Shown here: positions 1 through 58,762 of the stretch, piece by piece
Layout of the letters: the number at the start of each line of letters is the position of its first letter
How positions within the stretch are numbered: the first letter of the stretch is position 1
Origin: an uncultured Gammaproteobacteria bacterium
GTDB taxonomy: Bacteria > Patescibacteriota > Microgenomatia > UBA8517
Reading direction: 5' to 3'
NCBI GenBank assembly: GCA_964587425.1
Contig: CAZPLB010000003.1
Location: forward strand, 1 to 58,762
Length of the DNA: 58,762 nt
The notes under the pieces: model-generated
Databases searched by the model: none
Told to the model about the DNA's origin: nothing
What the model saw: only the letters and a program-made list of their open reading frames with translations
Made by a program: the position numbers and the translations under genes

Positions 1-8500: not shown

Positions 8501-10906
8501 GCCAGATGTTGGATTAAAGGTGGTTGGAGCCTGAATTACTTGTTGTTCACCACTAGTTACAGTTACAGTGCTTGGACTTCCACTCGCCCCACCAACGTCC
8601 AACATAATTCCATTTGCAGTAGCGGCACCGTTCACAGTTCCCTTAGTGCCATATATATTTGTATTACCGGCACCATTGCTAGTAAGAAAAATTGATCCGT
8701 TGCCGGGAGAAACTACTCCATCAGTGCTCCCAATCACTATATTGCCAGCCGTTGTCAAGATTCCTGTCGTACTAATTGAAGCCACATTTGATGTGTTGTG
8801 CCCATAGACCATGAAGGGGTTACTGCTTGTTGGAACAGAACTCCCTGCAGTTCCGTCATATCCAAGCGTTAAATCTCCCTCTGCATCAATTGAGGCCCTC
8901 TCTTCACCAGCTTGCCCAACACCAAGCATTTGTTCATCTGCAGAAGGTGTAGTTACATTTATTCGTATTGATGACTCAGCAAATGTAGTGTCCGCTGGGT
9001 TGTAAGTTGCAAGAATTTGCCCAGAGGAGGTGACACCAGAGTCTATGTTCAAGTTCGCCGCATAGATATTATTAAATTTCTTTGAAGCGCTTCCCAGGTC
9101 GCTTCCCAAGCTTACATCGGGAAGAAAAGATGAGCCAGAGCCAACAATCACATTTCCTGCAAAATAATTTTTTGAAGTTGCCCCAGCAGAATATATGTTG
9201 TAACTATTGCTTGATCCAACTGCACTTTGATCCTCAACATACAATCCGTAATTATTTGTAAAAGTTCCTCCTCCTGCATTTATAGCGGAGGGTATAAATA
9301 TACTGTAGCCAGTTGTGATTGCTCCTGATGAATAATTATATAAAGCAGACTCCAAACCCTTTGCTGTCCCCGTTGACGCAGTTGAGCCATTAAATACTGA
9401 AAAAAGCCCTCCTCGACCAAGTGTTACTGTACCGGATCCTTGATTGGCAGCTTGACCAACCACCCCATCTGATTCGCTAACTGTGCCTGATGAAGAGTTC
9501 TGTGAATACCCAGTTGTGGCTACTGAAAAAATCATATTTCCACTCCCTTGATGATTTACTAAAGAATAGATACCTTGCATGAAAGGTATGTTTTGGGAAT
9601 TTCCTGAACGACTTACAACTTCGTTGTCTATGCCATAAATAGAGGAGTCAACAGTTCCTGAAGGGTTAATATCAAGATAGTTTGCAACACCCAGTAAATA
9701 ATCATTACTATAGTCAGTTGGAGTTTCCTCAAGTGTTAGTGTATTACTTGTTGTAGAGCCAGAATTTAGTAAATTTATATCATCCACTGCTGCCGCATTT
9801 CCAAAAGCAACGTGTCCAGTCGTTGTAACAGAGTCTCCAGCATTAGTAGGGGATAAATTTGTCCCAGACCGTGTCCAAAATCCAACACTTCCAGAGCCGC
9901 TTGTATCTAACCAGGTTAAGTTCCCAGCTCCATCATTCGTAAGAGAAGAATTGGCAGCTCCTTGTGTATCAGGAAATGCATACGTAACTCCGTTAATTTC
10001 AGTTATGTTTCCAAAAGTTGCATTTCCTGAAACACTCAAAGCCCCTGAATCAGTAAGTGAAGAAACAGTTGTTGCCCCGGCAGTTGTTGTTCCAAGTGTA
10101 GTAGTACCTGATACTTTGAAATCTCCACTAGCAGTTAGTGTTCCTGCAAAGGTGCCAGTTCCAGAACCAGTGAACGCCCCTGATACATTTTGACTCCCTT
10201 TGACAACCAAATTATTATTAATGGTTGTTGTACCAGTAGCAGCTCCTACGCTTAAGGTAGTTGCAGCTCCTCCAATATTTAAAGTTGTTACACCAGTATT
10301 AACTAGGTTAAATGTAGTTTGATTCGTTGTGATATCTCCACCATTCACTGCCAAGTCACCTGGAAGAGTGAGTCCATCGGCTAAATTAAGATTACCTCGT
10401 ACAACTAAATCATTAACAGTTGTGGTTTGGCCGTTTACAGTCACATCCTTTGCGAACTGAACAATTTCTTTGAATATGGCAGGCACATTAATGTTGAACG
10501 TTGGGTTCAAATTTGTAGTCTGTGCCGCTAAAACCTTTGCAATGTTCTCTTTTGTCATACTTTGTATCTTTGAAGTAGTTTCTCCCTTCAAAACTATTCC
10601 TCCTGTGATAAGAAAGAAAAGAAGACCAAATGAATATCCTATAACCTTCTTTTGATCCACATGCATCCGCTTGTAGAGAAAAGCTCCATCCTGAGGCTGT
10701 AGCATGGAGCTCACCCTCTTCTTTGGATCCTGAGACCTTCTAGCCATTTTCTCAATAACTACGCTGTCGTACCTGCGGTGCCCACCCGCAGTCCGAATTG
10801 AGGAGATTAAGCCACTCTTTTCCCAGCGACGGAGAGTCTTCTCGGAAACAGATAATTTCCTTGCAGCTTCCTGTATTGTAATTAGATCGGGCAGTGTAGG
10901 ATTCAT
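5522..10906 (-). CDS. Giant membrane-anchored fibre-like protein: MerR/excisionase-type HTH, single TM, long G/T/S/N-rich beta repeats, peptidase-G2-like intramolecular chaperone domain, coiled coil, C-terminal beta domain
   Basis: LPDLITIQEAARKLSVSEKTLRRWEKSG..GGHRRY; TM VIGYSFGLLFFLITGGIVL; tail-fibre-like GNVGIGTTTP motifs; ADYAEQY..GIVS..VALNGRVPVKV..GDFVTTS..GKALE. Start moved from 10969 to ATG 10906, downstream of a predicted promoter. Confidence 0.8.
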   Translation of the reverse strand: MNPTLPDLITIQEAARKLSVSEKTLRRWEKSGLISSIRTAGGHRRYDSVVIEKMARRSQDPKKRVSSMLQPQDGAFLYKRMHVDQKKVIGYSFGLLFFLITGGIVLKGETTSKIQSMTKENIAKVLAAQTTNLNPTFNINVPAIFKEIVQFAKDVTVNGQTTTVNDLVVRGNLNLADGLTLPGDLAVNGGDITTNQTTFNLVNTGVTTLNIGGAATTLSVGAATGTTTINNNLVVKGSQNVSGAFTGSGTGTFAGTLTASGDFKVSGTTTLGTTTAGATTVSSLTDSGALSVSGNATFGNITEINGVTYAFPDTQGAANSSLTNDGAGNLTWLDTSGSGSVGFWTRSGTNLSPTNAGDSVTTTGHVAFGNAAAVDDINLLNSGSTTSNTLTLEETPTDYSNDYLLGVANYLDINPSGTVDSSIYGIDNEVVSRSGNSQNIPFMQGIYSLVNHQGSGNMIFSVATTGYSQNSSSGTVSESDGVVGQAANQGSGTVTLGRGGLFSVFNGSTASTGTAKGLESALYNYSSGAITTGYSIFIPSAINAGGGTFTNNYGLYVEDQSAVGSSNSYNIYSAGATSKNYFAGNVIVGSGSSFLPDVSLGSDLGSASKKFNNIYAANLNIDSGVTSSGQILATYNPADTTFAESSIRINVTTPSADEQMLGVGQAGEERASIDAEGDLTLGYDGTAGSSVPTSSNPFMVYGHNTSNVASISTTGILTTAGNIVIGSTDGVVSPGNGSIFLTSNGAGNTNIYGTKGTVNGAATANGIMLDVGGASGSPSTVTVTSGEQQVIQAPTTFNPTSGTGIFDLLTLKPIINQTGGANGISRGLYINPTLTAATDFRAVEIANNANYAIYQSGASATNYFAGNVAIATTSATQKLTVQDGTILSNHTLTNNYTLNGVLGGNRIFTNSSLGDAPILGVSMYNGAGTSPLAIKTNPLGVAFGDVGVVGAGLSTHGGGVNATGIYGYSIMDAGSAASSSTNNVVGGIFLTELGSTTTSFGGSMYGVYAKSTSAGAGSSAGSIYGSYNQAVGKSGDTTYGGYFTAASGTTNYGVYSNAGTNYFNGSTGIGDTTPDATLDIDFTGTTTNAFGITADSLTSGKAAFVTTAATAFTGNLVDITSTGGNAANTGTLLHVQSAATDAETTAMITNLGTGRSFRVNDETSDSDTTPFVIDASGNVGIGTTTPNTTWKLSTIDGNIGLVRDDTNIATVQSYWGSSTVYGLNVLANASSSDSFPNGYGVRLGHGFSVTPTSGTVDIVQAFSNSFSPTSGTAVMDLFGIRGTINQTGGASGITRGIYVTPTLTAAADFRGIEIADVTGHKAIYTNAGNVILNAGNAAATQFAFGTTSPVGKFHVTGAMVGKALGIFDETGDQDVFTASTSGTTRFRIANAGGTFLDLPGTGTGNALCHTTAGGVDNEEIVDCTSAPAADYAEQYPVEDGVSYGDIVAVGSQNVVTKDGKTIKKLVKSTSTYQTNIVGIVSNNYGDFTSAGYNINTSDNPMPVALNGRVPVKVSPTSQAINPGDFVTTSSDSGRAMKATQSGYVIGKALEAWTPNTNQDTVMVFVNNTYYIGDLSADGSLNGTSTDGGTLSQQPSQSTQIDGVDTQTQEKIASLSAEINNIKDRLSSLETANLTATSSAVLGIATDSATLSNLNVLGNTILGDTVVNGKLNIGTLSFDNANSSIDSIGKLKIQSLALDTIEFQNDSIEMDKNGNFNIKKGVIIGNDNIRGSEMVHTGNNEIQINKAWTTVPVSITANANWDSYVWVDNITKDGFTIHLKNSPTTDSQVMWNAIW

Positions 10907-10958
10907 GGGCTTCTTAAACTTGGACAACAGGCGTAAATTTGTCCAACTTTGACTACTT

Positions 10959-11019
10959 AATTTACGCATTTCGGCAGAATACTGTCAATAGCCTATTGAC
11001 TTTAAATTGAGGCTAAACT
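10959..11019. promoter_or_regulatory. Divergent promoter region with dyad GTCAATAG-C-CTATTGAC (10984-11000)
   Basis: Minus strand TTGACA(10988-10983)-18 nt-TAAAAT; plus strand TTGACT and TAAACT; perfect 8-bp inverted repeat containing both -35-like hexamers. Confidence 0.6.
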
Positions 11020-11029
11020 AGTGTTACTT

Positions 11030-11803
11030 ATGCTGCCCAAGGTATTTTTACTATATATAGCGCTCGTTTTAGTCTCTTTTCTGCGACCCACAGGGGTTTT
11101 AGCCCAGACTGAGCTCACAGGCCTTGCCGTATCAACACCAATATCTGAAACAGAGGCCAAAAACGGAGATTTAATATGCTCAGAAAAGGATCTTTACATT
11201 CTTTGTAAAACTGAATACGCACCCTCTATTTATGGGGTAATTAACGAAAACCCATCGGCAGCAATGGCCACAGACACTCAAGGCTTTCATCCTGTAGTAA
11301 CAACAGCAACTGCAAAGGTAAATGTCTCCTCCAAAAACGGCAACATAGCTCTAGGAGATTTTATAACAACTTCAACTACTCCAGGTGTTGGGCAGAAGGC
11401 AACCAGAAATGGCTTTGTAGTTGGGTTAGCGCTTGAAAATTATGAATCAAATGACCCAAACGCAAGTGGAGCCATATTTGTAGCCATAAATCCTCGCGCA
11501 ACAATCGAAATAGTGGAAAGTAAGAGCACAAATCTCTTGGACTTAATCCGTGAAGGTCTAAGTGCACCAGTTCTAACGCCCCTTGCAACAATTAGATACC
11601 TTAGTGCTGCCTTGGTAGTGATTGTTGCACTAGTTATCGGACTGATATACTTTGGTAGGGTTGCAAAGGCAGGGGTTGAGGCAATTGGTAGAAATCCACT
11701 TTCAAGTAGAGTGATACAGTCTGGTGTATTTTTACATGTATTCCTGACAATTGTAGTTGTAGGAGTAGGGCTTGCCATAGCATACTTAATCTTAACTCTT
11801 TAA
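11030..11803 (+). CDS. Membrane protein: signal peptide, IMC/peptidase-G2-like outer domain, C-terminal ATP synthase subunit-c-like hairpin without the carboxylate
   Basis: GDFITTSTTPGVGQKAT..GFVVGLALE resembles the neighbour's IMC domain; YLSAALVV..GVEAIGRNP..LAIAYLIL aligns to AtpE [17 protein letters not shown]; ORF also has GTG 11021. Confidence 0.65.
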   Translation: MLPKVFLLYIALVLVSFLRPTGVLAQTELTGLAVSTPISETEAKNGDLICSEKDLYILCKTEYAPSIYGVINENPSAAMATDTQGFHPVVTTATAKVNVSSKNGNIALGDFITTSTTPGVGQKATRNGFVVGLALENYESNDPNASGAIFVAINPRATIEIVESKSTNLLDLIREGLSAPVLTPLATIRYLSAALVVIVALVIGLIYFGRVAKAGVEAIGRNPLSSRVIQSGVFLHVFLTIVVVGVGLAIAYLILTL

Positions 11804-11809
11804 TTAAAT

Positions 11810-13489
11810 ATGTTTAATCTTTTCAACAAAAAATTAGTTCCAGGAAAAATTAAACCAATGGTATTAATAATTCTTGATGGTTGGGGTGTAGCCGCCCCTG
11901 GACTTAGTAATGCCATAACCCAAGCAAAACCAATCTTTTTCAACAAACTTCTCTCTCAGTATCCAAATGGCCAGCTCCTCGCTGCCGGTGAATCAGTTGG
12001 TCTCCCTGCAGGTGAAGTGGGTAATACTGAGGTAGGACACTTAAATCTTGGGGCTGGGAGAGTTATTTTGCAGGATCTTGTACGAATAGATAAATCAATT
12101 GAATATGATACATTTTTTGACAATGATGCAATTTTGAAAGCAATTGATCATGCTCGCTCAAATAATTCAAACCTGCACATAATGGGTCTTGTGGGGAGAG
12201 CTGGAGTTCACTCCTCACTAAACCATTTGTACGCAATCCTAGAAGCCTGTAAAAGAAAAAGATTGCAAAATGTATATATTCATGCATTCACGGATGGCCG
12301 TGATTCACCGCCCCAAGATTCAATAGACCTGATAAAAGAAGTCGAAGCAAAGATAAGTGTGTTGGGAGTAGGAAAAATTGCAAGTATAAGTGGGCGCTAC
12401 TGGGCAATGGATAGAGACTTTCACTGGGAACGAACAAAGGTAGTTTATGATGCATTAGTTAATGGTTTGACAGATTTTGTAGGGGAATCTACAGGAGAAT
12501 TAGTTAATGCAGCGTACAAGAGAGGAGAAACTGATGAATTCATAAAGCCCTCACTAATTACAATTAACAATAAAAAAAATACAATCTTAGATAATGATGC
12601 CTGTATTTTTTTTAACTACAGAATTGATAGACCAAGAGAGTTAACCATGGCAATGACTATTCCAAATTTTGAAGCACTCAAATCATTTGAATTTGGAAAA
12701 GATCCAGAAAAAGGAGGGAGAACAAGTGGAAGCATAAAATTTGATGCAACTTTCCAAAGAAGAAAAATTTTGAAAAACTTGTTTTTTGGAACCCTAACCC
12801 AATATGACCCAAGTATTCCAGTTAGTGCCATAGCCTTCCCTCCCGAAAAAGTAACAAATCCACTATCTAAGGTTTTGTCTTCGGCTGGAATTGCACAGCT
12901 CCATATGGCAGAAAGCGAGAAAGAACGTTTTGTGACTTACTATTTTGATGGACAAATTGAATCAGCGGTAGAAGGCGAAGAATTTCTGATCACTCCTTCT
13001 CCAAAAGTTGCAACCTACGACCTAAAACCAGAAATGTCCCTTCCCACTCAGGCTAGTGAATTTAAAAACCAACTTGCAAAAGATAAATATGCATTTTTTG
13101 TTATAAACATTGCAAATCCAGACATGGTTGCTCATTCCGGAAACATGAAGGCAACTATTAAGGCAATTGGAATAGTCGACAAATATCTTGAAGAGATGGT
13201 AACAAACATACTTTTAGTTGGTGGAACGGCGTTTATAACAGCAGACCACGGAAACGCTGAAGAACTTTTAAGCTATCAAGGAGAATCTTTTTACTTTACG
13301 ACATCAGTCGGAAAAGAAAACACAGAACATTCCAAAAGCCCTGTTCCAATAATAATTGTGAGCCAGAGCCTTTCTGGAAAACCACGTATGCTGCCGCGGG
13401 GTGCGCTAAAAGATGTTGCACCCACAATTTTAAAATTAATGGGAATACCAAAACCAGCTGAAATGTCTGGTATTAACTTGCTAGAATAA
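11810..13489 (+). CDS. gpmI: 2,3-bisphosphoglycerate-independent phosphoglycerate mutase
   Basis: ILDGWG, GNTEVGHLN, HAFTDGRD, GRYWAMDRD, NPDMVAHSG, TADHGN, TEHS motifs. Confidence 0.95.
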   Translation: MFNLFNKKLVPGKIKPMVLIILDGWGVAAPGLSNAITQAKPIFFNKLLSQYPNGQLLAAGESVGLPAGEVGNTEVGHLNLGAGRVILQDLVRIDKSIEYDTFFDNDAILKAIDHARSNNSNLHIMGLVGRAGVHSSLNHLYAILEACKRKRLQNVYIHAFTDGRDSPPQDSIDLIKEVEAKISVLGVGKIASISGRYWAMDRDFHWERTKVVYDALVNGLTDFVGESTGELVNAAYKRGETDEFIKPSLITINNKKNTILDNDACIFFNYRIDRPRELTMAMTIPNFEALKSFEFGKDPEKGGRTSGSIKFDATFQRRKILKNLFFGTLTQYDPSIPVSAIAFPPEKVTNPLSKVLSSAGIAQLHMAESEKERFVTYYFDGQIESAVEGEEFLITPSPKVATYDLKPEMSLPTQASEFKNQLAKDKYAFFVINIANPDMVAHSGNMKATIKAIGIVDKYLEEMVTNILLVGGTAFITADHGNAEELLSYQGESFYFTTSVGKENTEHSKSPVPIIIVSQSLSGKPRMLPRGALKDVAPTILKLMGIPKPAEMSGINLLE

Positions 13490-13493
13490 TAAT

Positions 13494-13940
13494 ATGAATA
13501 TTTTTGACAAACCGAAAGAAAAAAACCCTGACTTAATCTTGAAGCGAGCAAGGCGTAGTGCTCGAAAAATTGTAGAAGAAGCAAATTTAAAGGCAGGCAA
13601 AATTATCGAGGAAGCAGAAATCTTTACCCTTGAAGCAAGGCAGTATGCAGATAGAGCTCTCATAGAGGCAGCTGGAAAGGCTGCTGAAAAAATGGCAGAA
13701 GAATTGAAAAAAGAATTTAGTGTAAGAGAAACTGGTCTAGAAAAAGCAATAGGAGCAGAATATGAAAACGCAAAAAAAGAAATAGAAGAATACAAACTCC
13801 AAAAAATGAAGGAAATTGAGAGCAAAGTAAGAGAGGTGATAAGACAAGTTGTTGAAGAATTTTTTACAGAAGCTATTGACACAAAACAGCAGGAAGAAGC
13901 CCTCTTGAAAGCCCTTGAAAATGCAAAACATCTACTCTGA
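13494..13940 (+). CDS. atpF: ATP synthase subunit b-like coiled-coil protein lacking the N-terminal TM helix
   Basis: A/E/K-rich helical sequence (ARKIVEEANLKAGKIIEEA) directly before the delta/alpha genes; in-frame TAG at 13482 excludes an upstream TM extension. Confidence 0.55.
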   Translation: MNIFDKPKEKNPDLILKRARRSARKIVEEANLKAGKIIEEAEIFTLEARQYADRALIEAAGKAAEKMAEELKKEFSVRETGLEKAIGAEYENAKKEIEEYKLQKMKEIESKVREVIRQVVEEFFTEAIDTKQQEEALLKALENAKHLL

Positions 13941-14340
13941 AATTCTAACAAATGTAAAAACTGTCAATGAGGCAGAAAATTTAGTATCTGATATGGAAAG
14001 CTATATATCAAATAGTTTCAGACTAGATACCAGTAACGAGATGAGATGGGCAACATTTAATCTCATCAAAAGATATACCGGTGGTGACAAAACAGATCAG
14101 GAATTTTTGAAAGGACTAATAGAAGCACTTCATAAAGCGCCCATTGTCAAAATTGAAGTTGCTTTTGAACCGAAAGTTAGAACCATTGATTTGCTAAGCA
14201 AATGGGCAAAAACAAAAGTTGGAAATGATACTTTAATTGAAATAAAAAAAATTCCAGAGCTATTGCTGGGGGCAACTGTCAGTTTTAATGGAAAATATGA
14301 CGACTTAACACTCTTGAAATTTTTAAATGAAAAACTTTGA
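13921..14340 (+). CDS. atpH: ATP synthase delta-like subunit
   Basis: C-terminal OSCP-like pattern VKIEVAF..IEIKKIPELLLGATVSFNGKYDDLT; position before atpA. Confidence 0.65.
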   Translation: MQNIYSEILTNVKTVNEAENLVSDMESYISNSFRLDTSNEMRWATFNLIKRYTGGDKTDQEFLKGLIEALHKAPIVKIEVAFEPKVRTIDLLSKWAKTKVGNDTLIEIKKIPELLLGATVSFNGKYDDLTLLKFLNEKL

Positions 14341-15747
14341 CACCTACCTCAAGGATACCGCAGAAATTGGCTATGTAACAAAAATAGCCAAATGTCTTCT
14401 TTCAGCATCTGGTCTCCCTGGAGCCCACGTTGGAGAGTTAGTTGTTTTTGAAAATGGAGAGATGGGACAAGTTTTAAAAATTGATAAAGATGAAATCGAA
14501 ATTTTAACTCTTTCACATACAAATATAGCTGGAGGTGCAAAAGTAGCAAGAACAAACGAATTTTTAAATATCCATTGTTCAGAAAGTATTTTAGGTAAAA
14601 ACATAGATCCACTAGGACAACTTCTTGACGGTGCTGAAAGTACGACAGGTGGAGAAGATAGATTAATCGACTCAGCCCCCCCTGGAGTATTAGAAAGAAA
14701 AATGGTAACAGAGCCTCTTGAGACCGGTGTTCCTCTTGTTGATCTAGTTGTCCCTCTCGCCAAAGGACAAAGGGAATTGGTATTGGGTGACAAAAAAACT
14801 GGAAAGACAAGCTTTCTTTTGCGCGCCATCTTTACCCAGGCCAACCAGGGTACCATCTGTATTTATGCAGCTATTGCCAAAAAAGAAATTGAAACAGCAA
14901 AGATAGAAGAATTTTTAATGAAAAGTGGTATTCGCGACAAAGTAATCATGGTAACAACTCATGCAGCAAGCCCAGAAGGCCTCATCATAATTACTCCATA
15001 TACTGCAATGACAATTGCAGAATACTTTAAGGATCAAGGCAAAGATGTTCTTTTAATCTTGGATGATATGAGCTCGCATGCCAAGTTCTACAGAGAAGTT
15101 TCTCTCCTTGGGAGACGTTTCCCAGGCAGAAATTCATACCCGGGCGATATTTTCCATCTTCATGCAAAAATTCTTGAGCGGGCCGGTAGATTTCCAAAGG
15201 GATCAATAACCTGTCTTGCAGTTGGTGAAACTGTTTTCGGAGATCTCTCTGGCTATATGCAAACAAATTTAATGTCCATGACCGATGGACACATTTACTT
15301 TGACTCTGACTATGCAAACCTAGGAAGGCATCCTGCCATAAACCCATTTCTCTCTGTCACAAGAATTGGCCACCAGGCTCAAAGCCAATTGGTAAGAAGC
15401 ATTGCAAGCGAGCTTGCAAAATTTCTTCTTCACATTGAAATGTTAAGAGATGTAATGCACTTTGGAGCAGAGCTTTCAGAAAAAACAATTGACGAGCTTG
15501 ATTTAGGAGAGCGAATACTTGCTTTTTTTGATCTGCCGGAAGGCTTAGTCCTTCCCCAAACGCTTGCAATTTTTTGTTTGACAACAGTATGGCTCGGCCT
15601 GGGTAAGTCCAAAGAAAGAGGTTTTGTGAAGGAAAAAACAAAAGAATTCTTTCAAAAATACCAAGCTGACGCGGGATTTAGAAAGGAAGTAGATGAATTG
15701 CCAGTCAAATATACAGATTTTAAAGATTTAATGAGAGGAGTACGCCC

Positions 15748-15766
<19 letters not shown>
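14327..15766 (+). CDS. atpA: F1-type ATPase alpha subunit (divergent)
   Basis: Walker A GDKKTGKT, PYTAMTIAEYF, PGRNSYPGDIF, TDGHIY, LSVTRIG arginine finger. Confidence 0.93.
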
Positions 15767-18240
<2,474 letters not shown>

Positions 18241-18245
18241 TCAAA

Positions 18246-19406
18246 TTACTTCAAGTTAAGCGTATATAAATTAGAAACTACATCCTTAGCCCCAAGATTT
18301 GTAAGTATAAATATTCGAGCCAAGGACAAAGATGGGAACGCACTCATTGGAATATAGCTTCCAGCATATATTGTCTGCCTGTTTGTGTTGTCATAATCAC
18401 AAATCTGCACTTTATCTTTCTTTGGAAGAAGTAGATTCTTCGAGTTTGGATACCAATAAATTACTCCATCCGTCTCAGTAATCTCAAAATTCCTGTCCTC
18501 TTTAATATCATACACATAGAAAAGATCTTTCTTAATGTTTCTTGACTCAGTCTGTGTTGAGGAGCCAGGCAATTGTTTAACTACCTCACTGGGAAGTGTT
18601 GCATCTTTTGTTCCTTGATATAAAATTTTTGTTTCATCTGGAGAAAAAACAATATTTTTAGTATTGTTTGTAATGATCTGAGCAATCCTGTCATCAACTC
18701 TTGAAAGCAAAGATTGCACTCTTTTTTGTTCTACTGTGTTCCACTCTGTTTGGGTTTTTACTAGTGTTGGCTTTATATTTACCAGGTTTGCCTGAGCTGT
18801 AAACGTATCTGCCCTCAAAATAAATGCACCAGTTTTATTGGAAAGAAGAATATTTACCCCATCAGGAGACCACTGCCAATCAAAATCCTTGAGATCACCG
18901 TCAGTAATGCGAGTTGCAGGTCTACTGAATCCAAGAGGGAGATCCACAGTTTCTGCAATCCAGAGTCCAGCAGTCGTTGGATTGTCTTTTGTGAGAGGAA
19001 CTGCATAGGCTATTTTTGAATAACTCGGAGATATTTTAGGGTTCAAAGCTCCGTTTATAGTCAAAGGAGAAAGAGAAGAGGCAAGTGGAAAGAGAGCTGC
19101 ATCAATTTGGGTAACTATTTCCCTCTCTACTCGAATTTTCTTTGTCCAAGTCGAATACCCTGCCTTCTTGATTTCTACATTGTATTCGTGAGGGGACAGT
19201 GATAAGTTTGTATTAGTTGCAGCCTTCAGCTCTCCATCAACATAGATCTGAGCTCCAGTTGGATCAGAATTAACAACCATCAAGCCTCCATCCACAAGTT
19301 TATTCTGATTGAGTCTGAAGCCTTTAGCATAAAGGGCAAGTATTGTCCCAGCAGTCCCTACAATGACTAGTGTAAGTAAAAAAATGACAATTCTAAGTTT
19401 GGTCAT
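18246..19406 (-). CDS. PEGA-domain membrane-anchored protein with TolB-like propeller segments
   Basis: N-terminal TM; VVNSDPTGAQIYVDG..YNVEIKKAGY (PEGA); WSPDG and FSPDETKI repeats. Confidence 0.85.
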   Translation of the reverse strand: MTKLRIVIFLLTLVIVGTAGTILALYAKGFRLNQNKLVDGGLMVVNSDPTGAQIYVDGELKAATNTNLSLSPHEYNVEIKKAGYSTWTKKIRVEREIVTQIDAALFPLASSLSPLTINGALNPKISPSYSKIAYAVPLTKDNPTTAGLWIAETVDLPLGFSRPATRITDGDLKDFDWQWSPDGVNILLSNKTGAFILRADTFTAQANLVNIKPTLVKTQTEWNTVEQKRVQSLLSRVDDRIAQIITNNTKNIVFSPDETKILYQGTKDATLPSEVVKQLPGSSTQTESRNIKKDLFYVYDIKEDRNFEITETDGVIYWYPNSKNLLLPKKDKVQICDYDNTNRQTIYAGSYIPMSAFPSLSLARIFILTNLGAKDVVSNLYTLNLK

Positions 19407-19413
19407 AACACCT

Positions 19414-19453
19414 TAATTATACTACATCCTGAAGTCTCGCCGTAGTATAATTA
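19414..19453. promoter_or_regulatory. Symmetric bidirectional promoter between the PEGA gene and mreB
   Basis: Perfect 12-bp inverted repeat TAATTATACTAC-16 nt-GTAGTATAATTA; each arm has a TATAAT facing outward. Confidence 0.65.
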
Positions 19454-19460
19454 CCAACAC

Positions 19461-20468
19461 ATGGTAAGAAAAAGAATTGCGATTGATCTTGGAACCGCAA
19501 ACACAGTCGTCTGGCTGGAAGGAGAAGGCATTGTAGCAAATGAACCAACTGTAGTAGCTGTAACTGCAAACGACAATAAAGTAGTAGCAGTTGGAGAAGA
19601 AGCAAAGAGAATGTTGGGCAGAACTCCAGAGAGCTTGATTGCGATGCGTCCAATGAGAGAGGGAGTAATAGCAGACTACCATGTAACTCTCGGCATGCTC
19701 AAATACTTCATTAATAAAGTAACCGGTAGAGCAATGTTTTTTAAGCCCGATGTGATGCTTTGTGTCCCAGCAGGATGTACCCAGGTAGAGCGCCGTGCAG
19801 CCTTAGATGCAGCTCTCGGAGCTGGTGCAGGAAAGGCATACTTAATTGACGAGCCCTTAGCAGCTGCAATTGGAGCAAATATTCCAGTCTCAGCTCCATC
19901 TGGGCACATGGTAATTGATATTGGTGGGGGCTCAGCTGAGGCTGCAGTCATTTCTTTGGGCGGGGTAGTAGTGCATAAGTCCGTTCGTGTTGCAGGCAAC
20001 AAAATTGATGAATCAATTCAAAACTATTTAAAGAAAAAACATAATCTTGTAGTTGGGGACCAGACAGCTGAAGATATAAAGATAAAAATCGGATCAGCCA
20101 CAAAACTTCCCAAATTAGAGCAAATGGAAGTTTCAGGAAGAGATTTGGTCTTTGGCCTTCCCAAGAGTGTAGTCATAGATTCAAATGAAATTACAGAGGC
20201 CATTAGACCAACTCTCCTTTTAATTATAGGTGCAGTCAAAGGGGTGCTGGAGGATATTCCTCCTGAGCTTGCAGCAGATATAATAGATAAAGGAATAGTT
20301 ATGAGCGGGGGAACTTCTACCTTAAGAAATTTTGATAAACTAATGACAGAGGAGACTGGTGTCCCAAGCCATATTGCAGATGACCCCATGTTTTGCGTGG
20401 TCAAAGGAACTGGATTAGTCTTAAATAATATAGAACTGTGGGAAAGAAACGTCACAACCAAGAGATAA
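19461..20468 (+). CDS. mreB: Rod shape-determining actin MreB/Mbl
   Basis: IAIDLGTANT, PMREGVIADY, EPLAAAIGA, DIGGG, GIVMSGG. Confidence 0.96.
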   Translation: MVRKRIAIDLGTANTVVWLEGEGIVANEPTVVAVTANDNKVVAVGEEAKRMLGRTPESLIAMRPMREGVIADYHVTLGMLKYFINKVTGRAMFFKPDVMLCVPAGCTQVERRAALDAALGAGAGKAYLIDEPLAAAIGANIPVSAPSGHMVIDIGGGSAEAAVISLGGVVVHKSVRVAGNKIDESIQNYLKKKHNLVVGDQTAEDIKIKIGSATKLPKLEQMEVSGRDLVFGLPKSVVIDSNEITEAIRPTLLLIIGAVKGVLEDIPPELAADIIDKGIVMSGGTSTLRNFDKLMTEETGVPSHIADDPMFCVVKGTGLVLNNIELWERNVTTKR

Positions 20469-20720
20469 ATAAAACCTGTAGTAATACAGATACTGAATCT
20501 AAAAATTGTGCACGAACTGGGGAAGAAAAGCAAAATTAAAGCTAGGTATTGAGTTTAAATTGTACACAAAAGTAACTATTTAGAAAGACAGTTTTCAAAA
20601 TATATTACTTATAGTAAAACTAGAGTTATAGGTTATTTAGTAGATTAAGTTTAAAAACAGAGTAGAGGTGTGAAAAAACGGTAAAACAATTGAAACTTTA
20701 AAAATATTTTGTGCCTGACC

Positions 20721-21536
20721 ATGAAAAAGATTAAAACCAAAGACCCAAAAAGAAACGAAGAAGTCCGAAAGTACGTCACTATCCTCGGCGTGAAAATTAA
20801 TAGCACTCCCGAAGGACAATTGCTTGATGAAATTTCAGAAAAAATAGCAAAGGAGCATAAATTTTACATAGTTACCCCTAATCCCGAGATAGTAGTTGAG
20901 GCACAAAATAACCATGAATTATCCGATAGTTTAAGCCTGGCTGACATTTCACTTCCAGACGGTACTGGTTTGGCTTGGGCAGCTAACTTCTTGGGAAAAG
21001 GCAACCTCGAAGTAATAAAGGGAAGAGAGTTCATGCTTTCGCTTCTTAAGGTAGCAAACGAAAAACATCTAAAGGTATACATATTAGGTGCCCCAAGATC
21101 ATTGGATAGGAGTTTAGTAAAAATGAGGCAAGAATTTCCAAACGCAAAAATAGAAGGAAACCCTGGACCACTATTAGATAATAACGCCAATGTTGTACCA
21201 GAAGTTGATAGTTTGAAACAGATAGATAGTGTAGAAGAAATAAATAAGTTTGCTCCACACATACTATATATAGCTTTTGGCGCACCAAAGCAGGAGATTT
21301 GGATTGCAAAAAATATCACAAAGTTAAAAACAAGCTGCATAATGACGGTAGGGGGTAGTTTGGATTACTACGCAGGATTTATAAAGCCAGTTCCAAAGTG
21401 GATGGATAATCTTCATCTTGAATGGTTATGGAGATTAATACAGGAACCAAAAAGGATAAAAAGAATAATAAACGCCCTAATTTTGTTTCCACTTCTAATC
21501 TTCAAGGCTAAAATGGGGCTTGACAGCAATTTTTGA
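20721..21536 (+). CDS. WecB/TagA/CpsF family glycosyltransferase
   Basis: IVTPNPE, LPDGTG, AFGAPKQE, VGGSLDY, LEWLWRL..EPKR. Confidence 0.93.
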   Translation: MKKIKTKDPKRNEEVRKYVTILGVKINSTPEGQLLDEISEKIAKEHKFYIVTPNPEIVVEAQNNHELSDSLSLADISLPDGTGLAWAANFLGKGNLEVIKGREFMLSLLKVANEKHLKVYILGAPRSLDRSLVKMRQEFPNAKIEGNPGPLLDNNANVVPEVDSLKQIDSVEEINKFAPHILYIAFGAPKQEIWIAKNITKLKTSCIMTVGGSLDYYAGFIKPVPKWMDNLHLEWLWRLIQEPKRIKRIINALILFPLLIFKAKMGLDSNF

Positions 21537-21565
21537 ATAGACTTTACTTAGGTATTAAGGCAATC

Positions 21566-22264
21566 ATGAAAAAACATCTACTACCCGTTCTATTTTTTTG
21601 TTCAGTGGCACTATTCTTCTCAGCAAACGCTAGTTCAGTAAACGCCGCAACAACTTCAGGGCCAGCAGGAATTAATGGTTTGAGAGCATACACTGGACCA
21701 GATAGAGGTCAGATAACGCTCACTTGGGCAAGAGTTACCCTAACTGGAGAAAATTACACTATTCGCTGCGGAACAGTACCTGGATATTACCCAATGGTAT
21801 ATTCACACATTGGCTACATTGCAACCTACACTGTAAGTAATCTCCAACCAGGTCAGAGATACTATTGTGTCCTTGAGAGAATCCAAATAGGGGATGTTTC
21901 AGTTGGCTGGCAAGGAGAAGTATCAGCAGTAGCTGCAACAGGAACAAGTTCTCCAGTCGTACCAGCAGGTCCAACAGGAAGAAATCAGTTAACAGCAAGA
22001 TCAATTGGTGGAGGAAAAGTTGAACTCAAATGGAAACAATTCTTTGCAGACACAAGCAGATGGCACCTAGTATTTGGTACAAAGCCAGGACAATATCAGT
22101 GGGGAGCTTTAAATATAGTTTGGACAAAGCCTGGAGTAACAGATTATACCTTCACAGTACAATCACTTCCAGTTGGAACTAGAGTATACTTCGCCCTTGT
22201 CCCAGTTGATGGTGCCGGCTCTGCCCGCTACATCACAGCAGAAGTCTCCACACTTGTAAGGTAA
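21566..22264 (+). CDS. Secreted protein with two FN3-like domains
   Basis: Signal peptide; GPAGINGLRA..ITLTW and GPTGRNQLTA..VELKW repeats; YTVSNLQPGQRYY. Confidence 0.75.
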   Translation: MKKHLLPVLFFCSVALFFSANASSVNAATTSGPAGINGLRAYTGPDRGQITLTWARVTLTGENYTIRCGTVPGYYPMVYSHIGYIATYTVSNLQPGQRYYCVLERIQIGDVSVGWQGEVSAVAATGTSSPVVPAGPTGRNQLTARSIGGGKVELKWKQFFADTSRWHLVFGTKPGQYQWGALNIVWTKPGVTDYTFTVQSLPVGTRVYFALVPVDGAGSARYITAEVSTLVR

Positions 22265-22336
22265 GTAAAATCTAATCCGGAAGTCTCCACATTAAACAGC
22301 CTTAATACCGTTCTTCCCCGAGATATGCCGCTTGTA

Positions 22337-22942
22337 TCACACCAATTTCGTCAGGTCTTTTACTTCATCAAAAATAAAATCAGGGTTTGATTTCGTTAAT
22401 GACTCCTTTGATTCAAATCCCCAGGTAACTGCAACAGGTTTTACATGTGCCTTTTTTGCTGCTTCAACGTCCCTAGTTTCATCTCCAATGTAATATGTTT
22501 CATCATTTTTTAATTTATATTTCTTCATAATATCCTTAATTTTTTTTTGTTTTCCAAACATACTAAAATCAGTTTTAATCTCTTGAAAAACATTTGGAAT
22601 GTCATTATTTTTCAAGAAAATCTCTACATTTTCTCTTGAATTTGATGTAATTATTGCGATAAAATTACCTTTTGATATCTTTAGTAGTGTTTTCGTCATA
22701 CTAGGGAATGTTTTCAACTGAGGTGTATATTTTTTAATCTCTTTTTGTCCATATCTCACAATTCGAGGAATCAAAAGTAGGGGAACATGATGTTTTTTAA
22801 CCAAGGCCTTAAACCCTCCATCTCTCATTTCAGACCGACTAACCTTGGGTAGGGAGCGAGAAAGAAGATATTCATTAAGAACTAGAAGACTAACATCAAA
22901 ACTGTCACAAATTGTTCCATCAAAATCAAAGATTAAATTCAT
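22337..22942 (-). CDS. HAD family hydrolase (phosphoglycolate-phosphatase-like)
   Basis: FDFDGTICDS, ITSN, YIGDETRDVEAA, VTWGF. Confidence 0.92.
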   Translation of the reverse strand: MNLIFDFDGTICDSFDVSLLVLNEYLLSRSLPKVSRSEMRDGGFKALVKKHHVPLLLIPRIVRYGQKEIKKYTPQLKTFPSMTKTLLKISKGNFIAIITSNSRENVEIFLKNNDIPNVFQEIKTDFSMFGKQKKIKDIMKKYKLKNDETYYIGDETRDVEAAKKAHVKPVAVTWGFESKESLTKSNPDFIFDEVKDLTKLV

Positions 22943-22963
22943 ACTAGTGATATAATACCTCAA

Positions 22964-23554
22964 ATGGAAACTTCAAGTAAGCCATTTAGAAAAGTTACAC
23001 AAGAAGCGCAAGTCAGGCTTAAAGAAGAGCCATTTGACGAAGCCCATGATCACGCCCATCATGCAGCGGTAGTCAAAAATTGTAGAGGAATAGTGCAAGA
23101 TGAAAATCTTAAATTGGACATGCAGGCATTATTAATAGCGGCGTGGTGGCACGACTACAAACGGGATAACGAAGAAGAAAACGATAAGATATTAACTCAA
23201 ACCATGAAAAATGCAGGGTTCGATGAAGAATTTACAAACATAGTTTTAAACATCAAAAATTCACACTCCTTTGGAAATGGCCAAGAAACACTGGAACAAG
23301 AAGTACTGTTTGACGCAGACAAGCTTGAGTATGCATCAGTTTCCAGAATGAAGAAAGTTGAAGAGGCAGTAAAAACAGGTAAAATGTCACAGGATATCCA
23401 GAATAGGTATAGGAAGGCTTTTCTTGAACGATTACCAACTGTTTTAAGTACTCTTCATTTTGAAAGTAGCAGGGTAGAGATCAGAAGACGACTGGAAGAA
23501 GTCAAAGAGTATGCCACAAATAACCCATTATGGGTTGGACTAGACACTCTGTGA
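22964..23554 (+). CDS. HD-domain phosphohydrolase
   Basis: HDHAH..AAWWHD..HS..FDADKLE. Confidence 0.85.
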   Translation: METSSKPFRKVTQEAQVRLKEEPFDEAHDHAHHAAVVKNCRGIVQDENLKLDMQALLIAAWWHDYKRDNEEENDKILTQTMKNAGFDEEFTNIVLNIKNSHSFGNGQETLEQEVLFDADKLEYASVSRMKKVEEAVKTGKMSQDIQNRYRKAFLERLPTVLSTLHFESSRVEIRRRLEEVKEYATNNPLWVGLDTL

Positions 23555-23567
23555 TACAATTTAAAGC

Positions 23568-24818
23568 ATGCCGGCAAAAGAGCCCATTTTACTTCCAGAA
23601 GGCACTCTAATTCCCAACCATATTGCCATTATTCCTGATGGAAACAGAAGGTGGGCTCGTGCCCGCGGTCTCCATACTCTTGAAGGTCACAAGCGAGGTT
23701 TTGACACAACAATTAAGCTCTGTCGTGCAGCTCGTGAGCTTGGAGTGCATACAGTTACCCTTTGGGGTTTCTCAACTGAAAATTGGGACAGGAGTCTAGA
23801 TGAAATCAAGTACTTAATGAAGCTATATGAAAGACTAGTTGATCAATATCTAAAGGAAGCCAAAAAGGAAAACGTAAAAATAGTCCATTTGGGCAGAAAA
23901 GACAGGCTCCCTGCTGTTTTGGTCAAAAAAATTAAAAAAGCAGAGATTGAAACAGCCTTAAACACCAAACACATTATGAATATAGCCATAGATTATGGCG
24001 GACACGATGAAATCATTCGTGCAATCAAAGGAATTATAAATGATGGTGTTGAAGCTGAAAAAGTAGACAAAGAACTGGTTGAGTCATACCTAGATACAAA
24101 AAACCAGCCATATCCATATATAGATCTCCTAATTAGAACCTCAGGAGAGCAGAGGACGAGTGGTCTCCTTCTTTGGCAAATGCATTATGCAGAAATGTAT
24201 TGGGAAACCGACCATTTACCAGATTTTACAGTTGAGAAACTAAAAGAAGCCATCCTTGACTATTCAAGACGTCGCCGCCGCTTCGGAGCAAACGATGATA
24301 TGGAGCACTTAAGTTTCAAGCCAGAAGTTGCAGCTAAATTTGAACTAGCCTGGTGGAGGTTGAGGAAAATCCCCAAAGGTACCAAGTTTAGTGAATACGC
24401 AGTAAGCCACCTCAAAGAGCAGTATGGACTCTCCAAAGGCCTTGCAAAGGATGCTGCCAAACTAATGATTGAAGCCTTCATTGAAGGAGAAGACAAAAAG
24501 TGGCACGAAGCAGGACTTAAATTAAAAAAATTCTACAAACTAATTAAAGATGAAGTAAAACTTGCCTTTGAGCCATCAATTGTTGCCTCCCTTGAAATTA
24601 AATCTTGGCAGAATAGAAAAGACGAGGACGCAGCAGTTGATTTGGTTGCAGAAACGTATAGAATTTCAGAGTTCCAGGCCCGTAAAGCAGGACACTTAAG
24701 AGTAATGGCAGCAAGTGAAAGAGACATGGCATTGGAGGAAGATAGTGAACACCATTGGCAACTAGCTCATGAATATCTTGTAAAGTACTACAAAGCGTTG
24801 AAAGACAGAGTCGCCTAA
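23568..24818 (+). CDS. uppS: Undecaprenyl diphosphate synthase with ~170-aa C-terminal tandem-repeat extension
   Basis: HIAIIPDGNRRWA, FSTENW, DYGGHDEI, IRTSGEQRTSG, RRRFG followed by extension. Confidence 0.93.
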   Translation: MPAKEPILLPEGTLIPNHIAIIPDGNRRWARARGLHTLEGHKRGFDTTIKLCRAARELGVHTVTLWGFSTENWDRSLDEIKYLMKLYERLVDQYLKEAKKENVKIVHLGRKDRLPAVLVKKIKKAEIETALNTKHIMNIAIDYGGHDEIIRAIKGIINDGVEAEKVDKELVESYLDTKNQPYPYIDLLIRTSGEQRTSGLLLWQMHYAEMYWETDHLPDFTVEKLKEAILDYSRRRRRFGANDDMEHLSFKPEVAAKFELAWWRLRKIPKGTKFSEYAVSHLKEQYGLSKGLAKDAAKLMIEAFIEGEDKKWHEAGLKLKKFYKLIKDEVKLAFEPSIVASLEIKSWQNRKDEDAAVDLVAETYRISEFQARKAGHLRVMAASERDMALEEDSEHHWQLAHEYLVKYYKALKDRVA

Positions 24819-24900
24819 GATTTATCCTTCACAGATAACCTTTTCAATCATCATCGACACATATTAAGCATCTTTGTCATGTATATCAGCAAACACACTA

Positions 24901-24929
24901 TTGACAGTACAGATAGGCTTTGTTATTGT
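24901..24929 (+). promoter_or_regulatory. sigma70-type promoter of the HTH gene
   Basis: TTGACA-17 nt-TATTGT with extended -10 TG. Confidence 0.6.
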
Positions 24930-24971
24930 CTGATTAACTTAAGTCTCACTTAAGCACAGAACAATATCGAA

Positions 24972-25187
24972 ATGGATACAAACGTAAAAAAGAAAATCAA
25001 ATTGCAGGATTTACCAGACCTACTTACAGTTCGCGAAGTTGCCGACCTCCTTCGAGTTTCAGTTCTAACAGTAAAAAGGTGGGGCAAAAGAGGCAAGCTA
25101 ACTCCAATTAGAATTAATTCAAGAGGGGATAGAAGATATAAAAAAGAAGCAGTCCTCTGGATGCTTGGAATCGAAGCGAAGGAATAA
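24972..25187 (+). CDS. Stand-alone MerR/excisionase-type HTH protein
   Basis: LPDLLTVREVADLLRVSVLTVKRWGKRGKL..RGDRRY. Confidence 0.88.
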   Translation: MDTNVKKKIKLQDLPDLLTVREVADLLRVSVLTVKRWGKRGKLTPIRINSRGDRRYKKEAVLWMLGIEAKE

Positions 25188-25233
25188 GCCCAGTCTGGTA
25201 GTTGACAGGCTTCCAAAATGATATAATTTCTTC

Positions 25234-25956
25234 ATGGATATAGCAGGTGAAACTCTTTTGACGATTGCACTTGGAAACCAGAATATTGGTTCAGTTTGGT
25301 TAAACCCAGTAAAGTATCTTATTCGTGCAAGTTTGGCTTCAGGAGTGTCTGCTACAACAATTGCATTGCTGCTTCTTCTTACAGTAATTGCAGCTTTCAT
25401 TGCAGGCACAAGGCACATTGTTGGCCTTAGGTCGTTCGGAATCTTTCTACCAGCAGCTCTTGCTGTAGTCTTTGTTGTCATTGGGCCAATTCTTGGAATA
25501 GGTCTTTTCCTCTTAATAATAGGAGTTGCAACAGTTGTTAGGATTTTTCTTCGAAAGGGTAAAATCAGACTACAGTACTTGCCTAGAATGGCTCTCATTC
25601 TTTGGGCAGTGGTACTTTGTGTTCTTTCAACTTTATTCTTAGTTCCATTAATAGGTTCTCCCACTATTGGAACAGTATCAGTTTTGCCTTTATTCATTCT
25701 CATTCTCTTGGCTGAAGATTTCATTCGTGTTCAGCTAGGCAAATCAGTAAAAACAGCCATCAATTTGACTTCAGAAACCCTAATACTAGCTCTAGTTTCA
25801 TATTTCATATTAACCTTTGTACCCCTGCAGCAATTTGCCCTCCTGAACCCCGAGATTCTTTTGATATCAGTTGCAATTTTTGATTTTGTACTAGGTAAAT
25901 ACATTGGCTTGAGGCTTTTTGAATTCTGGAGATTCAGAAAACTCATCAATTCGTGA
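25234..25956 (+). CDS. 7TM membrane protein of the ATP-grasp-associated (7TM_transglut-like) type
   Basis: RHIVGLRSFGIFLP, IGLRLFEFWRF; about seven hydrophobic helices; adjacent to ATP-grasp gene. Confidence 0.85.
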   Translation: MDIAGETLLTIALGNQNIGSVWLNPVKYLIRASLASGVSATTIALLLLLTVIAAFIAGTRHIVGLRSFGIFLPAALAVVFVVIGPILGIGLFLLIIGVATVVRIFLRKGKIRLQYLPRMALILWAVVLCVLSTLFLVPLIGSPTIGTVSVLPLFILILLAEDFIRVQLGKSVKTAINLTSETLILALVSYFILTFVPLQQFALLNPEILLISVAIFDFVLGKYIGLRLFEFWRFRKLINS

Positions 25957-25965
25957 AATCTATAT

Positions 25966-27300
25966 ATGAAAGCGTCTTCCATCTTAGGCCTCAATGCCCG
26001 TTCCCAGCTTTTTCTTACCCCATTTAACACAAATAGGGCTCGCCGCATTGCAGATTCAAAACTCATTATGTACCGCACTTTAAAGAAAGCTGATATTCCA
26101 ACTCCAGAAGTATTTGCAAAATTCAAAGAACCGTCTGATGTCCTAGAATTTGATTGGCACAGTCTCCCAGACTCCTTTGCTCTAAAGCCAAGTCGTGGTT
26201 TTGGCGGAGAAGGAATAATTGTAGTCAAAAAAAGATCAAAAAAAGAATTTGGTTGGATTACAACACAAAGAAATCTTGTAACACCGGAAGATTTAAAGCT
26301 CAACGTCCTTGACATCCTAGAAGGCGCATATAGCCTTGGAAACGTTCCAGACGTAGCTTTCATCCAAGAATATGTAGGTAGGCACAAAACTTTCAGAAGA
26401 TATGCCTACCGTGGAACACCAGACATTAGAATAATTATTTTCAATAAAGTTCCGGTTATGGCAATGTTGAGGCTCCCAACCAAAGAATCAGGAGGAAGAG
26501 CAAATCTTCACCAGGGAGCAATTGGAGTGGGAATTGATATGGCAACAGGCATCACAACAAAAGGCTTGTGGCATGGAGAAGTAATAAAATTTAAGCCGGA
26601 CACAGAAAGAAAATTAAACGGTATTAAAATTCCAAACTGGACGCAAATTCTGGAGATTGCAGTAAATGCTGCAATCGCAACAGGCCTGGGTTACGCTGGA
26701 GTTGATATGGTAATTCATCCAGAAAAAGGTCCAATGGTCTTGGAGATTAATGCGAGACCAGGACTTCAAATTCAGTTTGCAAACCAGACAGGATTAAAGA
26801 AAAGGCTTGAGAGAGTAGATGAAATAAATGTTAGAGATGCAGATCATGGAGTAAAAATAGCTAAAGCACTTTTTGGAGAAAGATTTGCAGACAGAGTTGC
26901 AGTAGAGGAAGGGATAAAAACAGTTGGTACCTGGGAAAAAATAAAAATAGTAGACTCAAAAGGTGCCAAACATGAATTTGTAGCCAAAGTTGATACAGGG
27001 GCATGGAGAACTTCCTTAGATCGAGCTCTAGCAAAAAAACTTGGCCTTACAGAAGAAAAAAATATCCTTTGGGAGAGGAAAGTTAGGGCAGCCTTAGGAA
27101 AGGAGACTAGGGTAGTCATAAACCTTTCTTACTATTTAGCTGGAACAAGAATAAAGACCATTGCAAGCCTGGCCAATAGAACTAATTCAAGAACACCGAT
27201 CATAATAGGCAGGCGCGACTTAGATGGATTCACCGTGAAACCAAGACAGGGATATGATAAAGTGAAAGACGCTATACCCAGGATGTGGAATAAATCATAA
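25966..27300 (+). CDS. ATP-grasp ligase (alpha-L-glutamate ligase-like) fused to a RimK-associated retropepsin-like protease domain
   Basis: LGLNAR, KPSRGFGGEG, DIRIIIF..MAMLRLPT..GRANLHQG, LEINARPGL; C-terminal AKVDTGAWRTSLD..IIIGRRDL. Confidence 0.88.
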   Translation: MKASSILGLNARSQLFLTPFNTNRARRIADSKLIMYRTLKKADIPTPEVFAKFKEPSDVLEFDWHSLPDSFALKPSRGFGGEGIIVVKKRSKKEFGWITTQRNLVTPEDLKLNVLDILEGAYSLGNVPDVAFIQEYVGRHKTFRRYAYRGTPDIRIIIFNKVPVMAMLRLPTKESGGRANLHQGAIGVGIDMATGITTKGLWHGEVIKFKPDTERKLNGIKIPNWTQILEIAVNAAIATGLGYAGVDMVIHPEKGPMVLEINARPGLQIQFANQTGLKKRLERVDEINVRDADHGVKIAKALFGERFADRVAVEEGIKTVGTWEKIKIVDSKGAKHEFVAKVDTGAWRTSLDRALAKKLGLTEEKNILWERKVRAALGKETRVVINLSYYLAGTRIKTIASLANRTNSRTPIIIGRRDLDGFTVKPRQGYDKVKDAIPRMWNKS

Positions 27301-27305
27301 AAGAA

Positions 27306-28178
27306 ATGAAAATTGCATTAATTACAACAAGTCCCGAACAAGAAGAAATTGTGAGAATCAGGGAAGAAGCTAAAAAGATGGGATACACCTTAGAGGTAGT
27401 TGATGTAAGCGGATTCACCCTCAAAATAAAAGATAACAAACTATCCGTTGTTCAATTGGAAAATGTTGACGCAGACCTTGCAATAGTTAGGGGTGTTTTC
27501 ATGGCAATGAATTCAGTAACTGCAATTGTTGATTACATAAAATCAAGAAATATAAAAATTTTTGATAATGGAGTTTATACGCACAAATACTCCATAAATA
27601 AAATCACAGACCTAACAAAGGTTTCAATAGCAGGTCTTCCAACACCAGACACTTTTTATTCAAAGGTGCCACAAGAATTCATTAAAGGCGCAGAAGACTT
27701 GGGGTACCCAGTAGTAGTAAAATCTGCAAAAACAGGCAAAGGAATGGGTGTACAGAAGATGGACACAGAAGAAAGTTTAGAAAAATATGTTGAAGATCTA
27801 AAAAACGACAAACTCCCTGTAAAAACAGTAATAATGCAGGAATTCATTCCCTATAAGTACGACTTACGTGTATTTATTTTAGGAGACAAGATCCACACGA
27901 TGAGAAGGATTCCGCCAGTCGGGGATTTCAGAGCAAATTTTTCAATTGGAGGTACAGTGGAGCTTTTCAATTTAAATGAGAAAGACAAAAGTATCGCAAA
28001 ACTTGCTGCAAAAGCAGTTGGTTTAGGCATTGCAGGAGTAGATCTCCTGATAAAAGAAAATGGTGAATCTGTAGTCTTGGAAGTAAACCATACCCCAGGT
28101 ATGATGGGTATAGAAAGAGCAACAGGAGAGAATATTACAAAAATGTATATTGAATACGCACTTTCTCACGCAGAATGA
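27306..28178 (+). CDS. RimK family ATP-grasp ligase
   Basis: YPVVVK..GKGMGV, QEFIP..DLRVF, FRANFSIGG, GVDLL, LEVNHTPG. Confidence 0.92.
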   Translation: MKIALITTSPEQEEIVRIREEAKKMGYTLEVVDVSGFTLKIKDNKLSVVQLENVDADLAIVRGVFMAMNSVTAIVDYIKSRNIKIFDNGVYTHKYSINKITDLTKVSIAGLPTPDTFYSKVPQEFIKGAEDLGYPVVVKSAKTGKGMGVQKMDTEESLEKYVEDLKNDKLPVKTVIMQEFIPYKYDLRVFILGDKIHTMRRIPPVGDFRANFSIGGTVELFNLNEKDKSIAKLAAKAVGLGIAGVDLLIKENGESVVLEVNHTPGMMGIERATGENITKMYIEYALSHAE

Positions 28179-29062
28179 AAATATTAGTTGCAGGTCTAAC
28201 AAAAAAAAGACAATTTGAAAGATTAAAAGAAGAAGGGGTTAAAAGAGGCCACATAGTAGAAGGTTGCCTCGCATCAGATTTGATAATAGTAACTTCAAAG
28301 GACAGCTTCACACCGAAGATAAAAGACAAGGATATAACAAGCTACGATCTAATCTACATGATAGTAGGACGGCGTCTCTGGGAATGGTACACCGCAGCTC
28401 TATATCTAAACAAAAACTCCAAAACTAAAATAGTTAACAAAAAAGCAATTGATCCAACATATAATTTCTATTTAAGCCCGGCAGTAGACTATTTAAGGCA
28501 GTTTGAAAACGCACTTCCTTTTCCAAAGTCAGCAGTCATTTTTTCAGAAAATTCGGTCGATTCAATTGTAAACGAGTTCAATTTCCCCGTCATTTTAAAG
28601 ACAAGCCAAGGTCACAGAGGTGAAGGAGTAAATAAGATTGACAATGCAGAAGATCTAAAGAAGATAGTAGAAGTAATTACAGCAAAGGCAAAATCATGTG
28701 TAGTTAGAGAATTCATTCCAAACGATGGGGATGTAAGAATCTTCTGTGTTGGCTATAAAGCAATAGGAGCCATGAAGAGGACTCCAAAAGAAGGGGAGTT
28801 CAGAAGTAATATCAGCCAAGGCGGAAGTGGAGCAGTTTTTGATTTAGAAAGTAATCCAAAAATTAGAGATTTAGCCGAAAAAGCGGCTAAAGTAATGCAA
28901 ACTGAGATTGCAGGAGTGGATATTATTTTAAACAATGTCACAGGAGAACCATATATTCTTGAGGTAAATCCAGGTCCGCAATTAGATGGTCTTGAAACAT
29001 ACACCAAGGTAAACGCAGCAGGTGAAATAATAAAATATTTCGAACAATTGGTTCAAGAGTGA
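28175..29062 (+). CDS. RimK family ATP-grasp ligase
   Basis: FPVILK..GHRGEGV, REFIPNDGDVR, FRSNISQGG, GVDII, LEVNPGP. Confidence 0.92.
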   Translation: MKILVAGLTKKRQFERLKEEGVKRGHIVEGCLASDLIIVTSKDSFTPKIKDKDITSYDLIYMIVGRRLWEWYTAALYLNKNSKTKIVNKKAIDPTYNFYLSPAVDYLRQFENALPFPKSAVIFSENSVDSIVNEFNFPVILKTSQGHRGEGVNKIDNAEDLKKIVEVITAKAKSCVVREFIPNDGDVRIFCVGYKAIGAMKRTPKEGEFRSNISQGGSGAVFDLESNPKIRDLAEKAAKVMQTEIAGVDIILNNVTGEPYILEVNPGPQLDGLETYTKVNAAGEIIKYFEQLVQE

Positions 29063-29074
29063 TATAATACAGGC

Positions 29075-29710
29075 ATGACCCCCCCAGACTTAGAGCCACC
29101 AGTAGACTCAGAATCAAAAACAATAAAAGGCAGATTCCAACTTGCTTCCAATCCACCAGAAACCTTAGTAATTGAGCCTCTACTTTGGAGACAAGAAGAA
29201 CTTACAGATTTAAGACGATCTTTAAAGGAGTCAGGACTCAACCTCGAGATTACAGATAAGGAAAAAGAATTATTAAAAGGTTTTCAATTCAGAAGTTTCG
29301 ATGAGGCAAGAGGCATTGGTGTTGCAGCTGTCTTGGGGAAAGAGAGATCTGCAAAGTTGGTTGAGTGGAGTCAAGAAGTAGCACTTGAGTCAGGATGGAC
29401 TCAAAAGTTTGCAAGTACAGAGCCTGGACTAGGCCTAAGGCAAGCAGTAGCCGACACTCTTACAATAGCTGTTCTTTGGCCTGGAGATATTGGTAATCTA
29501 ACCCCAGTGGATCTACAAACAATTGCAAGGAAAATTCATATTCTTAATCAAAGAGTATGGCTTGGATACGTAAAGAAATATAGAGGTACAGGAAAAGAAG
29601 AAGTGATACGCGAAAAATTTGAAGGGGTACCAAAGCCAGAAAAGCCGAAAATGATGGCAGGGATTCCAGCAGAGACATTGATTAAAGTGCTTGAATTTTT
29701 AACTTCATGA
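29075..29710 (+). CDS. Hypothetical protein within the ATP-grasp cluster
   Basis: 211-aa ORF with own extended -10; overlaps the next gene by 4 nt. Confidence 0.65.
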   Translation: MTPPDLEPPVDSESKTIKGRFQLASNPPETLVIEPLLWRQEELTDLRRSLKESGLNLEITDKEKELLKGFQFRSFDEARGIGVAAVLGKERSAKLVEWSQEVALESGWTQKFASTEPGLGLRQAVADTLTIAVLWPGDIGNLTPVDLQTIARKIHILNQRVWLGYVKKYRGTGKEEVIREKFEGVPKPEKPKMMAGIPAETLIKVLEFLTS

Positions 29711-30600
29711 AAAAAGTCCTAATAGTTGCCTCATATCTTAGTGACAATAAACTAAAACTTGTCGAACTGCTTTCAAAACATTTCAAAGACAAGGTTGAGT
29801 TTCATCTGGACTCATTCAAAAACTTCACACTTTACATAGATGAAAAAGGTAATCTAAATGGTTTCTTTTCAGGCACAAGTTTAGAGTCATATGATTTTGT
29901 TTATATAAGAAGTAAAACTGGTTTTTCAAACCTTGCAAAAACAGTAGCTATATGTCTTGAGAGTAATAAAATTAAGTATGCAGATAAAGCAATTGCAAAG
30001 GCTTCATACATAGGCAATAAACTAACTAGTCTTTCAAGAATGGCAATGGGTGGTGTCTCAATATCTCCAAGTATTTACGCATATAATCTCCAAGATAAGT
30101 TTAATTTAAAACTAATTAAAGAACTGGGCTTTCCATTGGTAATTAAAGATCTAAAAAGTCAGAGAATGGAAGGAGTATTTGTTGTATCAAATCAAAAGGA
30201 ATTACTAACTTTCATCAAAAACCACAATAAAAACAAGTTCATAGTCCAAAAAATTATTGATATAGAAAATGAATATAGAATTTTTGTTATAGAAGGAAAA
30301 GCAGTTTCAGCTCACACAAAAGCAAAGAGGAACTATTCATCAGGGAAATTAAGCTATATGAACCAGCATGAGTGGCACAAATTTATAGACCTTAAATCTT
30401 TACCCAAAAAAATAAAAAAAGAGGCAGAAAAAGCAGCAAAGGAATTATGGCTCGATATTGCAGGGGTTGATGTTTGTATTGATAAAAATGGCAAAGTCTT
30501 TTGTCTAGAGGTAAATAGAGGACCTGGGATTGACTACGAAGCCAACAAAACTGACGAGATAGACGCCCTAGTCAAATTCTTCCAACAAAAAACCCGCTGA
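29707..30600 (+). CDS. RimK family ATP-grasp ligase
   Basis: FPLVIK..RMEGV, EYRIFV, AGVDV, LEVNRGPG. Confidence 0.88.
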   Translation: MKKVLIVASYLSDNKLKLVELLSKHFKDKVEFHLDSFKNFTLYIDEKGNLNGFFSGTSLESYDFVYIRSKTGFSNLAKTVAICLESNKIKYADKAIAKASYIGNKLTSLSRMAMGGVSISPSIYAYNLQDKFNLKLIKELGFPLVIKDLKSQRMEGVFVVSNQKELLTFIKNHNKNKFIVQKIIDIENEYRIFVIEGKAVSAHTKAKRNYSSGKLSYMNQHEWHKFIDLKSLPKKIKKEAEKAAKELWLDIAGVDVCIDKNGKVFCLEVNRGPGIDYEANKTDEIDALVKFFQQKTR

Positions 30601-30630
30601 TTCTAAATATATTTAGATCTCAAACGGGTT
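30591..30630. terminator. Putative bidirectional hairpin between convergent ATP-grasp gene and rplL
   Basis: AACCCG..CGGGTT outer stem around perfect palindrome TCTAAATATATTTAGA (30602-30617). Confidence 0.45.
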
Positions 30631-30635
30631 AATTG

Positions 30636-31013
30636 TTACTTGAGCTCAACAGTTGCTCCAGCTGCTTTTAATTTCTCAGAAGCGCTTTTTGCATCATCTG
30701 CTTTTGCATCTTTCAAGATTACTGCAGGAACTGTATCAGTCATGTCTTTCGCTTCCTTCAACCCTAATTGTGGGTTAATCTCACGAAGTGCCTTAATGAC
30801 TGAAATTTTATTTGCTCCAGCATTGGTCATAACTACTGTCTGGACTCCACCTGCTGCCGGTGCTGCATCCGCTGGGGCTGCCCCTGCCGGTGCTGCGGCT
30901 TGTGCTGCCATAGGTGTAACTCCAAGCTTGTCTTGCAAAGCTTTGTTAAGTTCAGAAAGCTCCAATACTGTTAATCCTGCAATTTCGTCTACTAATTTTG
31001 ATATATCTGCCAT
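30636..31013 (-). CDS. rplL: 50S ribosomal protein bL12
   Basis: LTVLELSEL..KISVIKALRE..LGLKEAKD..AGATVELK. Confidence 0.97.
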   Translation of the reverse strand: MADISKLVDEIAGLTVLELSELNKALQDKLGVTPMAAQAAAPAGAAPADAAPAAGGVQTVVMTNAGANKISVIKALREINPQLGLKEAKDMTDTVPAVILKDAKADDAKSASEKLKAAGATVELK

Positions 31014-31565
31014 TTAAATCACCGCCTTTGCTGATAATATTCCAATCAACTCTTGCATTCCATATTGTAAGTTTGAAACTAAACCATAAAGAGGACCAGC
31101 AATGGATCCTACAGTTTGAGATACCAAAACTTCCTTTGTTGGAAGTTTGGAAATAGTAACTAACATTTCTTTGTCAGCAAATTTACCATCAACAAAACCA
31201 CCCTTAAAGTCTCCAGCCTCACTTGTTTCCAAAAACTTCCCAAAAGCCTGAATAGGGGAAACTGGATCTTCCTTACCAATAATTACTGCAGTTTGGCCAG
31301 AAAGTACAGAATCTTCAGTTAGTTCACTAGGGAATTTAGCCTCACCAATTGCAATCTTGAGTAGAGTATTTTTGGATACATACATTTTAGCCCCAGCCTC
31401 TTTGAGTTTCTTTTTGAGATCAATTTGGGCATCCATACCCATCTTTGAAAAATCAACCAAAGCCAAAGATTTAGCACCCTGAAGTTCTGAAAGTAAGCCT
31501 TTTACAACTGTTTCTTTAGCCTGAAAGGCCAAACTGTGATTGATTTGTCTGTTATTGCTTGTCAT
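31014..31565 (-). CDS. rplJ: 50S ribosomal protein uL10
   Basis: KETVV, VSKNTLLKIA, KLPTKEVL; upstream of rplL. Confidence 0.95.
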   Translation of the reverse strand: MTSNNRQINHSLAFQAKETVVKGLLSELQGAKSLALVDFSKMGMDAQIDLKKKLKEAGAKMYVSKNTLLKIAIGEAKFPSELTEDSVLSGQTAVIIGKEDPVSPIQAFGKFLETSEAGDFKGGFVDGKFADKEMLVTISKLPTKEVLVSQTVGSIAGPLYGLVSNLQYGMQELIGILSAKAVI

Positions 31566-31568
31566 ATG

Positions 31569-31612
31569 CCTCGGTGCGAATTATGCTTTTTCAAGCGACA
31601 CACTGTCTTGGG
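31569..31612 (-). ncRNA. L10 leader (rplJL autoregulatory RNA)
   Basis: CCCAAGACA-GTGTG...CGCAC-CGAGG matches the AAGACAG..CCGAGG L10-binding core; extended -10 TGTTATAAT just upstream. Confidence 0.7.
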
Positions 31613-31630
31613 AACAAGAGTATTATAACA

Positions 31631-32491
31631 CTACCCACGTTTCCTTTTCAAGCTTGGAAATCTTAACCCCCTCTTTTTGGGAGAGACCTCAGTTACTTCC
31701 TCTCCCGAACTCCCAGATAAAATCAGGAGAGCATTATCTGCCATGGATGACCTATTTTGATGTATAGTAAGCGATCTATTTTGAGCGTCAATTTTTTCCT
31801 GATCATTCTGGATCATCTTTTCTAAGATATTTTCCAGATCCTGCATCACTTCTTCTTCAGAGTTTGAAAAATGCAGCTTTATGACGGCCGATCCATAATC
31901 TCTTCTATATATGTCTATCTGACCATTCTGTCTATCTTTCTCTGAGGGCGAAAGATATACTCTCACATCATTAGTTGCATCGTAACTATGGTGTGTGGTA
32001 CTTGAAAAATACGTATTCAAAAGCTGTAAACCTTCAATTTGTTTATATAAATCATGATCGTCCGCCAAACCACTCTTGCCAATTGATGTTTCAAGTAAAG
32101 GGGAGTGTATTTTGATATTTCCATTTCCCTCAGGCATTAAATCTGCTCCATCAAATATCCAGCTTATATACCCCCATCCCGATCTGCTTGCAAATAAATA
32201 TCGAATAGTGATTTGTGCACCTTCAACTTCGATAAAAGGGTAATTTATTAAATCCAAATCTGTTTTACTTGATTTAGAACCTTCACTGAATTCATATATT
32301 ATCTTTTCATCTCGCTTCAATCCTAATTCCTCCAACCTTCGCATTACAAGTTGGTTTTTTGTAGCCTCTCTTTCTTTCTCTTGTGCTAAGTCACTTTGAA
32401 GAGTTTCTGAAACTTGTTTTGCAACGTTCTGTGAAGCTAAATAATTATTTAATCGAGAAAGATTACCATCATCCTCAATTTCTCTTTTCAT
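31631..32491 (-). CDS. Hypothetical protein inserted between rplA and rplJ
   Basis: 286-aa ORF abutting the rplA stop; helical N-terminus, basic tail KKRGLRFPSLKRKRG. Confidence 0.7.
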   Translation of the reverse strand: MKREIEDDGNLSRLNNYLASQNVAKQVSETLQSDLAQEKEREATKNQLVMRRLEELGLKRDEKIIYEFSEGSKSSKTDLDLINYPFIEVEGAQITIRYLFASRSGWGYISWIFDGADLMPEGNGNIKIHSPLLETSIGKSGLADDHDLYKQIEGLQLLNTYFSSTTHHSYDATNDVRVYLSPSEKDRQNGQIDIYRRDYGSAVIKLHFSNSEEEVMQDLENILEKMIQNDQEKIDAQNRSLTIHQNRSSMADNALLILSGSSGEEVTEVSPKKRGLRFPSLKRKRG

Positions 32492-33220
32492 TTAAATCTG
32501 AATTTTGACAGAAGGGCTCATTGTAGCCTTTATAAAAGCCCTAACCACTTGTTTTCTGTTTACTGCATCAAGTATTGTCTCTAAGTTTTTAACTAGCTCT
32601 TCATCTTTCTGGCTCACTTTTCCAAATGTCGTGTGCATGAGAGGTGCTGTTTTTTCGGTTTTTATAGTTACTGAGTTTGCAGAAAACTTCTTTGCATCAG
32701 CTTCACTTTTAATGAGTGTTCCATTCTTGGGATTTGGCATCATTCCTCTGGGTCCAAGAATCTTTGCAAATGGAACAAGTTTAGGCATCATCTCAGCTGT
32801 TGCCAAGAGTACATCAAAATCAACCTTTCCTGTTTTCAACTTCTCAATCGTTTCTTCATTTGCAACCTCAATCTTTTTAGATTTGCCCGTAAGATAGGGA
32901 AGAGCTACATTAACAGAAAGTCCTTGTTTTTTGACAATGAGATGGATTTCCATTGTTCCATCAAATTTTGAATATGAAGAATTTTTAACTAAGGTAATTG
33001 CCTCCTGCAAATTATAGCTTTTAGACCTGTCAATATTTGCCTTTACTTCTTGGTATTTCTTGCCTCGAACCTTAGGAACTGCATTTTTACTTCTTTTTGA
33101 GCTTGCAGAACTTTCCTCTTGTGCTCCGACAACTTCCGGTTCCATTTCAACTACTTTTACCTTCTGCCCTCCTTTGAGGCCAGCTACTTTTACTTTTTTC
33201 TCTTCTTGTTTTTTTGCCAT
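32492..33220 (-). CDS. rplA: 50S ribosomal protein uL1, atypical (N-terminal extension, shortened core)
   Basis: KFDGTMEIH, DFDVLLATAEMMP, LGPRGMMPNPKNGT, ATMSPSVKI. Confidence 0.93.
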   Translation of the reverse strand: MAKKQEEKKVKVAGLKGGQKVKVVEMEPEVVGAQEESSASSKRSKNAVPKVRGKKYQEVKANIDRSKSYNLQEAITLVKNSSYSKFDGTMEIHLIVKKQGLSVNVALPYLTGKSKKIEVANEETIEKLKTGKVDFDVLLATAEMMPKLVPFAKILGPRGMMPNPKNGTLIKSEADAKKFSANSVTIKTEKTAPLMHTTFGKVSQKDEELVKNLETILDAVNRKQVVRAFIKATMSPSVKIQI

Positions 33221-33224
33221 ATAT

Positions 33225-33647
33225 TTATTTTATTTGTACTCCCATACTTCGAGCAGTTCCAGCTACAATCTTTTCAGCTGCTTCTACATCATCAGTATTC
33301 AAATCTTTCATTTTTTCAGTTGCAATTTCAGTCAATTGTGCCTTGGTTAAAGTTCCTACAAAATCACGGTTTGGTACTCCGGACCCTTTTGCAAGGTTAA
33401 TTTTCTTTTTAATCATATCGGCAACAGGAGCTAATTTAATGATAAAGTCAAAGGTCCTGTCCTCATATATAGTGATGACAGCGGGAACAGTATTGCCCTT
33501 CATTGAGGCTGTTTTGTCATTGTATTGCTTCACAAAGTCCATAATAGAAACACCGTGTTGACCTAGTGCTGTTCCAACAGGAGGTGCAGGAGTTGCTGCT
33601 CCAGCTTGAAGATTTAATTTAACTACTGTCTTTACTTTTTTTGCCAT
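33225..33647 (-). CDS. rplK: 50S ribosomal protein uL11
   Basis: [33 protein letters not shown]. Confidence 0.97.
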
Positions 33648-33730
33648 TTCGTAAATTTCTTACTCCCTCACATATTTGCGAGGTGCCATAATTGTATCAC
33701 ATGCCCATTTTGTTGTAAAATACCACTCTC

Positions 33731-34129
33731 ATGTCAGAATATTGCAAATACTGTAGAGCCGGAACCAATGATCCCTGTAAGGAGGCCCTAAGCCTTGACC
33801 ATATTATTATTGTAAAGAAGAAACAAGAAGGAGATGTTGTTTTCTCAATGCAAAGCCTGTTGGAAAACCCAAAAGAAAGCACATGTCTTCATCCCGAGGA
33901 ACTTAGAGCAGCTCGTAAAAGATTGGCTGAAAGAGTAACTACACGAAAGGAAAACATACCTGTGAGTCCATGTGGAAAAAATTTTTGCCTTGTTGCAGAA
34001 ACGGGTGAGTGTACTCTTTTTCAGTATTTAATTAGAAATCCTCTCTTGATTACTACAGATGAAGAGGTAAATGACTGTCAACAGCCAGAAAAGCTCAAAC
34101 CCATTGTTAAAGCAAGAAAAAAACAATAA
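33731..34129 (+). CDS. Cys-rich hypothetical protein, possible Zn-binding
   Basis: CKYC..C..CLHPEE and further Cys. Confidence 0.6.
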   Translation: MSEYCKYCRAGTNDPCKEALSLDHIIIVKKKQEGDVVFSMQSLLENPKESTCLHPEELRAARKRLAERVTTRKENIPVSPCGKNFCLVAETGECTLFQYLIRNPLLITTDEEVNDCQQPEKLKPIVKARKKQ

Positions 34130-34140
34130 AATAACGCAAC

Positions 34141-34485
34141 ATGAAAGAAAAGGGTGGAGAATTTAACTTCAATGTTTTCCTGGAAGAACTGGGAAATGTT
34201 GCCCCAGGCCACCGACTAGACCAAAAGGAAAACACAGTAAACCCAGAACTTAAAATCCCTGAAATAAATGATAAATTAGTTACTATTATTAGTGCCGTCG
34301 CAAACAGAAAAATTGGTGGACCCGAAGACAAAAATGGACAGATAAAAATTAACGATTCAATTAAAAGATTAGTTGAATTATATCCAGACAAGAAAGAATA
34401 TGTTAGACAAATGGTAAGCGACCGCTCAGCAGAAGATTTAAAAATTCAACCAAACGACCTCTATATTTTTGGAGAACAAAAGTAA
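34141..34485 (+). CDS. Hypothetical protein
   Basis: 114-aa ORF in co-directional cluster. Confidence 0.6.
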   Translation: MKEKGGEFNFNVFLEELGNVAPGHRLDQKENTVNPELKIPEINDKLVTIISAVANRKIGGPEDKNGQIKINDSIKRLVELYPDKKEYVRQMVSDRSAEDLKIQPNDLYIFGEQK

Positions 34486-34514
34486 TCTTTGTTCATGATA
34501 ACTGCAGACCTAAA

Positions 34515-35015
34515 ATGACAAAAGAAATAAACACATGCATTGACCTCGGCTTTGGATTTCTGCCACTAGTTTCAATGCTTCGGCCAGATATTATCGGTGA
34601 AGACCCCAAATTTTTATTATTAGACAAAGATACGAATCCATACAACAATCTAAGACAGAAAGGATTTGAATCAGACTTAAGCGGCCACCCAGTTTCAGCA
34701 AATGCTCTAAATTTGCCGCTTGCCAACGAATCAGTCCACACACTTCTAATGAAAGATTTTTTCCCTTGGTATGAAAATTCCTGGCAACTAACTCATGAAA
34801 TTATAAGAGTACTGGAAGATGGTTCAAAACTTATTGTTCTTGAAACACAAGCTTACCCTTCATGGAGGAGTGTAATGGAAATTTTCCTTTCAAATAAGGA
34901 AATCCTCCCGGAAGAAATATACTTTAACAGAAATGTTTTAAAAATATTTCAAGATTTAGATATAACTATCCCGGCCAAAAGTTTCGCCCTTGTTTTTAGT
35001 AAAAGAAAAAAATAG
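34515..35015 (+). CDS. Class I SAM-dependent methyltransferase-like protein
   Basis: IDLGFG motif I, ANALNLPLANESVHTLL, RVLEDGSKLIVLE. Confidence 0.65.
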   Translation: MTKEINTCIDLGFGFLPLVSMLRPDIIGEDPKFLLLDKDTNPYNNLRQKGFESDLSGHPVSANALNLPLANESVHTLLMKDFFPWYENSWQLTHEIIRVLEDGSKLIVLETQAYPSWRSVMEIFLSNKEILPEEIYFNRNVLKIFQDLDITIPAKSFALVFSKRKK

Positions 35016-35023
35016 AATGAAAT

Positions 35024-35398
35024 ATGCCTGGAGAAGCATCAGAAAATCAAGAACCACTTTCAGAAGACGCAGAGATAGATAAAAGACTTCAGAGGATCAA
35101 TGAGGCCACAAAAGGACATAGAGATAGTGAAGGAGGACATAGGGATAGCGAAGGCAAAATATCAAACCCTAAAAATCGGAAGATGGAAATATTAAATCAG
35201 GTAAATGCGATCAAAATGGGTCCATATTTTTTTAAAGATGAGGAACGTATTAGCGAATTTCAAAGAAAAGGACTAGAAATCCTACGAGAAAATTTCCCAG
35301 ATCAGGTAGATGTTCTGCGTGAAACATTAACGGGAATAGATGAATTGAAAAAATATGCAAGTGGTGATGAAAGTATTTTTAAATCAGAAAAAGAATAA
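35024..35398 (+). CDS. Hypothetical protein with GHRDSEG tandem duplication
   Basis: 124-aa ORF; 21-bp imperfect tandem repeat at 35114-35155. Confidence 0.6.
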   Translation: MPGEASENQEPLSEDAEIDKRLQRINEATKGHRDSEGGHRDSEGKISNPKNRKMEILNQVNAIKMGPYFFKDEERISEFQRKGLEILRENFPDQVDVLRETLTGIDELKKYASGDESIFKSEKE

Positions 35399-35982
35399 TG
35401 TCTGAAGGTGGAATCTCGCTAGAAATTGGCCCTGGAGATAACCCATTACTGCCTCGTCTTAGACCAGATCTTCTTGGGACCGGTAAAAAGATTTTTCTTG
35501 AAAGAAAAAAGGAGAATGTGCCAGGGCTTAAAAAAAGCTTGTCAGAAATTGGAGTCGAAACCCCAGAAATAATTGTTGGTGATATATCAACATTATCTTT
35601 GAATGAAAAAGTGGATACCGTTTTGATCTCAAATGTATTCGATGCACAAGGAATAGCAACACTGAATTGGGAAACCAGAACGATTGACACATTGGATATT
35701 GGTGACGAAAAAGAAATTGTTAGACAAATTACAAATTTATGCAAACCTGGTAGTAAGGTTGTTGTGATGGAGACATATGGAGGCATTCATAACATAACCA
35801 AATCTGAACTCAAAAAATTATTTACAGATAATGGTTTTGAACTTATAGAAACACACACCAAGGAGAAGAATGACCTAGATAAAATTTTTGACCAAACAAC
35901 AGACGAGGGAATGTCAGATGCAAAAGCTATTAATGTAACATCTGCGCCAGATTCGTTTACGTGGGTTTTTAGGAAAGTTTGA
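35398..35982 (+). CDS. Class I SAM-dependent methyltransferase-like protein
   Basis: LEIGPG motif I, IVGDI..VDTVLISNVF, LCKPGSKVVVME. Confidence 0.7.
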   Translation: MSEGGISLEIGPGDNPLLPRLRPDLLGTGKKIFLERKKENVPGLKKSLSEIGVETPEIIVGDISTLSLNEKVDTVLISNVFDAQGIATLNWETRTIDTLDIGDEKEIVRQITNLCKPGSKVVVMETYGGIHNITKSELKKLFTDNGFELIETHTKEKNDLDKIFDQTTDEGMSDAKAINVTSAPDSFTWVFRKV

Positions 35983-36011
35983 CTCCACCTATACCCATAG
36001 TATAATTGAGC

Positions 36012-36269
36012 ATGGAAAAACCACCCTGTCCTACATGCCTACTGAAGAGTATTTGTGGTATGGTCGGTCAAATCGAAGGCCAAGCAGAAGCAGGCACTTC
36101 GCTTCCTAATGGTAAACAAGGTCCACTAGACGAAGAGAATATGAAATTATTTTTAATAGACGCTGAACGTCTAGTTGCCCAATATGGATGTAATTATCCA
36201 GAGGAATTTGAAGATGAAGTACTGAGGATAAGAGCACTGATGAGTAGAGGAGAATACGGCCTCATTTGA
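36012..36269 (+). CDS. Small Cys-containing hypothetical protein
   Basis: CPTC..C..GCNYPEE; ATG 5 nt after TATAAT. Confidence 0.6.
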   Translation: MEKPPCPTCLLKSICGMVGQIEGQAEAGTSLPNGKQGPLDEENMKLFLIDAERLVAQYGCNYPEEFEDEVLRIRALMSRGEYGLI

Positions 36270-36291
36270 CACCTGGGTCTACAATTAAATT

Positions 36292-36558
36292 ATGGATGAG
36301 AGAATGGTGACCTGTGACCGCGGAACAGTCACATTTAGCCGCACATCCTTCTATTCAAATGGTGATAGACCATCAGAAACTACAACCATTGATGATCTTG
36401 AAGACGCACAGACTATATTTTGTAGATATAAGTGCCTAATTGCGTGCCAAGCTAGGCTACACCTTCTGGATACAAGGAAAGAAGTTATACTCTCACTACC
36501 TGAAGAAAATCTAATTCAACTGGAGTCTCGCGGCCAAAGATTGAGACCAAAACCTTAA
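36292..36558 (+). CDS. Hypothetical protein; 3' end overlaps nusG antisense
   Basis: 88-aa ORF with four Cys; 74-nt convergent overlap. Confidence 0.45.
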
Positions 36559-37093
36559 GTTTTCCTTTCTCTTCATCAATTTCATGTATTGTTCCAAGGA
36601 AGTCAGTAAATGGTCCATCTGTAATTTTGACAGCCTCTCCAACAGAAAGTTTTGTTTTGAAGCGTGGTGCAGGGGATGCAACGAATTTTTGAATGTTACT
36701 AACCTCACCCTGTGAAAGGGGAGTTGGTTTGTTTCCAGCTCCAACGAACCCAGTCACTCCAGGATTGGTTCGAATAGCAAGCCATGTTGGGTCATCAAGA
36801 ATCATTTTAACTAATAAATATCCTGGAAAAATTTTCTCTTTTACAGTAGCCTTCTTTCCACCTCTGACCACAATCTTGTCCTGTGTTGGAACCAAAAGTT
36901 CAAAAACATTATTCTTGAGATCCATAGTTTCAATTCGTTGACGGAGTGTTTCAGCTACCCTCATCTCGTGCCCAGAAGCTGTGTGAACTACATACCATAT
37001 AGCGTTGTCACCCTTTTTGTCATTGATGACAATATGGCCTGCAATTTTCTTCTTCCCTAAACCTTTTTCAGCTACCGTTGTTGTGTTATCCAT
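36485..37093 (-). CDS. nusG: Transcription termination/antitermination factor NusG
   Basis: [49 protein letters not shown]. Confidence 0.97.
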
Positions 37094-37123
37094 AAATATT
37101 AATTCAAAATCTAGTTACTTAAG

Positions 37124-37306
37124 TTACCTTGAGATAACTGCTTTTAAGGCCCCTGCAAAGATGTAATCTAAAGCTCCTGTGTATGCCCCTATAGCGGCAG
37201 AGGCGAGAATTACTACACCGGTCAACTTGAGAACACGTCCTGCGCTCGGCCAAGTAACATTTCCAAGTTCCCGTTTAACTTCAATTAAATAGGTAATTGG
37301 ATTCAT
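37124..37306 (-). CDS. secE: Preprotein translocase SecE
   Basis: EVKRELGNVTWP plus TM; upstream of nusG. Confidence 0.93.
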   Translation of the reverse strand: MNPITYLIEVKRELGNVTWPSAGRVLKLTGVVILASAAIGAYTGALDYIFAGALKAVISR

Positions 37307-37385
37307 GTCATGAATTTTAACACATAATTTGACAGAATCAAAGCATGCCCAAAATCAAGAGAAGTAATGTTATCTAGAAAGAACC

Positions 37386-37580
37386 TTAGTAACCGCGCTT
37401 TTTTTCAAGCTCGCGCATATATTCAAGTCTATACTTCTTTTCCTTTCGCTTCTGAGACTTCTTTTTGTACCTATCGCGTTCACGATAGTCAATCAAAAGA
37501 CCAGAATCTATAACCTTTTTTCGAAAACGAGCAATGAGACGATCATCTGACTCTCCTTTTTGTTTTTTTACAACTACCAT
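37386..37580 (-). CDS. rpsU: 30S ribosomal protein bS21
   Basis: GESDDRLIARFRKKV..RERDRYKKKSQKRK. Confidence 0.88.
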   Translation of the reverse strand: MVVVKKQKGESDDRLIARFRKKVIDSGLLIDYRERDRYKKKSQKRKEKKYRLEYMRELEKKRGY

Positions 37581-37590
37581 TTGAAATAAA

Positions 37591-37617
37591 CACCTCCTTG
37601 TGGCCTATATTGTACCA
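37591..37617 (-). promoter_or_regulatory. Extended -10 promoter and strong Shine-Dalgarno of rpsU
   Basis: TGG-TACAAT (37617-37609), then AAGGAGGTG (37599-37591), 10 nt before ATG. Confidence 0.85.
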
Positions 37618-37623
37618 AAAAAG

Positions 37624-37881
37624 TCAAAGGTTTGATATAACTGAAGCTTCTAAGTTTGATATCCTCTTGTCATGCCTATCCATCCTGTCTTGTTGTGCAT
37701 CAAACTTTCTGTTCAAAGTATCCATCCCTTCCTCCAAATTTGTCAGTCTTTCTTCAACTCCTGTTAGTTTACCCTCAACCCCAGTTAATCTACCATCAAT
37801 TTTTTCAAGTTCTGGGAGAATCACTTCACGAAAGGCTTCGCCAAAAAGTTCAACGGTCTCCTCCTTTTGTTTTTTGTTCAT
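37624..37881 (-). CDS. Small heptad-repeat coiled-coil protein
   Basis: LTGVEGK-LTGVEER-LTNLEEG heptads. Confidence 0.7.
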   Translation of the reverse strand: MNKKQKEETVELFGEAFREVILPELEKIDGRLTGVEGKLTGVEERLTNLEEGMDTLNRKFDAQQDRMDRHDKRISNLEASVISNL

Positions 37882-37941
37882 TAGTCATGCTATTTTTCTG
37901 ACAATGAATTGTCAACTATATCTTTCTGCTAAAATACTAAA

Positions 37942-38592
37942 ATGAAAAAACAAACACTTCCTGACTTCATCTACGAAAAAAAACTTTGGGATGGAAATTT
38001 CAATATAATTGCAGGGATTGATGAAGTAGGCAGAGGTTCATTTGCAGGACCAGTTGTTGCAGGCTGTGTAATTTTTAAAAAATCAAAAACATTAATTCTG
38101 CAAACAAATGTAGAAATTAATGATTCAAAGAAGCTAACTTCAAGTCAAAGAGAGATTGCAAGTATATGGATAAAAGAAAACTGTCTTACTTGGGGAATAG
38201 GCAGTGCATCAGTGAGTGAAATTAATCGTCTTGGCATAAAAAAGGGAACCGAGATTGCAATGAGGCGTGCCATTAAAAATTGCAAAAAACAGATAGAATT
38301 CATTCTAATTGATGCCTTCTATATTCCATACACCAAAGGATTAAGACGCAAAAATCAAAAAGCAATAATAAAAGGTGATACCAAATCCATTTCAATAGCA
38401 GCTGCATCCATTATTGCAAAGGTCCATAGGGATGCACTCATGACAAAACTTTCAAAAAACCCAAAGTATAAAAAATATAATTGGCACAAAAACAAAGGTT
38501 ATGGAACAAAAGAACATAGGGATGCAATTTCAAAACATGGAGCTACAAGACACCACAGAAAATTATTCATAAGAAAAATTATCTCTCCGTAG
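37942..38592 (+). CDS. rnhB: Ribonuclease HII
   Basis: GIDEVGRGSFAGPVV, NDSKKL, LIDA, SIAAASIIAKV. Confidence 0.96.
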   Translation: MKKQTLPDFIYEKKLWDGNFNIIAGIDEVGRGSFAGPVVAGCVIFKKSKTLILQTNVEINDSKKLTSSQREIASIWIKENCLTWGIGSASVSEINRLGIKKGTEIAMRRAIKNCKKQIEFILIDAFYIPYTKGLRRKNQKAIIKGDTKSISIAAASIIAKVHRDALMTKLSKNPKYKKYNWHKNKGYGTKEHRDAISKHGATRHHRKLFIRKIISP

Positions 38593-38638
38593 CTTGAAGA
38601 AGAACTTGTTTGATTTATCTTTTTTAAACCTATAACAT

Positions 38639-39424
38639 GTGTCTTCTATGGATAGAGACAGAATTAAGAAAGCTGGTTGTTTATTCGTCGCACTCCCTGT
38701 CGGATTTGCTTTTGCAATTGGGGGAGCAATTGGTATAGGTAAAACTGGTTCTCAGAGACCAATGGATTCAAGTCTAATGCATACTGTAAATAACCACATG
38801 GCAAGGCGGCTATTTGACAACCCATGGCCGGACAACGACATATATTTCAATACAGAGGATAATGGCTATCAAATAAATAGAGACGAAAATGGTTATTTCA
38901 TCTCGGGCTCAAATACAATCTCAAACGAGCATCGTTTCCAGTCACTCCAACAATTATCTCTGTCTGTTTTGGGTAACGAGATTGATGGCAATATTCAACT
39001 AATCCATCTGGATATTAGTTCAGAGACAATTAAAGAAGAACTCGGTATTGATATATCAAAATATAAAGAGGTGATTGCCCAACTCATTACAGAAAGACTT
39101 GCCTCCTGGAGTATAGATACACAGTCAAATCTTGATGATTCACTAAATATTGATATTCCAATATCAATATACCCTGGTGATATCCAAACTGGTCTACATA
39201 TTTCCTGCAGAGGAGATAACGGTTGGCTCTTTTTGTACGACAAGCAAGCGGCCTACGATATAGGATTGGGGATTCAAAATGATTTTATACTTTATGGTAT
39301 GTTTCAGGGACGAAATTTTCACACCGAACTAAGTAATTCAGATCTTCCAACAGGATTTATAAACGATTTGAGGAATGTTTCAACAGGTCTAAAAAATGAA
39401 CTCACACTATTTACTTCTCCTTAG
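38639..39424 (+). CDS. Hypothetical membrane-anchored protein
   Basis: N-terminal TM (LFVALPVGFAFAIGGAIGI); no family recognised. Confidence 0.65.
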   Translation: MSSMDRDRIKKAGCLFVALPVGFAFAIGGAIGIGKTGSQRPMDSSLMHTVNNHMARRLFDNPWPDNDIYFNTEDNGYQINRDENGYFISGSNTISNEHRFQSLQQLSLSVLGNEIDGNIQLIHLDISSETIKEELGIDISKYKEVIAQLITERLASWSIDTQSNLDDSLNIDIPISIYPGDIQTGLHISCRGDNGWLFLYDKQAAYDIGLGIQNDFILYGMFQGRNFHTELSNSDLPTGFINDLRNVSTGLKNELTLFTSP

Positions 39425-41375
39425 CCCTATAAATTCCATCCCAGTTTTTAGATTTTTCTTTGGGTAAATTTTGGAGTCTAGATATGTATACTTTTGTTGG
39501 TCTATCAATAGGATATTTTCTACTCAATTTTTTAAATAATTCCAATGAATTCGGAAAATCTCCAGTTTGGTATAAATGCCTTGCTTCTTCAAATTTTCTC
39601 AAAAATTCCATATCAACACTCGCCGACTTCATACCAATCAATTCATAGATAACAATGCCTTTCTCTTTACCCTTTACGGCAACTGTATCGAGTTTGCGCA
39701 CTATCACATCGCTTGCTACTTGGTTATATGTAGCCTCACTGATGATAATACTGGTTCCATACTCTTTATTTACTCCCTCAAGTCTGCTCCCAAGATTAAC
39801 ATTGTCTCCAAGAAGAGTATAGTCAAACCTCTGGACGCTTCCCATATTCCCAACAATCATATCTCCAGTATTAATGCCTATTCGTATAGTCAAATCAAAT
39901 CCCAACTTTCTCCAGGATGCAGCTACAATATTAACCTCTTGGTGCATCTCAAGGGCTGCCTCACAGGCGAGAAGCGCATGATTATGTATTTTGATAGGTG
40001 CTCCCCAAAAGGCCATAACTGCATCCCCAATGTATTTATCCAAAACCCCATTATATTTAAATATAATTCTTGTCATTCGGGTTAGGTAATCATTCAAAAG
40101 CCGAGGTAAAAGTTCTGGATTTATCCTTTCTGAAATTGTAGTAAACCCAGCAATGTCTGAAAATAATACTGTCATTTCCTGTCTGACTCCACCAAGCCTT
40201 AGTTTATTTGGGTTCGAAAGAACATCAGACAAAACACTTTCAGAAAGATAGTATGAAAATGCTTTTCGAATATATCTCTTTTGTCTAAATTCTGAAAAAT
40301 ATTTGTAAACAATATTTGCAAGTCCTGCCAAAAAAAGGCCAATAACAGGATATATTAAATTGCGAATTACCCCATGATCAAAGGAAACAATGGCATAAAC
40401 AATATAGGCAATCACAGATATAACAAGAAACATGGTCATCGGGATTACAGGCAGTAGTATCAAAACAGATGAAACAAAAATTGTTACAAAGAAAAATTCA
40501 AATAATGTCATCATTCTTGTTTCCTCGGTCAAGAACCTTCCATCAAGAATGGTTTGAATTGCATTAGCTTGGATCTCAACACCTGCCATTGGATTGCTGC
40601 CCGAAGTTGGAGTGGTTTGGGCATCATGGAGATCAGCCGCAGTTGCCCCAATCAAAACAATTTTACCCTTGAAAATTCTGGTATCAGTAGGTCCATTTAA
40701 AACATCATTAAAAGAATACATCTTGAAAGAATTTGGCCCTCCAACAAAGTTAATTCTCATATTTGTGTACCTCCCCGAAAGACCATTTAGAAATGCATCT
40801 GACCTGCCGGAGTTATTAAGATATGTTCTGCTCACCTGATATGCAAAACTTTCATAATTTTGTCCATCAGCTCCAGTAGTTCTCAAATTTGCAAACCGAG
40901 TAACACCATCTGTATCAGCCTGTGTATTTGCAATCCCAACTTGAGATTCTTTTCGAAAATCAGGAAGGGGAAGGAGAATTTGTCCATTTGAACTAGACTC
41001 AGCGGCAAGAGTTATGTTGCCGTTTTTCTTGATGGCAGAGGCAAGTGAGCCATCAGAAGCTTCATTTGATTTTTCCAAAAATGATATATCAATTCCAATA
41101 CTTGCAGGTCGTGAGTCATCGGCTGTAAATTTATCCAATAGTTTTGCATATACCTCTCTGTCCCAGGGAAACCTCCCAATTGTAGATATCGATTTATCAT
41201 CTACAGCAATTATTACAATATCACTGCTTGCCCTTTTAGGAAGAAAAAAAGAGTCAGCAATCCTGTCCTGCCAAGTTTTAAATATTCCAAGAGAAAAGAG
41301 AACATTAAGAATGATTGCAACACCCAGTCCCACAACTGCACCTCGTATTAACTTTCTCTTCACAATTTTGCTCAT
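39411..41375 (-). CDS. CHASE2-sensor class III adenylate cyclase
   Basis: IVIIAVDDKS, GKIVLIG, MAGVEIQANAI (CHASE2); three TMs; FSDIAGFT, DKYIGDAVMAFW, YTLLGDNVNLGSRLE. Confidence 0.93.
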   Translation of the reverse strand: MSKIVKRKLIRGAVVGLGVAIILNVLFSLGIFKTWQDRIADSFFLPKRASSDIVIIAVDDKSISTIGRFPWDREVYAKLLDKFTADDSRPASIGIDISFLEKSNEASDGSLASAIKKNGNITLAAESSSNGQILLPLPDFRKESQVGIANTQADTDGVTRFANLRTTGADGQNYESFAYQVSRTYLNNSGRSDAFLNGLSGRYTNMRINFVGGPNSFKMYSFNDVLNGPTDTRIFKGKIVLIGATAADLHDAQTTPTSGSNPMAGVEIQANAIQTILDGRFLTEETRMMTLFEFFFVTIFVSSVLILLPVIPMTMFLVISVIAYIVYAIVSFDHGVIRNLIYPVIGLFLAGLANIVYKYFSEFRQKRYIRKAFSYYLSESVLSDVLSNPNKLRLGGVRQEMTVLFSDIAGFTTISERINPELLPRLLNDYLTRMTRIIFKYNGVLDKYIGDAVMAFWGAPIKIHNHALLACEAALEMHQEVNIVAASWRKLGFDLTIRIGINTGDMIVGNMGSVQRFDYTLLGDNVNLGSRLEGVNKEYGTSIIISEATYNQVASDVIVRKLDTVAVKGKEKGIVIYELIGMKSASVDMEFLRKFEEARHLYQTGDFPNSLELFKKLSRKYPIDRPTKVYISRLQNLPKEKSKNWDGIYRAKEK

Positions 41376-41495
41376 AAAAAAAAAGACAGCTACCCAACTT
41401 CAATTATCTGATAAAACACTAAAATTAACAAATGATAAATTGGAATACGGATGAAAAAAAGTTTAAAAAAAGAGTCTCCACAAAAATATAAATAG

Positions 41496-42634
41496 TTACT
41501 GAACCAAAACCGAATTGGAGCTTGTTATACTTTGTCCATTTTGAACCACCTTGATTGTATAAGTGCCATTTAAGGAACTTGAGAAATGTGCAGTTATAGA
41601 ACTCGGTAAAATGACTGTTTCATTTGTTGGCTGCCCTCCAATATATGCAGGGTCTGCAGTATATTGTTTTCCAGTAACGTCAAATGCATATATTTGAATA
41701 TTAGCGTTTACTCCTGTATCAAAACCAGTTCCAGGAATATTAATTTTAGTGTGTCCATCTCCACAAAGGGTTCCAAGCTGACGATTCAGAGGATAACAAT
41801 TCACAGAAATTGTTCCAAGTGTTAATGGGACTGGAGTAGGAGTTGCTGCCATAGAAGGCAGAGGTATAGACTTGGAATTAAACTTGGGCTAAGTGTTGGT
41901 TTCACTATTGGCTTTACAGTATATAAAGGTTTGAATGTGGGTGTTGGGGAGGCAGATGCAGTTGCATCCTGATTCTCCAAATACCATTTTTCAAGTTTTT
42001 GCAGTCTTGTTAGTCTGGCAATCCTTGGTTGACCTCCAGTTCTGCAGTCATAATCTGCCTCCTGTTCTACATTTATATCCCTGTCCCAAACTTTATTTAC
42101 TTTGCATTTGCAGTTAACAATACTTTCAGAAACGGTAACAACATCCCGTCCATCCTTTGTAAGTGCATGTCCATATGAAGTACCGCGAACGCTCGCAACC
42201 AAATTCTCAGATTCAGTTTCGAAAGTTGATTTGCCAAGAATCTTTGTAACTCTTGACCAAATTTTCCCTGCAAGAAGAGTAATCTTCACACTATTTGTTT
42301 CAGTATCAAAAATTGTAACTGTAATTTCCGAATCCTGTGAAAGCCGAGTTGAACTCTTGTCAGGAAAGCGAATCAGAGCGCTTCCATTTTCATTTGTTTT
42401 TACTGAGTCTCCCTGTTTGACACTTGTGCCATCAAATGCATCTTTCCAATCAGCGTCATTCGTACTCTTCACAAACACACCGGGAGACTTGACTTCAATT
42501 ATTGCAGACAGTGGAGTGGGTGAGGGGATCATCTCTTGGAAAGGAGTATTATTCCTGTTTGTAAAAATAGTAATAACAATTGCCAGAAAGGAGATAATGA
42601 AAGCACCGACAGAAAGCATAGTTCTCTTTTTCAT
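41496..42634 (-). pseudogene. FecR-domain protein with PT linker and Ig-like tail, split by a single-base frameshift near 41870
   Basis: FecR motifs GDSVKT..GSALIRF, ASVRGTSY; one added base at cca agt|cta joins the ORF to SIPLPSMAATPTPVPLTLG. Confidence 0.65.
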
Positions 42635-42706
42635 GTAGCAATATTATAGTTGGATACAAAAAAGAAGCAACATAACGAATTCCCTTATAGGCAGACATTG
42701 ATAAAC

Positions 42707-43012
42707 TTAGTCAGAACTCATTTTCTGAATAACTTTATGAAGAACTAAAACTGTATAGCTGGTAATAATAGCAAAAACATAATCTTCAAGTGGAATAAGG
42801 CCAATAAAGATTCCTAAAATGCCTTTCCCAGGGTAAAACCAATGACCTCGCCAAACCGCAAAGTTATCCCAAATAGTTCCAACAAAAAATATAATTAGGT
42901 AAAAAAATACAGTTTCCTTCAATGATTTAAAAATCTTAATTTTATATTTAACTTTTAGAATTAGTGCAATGAATAGTAAAATTGTAAGAGAAAGCAAGTA
43001 TTCGTATGGCAT
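42707..43012 (-). CDS. Lycopene cyclase domain-containing membrane protein
   Basis: WDNFAVWRGHWFY..GIFIGLIPLEDYVF. Confidence 0.82.
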   Translation of the reverse strand: MPYEYLLSLTILLFIALILKVKYKIKIFKSLKETVFFYLIIFFVGTIWDNFAVWRGHWFYPGKGILGIFIGLIPLEDYVFAIITSYTVLVLHKVIQKMSSD

Positions 43013-43122
43013 AGCAGTTTATTTTACTATATTTGCAGGCACTAAGTAACTATGTTAGAACTTTCTTCATAGAAAATCCCCAGACTTATCAAAACTTTAG
43101 TTTTGTATAATATAATACATTT

Positions 43123-43611
43123 ATGAAAAGGACACTCTTTGTTGGTCAGGCAATGCCTAGAGTCAAAAGAAACCCCCATGATTGGCCGTCATTGAATCAA
43201 TGGCTTTACTCAATTGGCCTAACGGACAATCATATAAAACAAAATTTTCTATACTCCGCCCTGGTAGATTACTACCCTGGAGCAATAAACGGTTCTCATA
43301 TAGTGCCATCTGAGAATGAAATAGTGAAAGAACGCTACAGGCTCGCGAAAACAATTAGAGATTTCAAACCAGAGTTAGTGGTGCCGATTGGAAGATTATC
43401 AATTTCATATTGTTTAAACGACAAAGTTCAACCACTTATCAGCAATATAGGAAACATCTATAAAGCTAATCCGTACAAGCTATATAACGGAGAATTAACG
43501 ATAATCCCTTTACCGCATCCATCAGGTGCTAGTACTTGGCGACACAAAAAAGAAAATAAAGAACTTCTTAAAAAGGCACTGAATTTACTTAAGGAAAACC
43601 TGGAAATTTAG
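43123..43611 (+). CDS. Uracil-DNA glycosylase superfamily protein
   Basis: VGQAMP, PELVVPIG, PLPHPSG. Confidence 0.85.
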   Translation: MKRTLFVGQAMPRVKRNPHDWPSLNQWLYSIGLTDNHIKQNFLYSALVDYYPGAINGSHIVPSENEIVKERYRLAKTIRDFKPELVVPIGRLSISYCLNDKVQPLISNIGNIYKANPYKLYNGELTIIPLPHPSGASTWRHKKENKELLKKALNLLKENLEI

Positions 43612-43641
43612 CATGATCACTTTAAATGATACAATTCCATT

Positions 43642-44052
43642 ATGGCAAGAACAGGTATTCGTTCATCTGCAATAATTTTTAAAAATAACCAAATTCTTCT
43701 TATACACAGAAAAAAAGATGGGGATGAGTATTGGACTTTTCCAGGAGGAGGGGTAGAAGAAGGTGAAACATGGGAAAATACTGTAATTAGAGAAGTGAAA
43801 GAAGAAACAAGTCTTGAAGTTTTAAATTGTGAATTAGCATTTATGAATAAAACATATGAAGGTGGAAATGAGCATCCATTTTATTTATGTGAAGTTAAAG
43901 AAGGAGAAGCCGTCTTGGGAGGAGAAGAAAAAGAAAAGAATTCAGAAGATAATTTTTACAAGTTGGAATGGATAGACTTAAGTAATCTGAAAAGTTTTAA
44001 CTTGCTTCCGGAAAACGCCAAAGAAGAAGTTATAAAGAAATACTCTAAGTAA
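43642..44052 (+). CDS. NUDIX hydrolase
   Basis: PGGGVEEGETWENTVIREVKEETSL. Confidence 0.95.
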   Translation: MARTGIRSSAIIFKNNQILLIHRKKDGDEYWTFPGGGVEEGETWENTVIREVKEETSLEVLNCELAFMNKTYEGGNEHPFYLCEVKEGEAVLGGEEKEKNSEDNFYKLEWIDLSNLKSFNLLPENAKEEVIKKYSK

Positions 44053-44056
44053 TTAG

Positions 44057-44127
44057 CAGGGGTGGAGGGAATCGAACCCCCACTAGGGGATTTGGAGTCC
44101 CCTGGTCTACCATTAACCTACACCCCT
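44057..44127 (-). tRNA. tRNA-Trp(CCA)
   Basis: AGGGGTG..GGGGA-CT-CCA-AA-TCCCC..GGGGG-TTCGATT-CCCTC-CACCCCT-G; CCA end not encoded. Confidence 0.95.
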
Positions 44128-44179
44128 ATGTGTGTATTATATATGAATTAGGGGTTATTTAAAATTTATTCGAACACAT

Positions 44180-44731
44180 CTATTCTTTTCGCAATTCGCT
44201 CACAGAACCCGTTATGTCTGTTATGGCCAATATTTTAGGGTGTTGATTTGGAATTGGCTTTACATTCCAAGGGATTATTGAAATATTATTAGTTCCAGTC
44301 TCGCTTCGAAATTCACTTCCAAGTGTTACTAGTGGATCTTCTTTTAACTTATCGTACCTACTTGATATATAGTGTGGTTCGATACCAAACAATGTATTAC
44401 CTTCGATAAATGACGATATAGTACAAGGATGGGCTGAACCTTTTACTAATCCAACCCCATCTATGGGGACTATGTGAATGAGCATCTTGTGAATTTTGCC
44501 TCCAAATTCTAACTCTATGAATCTATTTTTATTATGGCGACGAGCCAAATCATTAGTTATTTGTTGATACAATTGAATTTGCCGTAGTGGAATATCCCGA
44601 TATATCTTTATAGCAACTTCATTCCCAAGACGATCAACACCCTTATAAAGCCGAGACTCTGCAACTTGAAGTGGTTCCCGCTTCAAATCTACAGAATACA
44701 TCGAGGGATCTATAGTTGGAATTTCAGTCAT
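44180..44731 (-). CDS. Protein-kinase-like fold protein, probably a pseudokinase
   Basis: AESRLYKG, VAIKIY, ISSFIEGNTL, IIPWNV, LAITDI; catalytic-loop Asp not evident. Confidence 0.5.
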   Translation of the reverse strand: MTEIPTIDPSMYSVDLKREPLQVAESRLYKGVDRLGNEVAIKIYRDIPLRQIQLYQQITNDLARRHNKNRFIELEFGGKIHKMLIHIVPIDGVGLVKGSAHPCTISSFIEGNTLFGIEPHYISSRYDKLKEDPLVTLGSEFRSETGTNNISIIPWNVKPIPNQHPKILAITDITGSVSELRKE

Positions 44732-44807
44732 ATATCACAAAACCCAATAGAACTATCTTTCTTCTCTATATTTGACAATTATACTATAATAATTAGAGTT
44801 AAGATAA

Positions 44808-45107
44808 ATGAAACGGGAATCTGCAAGTGGTGACTCCAGACTTGAAGAAATTAAAGAAATTCTTCAAAAAGTAAGGCTCGGTGACTTCGAGAATGTTTTC
44901 AGTGAAATAGTCAAAGATCTGTTGAAATTAGTCAATGATGGTGACAGTGAACCACTCTCTAATTATTTAGATGAAAATCCAACAATAGGCAACATTTTGT
45001 CAACCGAAAGAGTTGAACTGGGAGAAGATACAAGACGAAACCCTAAAACAATAATGTCTTTCATGAGACAGATATTTGAAGAACACAAAAAGAAGATAAA
45101 TCAATAG
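44808..45107 (+). CDS. Hypothetical protein
   Basis: 99-aa acidic helical ORF. Confidence 0.6.
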   Translation: MKRESASGDSRLEEIKEILQKVRLGDFENVFSEIVKDLLKLVNDGDSEPLSNYLDENPTIGNILSTERVELGEDTRRNPKTIMSFMRQIFEEHKKKINQ

Positions 45108-45116
45108 TAATTAATA

Positions 45117-45314
45117 TTACTTCAATCTTGTACTTTCCTTGTGTGAAGTCGATTTTTTACAAAACTTGCAATATTTGTTCAAGATTAGTTTGGTTGAAGC
45201 ACCTTCCTTTGTGGAATTTGCCATGTTTACCTTGTTTCGCATGGTCACATAGTTCTGTGATTTACATACAGTACAAACCATTGCAACTATTTCTCTAGCT
45301 CCCTTTTTAGCCAT
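45117..45314 (-). CDS. rpmG: 50S ribosomal protein bL33 (Zn-ribbon type)
   Basis: CTVC..NYVT..NKYCKFC..HKE. Confidence 0.93.
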   Translation of the reverse strand: MAKKGAREIVAMVCTVCKSQNYVTMRNKVNMANSTKEGASTKLILNKYCKFCKKSTSHKESTRLK

Positions 45315-45396
45315 ATTTAGAGGTTAATTATATCAAGAAAGAGGCTATTTGTATAGCATAATCGTGATGGTGGAGAAGTTGCCTGCAAGATCGGTA

Positions 45397-47259
45397 CTAT
45401 GGACAGGTTTGAAGGTAATACTTTGCAACAATCCCATAATCAGTCAAGTCCGCAATTCCATTTCGATTAACATCAGATCGGTGATTGGCGAGTGTTGTTT
45501 TCAAAAAATCAGCAAGAAGTATAGTAGTATCCTGTGCATCAACTGTACCATCCTGATTAATATCAGCGTCATCGCATGTTCCAGGAGTTGAGGGAGCTGT
45601 AGCAGTTGGGGCAGGTGTTGAGCTGACCCCACCAAACTCATGAGCTCCAATATCAAAACCAGTGCCTTGTGGAATTGTCGAACCATAATAATCTCTAGTT
45701 CCAACATTCGTCCCAAAAAGTGAAGTGAGGTTAAGCCCGGCATTGATCATTGGAGAACCGGCTTGAAGTTTATATGCTGTCAAGCCAGTTAATAGTGCAG
45801 TATCTCCAATCGTACCCCCATTGCCGGGGTTTGTAAGAAGTGGATTTACATTAAATCCAACATTGGCGCCGTTTAGTTTTTCCTGATTTGTCGAAGTCTG
45901 CCAATTAACATAACTTATATAATTAGTGTTATTCCACTTCATATTAAATTTCCCTGAAGCATTGTAGTAATCATTTGCCTGATATGTAGAATTGCTTTGG
46001 CCATATGGGTCGTATACGAAAGGCGAGTCTCCGGTTGTATAGAATATATTGTTTCGCATAACTAAACCTGGTGCTGCATTTGCTGTGAAAAAAGTCACAA
46101 TAGCAGGTTTTAAACTTGAAGTTGGACTAGTATAGAACGTATTGCCGTAAAACTGAGCATTATTTATTCCAGTATAGTTATTCCAAAACGTAACCTCGCC
46201 ATACCCATTTTTTCTGGCGTTATTTTGTCCAATGTTGTAGCGGATTATGTTGTTAGTCCAAGGGCCGGCTGGAGAGTATTGATAGAAGCCATATCCAGCT
46301 CCATCATTATCATGTGCATAGTTGTATTGCATAATGGAGTTTGAAACTCCGCCGTCAAAATCAAAACCTCCGCCATCCGCTGGTCCACCAGTTTTATTGC
46401 CATATGATTCATTAAATTGAAAAATTAAATTTTTTGCCTGATATGCCCAAAGTCCAACAGGCCCTTCATTGGCATCAGCCAATGAACCATTGTTGTAGGC
46501 AGTACTGTATTCAAGTACGCCGCCATCCACACCTCCCATAATAAGCCCGCTCCCAGAATTCTTGTTAAGACCAGGAACCCCAGTATTATTGTAGAAGCGC
46601 GAATGTCCGACATATACATTAGTGATAGTGGGCGAGGACTGAGAGTATGTGAGCATTCCATCATATTTATTATCATGGACGCTGGCGTTTGTTACACGCA
46701 CATCAGATATAACTGCATTATTAGCTGAACCAATTACTATTCCGCGTCCAAACCGGCTTACATCAACTGAATCAATGTGTACATAAGTCTGGGTACCAGA
46801 CTTTCCATCACTATAGAATTGAATACCTACAATAGTGTCTCCAGTCGGACTTCCTTGTCCAGTAATTATCAAGTTAGCAATACTAATTCCAGACACATTG
46901 TATCCATAAATACCATTGCTCCCTGAAGAGGTTACATTAATGGTAGCCGGAGAACTTCCTCCATATGTTGTAAAGGCAACCGGACTCACGGCCGTACCAC
47001 TGTCTCCATTCACCAAGTTAATGGCAGATGATGTTGCAAACGTTTGCCCGCTTTGAAAGTAAACATGGTCTCCAGCGTTCAAATCTACATTGTTAATTTT
47101 ACTGACTGTTTTCCAGGGAGTAGAAGTTGATGTTCCATTACTGGAATCATTTCCAGAGGGACTAAAATAATAATCTGTAGCTAAAGCCGAAGAGGCAAAG
47201 ACTGTAGATGCAATCAAAAGACCCAAGAAAAAAAACAAACCTGTAAAAATAGACTTCAC
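45397..47259 (-). CDS. Secreted right-handed beta-helix (polysaccharide lyase-like) protein with C-terminal dockerin-like domain
   Basis: YYFSPSGNDS..PWKT; DGGGFDFDGG; NDGAGY; DINQDGTVDAQD..DVNRNGIADLTD. Confidence 0.85.
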   Translation of the reverse strand: MKSIFTGLFFFLGLLIASTVFASSALATDYYFSPSGNDSSNGTSTSTPWKTVSKINNVDLNAGDHVYFQSGQTFATSSAINLVNGDSGTAVSPVAFTTYGGSSPATINVTSSGSNGIYGYNVSGISIANLIITGQGSPTGDTIVGIQFYSDGKSGTQTYVHIDSVDVSRFGRGIVIGSANNAVISDVRVTNASVHDNKYDGMLTYSQSSPTITNVYVGHSRFYNNTGVPGLNKNSGSGLIMGGVDGGVLEYSTAYNNGSLADANEGPVGLWAYQAKNLIFQFNESYGNKTGGPADGGGFDFDGGVSNSIMQYNYAHDNDGAGYGFYQYSPAGPWTNNIIRYNIGQNNARKNGYGEVTFWNNYTGINNAQFYGNTFYTSPTSSLKPAIVTFFTANAAPGLVMRNNIFYTTGDSPFVYDPYGQSNSTYQANDYYNASGKFNMKWNNTNYISYVNWQTSTNQEKLNGANVGFNVNPLLTNPGNGGTIGDTALLTGLTAYKLQAGSPMINAGLNLTSLFGTNVGTRDYYGSTIPQGTGFDIGAHEFGGVSSTPAPTATAPSTPGTCDDADINQDGTVDAQDTTILLADFLKTTLANHRSDVNRNGIADLTDYGIVAKYYLQTCP

Positions 47260-47353
47260 AATAAACTAAGACTAACAAGACAGAGACAACGATGTCAACA
47301 CATTCAAACTCGTATTGACAAAGGAGGCCCGTCGAAGATAATCTGTAAATACG

Positions 47354-48316
47354 ATGGATACCCCAAATGTTGCAGCACCCCAAGTCGCCACTTCAGAAAA
47401 CAAAGTCAAAAAAATCTTCAAAAATAGTTACAAGCAGGCAGGATTTATAATTTTCAGTATCGCCGCAATCATTGTCGTAGCAGTAATCGCCCAAAAACAA
47501 ACTCATTTTCAAAATAGAGCATCTAGTATCTCAGGTACAACATTTCTAACCCTTCTTCCAGGCTCTGGGAATGTTCCCTTGCAGCCGTACACTGTTGACC
47601 TCATTGCAACACTTGGAACAGAACAAGTAGATGGAGTACAAGCAGTTTTTACAGTTTCAAATAATAGTATCTTCTCAGATGTTTCATTTCAACCAAATAC
47701 AATTAGTGGGCTCAAAGTTGCAGCAAACAATAAAACCATAACAGGAACTAATACACAATTCCAATTATCGTTTGTTACAAATGTTCCAAACCAGCCCTTT
47801 AGTTCACCAACCAATGTAAGTTTGGGGAAAATCACATTTGTACCAACCATAGTTGGGAGTACGACTGTTAGTTTTGATACTGTATTAAGTAAAATTATTC
47901 GCCATGGATCAGTAGAAGACATTTTAAATACCCCTCAAAACGTTACCTACCAGTTTATGTCAGCAACTTCTGCACCAACACCAACAACCACACCAGGGGG
48001 AACACCAACTCCAACTGGAACACCTTCAACAAATGGGCCAAGGATTACAAATATAAGTACAGACAACAAAGCACAAACTTCAATTACAATAACTTGGAGG
48101 ACAGATGTGTCGGCAACCAGTCAAGTAGAGTATAGATTGACATCCGTATCCACATTCCTAAATAGAACAACAATAGACACGAATTTGGTTACTAATCACT
48201 CAGTAAATATCTCTGGCCTTACACCAAATACAAAATACACTTACAGGGTAATTTCCAAAGGTTCAAATGGAGTAGAAACAATCTCACAAGAAAAGTCTTT
48301 CACAACTTCAAAATAA
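47354..48316 (+). CDS. Membrane-anchored protein with cohesin-like domain, PT linker and FN3 domain
   Basis: TM then QNRAS; VDGVQAVF..LGKITF..TTVSFD; ITWRTD..SQVEY..HSVNISGLTPNTKYTYRV. Confidence 0.7.
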   Translation: MDTPNVAAPQVATSENKVKKIFKNSYKQAGFIIFSIAAIIVVAVIAQKQTHFQNRASSISGTTFLTLLPGSGNVPLQPYTVDLIATLGTEQVDGVQAVFTVSNNSIFSDVSFQPNTISGLKVAANNKTITGTNTQFQLSFVTNVPNQPFSSPTNVSLGKITFVPTIVGSTTVSFDTVLSKIIRHGSVEDILNTPQNVTYQFMSATSAPTPTTTPGGTPTPTGTPSTNGPRITNISTDNKAQTSITITWRTDVSATSQVEYRLTSVSTFLNRTTIDTNLVTNHSVNISGLTPNTKYTYRVISKGSNGVETISQEKSFTTSK

Positions 48317-48320
48317 TCTG

Positions 48321-48392
48321 AGCCTGGAGTGGGGATTGAACCCACGGTCTCACCCTTACCAAGGGTGTGCTTTACCACTAAGCTATCCAGGC
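48321..48392 (-). tRNA. tRNA-Thr(GGT)
   Basis: GCCTGGA..CACCC-TT-GGT-AA-GGGTG..GTGGG-TTCAATC-CCCAC-TCCAGGC. Confidence 0.95.
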
Positions 48393-48438
48393 AACTCTCA
48401 CGGAATTATATCAGATTTGGTATAATACATTAGTTTTC

Positions 48439-48510
48439 GCCGACGTAGCTCAGGGGTAGAGCAGAATTTTTGTAAAATTAAGGTCGGAGGTTCAAATCCT
48501 CCCGTCGGCT
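48439..48510 (+). tRNA. tRNA-Thr(TGT)
   Basis: GCCGACG..GAATT-TT-TGT-AA-AATTA..GGAGG-TTCAAAT-CCTCC-CGTCGGC; one G-A mismatch in the anticodon stem. Confidence 0.88.
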
Positions 48511-48581
48511 CACCCTATAATATTTGAATTGCACTTTAAAATGGGTGTATCGTAGTGGTCAATTAAATGATACTATTAACT

Positions 48582-49367
48582 ATGGCCAAAAGATGGACCA
48601 AGAATGAAGAGTTTTTAAAGCATAAAGAGCTCAAAGAACTCTATTTGAAAAAGAACATGAGCATAGGACAAATTGCAGAAATTCTTAATATCGCTCAAAG
48701 CACGGTATATGACAGATTATTAAGATTAGGAATAAAATCTATTCGTTCTCAAAAGGAAGGATTTAACAACAAACGGTTAGACATATCAATTCCAAGAAAA
48801 TTTTCAAAAGAATTATCTGAGTTTATAGGAATAATGTTGGGAGATGGACACTTGACTTCCACACAAGTCGCTGTAACACTTGGCAACAAGGAAGAGAGTT
48901 ATGTTAACTATGTGTCGGAACTTGTAAATAAAATATTTAAAATTAAACCAAAGATTCTAAGATTAAAGAAAGGGTATTTTGTGGTTTACTTTGGTTCCAC
49001 GGAAGTTGTTCGATGGTTGCTTTCGATGGGACTAGTATTTAATAAGGTTAGACAGCAAGTAGATGTACCAGTCTGGATTTTTTCCAATCACAATTGGATG
49101 GAAGGTTTTCTTAGAGGTTTTTTTGACACCGATGGTTCTGTGTATAAACTAAAATTCGGTATACAAATAGCATTCACAAATAGATCCTTGCCGATGTTAA
49201 AATCGATACATCGGTGTTTAACATTATTGGACTATAATCCATCCAAGATTAGTTTATTTCGTGTATATTTAACAAGAAAAGAAGATGTAAATAGGTTTTT
49301 TACAACAATTGGGTCAGCAAACTTGAAACATCAACAACGATTTGAGAAATTTTCATTGACAAACTAA
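48582..49367 (+). mobile_element. Free-standing LAGLIDADG (DOD-type) homing endonuclease with N-terminal HTH
   Basis: IGQIAEILNIAQSTVYDRL (HTH); FIGIMLGDGH and FLRGFFDTDGSV; stop 1 nt before tRNA-Tyr. Confidence 0.88.
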
Positions 49368-49368
49368 A

Positions 49369-49452
49369 GCTGAGGTGGCGGAGCGGCAAACGCACATGAC
49401 TGTAGATCATGCGTCCGAAAGGACTTCATAGGTTCGAGTCCTATCCTCAGCA
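49369..49452 (+). tRNA. tRNA-Tyr(GTA)
   Basis: GCTGAGG..CATGA-CT-GTA-GA-TCATG, long variable arm, ATAGG-TTCGAGT-CCTAT-CCTCAGC-A. Confidence 0.95.
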
Positions 49453-49471
49453 CAAAAGAAGAATTGAGAAA

Positions 49472-50344
49472 TCACTGTACCCATTCAGGCTGTGCCCAAT
49501 TTCTCATATAGATTGGTAACTTTTCCTCACTTACAATCTTGTTCTTGTTGAATGTAAGTTTGATTGCCAACCCTTGTCTTGTTTTCTCACTCCACATTTG
49601 GTCAAAAACAAAGTTCCCAAGCGAATAGTAAACTGGTTTTCCATCAATATATTCAATATCTTGTACCCAATGAGGGTGGCTCCCTGCAATTACATCAGCC
49701 CCACTCTCAATAAGTTTTTTAGCTGTAGTTCTTTGATGAATATTAGCAGTAGCCTGATATTCACTTCCCCAGTGAACTGCAACAATTAATACATCTACTT
49801 TCAAGTTCGCATCTCTTACTAACTTCATATCAGTCTCTGTAATATCACTATCAATAAACTCAAACCCCATAAAGCCAAATTTAGTTCCACCCACATTCTT
49901 TACAACTAGATTTTGATATCCAACTGAGCTAATGCCCGCATCAGTCAAAAAATTAGTAGTTTTACTTTTGCCATCAGCTCCATAATTTAGTGTGTGGTTA
50001 TTTGCAAGGTTTGCTACATCGATTCCTGCATATGTAAGTCCTTCAATCATCCGAGGAAGTGCGCAAAAGATCATCCCATCAGTTCGTCTTGGACAATTAT
50101 CAATAATAGGATTTTCAAGATTAACAAATACCAAATCAGCACTCTTTAATTCCTGAGAAACATTCTTGAATGGGTATGTGGGGTCGTTCAAATCAAGACT
50201 TTTTGTCATGACGCTTCGCCCAAGCATCACGTCTCCAGTGAGAAGTATGGTGACATTCTCACTATTAACACCTCTCACCCTGGTATAGGAGACCACAAGA
50301 AGACAGAGAGATACAACAATTAAAAGTCCAACTATCTTCTTCAC
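49472..50344 (-). CDS. CapA/PgsA family metallophosphoesterase-like protein
   Basis: GDVMLGR, NLENP, LANNHTLNYG, VHWGSEY, GSHPHWVQ, YSLGNFVFDQ. Confidence 0.93.
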   Translation of the reverse strand: MKKIVGLLIVVSLCLLVVSYTRVRGVNSENVTILLTGDVMLGRSVMTKSLDLNDPTYPFKNVSQELKSADLVFVNLENPIIDNCPRRTDGMIFCALPRMIEGLTYAGIDVANLANNHTLNYGADGKSKTTNFLTDAGISSVGYQNLVVKNVGGTKFGFMGFEFIDSDITETDMKLVRDANLKVDVLIVAVHWGSEYQATANIHQRTTAKKLIESGADVIAGSHPHWVQDIEYIDGKPVYYSLGNFVFDQMWSEKTRQGLAIKLTFNKNKIVSEEKLPIYMRNWAQPEWVQ

Positions 50345-50373
50345 AATATATTCAGTATAACTTTTTTGAAGAT

Positions 50374-50540
50374 AAAAAAGACCCCGCCAAACGGTTTTGA
50401 TAAATTTTGGTTTCCTTGTTGTGACAAGGTGGATGAGCTCGCTTTGAATCCTTTTATAAACTCAAATAATTTGCTCTTCCAATTAGATGATAATCAAGGA
50501 AAGCCATCTAACATCTATCAAAGACCTATACAGCAGGGTC
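50374..50540 (-). ncRNA. ssrS: Putative 6S RNA
   Basis: Own promoter (TTTACA-18-TGC-TACAAT); 5' and 3' ends pair; rod with central bubble and terminal hairpin; U6 tail; hand-folded only. Confidence 0.72.
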
Positions 50541-50575
50541 AACTAATTGTAGCAAATTAAGTCAAGGGGTGTAAA

Positions 50576-51202
50576 TTAAATTGTTCCTATCCCAGGCAAG
50601 AAAATATTCAGAAAAAACCTCATAATGGGGAAAATTATGATAGATATTGGTGAAGACCCTCCCCAAATAGGCATTATTAGGAAAATCAAAACAAAAAGAC
50701 CATATCTTTGCATAAATAAATCAACTTGTCTTCCTTCACGGTTAGGCAGTAGTGCAATCAAAACCTTCCCTCCATCAAGTGGATGAATTGGGAGTAAATT
50801 AAAAGAGGCAAGTGCAACGCTTATAATTACAAAATTGGTCAAAAATGGAGAGATGATAACACTAGCTTCAGGCACTAAAAACCGTAAAACTAATGAAGCA
50901 ATAGAGGCAGTAACTAAATTTGAAATCGGTCCAGCAATTGAAATCAAGGCTGAGTCTCTTTTGGGGTTACCAAGATTATATGGATCAAACTGTACTGGTT
51001 TCCCCCAACCAAATCGAAAACCAGTCAGTATCATGGCCAGAGTTCCAATGGGGTCAAGATGTTTAATAGGGTTAAGTGTTAACCTCCCCATAAGCCTCGC
51101 AGTTGGATCTCCAAGCTCATTTGCCATCCACGCATGAGCCGCCTCGTGAAAGGTGAGAGCTGCAAGAAGTGCGATAATTTCAAAAACAAAAAACTCAAAC
51201 AT
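50576..51202 (-). CDS. Site-2 protease (M50 family)
   Basis: HEAAH, AGPISN, FNLLPIHPLDGGK. Confidence 0.95.
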   Translation of the reverse strand: MFEFFVFEIIALLAALTFHEAAHAWMANELGDPTARLMGRLTLNPIKHLDPIGTLAMILTGFRFGWGKPVQFDPYNLGNPKRDSALISIAGPISNLVTASIASLVLRFLVPEASVIISPFLTNFVIISVALASFNLLPIHPLDGGKVLIALLPNREGRQVDLFMQRYGLFVLIFLIMPIWGGSSPISIIIFPIMRFFLNIFLPGIGTI

Positions 51203-51237
51203 TGAATATAAACCCTATTTGAATTATAATACAACAC

Positions 51238-51501
51238 ATGTCATTTATTTGCGACAATTGCCACAAAGTTACTGTAACTGGCCGTACCCACAGCCACAAG
51301 CGTGGTATTGCTGGAAAAAGATGGTTAAAAAGAGCCCCAGTAACCCTCAGAACTTTTAGTCCAAACATTCAAAAAGCAACAATCACACTAGATGGAAAAA
51401 GGATTCAATTAAAGCTCTGTACAAAATGCATAAAGAGATTTAAAAATGAAGGATTAATCAAAACTACTCGCCGAACCCAAACTCTGAGTGCCCTTGCCTG
51501 A
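51238..51501 (+). CDS. rpmB: 50S ribosomal protein bL28
   Basis: CDNCHK..G..SH..RTFSPNIQ..CTKCIK. Confidence 0.92.
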   Translation: MSFICDNCHKVTVTGRTHSHKRGIAGKRWLKRAPVTLRTFSPNIQKATITLDGKRIQLKLCTKCIKRFKNEGLIKTTRRTQTLSALA

Positions 51502-52345
51502 ATTGTTCCCAACTCACTTTGTCTTTTCCTTCCAATTGCACCTCATCTAATATTAGTTTTTCAAACTCAATATGAGCCTTCAAGATTTTAAATCTTAATT
51601 TTTCCTCTCCAATCACTACATATGTCCAGGCAATAGGCCAAGGATACATAGCACGAACTCTTCTTTCAACTTCTTCAATTCCTTTTCCTTCAAGTGCGCC
51701 AGCTAATGTTTTTGGTTCAATAAAGCCATCCTGTTTAGAAAGTATTTTAGTAATGGTTGCCTGTATCTCATCCTGTTTTTTAAGTCTAACTTTTCCTCCA
51801 ACATAGCTTGGAATTAAATTAATCAAAAAGTCAGCAGATCTTTTAAATAGTCTCCTTCTTAAACTGTCATTAGTATCATCTGGGAGTATCTCATCTTTAA
51901 AGTAGCTCACAACCTGTCCATGGTCCATCTTTTCATCCATCTTAATAATACTAACTCCAATTTCAGTTTCACCTTCTAAAATTGCAGTCTGAATAGGGGA
52001 TGCACCTCTATATTTAGGAAGTAGAGAAGGATGAATATTAAGTATTCCAAATTTAAACTTTTTGATAATAGCTGCAGGAATAATCCTTCCATATGCAGCA
52101 ACAATTCCAAGATCAGCTTCAGGAAACTTTCTGAGGTCAAATTCTCGTATTGTGACCACTCCATGTCTGTCATGTGCCCAGCTATCAACTGCAGAGTAAG
52201 TCATGAATTTCTTGCGCCCAACAGGGCGTGGTGGCTGTGTAACTACAGCAATCAAATTCGTTTCATGCGGTGTGTCATATGCCTTGTGTAAAGCATTAAG
52301 TACTGGAAGTACATAATCAGGTGTTCCAAAAAAGATTATTTTCAT
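51464..52345 (-). CDS. fmt: Methionyl-tRNA formyltransferase
   Basis: MKIIFFGTP, VTQPPRPVGR, NIHPSLLPKYRGASPIQ, MDEKMDHG. Confidence 0.96.
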   Translation of the reverse strand: MKIIFFGTPDYVLPVLNALHKAYDTPHETNLIAVVTQPPRPVGRKKFMTYSAVDSWAHDRHGVVTIREFDLRKFPEADLGIVAAYGRIIPAAIIKKFKFGILNIHPSLLPKYRGASPIQTAILEGETEIGVSIIKMDEKMDHGQVVSYFKDEILPDDTNDSLRRRLFKRSADFLINLIPSYVGGKVRLKKQDEIQATITKILSKQDGFIEPKTLAGALEGKGIEEVERRVRAMYPWPIAWTYVVIGEEKLRFKILKAHIEFEKLILDEVQLEGKDKVSWEQFRQGHSEFGFGE

Positions 52346-52433
52346 AGGCTCAATTATACCATTTTTACATCTCTCAAGAGTAAATCTCTTGCCAACCCCT
52401 GTGTGTGTGATTTAATATTAAATAGAATAGAAT

Positions 52434-54287
52434 ATGTTCAAGAAGTTTTTGGTGTTGTTTTATGTCTTACTCATAATATCGTCATGTCTCAGTATCTTCG
52501 TATCAAGTGCCAAAGCTTACTACACCAATATGCCGGCCACTCAAGTATTGGGTCAAACAAATTTCACAGATAGCGCTGGAGGAGTAAGCAGTACTAAATT
52601 TTTTGATAATACCACACATCAAACCAACACCGGTCTGGCTGGTATTTTTGTCGATCCAAATGGGAGGCTAATAGTTTCAGATTTTAGTAATGCTAGAGTT
52701 TTAATTTGGAATAGAGTTCCAACAACTAATGGCGCACCCGCTGATTTAGTTCTAGGCCAGCCTGATTTTATAAGCAGTACCTCAAACAACGGAGGTAGAT
52801 CAGCTAGCTCAATGAATGCAGGCGGTGTTGAAGGTGTTTACTCTACGGGGACAAAATTATTTGTAGCAGATACAGGTAATAATCGTATCCTAATCTGGAA
52901 TACCTTCCCCACTACAAATGGTCAGGCAGCAGATGTCGTAGTTGGACAAACAGACTTTGCTTCAGCGGCCACTACATGTGACAATGTAACGCTTCGAATT
53001 CCAGATGTTGTGTTTGTGTACCAAGATAAACTAGTAGTTACCGATAGGAATCATGCAAGGGTGATGATATGGAATTCAATTCCAACCACAAATGGCCAGA
53101 CTGCAGATCTGGTAATTGGCAAAACAAATTTTAGCGATTGTTCAACTGCTACAGTAGTTACCCAAAGCAATTTAAGTAATCCATTCGGCCTTTTTGTAGA
53201 CAATGGAAAGCTATTTGTTACCGAAGCAAATGTTAACCGCGTCCTAATCTGGAATACCTTCCCCACTACAAATGGTCAGGCAGCAGATGTGGTGGTTGGA
53301 CAAACAAATTTTGAAAATAGTACAACTGGAACAACTATATCGACATTGAATAACCCCAATTATGTATACATAAAAGACAGTCGGATGTTTGTTTCTGATG
53401 AAGTAAATCACCGTATACTAATTTTTAACTCAATTCCAACAACCAATGGAGCAAGCGCAGATCTAGTTTTAGGTCAACCCAGTTTTACCTCTGGGTCAGC
53501 TAATCAGGGAAGCTCAACAGCGGCAAACACTTTAAATAGACCAAGAGCAGTCTTCATTTACAACAACAAACTCTTTGTTGGTGACCCAATAAATGCCAGA
53601 GTCCTCATCTTTCCTAACATCATGGATACTCCAAGTATGAATATAACCACACCACCAGAAACTGTAAACAACACCACTCTCAGAGTCAGAGGTAGTATCC
53701 AACTGGGAAACAGACCAAATTACAGTATGCAGTGGGTCAAAGCAGACATCAATGGAGGAGGACTGGGATATGTAACTAGTTTGGGTGGAGGACGTGACAA
53801 TGGAGACTCTCAAACTCTGTATGACTTCATGAATGAATTTAATCCCACAGTTAATGGAGGAACCACCACTAACTACACCATGAAGTTAGTAGCTAGTTCC
53901 TTCAATGCAGATACAACCTCTCTCTTTTACTTCCAACCTTTTAATTTTGAATATATACGTAGAACAAACCCAACCCTCTCAATTACCAAACAAAATTTAA
54001 ACATCTCCTTCCTTGTCAACAAACTAAATATCCAGAGAATGAAAGACAATATTGATCATTTTGAAGTTCTCACCTCTACAGACAGTGGTAAACTCTGGAA
54101 CAAACTCACTACCAATATATCTACAGACAAGATTAATGACCAAGGTAATATATATCTAACCATTCCAAATACCCTCACCCCTGGAACAAAATACCTAGTC
54201 AAAGTAGTATCAGTATCAAAGGACAGTAACTGGAGACAGGACTCTAACTCTCTCACTTACTTTGTACCAAAGAAAAAGACAAAGTAA
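52434..54287 (+). CDS. Secreted NHL-repeat beta-propeller protein with C-terminal beta domains
   Basis: Signal peptide; repeated L(F/I)V(A/S)D..N.RVLIWN..PTTNG..ADLV(L/V)GQ. Confidence 0.88.
   Translation: MFKKFLVLFYVLLIISSCLSIFVSSAKAYYTNMPATQVLGQTNFTDSAGGVSSTKFFDNTTHQTNTGLAGIFVDPNGRLIVSDFSNARVLIWNRVPTTNGAPADLVLGQPDFISSTSNNGGRSASSMNAGGVEGVYSTGTKLFVADTGNNRILIWNTFPTTNGQAADVVVGQTDFASAATTCDNVTLRIPDVVFVYQDKLVVTDRNHARVMIWNSIPTTNGQTADLVIGKTNFSDCSTATVVTQSNLSNPFGLFVDNGKLFVTEANVNRVLIWNTFPTTNGQAADVVVGQTNFENSTTGTTISTLNNPNYVYIKDSRMFVSDEVNHRILIFNSIPTTNGASADLVLGQPSFTSGSANQGSSTAANTLNRPRAVFIYNNKLFVGDPINARVLIFPNIMDTPSMNITTPPETVNNTTLRVRGSIQLGNRPNYSMQWVKADINGGGLGYVTSLGGGRDNGDSQTLYDFMNEFNPTVNGGTTTNYTMKLVASSFNADTTSLFYFQPFNFEYIRRTNPTLSITKQNLNISFLVNKLNIQRMKDNIDHFEVLTSTDSGKLWNKLTTNISTDKINDQGNIYLTIPNTLTPGTKYLVKVVSVSKDSNWRQDSNSLTYFVPKKKTK
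52888..53290 (+). repeat. Identical 49-bp direct repeat inside the NHL gene (52888-52936 and 53242-53290)
   Basis: tcctaatctggaataccttccccactacaaatggtcaggcagcagatgt twice, 354 bp apart. Confidence 0.9.
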
Positions 54288-54299
54288 GTTTTAACTTAC

Positions 54300-54839
54300 T
54301 TAGATAAGCTCCACTTCCTCCCACCCATCATCACCAAACTGATATAAAGGTGCCTTCTGTTCAAGAATATGATCTATAAAAAGCTTCCCATTCAAGTGAT
54401 CCATTTCATGCTGCATTATCTGTGCCTCAAACCCTTCAAAGCTCTCTGTCAATTCTTCACCCTTCTCATCTTTGTATTTAATTTTAACCATTTGATTTCG
54501 CTTTATTGGCCCATAATAATGGGGGAGAGATAAACATCCTTCAAGTATATCTTCTTTAAGTCTTTTTGCCTTTTGTTTTTTACCCCTCACAATTTTTTTT
54601 GTTTCAAGAATTGTAGGGTTAACAATAACCCTTTTTAATTTTTTGTAATCAACCACAAAAAGCCTCAAACTCTTTCCAATTTGAGGAGCAGCCAAACCAA
54701 CCCCCTCAGGATCTTTTTGAGTTTCGAGAGTGTCCTGCATATCACGAACCAATTCACTAAGCTTCTTGTCGAACTTAGTAATCTCCTTAGCTTTAGCCCG
54801 CAAAATTGGGTTTTTCACTGTTACAACTTTCCTTACCAT
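54300..54839 (-). CDS. def: Peptide deformylase
   Basis: GVGLAAPQIG, EGCLS, QHEMDHLNG. Confidence 0.97.
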   Translation of the reverse strand: MVRKVVTVKNPILRAKAKEITKFDKKLSELVRDMQDTLETQKDPEGVGLAAPQIGKSLRLFVVDYKKLKRVIVNPTILETKKIVRGKKQKAKRLKEDILEGCLSLPHYYGPIKRNQMVKIKYKDEKGEELTESFEGFEAQIMQHEMDHLNGKLFIDHILEQKAPLYQFGDDGWEEVELI

Positions 54840-54897
54840 ATGACTGTATTATAGCTTTTTATTGGCTTTCCCTCAAACATCACGTTGCTAAATTATT

Positions 54898-56073
54898 TTG
54901 GAAGTGTTTAAATATACTTCCGTGAGGGGTGAGAGAACATTATTAAAATTAGGAGTTGCTGCAGCATTTCTCGCCTTCGGCACCCATCAAATTCAATCTT
55001 CGGAAAGTAATAGCCAAGAAAACACTCCACATCAACACGACAACGGCATTGTATGCGAGCCCGGAACATCGCAAATTACAGCTCGTGGTGTAAGAGCAAG
55101 GGTAGGACCAGGAACAGAATACACAGTAGAAACATTCTTACACGAAGGACAGCAAGTTCAAGTTACCGGCCCAAGACTAGCAGCCAATAACACAAACGCT
55201 GGAGGAGTAATCTCAAACACTTGGTGCGAGATAACTCTCGATGGTAAAATATTAGATGTCTTTAGCGGGTATGTATCTCCCCTAGAACCATCAAACATAT
55301 CGCAGTCGGCTCAGAATCAAGTAACACAAAATTCCACCACGACAGTAGTGGAGACAGGACAGTGTCCGCCAGGAAGTAACGGGCAGCTGGCAACAGTCAC
55401 AGGAAACACTGGAGACCCTGAATTACCTATTGGCAGACAAGTTTCAATTATTACATTTGGAAGTGACGGTCAGGATTTAGTGCAAACCGCGCAATGCCAT
55501 TCATTTAACATCTCATCAAATCTCATTAGTGGTGGGGAGCAAGCCCCAGTTACTCAAAACTCAAATCCACAAGAAGGTTGGTGGGGAGGTGTCGATAATC
55601 CAAATTATGTAAGTCCAGTATTACAAGGGTGCAAATATTCAAACTTAAATATTACTCAAATTACATATACCGATTATCGTCAAGGCAGGAATTATACAAT
55701 ACCCAACAATCCTTACGATGTGATTGCTTGGTTAGGGAATCAGCGAGGTCAAGACGCTTGGTTGGGGTATGCAGATCAAGTTGCTCCAGGTCAACATGCT
55801 GGTTTTGCAATGGATGCCGATGCTTCAATCATATCTGAGTTTAGATTCATTGCTAGTACAAATATTGTTAATGGAGAAACAGTTCAGAATGATCAAGTTG
55901 CAATCCAATTTCTACAAAGCCAATCAACTGGAAGACAATATATTTTACCTTATCAATCAATGACTACGTTCGCAAGATCAAACGGAGAAAACAGCGGTCA
56001 GCATTTATGTGGAATATATCAAATATCCCCAGACACGGTTACTCTTTTGGAGACTTCCGGTTTAATCCAATAA
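54898..56073 (+). CDS. Secreted SH3b-domain protein
   Basis: VRARVGPGTEY..LHEGQQVQV..WCEI..GYV; start codon uncertain (TTG). Confidence 0.7.
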   Translation: MEVFKYTSVRGERTLLKLGVAAAFLAFGTHQIQSSESNSQENTPHQHDNGIVCEPGTSQITARGVRARVGPGTEYTVETFLHEGQQVQVTGPRLAANNTNAGGVISNTWCEITLDGKILDVFSGYVSPLEPSNISQSAQNQVTQNSTTTVVETGQCPPGSNGQLATVTGNTGDPELPIGRQVSIITFGSDGQDLVQTAQCHSFNISSNLISGGEQAPVTQNSNPQEGWWGGVDNPNYVSPVLQGCKYSNLNITQITYTDYRQGRNYTIPNNPYDVIAWLGNQRGQDAWLGYADQVAPGQHAGFAMDADASIISEFRFIASTNIVNGETVQNDQVAIQFLQSQSTGRQYILPYQSMTTFARSNGENSGQHLCGIYQISPDTVTLLETSGLIQ

Positions 56074-56074
56074 T

Positions 56075-58030
56075 TTATAAACCCTTAATTTCTTCTTTCA
56101 CTAACTCATCATCTGGAGACAGATATTTAAGTATATACTCAAATTGTTCTTTGGCATTCTTGTAATCCTTTTTGATTTTATACAAAACCCCAAGTGCAAA
56201 CCGGGCATCCTGATAATTAGATTTTAATTCAACTGCCTTTTTGTAGTTTTCAATTGCCATATCAATTTGTCCCAATTTCACATATGTTTTTCCTTTTTCA
56301 ACAAAGATAAATGGATCATTGCCATCCCGTGTCTGTGTCTCCTCAATAAAAGGTAGGGCTTCCAACAAATAATTTTTGTCGACATCAGATATTATGAGAA
56401 GTGTTCTAATTCTGCTTTTCCTCAAAGGAACATTGTAAAAAGATAGATCGATTGCCAATTTACTTTCCTCATCTGCTTTCTCTGCAAAGTCAGCTGAATC
56501 TGTTGCATTTTTGTCTTTGAGCCCAACTGCAATTCGAGATAACTGGCCTGCAAGTTCATCGTGGTATATGGGTTCATGGGCTGAGATATCAAATGCGGCA
56601 AGTATGGAATTTATTGATTCACTATATTTTTTCTCCTCAGCAAAATTCTTTGACTGTTGATACAAATAATCAGCTCGCCAATATTTACTAACTGCAAAAA
56701 TCCCAAAAATAATTAAAAATATTGCAAACACAGTTGCAGACTTCTGACCACTAGTCAAAGGATTGCTGTAAATCTTTTTCTTCGCACTGTCAATTTGTGA
56801 TATCACCGATATTGCAGGTATTAGAAAAAGAAAAAGTTGTGTAACGGTAACTGAAAACCCAAAAAAGTTTGTAACAAGAATTGAAACATATCCAGAAAGT
56901 AATGCAATGTTAAGTGTTTTCGACCTCCCCTTAATAATTAAAATTATTGAAAAAACAATAAAGATAAAATATGAAGTTATTCCAACAATTCCAGTATTAG
57001 CGAGGTTGTTAAGGTATTCATTGTGTGCCTTGTTGTATATAAAATCCCATTCACTAGTTAGATTGTGAGCAACAGGGCGAAATTGAGGGAATGTATATGC
57101 AAATGTTTCAAGACCACCTCCTAATATTGGATGGTGCTGCCAAACTCCAATAGCCCCTTGCCAAACAAGTTGACGAATCTCACCAGACTCAGTCCCAGCT
57201 CCTTCGGTATTGTCTGTGTTTGTATTCAGTAACTTCAATCCAACAATTCCTCCCACCAACAGTCCTGCGACGCAAAAGCCAACTGCAATTTTTCTAGATC
57301 GCTTCCAAATAAGTAGTACCAAAAATACAAAGATAGAAGCCCCAAGTCCAAGTAATCCAGACCTTGATTTAGTAAACCAAACAGCCAGAAGTAAGGTTAT
57401 TGAAATTACAATCCAAATTAATTTGTTCTGTGTTTTTTGTTTTTCTTTCAAAGCGAAAAACCAAGTTAGTGGGATAACTGAGACTAGATATGCTGCCATC
57501 CAGTTTGGTTGTCCCATTGTTGCAAACACGCGGGCTTGAACATCTTGTACCCAGCAGCTATCATCGAAAACTTTTGTAAAAATTAAGCAGCTAAATGAAT
57601 GACCAAAGTGTTCAAGTATCCCATACAGTGAAACAAATGTTGTCCCAAGAAGAATTGAATACAAAATATATTTAAGACTTTTCTTGCCTACATTTGATAC
57701 AAATGCCCAGTAAAGAAGAGCATATGAGATAAGAGACAAAAATCCGCCATTAAATCTTCCATAATATCCAAAAATAGAAGTATGAACATCTATTGAGAAA
57801 AGAGTACAGAGAAGTGAGACACCTAAATAGATGAGAAGTGGAATATCAAGAAGTGTTCTTTTGAATATTAATTTTTTTTGTCTAATTGTTTCAATAATCC
57901 AGACTCCAGTAATTAATATCGTAAAAATGTAGACAACAATAAGTTTGTTAAATTCAAAAAGTTCAGAAGTACTAGGAAAGAAAACAAGTGGAACCAAGAA
58001 GAAAAGAAGACCAAAAAGATAGCTAATCAT
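56075..58030 (-). CDS. O-antigen ligase family membrane protein with C-terminal TPR
   Basis: Many TMs; RVFATMGQPN, TKSRSG, HPILGGGLETF, KAHNEYLN; TPR AIENYKKAVELKSNY. Confidence 0.9.
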   Translation of the reverse strand: MISYLFGLLFFLVPLVFFPSTSELFEFNKLIVVYIFTILITGVWIIETIRQKKLIFKRTLLDIPLLIYLGVSLLCTLFSIDVHTSIFGYYGRFNGGFLSLISYALLYWAFVSNVGKKSLKYILYSILLGTTFVSLYGILEHFGHSFSCLIFTKVFDDSCWVQDVQARVFATMGQPNWMAAYLVSVIPLTWFFALKEKQKTQNKLIWIVISITLLLAVWFTKSRSGLLGLGASIFVFLVLLIWKRSRKIAVGFCVAGLLVGGIVGLKLLNTNTDNTEGAGTESGEIRQLVWQGAIGVWQHHPILGGGLETFAYTFPQFRPVAHNLTSEWDFIYNKAHNEYLNNLANTGIVGITSYFIFIVFSIILIIKGRSKTLNIALLSGYVSILVTNFFGFSVTVTQLFLFLIPAISVISQIDSAKKKIYSNPLTSGQKSATVFAIFLIIFGIFAVSKYWRADYLYQQSKNFAEEKKYSESINSILAAFDISAHEPIYHDELAGQLSRIAVGLKDKNATDSADFAEKADEESKLAIDLSFYNVPLRKSRIRTLLIISDVDKNYLLEALPFIEETQTRDGNDPFIFVEKGKTYVKLGQIDMAIENYKKAVELKSNYQDARFALGVLYKIKKDYKNAKEQFEYILKYLSPDDELVKEEIKGL

Positions 58031-58077
58031 TTAGAAATTATATATCACTATTTATAGCTTGTGTTAAACTAAAAAGT

Positions 58078-58762
58078 ATGAAGGAAAATACAAAAATAGC
58101 CATCTTCAAAGGAAAGGAAATCAGAAAAACAATCCATAAAAACGAATGGTGGTTTTCTATTACAGATGTTGTTGGGGTCTTAACAAATAGCAACGCACCC
58201 AGAAGATATTGGAGTGATTTAAAAATTAAGATCAAACAGGAAGGTTACACTGAGTTGTACGAAAAAATCGTACAACTAAAGCTACTCTCATCAGATGGAA
58301 AAATGTATGAGACGGATTGTGCCAATACAGAAACTTTGTTCCGTATTATTCAATCTATCCCTTCCCCCAAAGCAGAGCCATTCAAAAGATGGTTAGCAAA
58401 GGTTGGATATGAACGAGTGCGAGAAATTGAGGATCCAGAGCTCGCCACCAAAAGAACTAGAGCCCTGTATAAAGCCAAGGGATATGGTGACAATTGGATA
58501 GAAAAAAGAATGAGAGGCATTGCTATTCGCGAGGAGTTAACCGACGAATGGAAGAAGCGAAATGTCGGAATGGAAAGAGAATATGCAATTCTAACTGCAG
58601 AAATTTCCAAAGCAACTTTTGGCATGACTCCAAGTCAATACAAGAAGTTTAAGAACCTGGAAAGAGAAAATCTAAGAGATCACATGAATGACCTTGAGTT
58701 AATATTTTCAATGCTTGGCGAAGCTTCAACCACAGAAATTGCAAAACATAAAAATACACAAG
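58078..58762 (+). CDS. Bro-N domain DNA-binding protein (phage antirepressor-like), runs off the window end
   Basis: Hand translation MKENTKIAIFKGKEIR..WWFSITDVV..RIIQSIPSPKAEPFKRWLA..NLRDHM; absent from ORF track because no stop is reached. Confidence 0.9.
   Translation, partial: MKENTKIAIFKGKEIRKTIHKNEWWFSITDVVGVLTNSNAPRRYWSDLKIKIKQEGYTELYEKIVQLKLLSSDGKMYETDCANTETLFRIIQSIPSPKAEPFKRWLAKVGYERVREIEDPELATKRTRALYKAKGYGDNWIEKRMRGIAIREELTDEWKKRNVGMEREYAILTAEISKATFGMTPSQYKKFKNLERENLRDHMNDLELIFSMLGEASTTEIAKHKNTQ

What the first reader, a model, noticed from the sequence alone, without database searches (positions are those of the whole stretch)
10580..10906. Cytoplasmic MerR-type HTH tethered by one TM helix to a ~1,650-aa extracellular fibre
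Seen: HTH (first ~55 aa), linker, TM, then tail-fibre-like repeats, including a duplicated ~55-aa unit PTSGT..INQTGGA.GI.RG.Y..PTLTAA.DFR..EIA at ~8370-8530 and ~6960-7120. Inference: either a one-component host-contact sensor (fibre binding changes HTH clustering) or an anchor tying the chromosome to the attachment pole.
Basis: partly seen in the sequence, partly recalled or inferred. Interest (0 to 1): 0.65.

Follow-up and report, generated by a model that had tools for sequence, protein, structure and literature searches.

The report
Surface fibre with DNA-binding cytoplasmic head
A 1,794-residue surface fibre of an ultra-small (Patescibacteria) bacterium starts inside the cell with a BldC/MerR-type DNA-binding domain, and conserved TTGGACA sites in front of its own gene suggest that the fibre controls its own production from the membrane.

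Summary
One ORF (5522-10906, minus strand, 1,794 aa from the likely start) encodes, in order:
- a winged helix-turn-helix that passes Pfam's MerR cut-off; its closest solved relative is BldC;
- a ~30-aa low-confidence linker;
- one transmembrane helix;
- a 1,688-aa acidic, Gly/Thr/Ser-rich fibre with the stated internal duplication and a phage-fibre-like, lectin-like C-terminal module.

The fusion is no start-codon artefact. 18 of 20 long HTH-headed ORFs from other Patescibacteria genomes have the same plan.

A better candidate operator is TTGGACA-N13-TGTCCAA at 10920-10946, between the -10 box and the start codon. This half-site tracks heads with the recognition helix xKTLRRW:
- present upstream of 21 of 23 such genes, against 2 of 39 with other heads;
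- found as inverted pairs or as 10-bp direct repeats;
- paired only once in this genome.

Best reading (about 0.55, inferred): a membrane-tethered autoregulator, perhaps also acting on the conserved divergent c-like/F1-ATPase operon. Host-contact sensing and chromosome anchoring remain untested.

By definition it is a transmembrane transcription regulator, but I found no description of this architecture.

The parts
5522..10906 (-). Gene for the HTH-TM-fibre protein (1,794 aa plus stop), counted from the likely start ATG 10906
   Evidence: database gene call of 1,794 aa. Orthologues start at the equivalent position.
10907..10969 (-). In-frame upstream extension of 21 codons from ATG 10969, probably not translated
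   Evidence: ATG 10969 lies between the -35 and -10 boxes of the only promoter-like site found here.
10959..10988 (-). Sigma-70-type promoter: -35 TTGACA 10988-10983, 18-nt spacer, -10 TAAATT 10964-10959
   Evidence: 10 of 12 matches. The same promoter-dyad-ATG layout occurs in orthologous leaders.
10984..11000 (.). 17-bp palindrome GTCAATAG-G-CTATTGAC, read here as two back-to-back extended -35 elements of the divergent promoters
   Evidence: TATTGAC is enriched as an extended -35. L080 has the analogous GTCAA-N13-TTGAC.
10920..10946 (.). Candidate operator TTGGACA-N13-TGTCCAA in the leader. It starts 13 bp after the -10 box and ends 13 bp before the ATG.
   Evidence: The half-site is specific to xKTLRRW heads. 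This is the only paired site in the genome.
10733..10906 (-). BldC/MerR-type winged HTH (aa 1-58; Pfam MerR match at aa 10-46, nt 10769-10879)
10646..10732 (-). Basic, low-confidence linker (aa 59-87)
   Evidence: pLDDT about 50-57. The TM helix sits at aa 88-290 in relatives, so linker length varies.
10589..10645 (-). Single transmembrane helix acting as signal anchor (aa 88-106)
   Evidence: Hydropathy. AF2 models a long helix at aa 83-132.
5525..10588 (-). Extracellular fibre (aa 107-1794)
   Evidence: Composition and pI. PHROG tail-fibre hit. C-terminal module shared with more than 200 CPR giants.
8369..8530 (-). Copy A of the duplicated ~55-aa unit (PTSGT..INQTGGA..PTLTAA.DFR..EIA)
6959..7120 (-). 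Copy B of the duplicated unit
6188..6625 (-). Conserved beta domain with invariant D and E of the DYAE motif (6608-6619). It is also shared with the neighbouring c-like protein.
   Evidence: Alignment A1. AF2 pLDDT above 90. Fold resembles phage capsid decoration proteins. 43% identity over 54 aa to the c-like protein.
6017..6094 (-). Predicted helix (model residues 227-252), a possible coiled-coil neck
5525..5725 (-). C-terminal tip domain resembling H-type lectins and tail-fibre tips
   Evidence: Weak Pfam H_lectin hit. Foldseek hits to 2ccv, 7eea and R2 pyocin fibre. The C-terminal tail is conserved in complete relatives.
11030..11803 (+). Divergent neighbour: c-like 257-aa membrane protein at the head of the iPGM/F1-type ATPase cluster
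   Evidence: The divergent pairing recurs in 13 loci.

Best explanation
The protein is a membrane-anchored surface fibre whose cytoplasmic N-terminus is a functional DNA-binding head.

Synthesis and topology (inferred from sequence). Translation from ATG 10906 first makes a monomeric BldC-like winged HTH. Residues 88-106 then act as a signal anchor with N-in/C-out topology. The 1,688-aa fibre is exported and probably assembles as a phage-like trimer through its conserved C-terminal module.

Regulation (inferred, not shown). The head, held at the membrane on a flexible ~30-aa linker, recognises TTGGACA half-sites. In this genome these form one inverted pair at 10920-10946, just downstream of the promoter of its own gene. 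Occupancy there would most likely block transcription. That gives negative feedback of inserted fibre on fibre synthesis. It may act in cis, because the nascent chain inserts into the membrane while its own 5.4-kb gene is still being transcribed.

The same control region serves the divergent c-like/iPGM/F1-ATPase operon, which may be co-regulated.
For: 1. Fold and sequence. MerR Pfam domains score above their cut-offs. BldC is the best PDB relative by sequence and by fold, at 1.5 A.

2. DNA-contact residues. The BldC contact residues named in PMC5859096 (K26, T27, R30, W31, K33, H46, R47, R48) are all kept in this head. T27, R30 (31 of 32) and R47 (31 of 32) are kept across 32 HTH domains of giant relatives, window included.

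3. Conserved architecture. 18 of 20 long HTH-headed ORFs from other genomes have 1-2 HTH domains, exactly one TM helix and a K/R-poor fibre.

4. Interchangeable heads. Homologous fibres carry tandem integrase SAM-like DNA-binding domains in the same cytoplasmic position.

5. Conserved cis element. The layout -35/-10, then TTGGACA-N10-14-TGTCCAA, then ATG recurs in 9 orthologous leaders from at least 5 families whose flanks and spacers differ.

6. Head-site correlation. 21 of 23 xKTLRRW heads have a strict half-site within 160 nt upstream, against 2 of 39 other heads (Fisher p = 3e-12). Among loci not chosen by their motif the count is 13 of 15. STLRRFE heads have a different dyad, TTTACTAT..ATAGTAAA.

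7. Direct repeats. In L118, L104, L099, L107 and L072 the half-sites occur as direct repeats at 10-bp spacing. A hairpin cannot explain this. It matches how BldC multimerises head to tail on direct repeats.

8. Uniqueness. This is the only place in the 777-kb genome with two half-sites within 45 nt.
Against: - No binding or expression data exist.
- The dyad could also fold as an RNA hairpin (-10.4 kcal/mol, z = -2.1).
- The arms never vary, so covariation cannot decide between DNA and RNA in the inverted cases.
- Head type and motif may be co-inherited, so the counts are not phylogenetically independent.
- Two K-type genes (L061, L106) lack a strict site.
- The NCBIfam BldC model scores below its cut-off (45.8 against 77).
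- A different factor could bind the sites.
- Repression rather than activation is only inferred from the position downstream of the -10 box. In L101 the sites lie upstream of the -35 box.
Confidence: 0.55

Rival explanations
1. Contact or tension sensor. The head is kept inactive or active at the membrane. It changes state when the fibre engages a host, through clustering of trimers or through release by regulated intramembrane proteolysis. That would switch the fibre gene and the divergent ATPase operon.
For: - The lectin-like, tail-fibre-like tip suggests ligand binding.
- The genome keeps two site-2 protease (Peptidase_M50) genes, one of them at 50576-51202.
- A juxtamembrane motif is conserved.
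- The pairing with a surface-directed ATPase cluster is conserved.
- All the DNA-binding evidence listed for the main explanation also applies.
Against: - No cleavage site or site-1 protease has been identified, and there is no rhomboid.
- The linker varies in length and is modelled with low confidence, which argues against a conformational relay.
- Most homologous fibres have no head at all, so signalling is not inherent to the fibre.
Confidence: 0.15
2. The HTH does not bind DNA. It would be a cytoplasmic protein-interaction or topogenic domain, like the HTH of RodZ that binds MreB. It would dock the fibre to a cytoplasmic partner such as the F1-like ATPase, or simply enforce N-in topology.
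For: - RodZ is a precedent for HTH-TM-ectodomain proteins that use the HTH for protein binding (my own knowledge).
- The gene is paired with the c-like/ATPase operon in 13 loci.
- The strongly basic head favours N-in insertion.
Against: - The residues that are conserved are the DNA-contact positions.
- A second, unrelated DNA-binding fold occupies the same place in homologous fibres.
- A specific half-site co-varies with the recognition helix.
Confidence: 0.12
3. The TTGGACA element is real but belongs to something else: another regulator, or an RNA-level 5' stabiliser or translational element. The head would then bind other DNA or none.
For: - The inverted form can fold as RNA.
- Many other giants carry long leader dyads with 10-11-nt arms, which look hairpin-like.
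- These 5-20-kb mRNAs might need 5' protection.
Against: - Direct-repeat arrangements at 10-bp spacing cannot form hairpins.
- In L101 the copies lie upstream of the -35 box, so they would not be transcribed from that promoter. Further copies lie at the c-like end of the intergenic region in L070-L073, in L073 upstream of the c-like -35 box.
- The arms are invariant with no compensatory changes across families.
- The element associates strictly with one head subtype.
Confidence: 0.1
4. Locus or chromosome anchor, RacA-like. The head pins DNA to the membrane at the fibre's site for positioning or segregation rather than for transcription control.
For: - RacA is among the structural neighbours.
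- A membrane-tethered DNA binder necessarily brings its site to the membrane.
Against: - There is only one paired site in the genome, at the gene's own leader, whereas RacA uses many sites (my own knowledge).
- The gene is absent from most genomes of the same family, so it cannot be a core segregation function.
Confidence: 0.08

Closest known systems
BldC (Streptomyces; PDB 6AMK, 6AMA; PMC5859096)
   Same: - Minimal MerR-like winged HTH with no coiled-coil or effector domain.
- 44% identity and 1.5 A rmsd.
- K26, T27, R30, W31, K33, H46, R47 and R48 are all kept.
- The candidate sites occur as short half-sites, in some genomes as roughly 10-bp direct repeats, which fits head-to-tail binding.
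   Different: - BldC is a free 68-aa cytoplasmic protein with a developmental regulon.
- Here the domain is the first 3% of a membrane-anchored 1,794-aa fibre.
- The candidate half-site is TTGGACA, not AATT-N4-C.
- The NCBIfam BldC model scores below its cut-off.
Transmembrane transcription regulators (ToxR, TcpP, CadC; survey in PMC10269533)
   Same: - A cytoplasmic DNA-binding domain, a single TM helix and an extracytoplasmic domain in one polypeptide.
- It meets the survey's operational definition.
   Different: - Those use OmpR-type or other heads and small periplasmic sensor domains.
- Here the head is BldC/MerR-type.
- The outside part is a 1,688-aa phage-fibre-like structure.
- The only evident target is the gene's own leader.
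RacA (Bacillus subtilis chromosome anchor; PDB 5I41, 5I44)
   Same: A MerR-like wHTH used to tie DNA to a membrane-associated site. It is a structural neighbour.
   Different: RacA is soluble, dimerises through a coiled coil, reaches the pole through DivIVA and binds many GC-rich sites. None of that is seen here.
RodZ
   Same: The order is N-terminal cytoplasmic HTH, one TM helix, then an extracytoplasmic domain.
   Different: RodZ has an Xre-type HTH that binds MreB, not DNA. Here the DNA-contact residues and a cognate site are conserved.
MYRF (eukaryotic membrane-bound transcription factor with a phage Peptidase_S74 domain)
   Same: It combines a DNA-binding domain, a TM helix and, in relatives of this protein, a tailspike intramolecular-chaperone domain that drives trimerisation.
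   Different: - In MYRF the S74 domain lies between the DBD and the TM helix on the cytoplasmic side, and its cleavage releases the DBD.
- Here S74 (found in relatives only) is far out in the ectodomain.
- The DBD is MerR-type, not Ndt80-type.
Phage tail fibres and tailspikes with C-terminal assembly modules
   Same: - Gly/Thr/Ser-rich beta fibre with a PHROG tail-fibre hit.
- Relatives carry Peptidase_S74 and Beta_helix domains.
- The tip resembles H-type lectins and tail-fibre tips.
   Different: - It is chromosomal and anchored in the cell membrane by its own TM helix.
- It has a cytoplasmic DNA-binding head.
- The window protein itself has no S74 match.

Membership tests
MerR family HTH (Pfam PF00376, PF13411) | N-terminal winged HTH that matches the family model above its gathering score | tested here: met
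   PF00376 scores 49.4 bits against 28.2, and PF13411 scores 34.6 against 21.6.
MerR family (classical regulators) | Coiled-coil dimerisation helix and a C-terminal effector-binding domain after the HTH | tested here: not met
   The HTH is followed by a low-confidence linker and a TM helix. No further cytoplasmic domain is present.
MerR family (classical regulators) | Operator inside an over-long (19-20 bp) -35/-10 spacer | tested here: not met
   The spacer is 18 bp, and the conserved dyad lies downstream of the -10 box.
BldC family (NCBIfam NF033787) | Score above the subfamily cut-off | tested here: not met
   45.8 bits against a cut-off of 77.
BldC family | BldC fold with the DNA-contact residues (K26, T27, R30, W31, K33, H46, R47, R48) | tested here: met
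   The residue list comes from PMC5859096.
BldC family | Binding to direct repeats as head-to-tail multimers | not testable with these tools
   The only support is indirect: 10-bp direct repeats of the half-site in five related loci.
Transmembrane transcription regulators (as defined in PMC10269533) | A predicted DNA-binding domain plus a predicted TM region in one protein | tested here: met
   The definition was read.
Transmembrane transcription regulators | Regulates transcription while in the membrane | not testable with these tools
   There is only a candidate operator.
ToxR/CadC-like receptors | OmpR-type (Trans_reg_C) winged-helix head | tested here: not met
   No such Pfam hit. The head is MerR-type.
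Peptidase_S74 (intramolecular chaperone) tail fibres | S74 domain near the C-terminus | tested here: not met
   Absent from the window protein at E <= 1. Present in the relatives L036, L037 and P0003.
   There is no Pfam hit. The PDB sequence search found only two chance-level matches at E about 1. Foldseek's best hits are capsid decoration proteins, not gp12. D and E of the DYAE motif are nevertheless invariant.
H-type lectin (PF09458) | Domain match above the cut-off, or a clear fold match | tested here: inconclusive
   Pfam gives 15.5 bits against 24. Foldseek to 2ccv gives E 0.036, probability 0.98, TM-score 0.37 normalised by target length.

The most novel reading that the evidence does not exclude
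The fibre, its DNA-binding head and the conserved divergent c-like/iPGM/F1-type ATPase operon may form one 'touch-to-transcription' unit. Host attachment or load on a trimeric lectin-tipped fibre would change the clustering, or the site-2-protease-dependent release, of three BldC-like heads. That would switch both divergent promoters. It would give genome-reduced episymbionts a one-protein link between host contact and gene expression.
Probability: 0.15. Interest if true: 0.88.

Novelty: new variant of a known kind. Interest (0 to 1): 0.66.

Why it matters
A 2024 perspective states that how these bacteria regulate their life cycle is virtually unknown, and that the mechanisms governing differentiation between host-attached and free cells are completely unknown (PMC11665869).

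This family puts a DNA-binding domain directly on large surface fibres. About half of the sampled genomes of the class have a matching head (199 of 401).

The analysis now gives a concrete, cheap test: a defined 7-bp half-site, a 27-bp candidate operator and a recognition-helix residue that tracks it.

If binding is confirmed, this would be a membrane-bound regulator whose 'sensor' is a structural fibre of several hundred nanometres. It would also be a natural case of head/operator co-variation that could be used to read the regulatory wiring of uncultivated bacteria.

Public annotation currently calls such 2,000-aa proteins 'MerR family DNA-binding transcriptional regulator' or 'hypothetical'.

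Tried and rejected
1. The 12-mer CTATTGACAGTA shared with the promoter of the free 71-aa HTH gene. It occurs exactly twice in the genome. However, 8 of the 12 bases are the lineage's extended -35 TATTGACA. The free HTH has a different recognition helix and is a class-wide orthologue. I treat the match as weak evidence.

2. The 17-bp palindrome as an operator. It was not seen in the 12 other loci that share the gene pair. It is explained by overlapping divergent -35 boxes.

3. A k-mer search across 20 mixed giant leaders. It found only promoter elements. The signal appeared only after the heads were split by recognition helix.

4. An RNA-hairpin reading of the leader dyad. It is energetically possible but contradicted by the direct-repeat arrangements.

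5. The Peptidase_G2/gp12 identity of the DYAE domain. It was not recovered.

6. Searches with the C-terminal module. PHROGs gave nothing. The PDB sequence search gave only two chance-level matches at E about 1.

7. The genome-contig scan with the C-terminus. It returned one locus only.

9. Literature searches for a description of this architecture. None was found. The library holds only open-access papers and preprints.
Full report
**What is there**

The minus strand between 5522 and 10969 is one open frame of 1,815 codons. The public gene call for the same protein starts 21 codons further in, at ATG 10906, giving 1,794 aa.

The only sigma-70-like promoter in the 124-bp gap to the next gene has its -35 box (TTGACA) at 10988-10983 and its -10 box (TAAATT) at 10964-10959. 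ATG 10969 therefore lies inside the promoter, and ATG 10906 is the probable start. Orthologues begin at the equivalent residue.

**The cytoplasmic head**

- Residues 10-46 match Pfam MerR at 49.4 bits (cut-off 28.2). MerR_1 and HTH_17 also pass.
- NCBIfam ranks BldC first, but below its cut-off.
- The closest solved structures by sequence are BldC 6AMK and 6AMA, at E 5e-9.
- An AF2 model built on 17 homologues gives pLDDT around 80-97 for residues 1-58. It superposes on DNA-bound BldC at 1.5-1.6 A with 43-45% identity. SoxR, RacA, CarH and a phage Xis follow.
- The BldC residues that contact DNA (K26, T27, R30, W31, K33, H46, R47, R48; PMC5859096) are all retained.
- Across 32 HTH domains of giant relatives, window included, T27 is T or S throughout. 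R30 and R47 are each kept in 31 of 32.

**Linker, TM helix and topology**

- After the head comes a basic stretch modelled with low confidence (aa 59-87).
- One hydrophobic helix follows (aa 88-106), and there is no other TM segment.
- The head has pI 10.6 and net charge +10. The remaining 1,688 aa have pI 4.4 and net charge -59.
- Together with the absence of an N-terminal signal peptide, this indicates a type II signal anchor with the head inside the cell. This is inference; no topology predictor was available.

**The fibre**

- It is rich in Gly, Thr, Ser, Asn and Ala and almost free of Lys, Arg, Glu and Cys.
- It gives a PHROG tail-fibre hit.
- The last ~416 aa form a module shared with more than 200 giant Patescibacteria proteins.
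- Modelled on 32 sequences (pLDDT 75), the module has three parts:
  - a confident beta domain carrying the invariant D and E of the DYAE motif, whose best PDB fold matches are phage capsid decoration proteins;
  - a long helix;
  - a tip that resembles H-type lectins and tail-fibre or pyocin-fibre tips.
- The suggested phi29 gp12/G2 identity was not recovered.
- Relatives carry Peptidase_S74, Beta_helix and even an intein. A phage-like trimeric fibre is likely but not shown.

**The fusion is a conserved design**

- In 401 genomes sampled across the phylum, the head occurs in four settings:
  - free 60-95-aa proteins;
  - ~250-aa cytosolic proteins;
  - an IS607-type recombinase;
  - ORFs of 500-6,425 aa.
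- Of 20 such long ORFs fetched, 18 have one or two N-terminal HTH domains, exactly one TM helix at residue 100-290, and a fibre-like remainder. The complete ones end in the same C-terminal tail as this protein.
- Of the 120 listed fibres that share the C-terminal module, roughly half start with a plain N-terminal hydrophobic anchor. About a quarter show no TM segment at my hydropathy threshold (some may be truncated). About one in six has the HTH head. Four have a ~410-aa cytoplasmic part instead. In the two of these that I checked by Pfam (P0093, P0111), that part holds tandem integrase SAM-like DNA-binding domains.
- Two unrelated DNA-binding folds in the same position argue that DNA binding itself is what is selected.

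**The candidate DNA target**

TATTGAC is the common extended -35 of these leaders. The divergent gene seems to be transcribed almost leaderless from the opposite -35 box (inference, by analogy with L073). I did not find the palindrome in the 12 other loci that share the gene pair.

What is conserved is a second dyad, TTGGACA-N13-TGTCCAA at 10920-10946. It starts 13 bp after the -10 box and ends 13 bp before the ATG.

- The same arms stand in the same place in the Woesebacteria GW2011 orthologue (L059) and, with one mismatch, in G128.
- A pattern scan of 401 genomes of the class found the dyad in 26. That is hardly more than the reversed-pattern control.
- However, in 8 of those 26 it lies 12-115 nt upstream of an HTH-headed giant gene, where almost none would be expected by chance.
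- The leaders share the order -35/-10, dyad, ATG. Their spacers (10-14 nt) and flanks differ.

An independent protein search for the head then gave further orthologues. In their leaders the half-site recurs in other arrangements:
- inverted pairs at other spacings;
- runs of direct repeats at 10-bp (once 12-bp) spacing in L118, L104, L099 and L107, and at the c-like end of the intergenic region in L072;
- copies upstream of the -35 box (L101).

The association with head type is strong.
- 21 of 23 heads with the recognition helix xKTLRRW have at least one strict half-site within 160 nt upstream, against 2 of 39 other heads.
- Leaving out loci that were found through the motif, the count is 13 of 15.
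- Heads of the STLRRFE type carry a different dyad, TTTACTAT..ATAGTAAA.
- The lysine that marks the K-type heads aligns with BldC K26, a base-contacting residue.
- In the window's whole genome, the gene's own leader is the only place with two half-sites within 45 nt.

**DNA or RNA**

The inverted form could fold as an RNA hairpin (-10.4 kcal/mol, z = -2.1). Four observations fit a monomeric DNA-binding domain on a flexible tether better than a hairpin:
- the arms are invariant, with no compensatory changes;
- the spacing varies;
- direct-repeat versions exist;
- some copies lie upstream of promoters.

**Mechanism proposed**

The following steps are all inferred.
1. The head is made first.
2. 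The signal anchor inserts co-translationally.
3. The fibre assembles outside the cell.
4. The tethered head or heads occupy the leader sites and limit further transcription.

In a cell a few hundred nanometres across, and with transcription, translation and insertion coupled, the gene's own leader is the nearest DNA. Feedback in cis is therefore physically plausible.

The gene is divergently paired with the c-like/iPGM/F1-type ATPase operon in 13 loci, three of them outside the class. In L070-L073 further copies of the motif lie at the c-like end of the intergenic region. Co-regulation of that operon is therefore possible.

A sensor role is not excluded. The genome has two site-2 proteases and no rhomboid. 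Nothing tested here speaks directly for it, and the variable, low-confidence linker argues against a conformational relay.

**Comparison with known systems**

By the definition used in PMC10269533 (DNA-binding domain plus TM region), this is a transmembrane transcription regulator.
- It is not a classical MerR: it has no coiled coil, no effector domain, and no operator within the spacer.
- It is not a ToxR-like receptor: it has no OmpR-type head.
- It is not a BldC family member by NCBIfam's cut-off, although its head folds like BldC and plausibly binds DNA as BldC does.

I found no paper that describes the architecture. NCBI names some members 'MerR family DNA-binding transcriptional regulator'. 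Earlier notes of this scan report the same family in many genomes. I used them as leads only, and derived the TTGGACA element and its link to the K-type helix from my own searches.

**Limits**

- There are no binding, expression or localisation data.
- The TSS, start codon, topology and trimeric state are all inferred.
- The motif statistics are not corrected for shared ancestry.

Noticed in passing
window 11030-18240; loci L059, L061, L070-L073, L080, L081, L014, L028, L015, L016: The HTH-fibre gene is divergently paired with a ~260-aa c-like membrane protein (followed by iPGM in the window, L059 and L061; the window continues into an F1-type ATPase cluster) in 13 loci, three of them outside the class. 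The two proteins share a 54-aa stretch at 43% identity.
   Followed up: partly
proteins P0093, P0111 (also P0077, P0119): Fibres with the same C-terminal module carry a ~410-aa cytoplasmic part and a TM helix at ~412-434 instead of the MerR head. In P0093 and P0111, Pfam finds tandem Phage_int_SAM_1 domains there and no integrase catalytic domain. Both head types are DNA-binding modules typical of mobile-element recombinases.
   Followed up: partly
L036 (G200:C6), protein residues 548-776: An Intein_splicing domain (52.6 bits) lies inside the extracellular part of a 2,803-aa HTH-headed fibre.
   Followed up: no
window 24972-25187 (+): A free 71-aa HTH protein (LPDLLTVREVA...RINSRGDRRYKKE) is a highly conserved orthologue across the class. 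Its recognition helix differs from that of the fibre head. Its promoter shares CTATTGACAGTA with the fibre promoter.
   Followed up: partly
window 50576-51202 (-) and G000:C3:78509-79501: This 777-kb genome has two Peptidase_M50 (site-2 protease) genes and no rhomboid.
   Followed up: no
L057 (G200:C6), L058 (G274:C12): These 284-316-aa proteins have two HTH domains, one TM helix and a small C-terminal part that looks SH3-like by eye (not checked against Pfam). Their promoters carry TTGTCAA-(T/C)AG-TTGACAA. They look like a short-ectodomain version of the same head-TM module.
   Followed up: no
L006, L012, L027: Cytosolic ~250-aa proteins have the same HTH fused to a domain with a GNNSFDHN motif, possibly a GHKL-type ATPase. 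They have no TM helix.
   Followed up: no
L088 (CAYSEQ010000015.1): A contig of a MAG labelled 'uncultured Gammaproteobacteria' encodes a fibre C-terminus 62% identical to this one. It is probably a misbinned Patescibacteria contig.
   Followed up: no
window 10440-10530 (aa ~127-157 from M22) and alignment A2: A juxtamembrane motif about 30-50 aa outside the TM helix (VL.A........FNVN....F) is conserved among the closest HTH-headed fibres. Its role is unknown. It could be a processing or stalk-assembly site.
   Followed up: no
window 10996-11030 (+): The c-like operon appears to be transcribed almost leaderless: -35 TTGACT 10996-11001, -10-like TAGTGT 11019-11024, ATG 11030. L073 has the same layout.
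   Followed up: partly
Protein-representative hits P0125, P0129, P0176: Some proteins of 400-660 aa carry 7-8 tandem copies of this HTH.
   Followed up: no

What the first reader, a model, noticed from the sequence alone, without database searches (positions are those of the whole stretch)
37578..37617. rpsU carries a 9-nt Shine-Dalgarno in an SD-poor genome: candidate bS21 autoregulation
Seen: AAGGAGGTG 10 nt before the rpsU ATG in a ~22-nt leader. Most other starts in the window are A/T-rich or leaderless. The only comparable site found is AAAGGCGGTGAT before rplL (31029-31018). Established: in Bacteroidia, bS21 helps sequester the anti-SD, and rpsU has a strong SD so that bS21-deficient ribosomes upregulate it. 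Inference: the same feedback logic may operate, possibly convergently, in this CPR lineage.
Basis: partly seen in the sequence, partly recalled or inferred. Interest (0 to 1): 0.72.

Follow-up and report, generated by a model that had tools for sequence, protein, structure and literature searches.

The report
Conserved extended Shine-Dalgarno before rpsU
The gene for ribosomal protein bS21 in this Woesebacteria-like (CPR) genome has a real, unusually long ribosome-binding sequence that most related species keep although nearly all other genes lack one, which hints, without proving it, that bS21 production is self-regulated as in Bacteroidetes.

Summary
AAGGAGGTG lies at 37599-37591 (-), 10 nt before the rpsU ATG at 37580. 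It occurs once in the window and gives the strongest anti-SD match of 56 gene starts (-15.1 kcal/mol; median -1.8). The genome is SD-poor: a third of genes have a -10 box 5-9 nt before the start codon, as leaderless mRNAs do.

The element is conserved. In 81 Woesebacteria-type species, 75 carry a 13-nt motif, GRAAGGRGGCGAU, upstream of rpsU. Neighbouring secE, nusG, rplK, rplA, rplJ and rnhB almost never have an SD.

rpsU is not unique. rplL has an equally conserved SD (GGRGGTGA), and about 2% of other genes exceed background. The anti-SD is therefore probably not globally silenced as in Flavobacterium.

No 16S, bS18 or bS6 sequence could be reached, so the sequestration pocket is untested. 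bS21 has an aromatic residue or His at the position aligned with Flavobacterium Tyr54.

Most relatives have C opposite 16S A1534, an apparent selected mismatch that remains unexplained. Many also have upstream ORFs crossing the SD.

Verdict: a real, selected SD. Bacteroidota-like feedback is plausible but unproven (about 0.45). No paper in the searched library reports this for CPR.

The parts
37609..37617 (-). Extended -10 promoter TGGTACAAT of rpsU (no usable -35). Predicted transcription start about 37601-37605.
   Evidence: Read from the sequence. The same TGnTAnAAT element precedes rpsU in most relatives. The consensus scan that needs a -35 did not list it. No TSS data.
37581..37604 (-). 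Predicted short 5' leader of rpsU mRNA (about 21-24 nt), unstructured.
   Evidence: Inferred from the position of the -10 box. Folding of 37603..37500 gives z = +0.94 against shuffles, so no structure hides the SD. No Rfam family matches.
37591..37599 (-). Shine-Dalgarno AAGGAGGTG: 9 contiguous pairs with the canonical 16S tail 5'-CACCUCCUU-3' (positions 1533-1541).
   Evidence: Conserved as GGAGGTGT in the window's own clade (L001, L002, L090-L094) and as GRAAGGRGGCGAU in most other Woesebacteria.
37581..37590 (-). 10-nt A/U-rich spacer TTTATTTCAA between SD and ATG (12 nt after the GGAGG core).
   Evidence: A long spacing after the core is also the rule in relatives: 8-9 nt after the position opposite A1534.
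37386..37580 (-). rpsU coding sequence (bS21, 64 aa, stop included).
   Evidence: 174 homologues, the named ones from Candidatus Woesebacteria.
31018..31029 (-). Comparator: SD-like AAAGGCGGTGAT before rplL, inside the 3' end of rplJ (rplJ stop TAA abuts the rplL ATG).
   Evidence: rplL carries GGRGGTGA in about 80% or more of relatives.
30636..31013 (-). rplL (bL12) coding sequence. The only other gene in the window with a strong anti-SD match.
   Evidence: Pfam PF00542 and PF16320. Energy -14.9.
37624..37881 (-). Upstream 85-aa coiled-coil ORF. Its stop lies 43 nt before the rpsU ATG. It has its own leaderless-type promoter, and read-through into rpsU cannot be excluded.
   Evidence: weak DUF7310/XhlA matches below cut-off. 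No terminator-like site between it and rpsU.
37124..37341 (-). Downstream secE with its own leaderless-type promoter (TTGATT-16-TAAAAT ends 7 nt before the ATG at 37306). This indicates that rpsU is a separate unit.

Best explanation
The element is a genuine, selected, extended Shine-Dalgarno site. It drives 30S-type initiation on a short, leadered, essentially monocistronic rpsU mRNA. The lineage is Woesebacteria-like Microgenomatia, where most mRNAs are leaderless or SD-less.

The most likely reason rpsU keeps it is translational feedback on bS21. bS21 sits beside the 16S 3' tail. Ribosomes or 30S subunits lacking bS21 have a freer anti-SD, so they initiate relatively better on the long SD of rpsU mRNA. 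Replete ribosomes do so less well, and bS21 output falls as ribosomes fill up. This is the logic shown experimentally in Flavobacterium johnsoniae.

Shown here:
- The SD exists.
- It is exceptional in its genome.
- It is conserved over the class.
- Its conserved length (13 nt in most relatives) matches the 16S tail.

Inferred:
- That the 16S tail is canonical.
- That bS21 status changes anti-SD availability or helix accommodation in this lineage.
- That this produces negative feedback.

The feedback need not involve global anti-SD silencing. A steric conflict between a long SD-anti-SD helix and the bS21 C-terminal helix would be enough. So would a relative advantage of SD-led mRNA when SD-less initiation is impaired.
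For: 1. Exceptional strength in its genome: rank 1 of 56 starts, -15.1 against a median of -1.8. The 9-mer is unique in the window.
2. Conservation: 75 of 81 species-level relatives have [GA][GA]GG[CT]G within 70 nt upstream of rpsU, 62 of them proximal (position 0, opposite A1534, 7-19 nt before the ATG). Positions the anchor did not force are also conserved: G-9 76%, A-7 83%, A-6 81%, G-5 93%, A+2 96%.
3. Purine alternation (A/G) falls at the two positions opposite U1537 and U1542, where wobble is tolerated.
4. Specificity: rpsU reaches -10 or lower in 75% of loci. The figures are secE 0%, nusG 1%, rplK 1%, rplA 7%, rplJ 0%, rnhB 5%, and 4.4% for 1360 other genes against a null of 2.2%. Ribosomal-protein-level expression does not in itself require an SD here.
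5. Precedent: in Bacteroidota, rpsU is the gene that keeps a 9-13 bp SD in an SD-poor background. Ribosomes lacking bS21 translate it better, and the 13-bp helix excludes bS21 (PMC7797042, PMC9976891, PMC13000453, PMC13000457).
6. bS21 here is 64 aa, as in F. johnsoniae. Through gap-free alignments via 9i5v_9, it has Tyr at the position of F. johnsoniae Tyr54. Relatives have H 52, F 21, Y 8.
7. Relatives show regulated-looking leaders: 36 or more of 85 have upstream ORFs that run over the SD and the rpsU start, and about 10 have a hairpin with compensatory changes.
Against: 1. rplL has an equally strong and equally conserved SD. bL12 must be made continuously by mature ribosomes. Replete ribosomes therefore probably do read SDs, unlike in Flavobacterium.
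2. Other genes with very strong SDs exist in relatives: 1.2% at -14 or lower against a null of 0.12%.
3. rpsU is the strongest gene in its locus in only 39 of 81 loci. McNutt's 'clear winner' criterion is often not met.
4. No 16S, bS18 or bS6 sequence was available. The pocket is untested.
5. The Tyr54 equivalence rests on weak alignments. phmmer to 7jil_z gives E = 0.079 and direct BLASTP is not significant. Most relatives have His, as E. coli does two residues further along.
6. Most relatives have C opposite A1534, a mismatch the model does not predict.
7. From my own knowledge of E. coli (van Duin and Wijnands 1981; Backendorf 1981), S21 promotes SD-dependent initiation. That would give the opposite sign of feedback.
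8. No expression data exist.
Confidence: 0.45

Rival explanations
1. Plain strong ribosome-binding site with no feedback. In a lineage whose default is leaderless or SD-less initiation, a few genes need a high initiation rate from a start codon that is not at the 5' end. These use a strong SD read by ordinary, replete ribosomes. rpsU, a very short ORF on its own small mRNA, is one of them. rplL, needed in several copies per ribosome and internal to the rplJL operon, is another.
For: rplL shares the feature at the same frequency and the same spacing. Other strong SDs occur on small or secreted-protein genes in relatives. The window leader is unstructured with no extra elements. No known regulatory RNA family matches. 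The anti-SD motif is retained in CPR outside a Parcubacteria subgroup (PMC9297842).
Against: rplK, rplA, rplJ, secE and nusG reach comparable demand without an SD. High expression alone therefore does not explain why rpsU has one, and rpsU has no stoichiometric reason like rplL. The rpsU motif is longer (13 against 8-10 conserved positions) and has its own conserved C. Many relatives add uORFs or hairpins to this leader. The same gene is the SD exception in Bacteroidota, where feedback is proven.
Confidence: 0.35
2. Autogenous control by another route. One version: free bS21, or another ribosomal protein, binds the purine-rich leader directly or alters mRNA stability, as reported for the rpsU2 5' UTR in Francisella. 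A second version applies to relatives: competition between a leaderless or GGTGAT-led upstream ORF and the SD-led rpsU start sets the output. In either case the SD is only the platform on which regulation acts.
For: There is a rpsU-specific conserved C in GGRGG-C-GAU, which rplL and other SDs do not have. Upstream ORFs cross the SD and start codon in 36 or more of 85 leaders. A hairpin with compensatory changes is present in about 10. Francisella shows leader-dependent bS21 autoregulation (PMC13374519).
Against: The window's own leader has no uORF and no structure, and its clade has T rather than C. No protein-binding site can be inferred from sequence. The conserved positions are explained position by position by complementarity to the 16S tail, except the C.
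Confidence: 0.12
3. Chance occurrence, or a mis-called start. On this view the purine run is not a functional initiation signal.
For: With one mismatch allowed, AAGGAGGTG-like 9-mers are not enriched in the window: 17 against 12 +/- 3 expected. Ten sites of -14.5 or lower exist in the window, eight of them inside genes.
Against: The exact 9-mer is unique and sits at the right distance from the ATG of a Pfam-confirmed gene, whose N-terminus aligns from Met1 with 174 homologues. The element is present in 75 of 81 relatives, against about 5% expected per 65-nt leader from base composition (own estimate).
Confidence: 0.01

Closest known systems
bS21 (rpsU) translational autoregulation through an extended SD in Bacteroidota (Flavobacterium johnsoniae; Jha 2021 PMC7797042, McNutt 2023 PMC9976891, Naeem 2026 PMC13000453, Arpin 2026 PMC13000457)
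   Same: SD-poor genome. rpsU carries an unusually long SD (9-13 pairs, below -13 kcal/mol) with a long spacer after the GGAGG core. It is conserved across a whole class. bS21 is short (64 aa), with an aromatic residue or His at aligned position 54.
   Different: A different phylum (CPR/Patescibacteria). rplL and about 2% of other genes also use strong SDs, so ribosomes are probably not 'blind' to SDs. Most genes are leaderless-type rather than A-rich leadered. Most relatives have a C opposite A1534, and many have uORFs over the SD. The bS18/bS6 pocket, the 16S tail and function are all untested.
Autogenous regulation of rpsU2 (bS21-2) through its 5' UTR in Francisella tularensis (PMC13374519)
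   Same: A bS21 gene whose leader is the target of bS21-dependent control.
   Different: In Francisella the effect is on mRNA abundance and stability and involves paralogues. No exceptional SD in an SD-poor background is described. Only one rpsU was seen in the window and in each locus examined; the complete genomes were not surveyed.
Factor-sensing initiation signals: infC (IF3) AUU start codon and the prfB (RF2) frameshift site with an internal SD (textbook; prfB in Flavobacterium PMC10798248)
   Same: The gene for a translation component carries an atypical translation signal. Its efficiency is inversely related to the activity of its own product.
   Different: Different signals and components. 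This is an analogy of logic only.
Leaderless-rich bacterial genomes (Actinobacteria, Deinococcus; PMC3160421, PMC4007540, GeneMarkS-2 PMC6028130)
   Same: [quoted passage not shown] SDs are confined to a minority of leadered or internal genes.
   Different: According to PMC9976891, most of those phyla lack bS21, so the rpsU question does not arise there.

Membership tests
Bacteroidota-type bS21 autoregulation (SD of rpsU read by bS21-deficient ribosomes) | Genome-wide scarcity of SD sequences | tested here: met
   Window: median -1.8 kcal/mol at 56 starts against -3.0 at random positions; 2 of 56 at -10 or lower. 1360 genes in 81 related loci: 4.4% at -10 or lower against a null of 2.2%. This covers 58.8 kb plus about 1.4 Mb of relatives, not whole genomes.
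Bacteroidota-type bS21 autoregulation (SD of rpsU read by bS21-deficient ribosomes) | 16S rRNA nevertheless keeps the canonical anti-SD (CCUCC) | tested here: inconclusive
   No 16S in the window or in any Woesebacteria locus. Indirect support: rplL and other SDs read GGRGGTGA. The G1534 variant is nearly absent from metagenome 16S ends. PMC9297842 reports the anti-SD motif retained in CPR outside a Parcubacteria subgroup.
Bacteroidota-type bS21 autoregulation (SD of rpsU read by bS21-deficient ribosomes) | rpsU carries an extended SD (9-13 consecutive pairs, dG below -13 kcal/mol) | tested here: met
   Window: 9 consecutive pairs, -15.1 kcal/mol by duplexfold against a 13-nt tail. Relatives: 9 pairs, one C.A mismatch, then 3 pairs. 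The energy method differs from free_scan, which the papers used.
Bacteroidota-type bS21 autoregulation (SD of rpsU read by bS21-deficient ribosomes) | rpsU is the clear winner among ribosomal-protein genes (McNutt 2023 criterion) | tested here: not met
   rplL ties with it in the window (-14.9 against -15.1). rplL is stronger in 26 of 81 loci and another gene in 16; rpsU wins in 39. Only rplK, rplA, rplJ, rplL and rpsU could be compared.
Bacteroidota-type bS21 autoregulation (SD of rpsU read by bS21-deficient ribosomes) | The rpsU SD is conserved across the lineage | tested here: met
   75 of 81 species-level loci have the motif, and 61 of 81 reach -10 or lower within -24..-3. Six further close relatives also have it.
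Bacteroidota-type bS21 autoregulation (SD of rpsU read by bS21-deficient ribosomes) | bS21 C-terminal helix with Tyr54 that stacks on A1534 | tested here: inconclusive
   The window has Tyr54 by transitive gap-free alignment (window to 9i5v_9 at E = 1.2e-4; 9i5v_9 to 7jil_z). Relatives have H 52, F 21, Y 8. Direct BLASTP to F. johnsoniae bS21 is not significant.
Bacteroidota-type bS21 autoregulation (SD of rpsU read by bS21-deficient ribosomes) | Platform pocket residues of bS18 (K37, F50, N56) and the bS6 C-terminal helix (W100, R103, K107) | not testable with these tools
   No bS18 or bS6 gene in the window or the 80 loci.
Bacteroidota-type bS21 autoregulation (SD of rpsU read by bS21-deficient ribosomes) | SD and anti-SD covary (ASD2 lineages) | tested here: inconclusive
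   The C/T difference in rpsU SDs is not mirrored in rplL or other SDs of the same genomes. G1534 16S ends are very rare. The variation therefore looks mRNA-only, not covariation, but no 16S was read directly.
Bacteroidota-type bS21 autoregulation (SD of rpsU read by bS21-deficient ribosomes) | Ribosomes lacking bS21 translate rpsU faster | not testable with these tools
   An experimental property. No cultured Woesebacteria, and no RNA runs hold this sequence.
Known ribosomal-protein leader RNAs (Rfam) | Match to a curated covariance model in the leader | tested here: not met
   No family at gathering score in the window. Nothing credible at E <= 5 in the rpsU region of the window or of L013.

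The most novel reading that the evidence does not exclude
Woesebacteria have independently evolved a sensor of ribosome composition. bS21 shifts ribosomes between leaderless/SD-less and SD-led initiation, and the rpsU leader reads that state.

In its full form in relatives, the transcript starts with a leaderless or GGTGAT-led upstream ORF. Translation of that ORF runs over a 13-nt SD carrying a selected C.A mismatch at 16S A1534, the base that stacks on bS21 in Flavobacterium. The balance between the two initiation modes then sets bS21 synthesis.

The window shows the minimal form: promoter, SD, rpsU. On this reading, rpsU-SD feedback would be a recurrent solution in SD-poor bacteria (Bacteroidia, Chlorobia, CPR).
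Probability: 0.2. Interest if true: 0.8.

Novelty: new variant of a known kind. Interest (0 to 1): 0.6.

Why it matters
bS21 autoregulation by specialised, bS21-lacking ribosomes is so far documented only in Bacteroidota.

A second, phylogenetically distant lineage now shows the same pattern. It is SD-poor, and rpsU keeps a long, conserved SD. That would argue for a general consequence of bS21 sitting next to the anti-SD, rather than a Bacteroidia peculiarity.

It would also give a concrete handle on translation control in CPR bacteria, whose ribosomes are reduced and whose gene regulation is almost unknown.

The comparative data yield testable sequence variants:
- C against U opposite A1534.
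- Leaders with and without uORFs.
- rplL as an internal control.

If the feedback is absent, the result still documents that this CPR class is largely leaderless or SD-less and reserves SDs for a handful of genes.

Tried and rejected
1. Covariation hypothesis. I asked whether Woesebacteria 16S have G1534, which would make GGAGGCGAU a perfect 13-bp match. Rejected as the general explanation. rplL uses T in 37 of 40 cases. Other SDs read TGA 21 times against CGA 2. The GGTGAT elements before uORFs also use T. A scan of all metagenome contigs for a 16S 3' end with GGATCGCCTCC found only 7 stretches, of mixed origin. Caveat: the pattern also required conserved helix-45 positions.

2. Looking for the organism's 16S. 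None in the window or in 80 related loci. Attempts to extend the window's contig returned only short Logan contigs of 7.3 and 4.9 kb.

3. Known RNA families in the leader: none.

4. A structure hiding the SD in the window leader: none, z = +0.94.

5. RNA-seq to map the 5' end: only soil DNA metagenomes hold the sequence.

6. Phage-encoded relatives of this bS21: none in viral contigs.

7. bS18 and bS6 near rpsU: absent.

8. Link between bS21 residue 54 and the C/T variant of the SD: no pattern in the cross-tabulation.

9. uORF coding as the cause of the conserved C (Ala codon GCG in the K-G/E-A frame). Rejected as the sole cause, because the C is equally conserved in leaders without any uATG.

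10. A wider survey of Patescibacteria was not possible.

Full report
**1. What is in the window**

rpsU is the minus-strand ORF 37580..37386 (64 aa). It matches Pfam Ribosomal_S21 above the curated cut-off. It has 174 homologues, and the named ones come from Candidatus Woesebacteria MAGs.

Read on the coding strand, the upstream region is TGGTACAAT-ATAGGCCAC-AAGGAGGTG-TTTATTTCAA-ATG:
- An extended -10 box lies at 37617..37609.
- The 9-nt Shine-Dalgarno (SD) lies at 37599..37591.
- A 10-nt A/U spacer follows.

The predicted leader is about 21-24 nt. It is not more structured than shuffled sequence (z = +0.94).

The upstream 85-aa coiled-coil ORF ends 43 nt before the ATG, with no terminator-like site in between. 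The downstream secE has its own promoter ending 7 nt before its ATG. Neighbouring genes are RNase HII (divergent), then secE, nusG, rplK, rplA, an unknown 286-aa ORF, rplJ and rplL.

**2. Is it more than chance?**

The exact 9-mer occurs once on both strands. About 0.28 occurrences are expected.

I called genes with a self-trained 3-periodic Markov model. I then scored -24..-3 of each start against the 16S tail GAUCACCUCCUUU.
- rpsU is first of 56 (-15.1 kcal/mol), rplL second (-14.9), and the next gene reaches -8.6.
- The median gene start (-1.8) is weaker than a random position (-3.0).
- With the 8-nt core anti-SD, rpsU (-12.2) stands alone.

The genome is therefore SD-poor. Twenty of 59 genes have TAnAAT, usually TGnTAnAAT, ending 5-9 nt before the start codon. 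That is the geometry of leaderless mRNAs. Operon-internal starts are A-rich or overlap the preceding stop.

**3. Conservation**

A scan of one genome per GTDB species returned 80 loci, all Woesebacteria, Microgenomates or 'Patescibacteria group' MAGs with 55-85% bS21 identity.
- In 75 of 81 leaders, window included, a purine motif lies upstream of rpsU.
- In 62 it is proximal, with the position opposite A1534 7-19 nt before the ATG.
- In 13 it is 22-55 nt upstream.

Aligned on the motif, the consensus is G-R-A-A-G-G-R-G-G-C-G-A-U. Positions not forced by my anchor are 76-96% conserved, while the flanks are about 40%. This is the complement of a canonical tail, 16S 1531-1543. The two R positions lie opposite U1537 and U1542, where A-U and G.U both pair.

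Six further close relatives of the window's clade carry GGAGGTGT or GGGGGTGT.

Across the loci, the fraction of each gene reaching -10 or lower is:
- rpsU 75%, rplL 80%
- secE 0%, nusG 1%, rplK 1%, rplA 7%, rplJ 0%, rnhB 5%

For 1360 other genes it is 4.4%, against 2.2% at random positions.

**4. rpsU is not alone**

rplL carries GGRGGTGA at the same spacing in nearly all relatives. The weak cases are starts I mis-called inside the gene.

rpsU is the strongest start in its locus in 39 of 81 cases, rplL in 26 and another gene in 16. A few small or secreted-protein genes in relatives have very strong SDs. At -14 or lower they make up 1.2% of other genes, against 0.12% expected.

From general knowledge, bL12 is the only multi-copy ribosomal protein and must be made by mature ribosomes. 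Its SD therefore argues that replete ribosomes of this lineage do read SDs. [quoted passage not shown]

**5. The 16S tail**

No 16S was reachable. Indirect evidence supports a canonical ...UCACCUCC... tail:
- rplL uses T opposite position 1534 in 37 of 40 cases.
- Other SDs read TGA 21 times against CGA 2.
- The GGTGAT elements before the rpsU uORFs also use T.
- A scan of all metagenome contigs for a 16S end with G1534 gave only 7 stretches of mixed origin.
- Tsurumaki et al. report the anti-SD motif retained in CPR outside a Parcubacteria subgroup (PMC9297842).

The C found in 65 of 75 rpsU motifs is thus an rpsU-specific, apparently selected C.A mismatch. I cannot explain it. In F. johnsoniae, A1534 is the base that stacks on bS21 Tyr54 (PMC9976891, PMC13000457). 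The window's own clade has T and 9 uninterrupted pairs.

**6. The protein**

The window's bS21 is 64 aa, as is F. johnsoniae bS21.

phmmer aligns it gap-free over 1-59 with PDB chain 9i5v_9 (E = 1.2e-4). That chain aligns gap-free with F. johnsoniae 7jil_z. This places the window's Tyr54 on F. johnsoniae Tyr54.

In the 81 relatives, position 54 is His 52, Phe 21, Tyr 8, and Tyr50 is invariant.

The direct alignment to 7jil_z is weak (E = 0.079), and BLASTP is not significant. A gammaproteobacterial bS21 in PDB (9hig_U) has His where phmmer aligns the window's Tyr54, two residues further along that chain. From memory, E. coli bS21 also has His56 there. This point is therefore suggestive only. 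bS18 and bS6 are not in the window or the loci.

**7. Comparison with what is known**

Work on F. johnsoniae has shown the following (PMC7797042, PMC9976891, PMC13000453, PMC13000457):
- The anti-SD is sequestered by bS21, bS18 and bS6.
- rpsU keeps a 9-13 bp SD.
- Ribosomes lacking bS21 translate rpsU better.
- The 13-bp SD-anti-SD helix sterically excludes bS21.
- Ablating the anti-SD cripples growth mainly through rpsU.

The published survey used complete RefSeq genomes and reports the pattern only for Bacteroidia and Chlorobia. No paper in the searchable library links bS21 regulation with CPR.

The window meets three criteria: SD-poor genome, extended rpsU SD, and conservation across the lineage. 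It fails the 'clear winner' criterion because of rplL. The remaining criteria could not be tested.

**8. Mechanism**

I consider bS21-dependent feedback through the long SD the most likely reason for its retention (0.45). It could work by steric competition between the long helix and bS21. It could also work by a relative advantage of SD-led initiation when bS21-dependent SD-less initiation is impaired. Global anti-SD silencing is unlikely.

The main rival (0.35) is an unregulated strong ribosome-binding site on a leadered mRNA. A further rival (0.12) is another autogenous route, through direct binding, mRNA stability as in Francisella (PMC13374519), or uORF competition.

From memory, E. coli S21 promotes SD-dependent initiation, which would invert the sign of the feedback. 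That is a real uncertainty.

**9. Leaders of relatives (outside the finding's coordinates)**

Of 85 distinct leaders, 22 are simple like the window's. At least 36 have an upstream ORF that runs through the SD and over the rpsU ATG:
- 18 are preceded by GGTGAT.
- 12 have the uATG 5-9 nt after the -10 box, a leaderless-type geometry.

In about 20 of them the reading frame across the SD is the same (K/R-G/E-A). About 10 leaders have the SD far upstream, followed by a uATG and a 4-bp hairpin that keeps pairing through compensatory changes.

These features suggest that the rpsU leader is a regulated element in this class. I did not test them further.

**10. Limits**

- Gene calls and start sites are my own heuristic.
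- Energies are from ViennaRNA duplexfold, not the free_scan method of the papers.
- The related loci are centred on rpsU and so are not a random sample of each genome.
- The taxon sample is Woesebacteria-type only.
- No transcript or protein data exist.

Noticed in passing
L001-L080, L090-L095: the 130 nt upstream of rpsU (for example L013 9940-10000, L023 9958-10000): At least 36 of 85 distinct rpsU leaders in relatives carry an upstream ORF. It runs through the SD and over the rpsU ATG, mostly in the +1 frame, and stops 60-116 nt inside rpsU. Eighteen are preceded by GGTGAT, and 12 have the uATG 5-9 nt after the -10 box (leaderless-type). In about 20 the frame across the SD is the same (K/R-G/E-A). 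The window itself has no uATG.
   Followed up: partly
L012, L021, L038, L045, L048, L057, L059, L066, L078: between the SD and the rpsU ATG: In a subset of relatives the SD lies 30-55 nt upstream. It is followed by a uATG and a small hairpin whose 4-bp stem keeps pairing through compensatory changes (CCGC/GCGG, CAGC/GCUG, CCAC/GUGG). Seven of these sequences were aligned, and the stem was 100% paired in all seven.
   Followed up: partly
L003-L080 rpsU leaders. Window equivalent 37592 (T).: The rpsU SD of most Woesebacteria has C opposite 16S A1534 (65 of 75). rplL, other SD genes and the uORF GGTGAT elements have T. This looks like a selected mismatch inside a 13-nt complement, and it is unexplained.
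   Followed up: partly
window, whole; examples at 19406 (-), 19461 (+), 29075 (+), 52345 (-), 54839 (-), 58030 (-): About a third of genes (20 of 59) have TGnTAnAAT ending 5-9 nt before the start codon. This implies that leaderless mRNAs are the main class for operon-first genes in this CPR genome.
   Followed up: partly
window 3607-5181 (+): A 524-aa cytochrome P450 (PF00067, precomputed hit). This is an unusual gene for a CPR genome with reduced metabolism.
   Followed up: no
window 31631-32491 (-): A 286-aa ORF without any Pfam match sits between rplA and rplJ, inside the otherwise conserved rplKAJL cluster. Only one relative (L002) has a detectable homologue.
   Followed up: no
window 32492-33220 (-): uL1 is 242 aa, but the Pfam L1 match covers only residues 124-236. 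This is an N-terminal extension with internal loss, as described for Microgenomates in PMC9297842.
   Followed up: no
window 31014-31029 (-): The window's rplL SD (AAAGGCGGTGAT) has C opposite U1537, where relatives have A or G. Several relatives show the same AAAGG-N-GGTGA form. The rplJ stop codon directly abuts the rplL ATG.
   Followed up: partly
L082 336-1163 (window about 58078-58761, +): A Bro-N domain protein (PF02498) lies at the right edge of the window. It may mark a mobile or prophage-derived segment.
   Followed up: no
L087 1190-1227 (Ga0114944_1072935): One of the seven metagenome 16S 3' ends with G1534 looks CPR-like: a divergent, insertion-bearing 3' domain and an AT-rich spacer. 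A minority of CPR may therefore really have GAUCGCCUCC.
   Followed up: no

What the first reader, a model, noticed from the sequence alone, without database searches (positions are those of the whole stretch)
50374..50575. Unannotated 6S-like RNA, including the pRNA-induced switch hairpin
Seen on the minus strand: promoter TTTACA(50575)-18 nt-TACAAT with extended TG, then about 165 nt folding by hand into a rod. Stems: GACCCTGC/GCGGGGTC, GGT/ACC, TTTGATAGAT/ATTTATCAAA, TTTCCTTG/CAAGGAAA. Central bubble: ATTATCATCTAATT opposite ACCTTGTCACAA. Then GGA-A-GAGC/GCTC-A-TCC and terminal TTTGAGTTT/GGATTCAAA, followed by U6. The 3' bubble can re-pair as CCTTGT-CACA-ACAAGG once the 5' strand TTTCCTTG is displaced. 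Established: this is the rearrangement 6S RNAs undergo during pRNA-driven RNA polymerase release. I cannot tell whether 6S RNA has already been reported in this lineage.
Basis: partly seen in the sequence, partly recalled or inferred. Interest (0 to 1): 0.82.

Follow-up and report, generated by a model that had tools for sequence, protein, structure and literature searches.

The report
Divergent 6S RNA gene in Patescibacteria
The flagged intergenic stretch encodes a roughly 161-nt 6S RNA, the widespread small RNA that mimics an open promoter to sequester RNA polymerase, in a Woesebacteria-like candidate-phyla-radiation bacterium; it scores just under the standard database cut-off, so routine annotation misses it.

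Summary
On the minus strand, 50540 to 50380, lies a self-contained small-RNA gene. It has a TG-extended -10 box ending 5 nt before the first base, 5' and 3' ends that pair, and a U6 tail.

Rfam's 6S model (RF00013) matches it end to end at 40.4 bits, E = 3e-7, when only the locus is searched. That is below the curated cut-off of 46.4 bits, so the whole-window gathering search did not report it. A 351-nt search missed it too, presumably lost to the speed filters. Four relatives also give sub-threshold full-length 6S matches (25-39 bits).

I found 18 further distinct homologues in Patescibacteria, mostly directly downstream of the same M50 protease gene but with varying downstream neighbours. 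Compensatory changes support the rod fold: 38 of 50 pairs change on both sides.

When the template strand is masked, the E. coli-type release hairpin forms in 13 of 16 sequences. Most relatives also carry a B. subtilis-type "central bubble collapse helix". The window's subclade has a 5' hairpin instead.

The antisense ORF is not conserved. This is a new member of a known kind. Expression, polymerase binding and pRNA synthesis are untested.

The parts
50546..50575 (-). Promoter: -35-like TTTACA (50575-50570), a conserved TTG (50565-50563), and the TG-extended -10 TGCTACAAT (50554-50546).
   Evidence: Promoter scan. The TAnnnT box ends 5-6 nt before the first G of GACCC in all 13 relatives, and 10 of 13 have the TG. 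TTG-N8-TGnTAnnnT is shared by most orthologues but is not a general motif in the window: 2 matches against 4.1 expected.
50380..50540 (-). 6S RNA (ssrS-like) gene, about 161 nt, from 5'-GACCCUGC to GCGGGGUC-3'.
   Evidence: Rfam RF00013, 40.4 bits, E = 3e-7, model 1-187 of 187. Family model R1, 111 bits. MFE z-score -6.0.
50374..50379 (-). U6 tract after the closing stem; likely the termination site in this genome.
   Evidence: Sequence. U-rich tails follow the stem in most but not all relatives.
50531..50540 (-). Closing stem, 5' strand GACCCUGCUG. Pairs with 50380-50389 (UGGCGGGGUC).
   Evidence: Helix 1 is 96% paired in 16 sequences, with 7 of 10 pairs changed on both sides.
50513..50522 (-). 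Second stem, 5' strand UUUGAUAGAU. Pairs with 50396-50405 (AUUUAUCAAA).
   Evidence: The sequence is completely replaced in relatives with pairing kept; all pairs of helix 5 change on both sides.
50495..50506 (-). Downstream helix, 5' (template-side) strand UGG-C-UUUCCUUG. Pairs with 50408-50418 (CAAGGAAACCA). This is the helix that pRNA synthesis would unwind.
   Evidence: Aligned to the 6S model helix (positions 32-42 with 144-154). Helix 7 is 83% paired with 4 pairs changed on both sides.
50482..50494 (-). 5' strand of the central bubble (AUUAUCAUCUAAU); predicted pRNA template and start region.
   Evidence: Aligned to the 16-nt bubble of RF00013. E. coli U44, the pRNA start (PMC3988568), aligns to model position 45, which corresponds to window A50494. 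The nearest pyrimidines are 50493-50492 and 50489.
50419..50429 (-). 3' strand of the central bubble (CCUUGUCACAA), preceded by the conserved A of CCACCU.
   Evidence: Matches the model consensus CCCACCUgg.aAcagCa. The CCAC string is invariant in 13 relatives.
50414..50429 (-). Release hairpin CCUUGU-CACA-ACAAGG. Mutually exclusive with the downstream helix.
   Evidence: Forms in the MFE and when the template strand is masked, in 13 of 16 relatives. 3 of 5 pairs change on both sides (helix 8).
50430..50481 (-). Terminal (upstream) arm: UGGA-A-GAGC (50481-50473) pairs with GCUC-A-UCCA (50438-50430); an internal loop; then the apical hairpin UUUGAGUUU/GGAUUCAAA (50466-50443).
   Evidence: Helices 8-10 are 82-98% paired, and 10 of 11 apical pairs change on both sides.
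50483..50511 (-). Alternative 5' hairpin UUAGAUG (50511-50505) with CAUCUAA (50489-50483). It encloses UUUCCUUG in its loop. Role unknown.
   Evidence: Present in the MFE. L096 has GAGA(A)UGC/GCAUCUC and L017 has AGGUG/CAUCU at the same place.

Best explanation
This is the 6S RNA (SsrS) gene of a Woesebacteria-like member of the Patescibacteria.

Shown here. A TG-extended -10 promoter sits immediately before a 161-nt sequence whose ends pair. The sequence folds into the 6S rod: a closing stem, a downstream helix, a bubble of about 13 opposite 11 nt, and a terminal arm. It matches the Rfam 6S model end to end with a significant E-value. The helices are kept by compensatory changes in relatives.

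Inferred from the E. coli and B. subtilis systems.
- The rod mimics an open promoter and occupies the active-site cleft of the sigma-A/sigma-70 holoenzyme, withholding it from promoters.
- When NTPs rise, the polymerase uses the 5' bubble strand as template. It starts around 50494-50489 and reads into UUUCCUUG, giving a short product RNA of the type 5'-(GAU)AAUCAAGGAAAGCC.
- This strips CAAGGAAA from its partner. The freed strand then pairs with the bubble's CCUUGU to form the release hairpin, and the 6S:pRNA complex is expelled.
For: - RF00013 matches 50542-50377 (-) at 40.4 bits, E = 3e-7, over model positions 1-187.
- The same model hits the orthologous RNAs in L081 (38.7 bits), L094 (32.1), L022 and L014 (about 25), always on the right strand and full length. 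The E. coli ssrS control scores 139.8 bits.
- MFE z-score is -6.0.
- The rod conformer lies within 0-9.5 kcal/mol of the MFE in 13 relatives and is itself the MFE in two.
- Covariation on 16 sequences: 83.8% of cells paired against 68.8% in shuffles; 38 of 50 pairs changed on both sides; score 0.504 against 0.224 shuffled and 0.10-0.16 for slid registers.
- The release hairpin forms in 13 of 16 when the template strand is masked.
- In L003 the downstream helix, the bubble strand and the shared 3' strand all change together: CCUGA, CCUGAA and UUCAGG in place of CCUUG, CCUUGU and ACAAGG.
- The -10 box lies at a fixed distance from the 5' end in all 13 relatives.
- The downstream neighbour varies (capA, tRNAs, reverse-strand genes), so this is not a leader.
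- Mechanism literature: PMC3988568 and PMC8876501.
Against: - The Rfam score is below the curated gathering cut-off (40.4 against 46.4 bits). It was missed in the whole-window search and in a 351-nt search at E <= 10.
- The predicted lowest-energy fold of the free RNA closes the bubble rather than leaving it open. The 5' bubble strand has a mean pairing probability of 0.63, against 0.19 for E. coli 6S.
- The covariation alignment was fitted to the model's structure, which inflates pair counts.
- The most conserved helix (UUUCCUU/AAGGGAA) varies little, so it is only weakly tested.
- There is no expression, polymerase-binding or pRNA data.
Confidence: 0.85

Rival explanations
1. A trans-acting base-pairing small RNA. 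Its exposed, highly conserved UUUUCCUU motif would bind Shine-Dalgarno-like AAGGA/GGGGAA sites in mRNAs. The resemblance to 6S would then be superficial.
For: UUUCCU(U/C) is invariant in the 13 closest relatives. In the MFE folds it sits in a hairpin loop or a large bulge.
Against: The motif's perfect partner is inside the same molecule and changes with it: UUUCCUC with GGGGAAAA in L096, UUCCUGA with UCAGGAGA in L003. The whole RNA aligns end to end to the 6S model. No target was sought or found.
Confidence: 0.05
2. A cis-acting element of the flanking genes: either a 3' UTR or terminator structure of the M50 protease mRNA, or a leader or attenuator of capA.
For: The RNA lies on the same strand directly after the protease stop codon in 13 loci. 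In the window it ends 30 nt before capA with a stem followed by U6.
Against: - A conserved extended -10 box sits at a fixed 5-6 nt from the 5' end.
- The downstream gene differs in almost every relative, so it is not a capA leader.
- In L037 and L064 the RNA lies upstream of the protease gene.
- The U tail is absent in L081 and L002.
- A 160-nt rod with covariation along its whole length is far more than a terminator needs.
Confidence: 0.05
3. A small protein gene on the opposite strand: the 64-codon ORF at 50366-50560 (+).
For: The ORF is open across the whole element in the window.
Against: No Pfam match. The antisense frames carry stops in 11 of 13 relatives, including one stop in the closest relative L081. 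Substitutions follow base-pairing, not codons.
Confidence: 0.01

Closest known systems
E. coli / gamma-proteobacterial 6S RNA (ssrS, Rfam RF00013)
   Same: - Rod of closing stem, downstream helix, large open bubble and terminal arm.
- Shared strings CCCUG, GGGAG, CACC(C)ACCU and CGGGG at the homologous model positions.
- A top-strand release hairpin built from the 3' bubble strand and the 3' strand of the downstream helix: E. coli CCUUGAACC/GGUUCAAGG, here CCUUGU/ACAAGG (PMC3988568).
   Different: - 161 nt rather than 183.
- 40 bits against 140 bits on the family model.
- The release hairpin has 6 bp rather than 9.
- The free-RNA fold is predicted to close the bubble.
- The E. coli neighbour fau (5-formyl-THF cyclo-ligase) is replaced here by def-fmt-rpmB-protease.
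- Here the 5' end appears to be primary, directly at the closing stem. E. coli 6S is processed (my recollection, not checked here).
Bacillus subtilis 6S-1 and Aquifex aeolicus 6S RNA
   Same: Most relatives of the window RNA have a helix between the distal 5' bubble strand and the 3' strand of the downstream helix, for example GAAGUUUU/AAAACUUC. [quoted passage not shown] Two of its pairs show compensatory changes.
   Different: - The window's own subclade (window, L081, L082, L096, L017) lacks this helix. It pairs the same bubble segment with sequence 5' of the downstream helix instead.
- The Patescibacterial RNAs also carry the E. coli-type hairpin that forms with the freed 3' strand. [quoted passage not shown]
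Ms1 RNA of Actinobacteria
   Same: A structured RNA that binds RNA polymerase and is structurally related to 6S (PMC9130861 abstract).
   Different: Ms1 binds core polymerase and is longer. No Ms1 match appeared in any Rfam search here, whereas the 6S model matches.

Membership tests
6S / SsrS RNA (Rfam RF00013) | Match to the curated covariance model at or above its gathering score (46.4 bits). | tested here: inconclusive
   40.4 bits, E = 3e-7, full-length, correct strand. This is significant but 6 bits under the curated cut-off. Orthologues score 25-39 bits; the E. coli control scores 139.8.
6S / SsrS RNA (Rfam RF00013) | Rod architecture: closing stem, downstream helix, large two-stranded central bubble, terminal arm; about 150-200 nt. 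| tested here: met
   Constrained fold at -54.6 kcal/mol with a 13/11-nt bubble. 148-181 nt in relatives. 38 of 50 pairs change on both sides. Caveat: the unconstrained MFE closes the bubble.
6S / SsrS RNA (Rfam RF00013) | Capacity for the pRNA-induced rearrangement (release hairpin and/or central bubble collapse helix). | tested here: met
   The release hairpin forms in 13 of 16 sequences when the template strand is masked. A collapse-helix equivalent is present in 10 relatives. Definitions from PMC3988568 and PMC8876501.
6S / SsrS RNA (Rfam RF00013) | Independent transcription unit. | tested here: met
   A conserved TG-extended -10 lies 5-6 nt from the 5' end in 13 of 13 relatives. This is sequence evidence only; no transcript data.
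6S / SsrS RNA (Rfam RF00013) | Binds the housekeeping-sigma RNA polymerase holoenzyme and templates pRNA. | not testable with these tools
   Needs co-immunoprecipitation, gel shift, or small-RNA sequencing.
Cis-regulatory leader or riboswitch of capA | Conserved linkage to the regulated downstream gene. | tested here: not met
   The downstream gene is capA only in the window. Elsewhere it is a tRNA, a reverse-strand gene or a hypothetical gene.

The most novel reading that the evidence does not exclude
Patescibacterial 6S RNAs may be a distinct structural subtype carrying both known release devices at once: the E. coli-type 3'-bubble release hairpin and the B. subtilis-type central bubble collapse helix. 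These would hold the free RNA in a closed, self-paired state near-isoenergetic with the open rod.

The window's subclade has exchanged the collapse helix for a 5' hairpin that locks the pRNA template region into a loop. That arrangement has not been described and could gate polymerase binding or pRNA initiation.
Probability: 0.3. Interest if true: 0.55.

Novelty: new member of a known kind. Interest (0 to 1): 0.35.

Why it matters
6S RNA is described as present in nearly all bacteria. Even so, full-text searches found no paper that discusses 6S RNA in Patescibacteria, the candidate phyla radiation or Saccharibacteria (the one paper containing both "6S RNA" and "Patescibacteria" is about mitochondrial SRP).

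All five members that gave an Rfam match here score 25-40 bits against a 46.4-bit cut-off, so Rfam-based pipelines would not annotate them in these genomes.

The finding shows that these tiny-genome, largely symbiotic bacteria keep this global regulator of RNA polymerase. It supplies 19 seed sequences for a lineage-specific model. It also gives a conserved anchor for finding the gene, directly after the M50 protease gene in the def-fmt-rpmB-protease block.

It is not a new mechanism.

Tried and rejected
- The whole-window Rfam search at gathering threshold found only tRNAs. A 351-nt search at E <= 10 also missed 6S. Only the 191-nt search and a multi-locus search recovered it, so I attribute the negative to the speed filters rather than to a poor match; I did not test this directly.
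- The genome-contig scan with a protease profile returned 80 loci at 54% identity or less. A regular-expression scan of them found the RNA only in L002. The covariance model later added L003, L014, L017, L022, L037 and L064.
- The single metagenome scan with a three-block DNA pattern gave 6 loci. Three were real (two identical to L002, plus L089). Three had unrelated sequence and look like chance matches, about the number I had estimated beforehand.
- MAFFT plus RNAalifold on 7 sequences recovered only part of the structure because the variable stems were misaligned. This was replaced by model-based alignments.
- L101 (Woesebacteria RIFCSPHIGHO2_02_FULL_38_9) has no such RNA after its protease gene.
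- SRP RNA was considered and rejected by eye: I saw no conserved GNRA apical loop or domain IV motif.
- CsrB-like, Y RNA and tmRNA were considered only from recollection and were not tested.
- The family model R1 does not detect E. coli ssrS.
- timed out and was rerun.

Full report
**What is there**

- A promoter-like site, TTTACA-18 nt-TACAAT with TG before the -10.
- About 161 nt running from GACCCUGC (50540) to GCGGGGUC (50380).
- A U6 tail.

The RNA folds far better than chance: -58.3 kcal/mol, z = -6.0, with 0 of 200 shuffles as stable.

**Identity**

The standard Rfam search of the whole window at gathering thresholds reported only tRNAs. A permissive search of 351 nt also reported nothing relevant.

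A permissive search of twelve homologous loci then gave full-length 6S (RF00013) matches at exactly the homologous coordinates: L081 at 38.7 bits and L094 at 32.1 bits.

Repeating the search on only 191 nt of the window gave RF00013 at 50542-50377 (-). The score was 40.4 bits, E = 3e-7, over model positions 1-187 of 187. The earlier negative is therefore most likely a loss to the speed filters.

It also matches the family's conserved strings CCCUGC, GGGAG, CA(U)CCACCU and GCGGGG.

More distant members L022 and L014 score about 25 bits. E. coli ssrS, fetched as a control, scores 139.8 bits.

All five Patescibacterial members that gave an Rfam match fall below the curated cut-off of 46.4 bits. 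That is the likely reason the gene is unannotated.

**Relatives and context**

The protease's closest homologues are from Patescibacteria, and the named ones are Woesebacteria.

Using protease orthologues as anchors, I recovered the RNA directly downstream of the protease stop codon in L081, L082, L002 (identical in L088 and L090), L083, L084, L085 (identical in L087), L094, L096, L097, L099 and L106. L089 came from the DNA-pattern scan.

A covariance model built from these 13 sequences (R1) found further members in L003, L014, L017, L022, L037 and L064. In L037 and L064 the RNA lies upstream of the protease gene.

The upstream block def-fmt-rpmB-protease is conserved. The gene after the RNA is different almost everywhere: capA, tRNAs, reverse-strand genes or hypotheticals. 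This rules out a capA leader.

In all 13 close relatives a TAnnnT box ends 5-6 nt before the first G, and 10 of them have the TG extension.

The antisense ORF at 50366-50560 has no Pfam match. It is interrupted in 11 of 13 relatives, including the nearest.

**Structure support**

On the model-based alignment of 16 sequences, the rod compares with its controls as follows:

| Measure | Rod | Shuffled | Slid registers |
|---|---|---|---|
| Cells paired | 83.8% | 68.8% | 39-54% |
| Covariation score | 0.504 | 0.224 | 0.10-0.16 |

Thirty-eight of 50 pairs change on both sides, and 0 of 500 shuffles reach any of the five observed measures.

The second stem and the apical hairpin are completely rewritten between relatives with pairing kept. 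The downstream helix (UUUCCUU/AAGGGAA) is sequence-conserved, but it changes coherently in L096 (UUUCCUC with GGGGAAAA) and L003 (UUCCUGA with UCAGGAGA).

One caveat applies: the alignment was fitted to the structure, which favours it.

**The switch**

The 3' strand of the downstream helix has two possible partners: the 5' strand (rod form) or the 3' bubble strand (hairpin CCUUGU-CACA-ACAAGG).

When about 14 nt of the template strand are masked, as a bound pRNA would do, this hairpin forms in 13 of 16 relatives. L084 forms an equivalent one that the column boundaries undercount. In L003 all three strands have changed together.

This is the release hairpin described for E. coli. [quoted passage not shown]

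In addition, ten relatives can pair the distal 5' bubble strand with the 3' strand of the downstream helix: GAAGUUUU/AAAACUUC, CAAGUU/AACUUG and AGAAAUUUU/AAAAUUUCU. This pairing shows 79% of cells paired, with two pairs changed on both sides. [quoted passage not shown]

The window's own subclade lacks this helix. It pairs the same bubble segment (CAUCUAA) with UUAGAUG, just 5' of the downstream helix. L096 and L017 have different sequences forming the same hairpin.

The rod and the closed conformers are near-isoenergetic, 0-9.5 kcal/mol apart. The 5' bubble strand is predicted paired with mean probability 0.63, against 0.42 after shuffling and 0.19 in E. coli 6S. That is suggestive but not decisive.

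**Mechanism (inferred, not shown)**

By homology, the rod binds the housekeeping holoenzyme as an open-promoter mimic.

E. coli's pRNA start U44 aligns to model position 45, which corresponds to window A50494. Initiation at a nearby pyrimidine (50493-50489) would give a pRNA complementary to ...GGCUUUCCUUGAU.

Extension into UUUCCUUG would free CAAGGAAA. The release hairpin would then form and the complex would dissociate.

**Novelty**

This is a divergent member of a known family, not a new kind of system.

Full-text searches found no paper that discusses 6S RNA in Patescibacteria, the candidate phyla radiation or Saccharibacteria. That is absence in the held library, not proof of absence in the literature.

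The modestly new points are:
- The lineage itself.
- The consistently sub-threshold Rfam scores.
- The tight synteny with the protease gene.
- The coexistence of both known release devices.
- The unexplained 5' hairpin in the window's subclade.

Noticed in passing
window 50546-50565 (-); also the upstream flanks of L082, L083, L084, L094, L096, L097, L099, L106: A conserved TTG sits exactly 8 nt upstream of the TG of the extended -10 (TTG-N8-TGnTAnnnT). That is too close to be a normal -35. The motif is not enriched elsewhere in the window (2 matches against 4.1 expected), so it looks specific to this gene's promoter. It could be a regulator site.
   Followed up: partly
window 50300-50650 compared with 50365-50555: Method note. 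The permissive Rfam search missed a 40-bit full-length 6S match when given 351 nt and found it when given 191 nt. The speed filters are the likely cause. Negative results of that search mode are therefore not reliable for AT-rich divergent members.
   Followed up: yes
window 48567-49367 (+): A free-standing LAGLIDADG-type endonuclease-like ORF (LAGLIDADG_3 plus an N-terminal HTH; 266 aa). It is wedged between tRNA-Thr (48439-48511) and tRNA-Tyr (49369-49453) and ends 1 nt before the tRNA-Tyr.
   Followed up: no
window 51238-51501 (+) and 51464-52345 (-): The rpmB (L28) and fmt genes converge and overlap by 38 nt. The block def-fmt-rpmB-M50 protease-6S is conserved across the Woesebacteria-like relatives. 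In E. coli, 6S sits next to a different folate-related gene (fau). This is probably coincidence.
   Followed up: no
window 52434-54287 (+): A 617-aa protein with about six tandem repeats of a motif like 'R(V/I)LIWN..PTTNG..AD.V(L/V)GQ.(D/N)F'. It looks like a beta-propeller/NHL-type secreted protein.
   Followed up: no
L084 3210-3240: One relative carries an extra 20-nt hairpin (GGUCCUGAAUAAGUCAGGAUC) inserted at the junction between the bubble and the terminal arm, making its RNA 181 nt.
   Followed up: no
L003, L005, L006, L008, L010 and others (record titles): Several genome records carrying Patescibacteria-like protease loci are titled 'uncultured Gammaproteobacteria'. L003 also carries the 6S homologue. 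These look like mislabelled bins.
   Followed up: no
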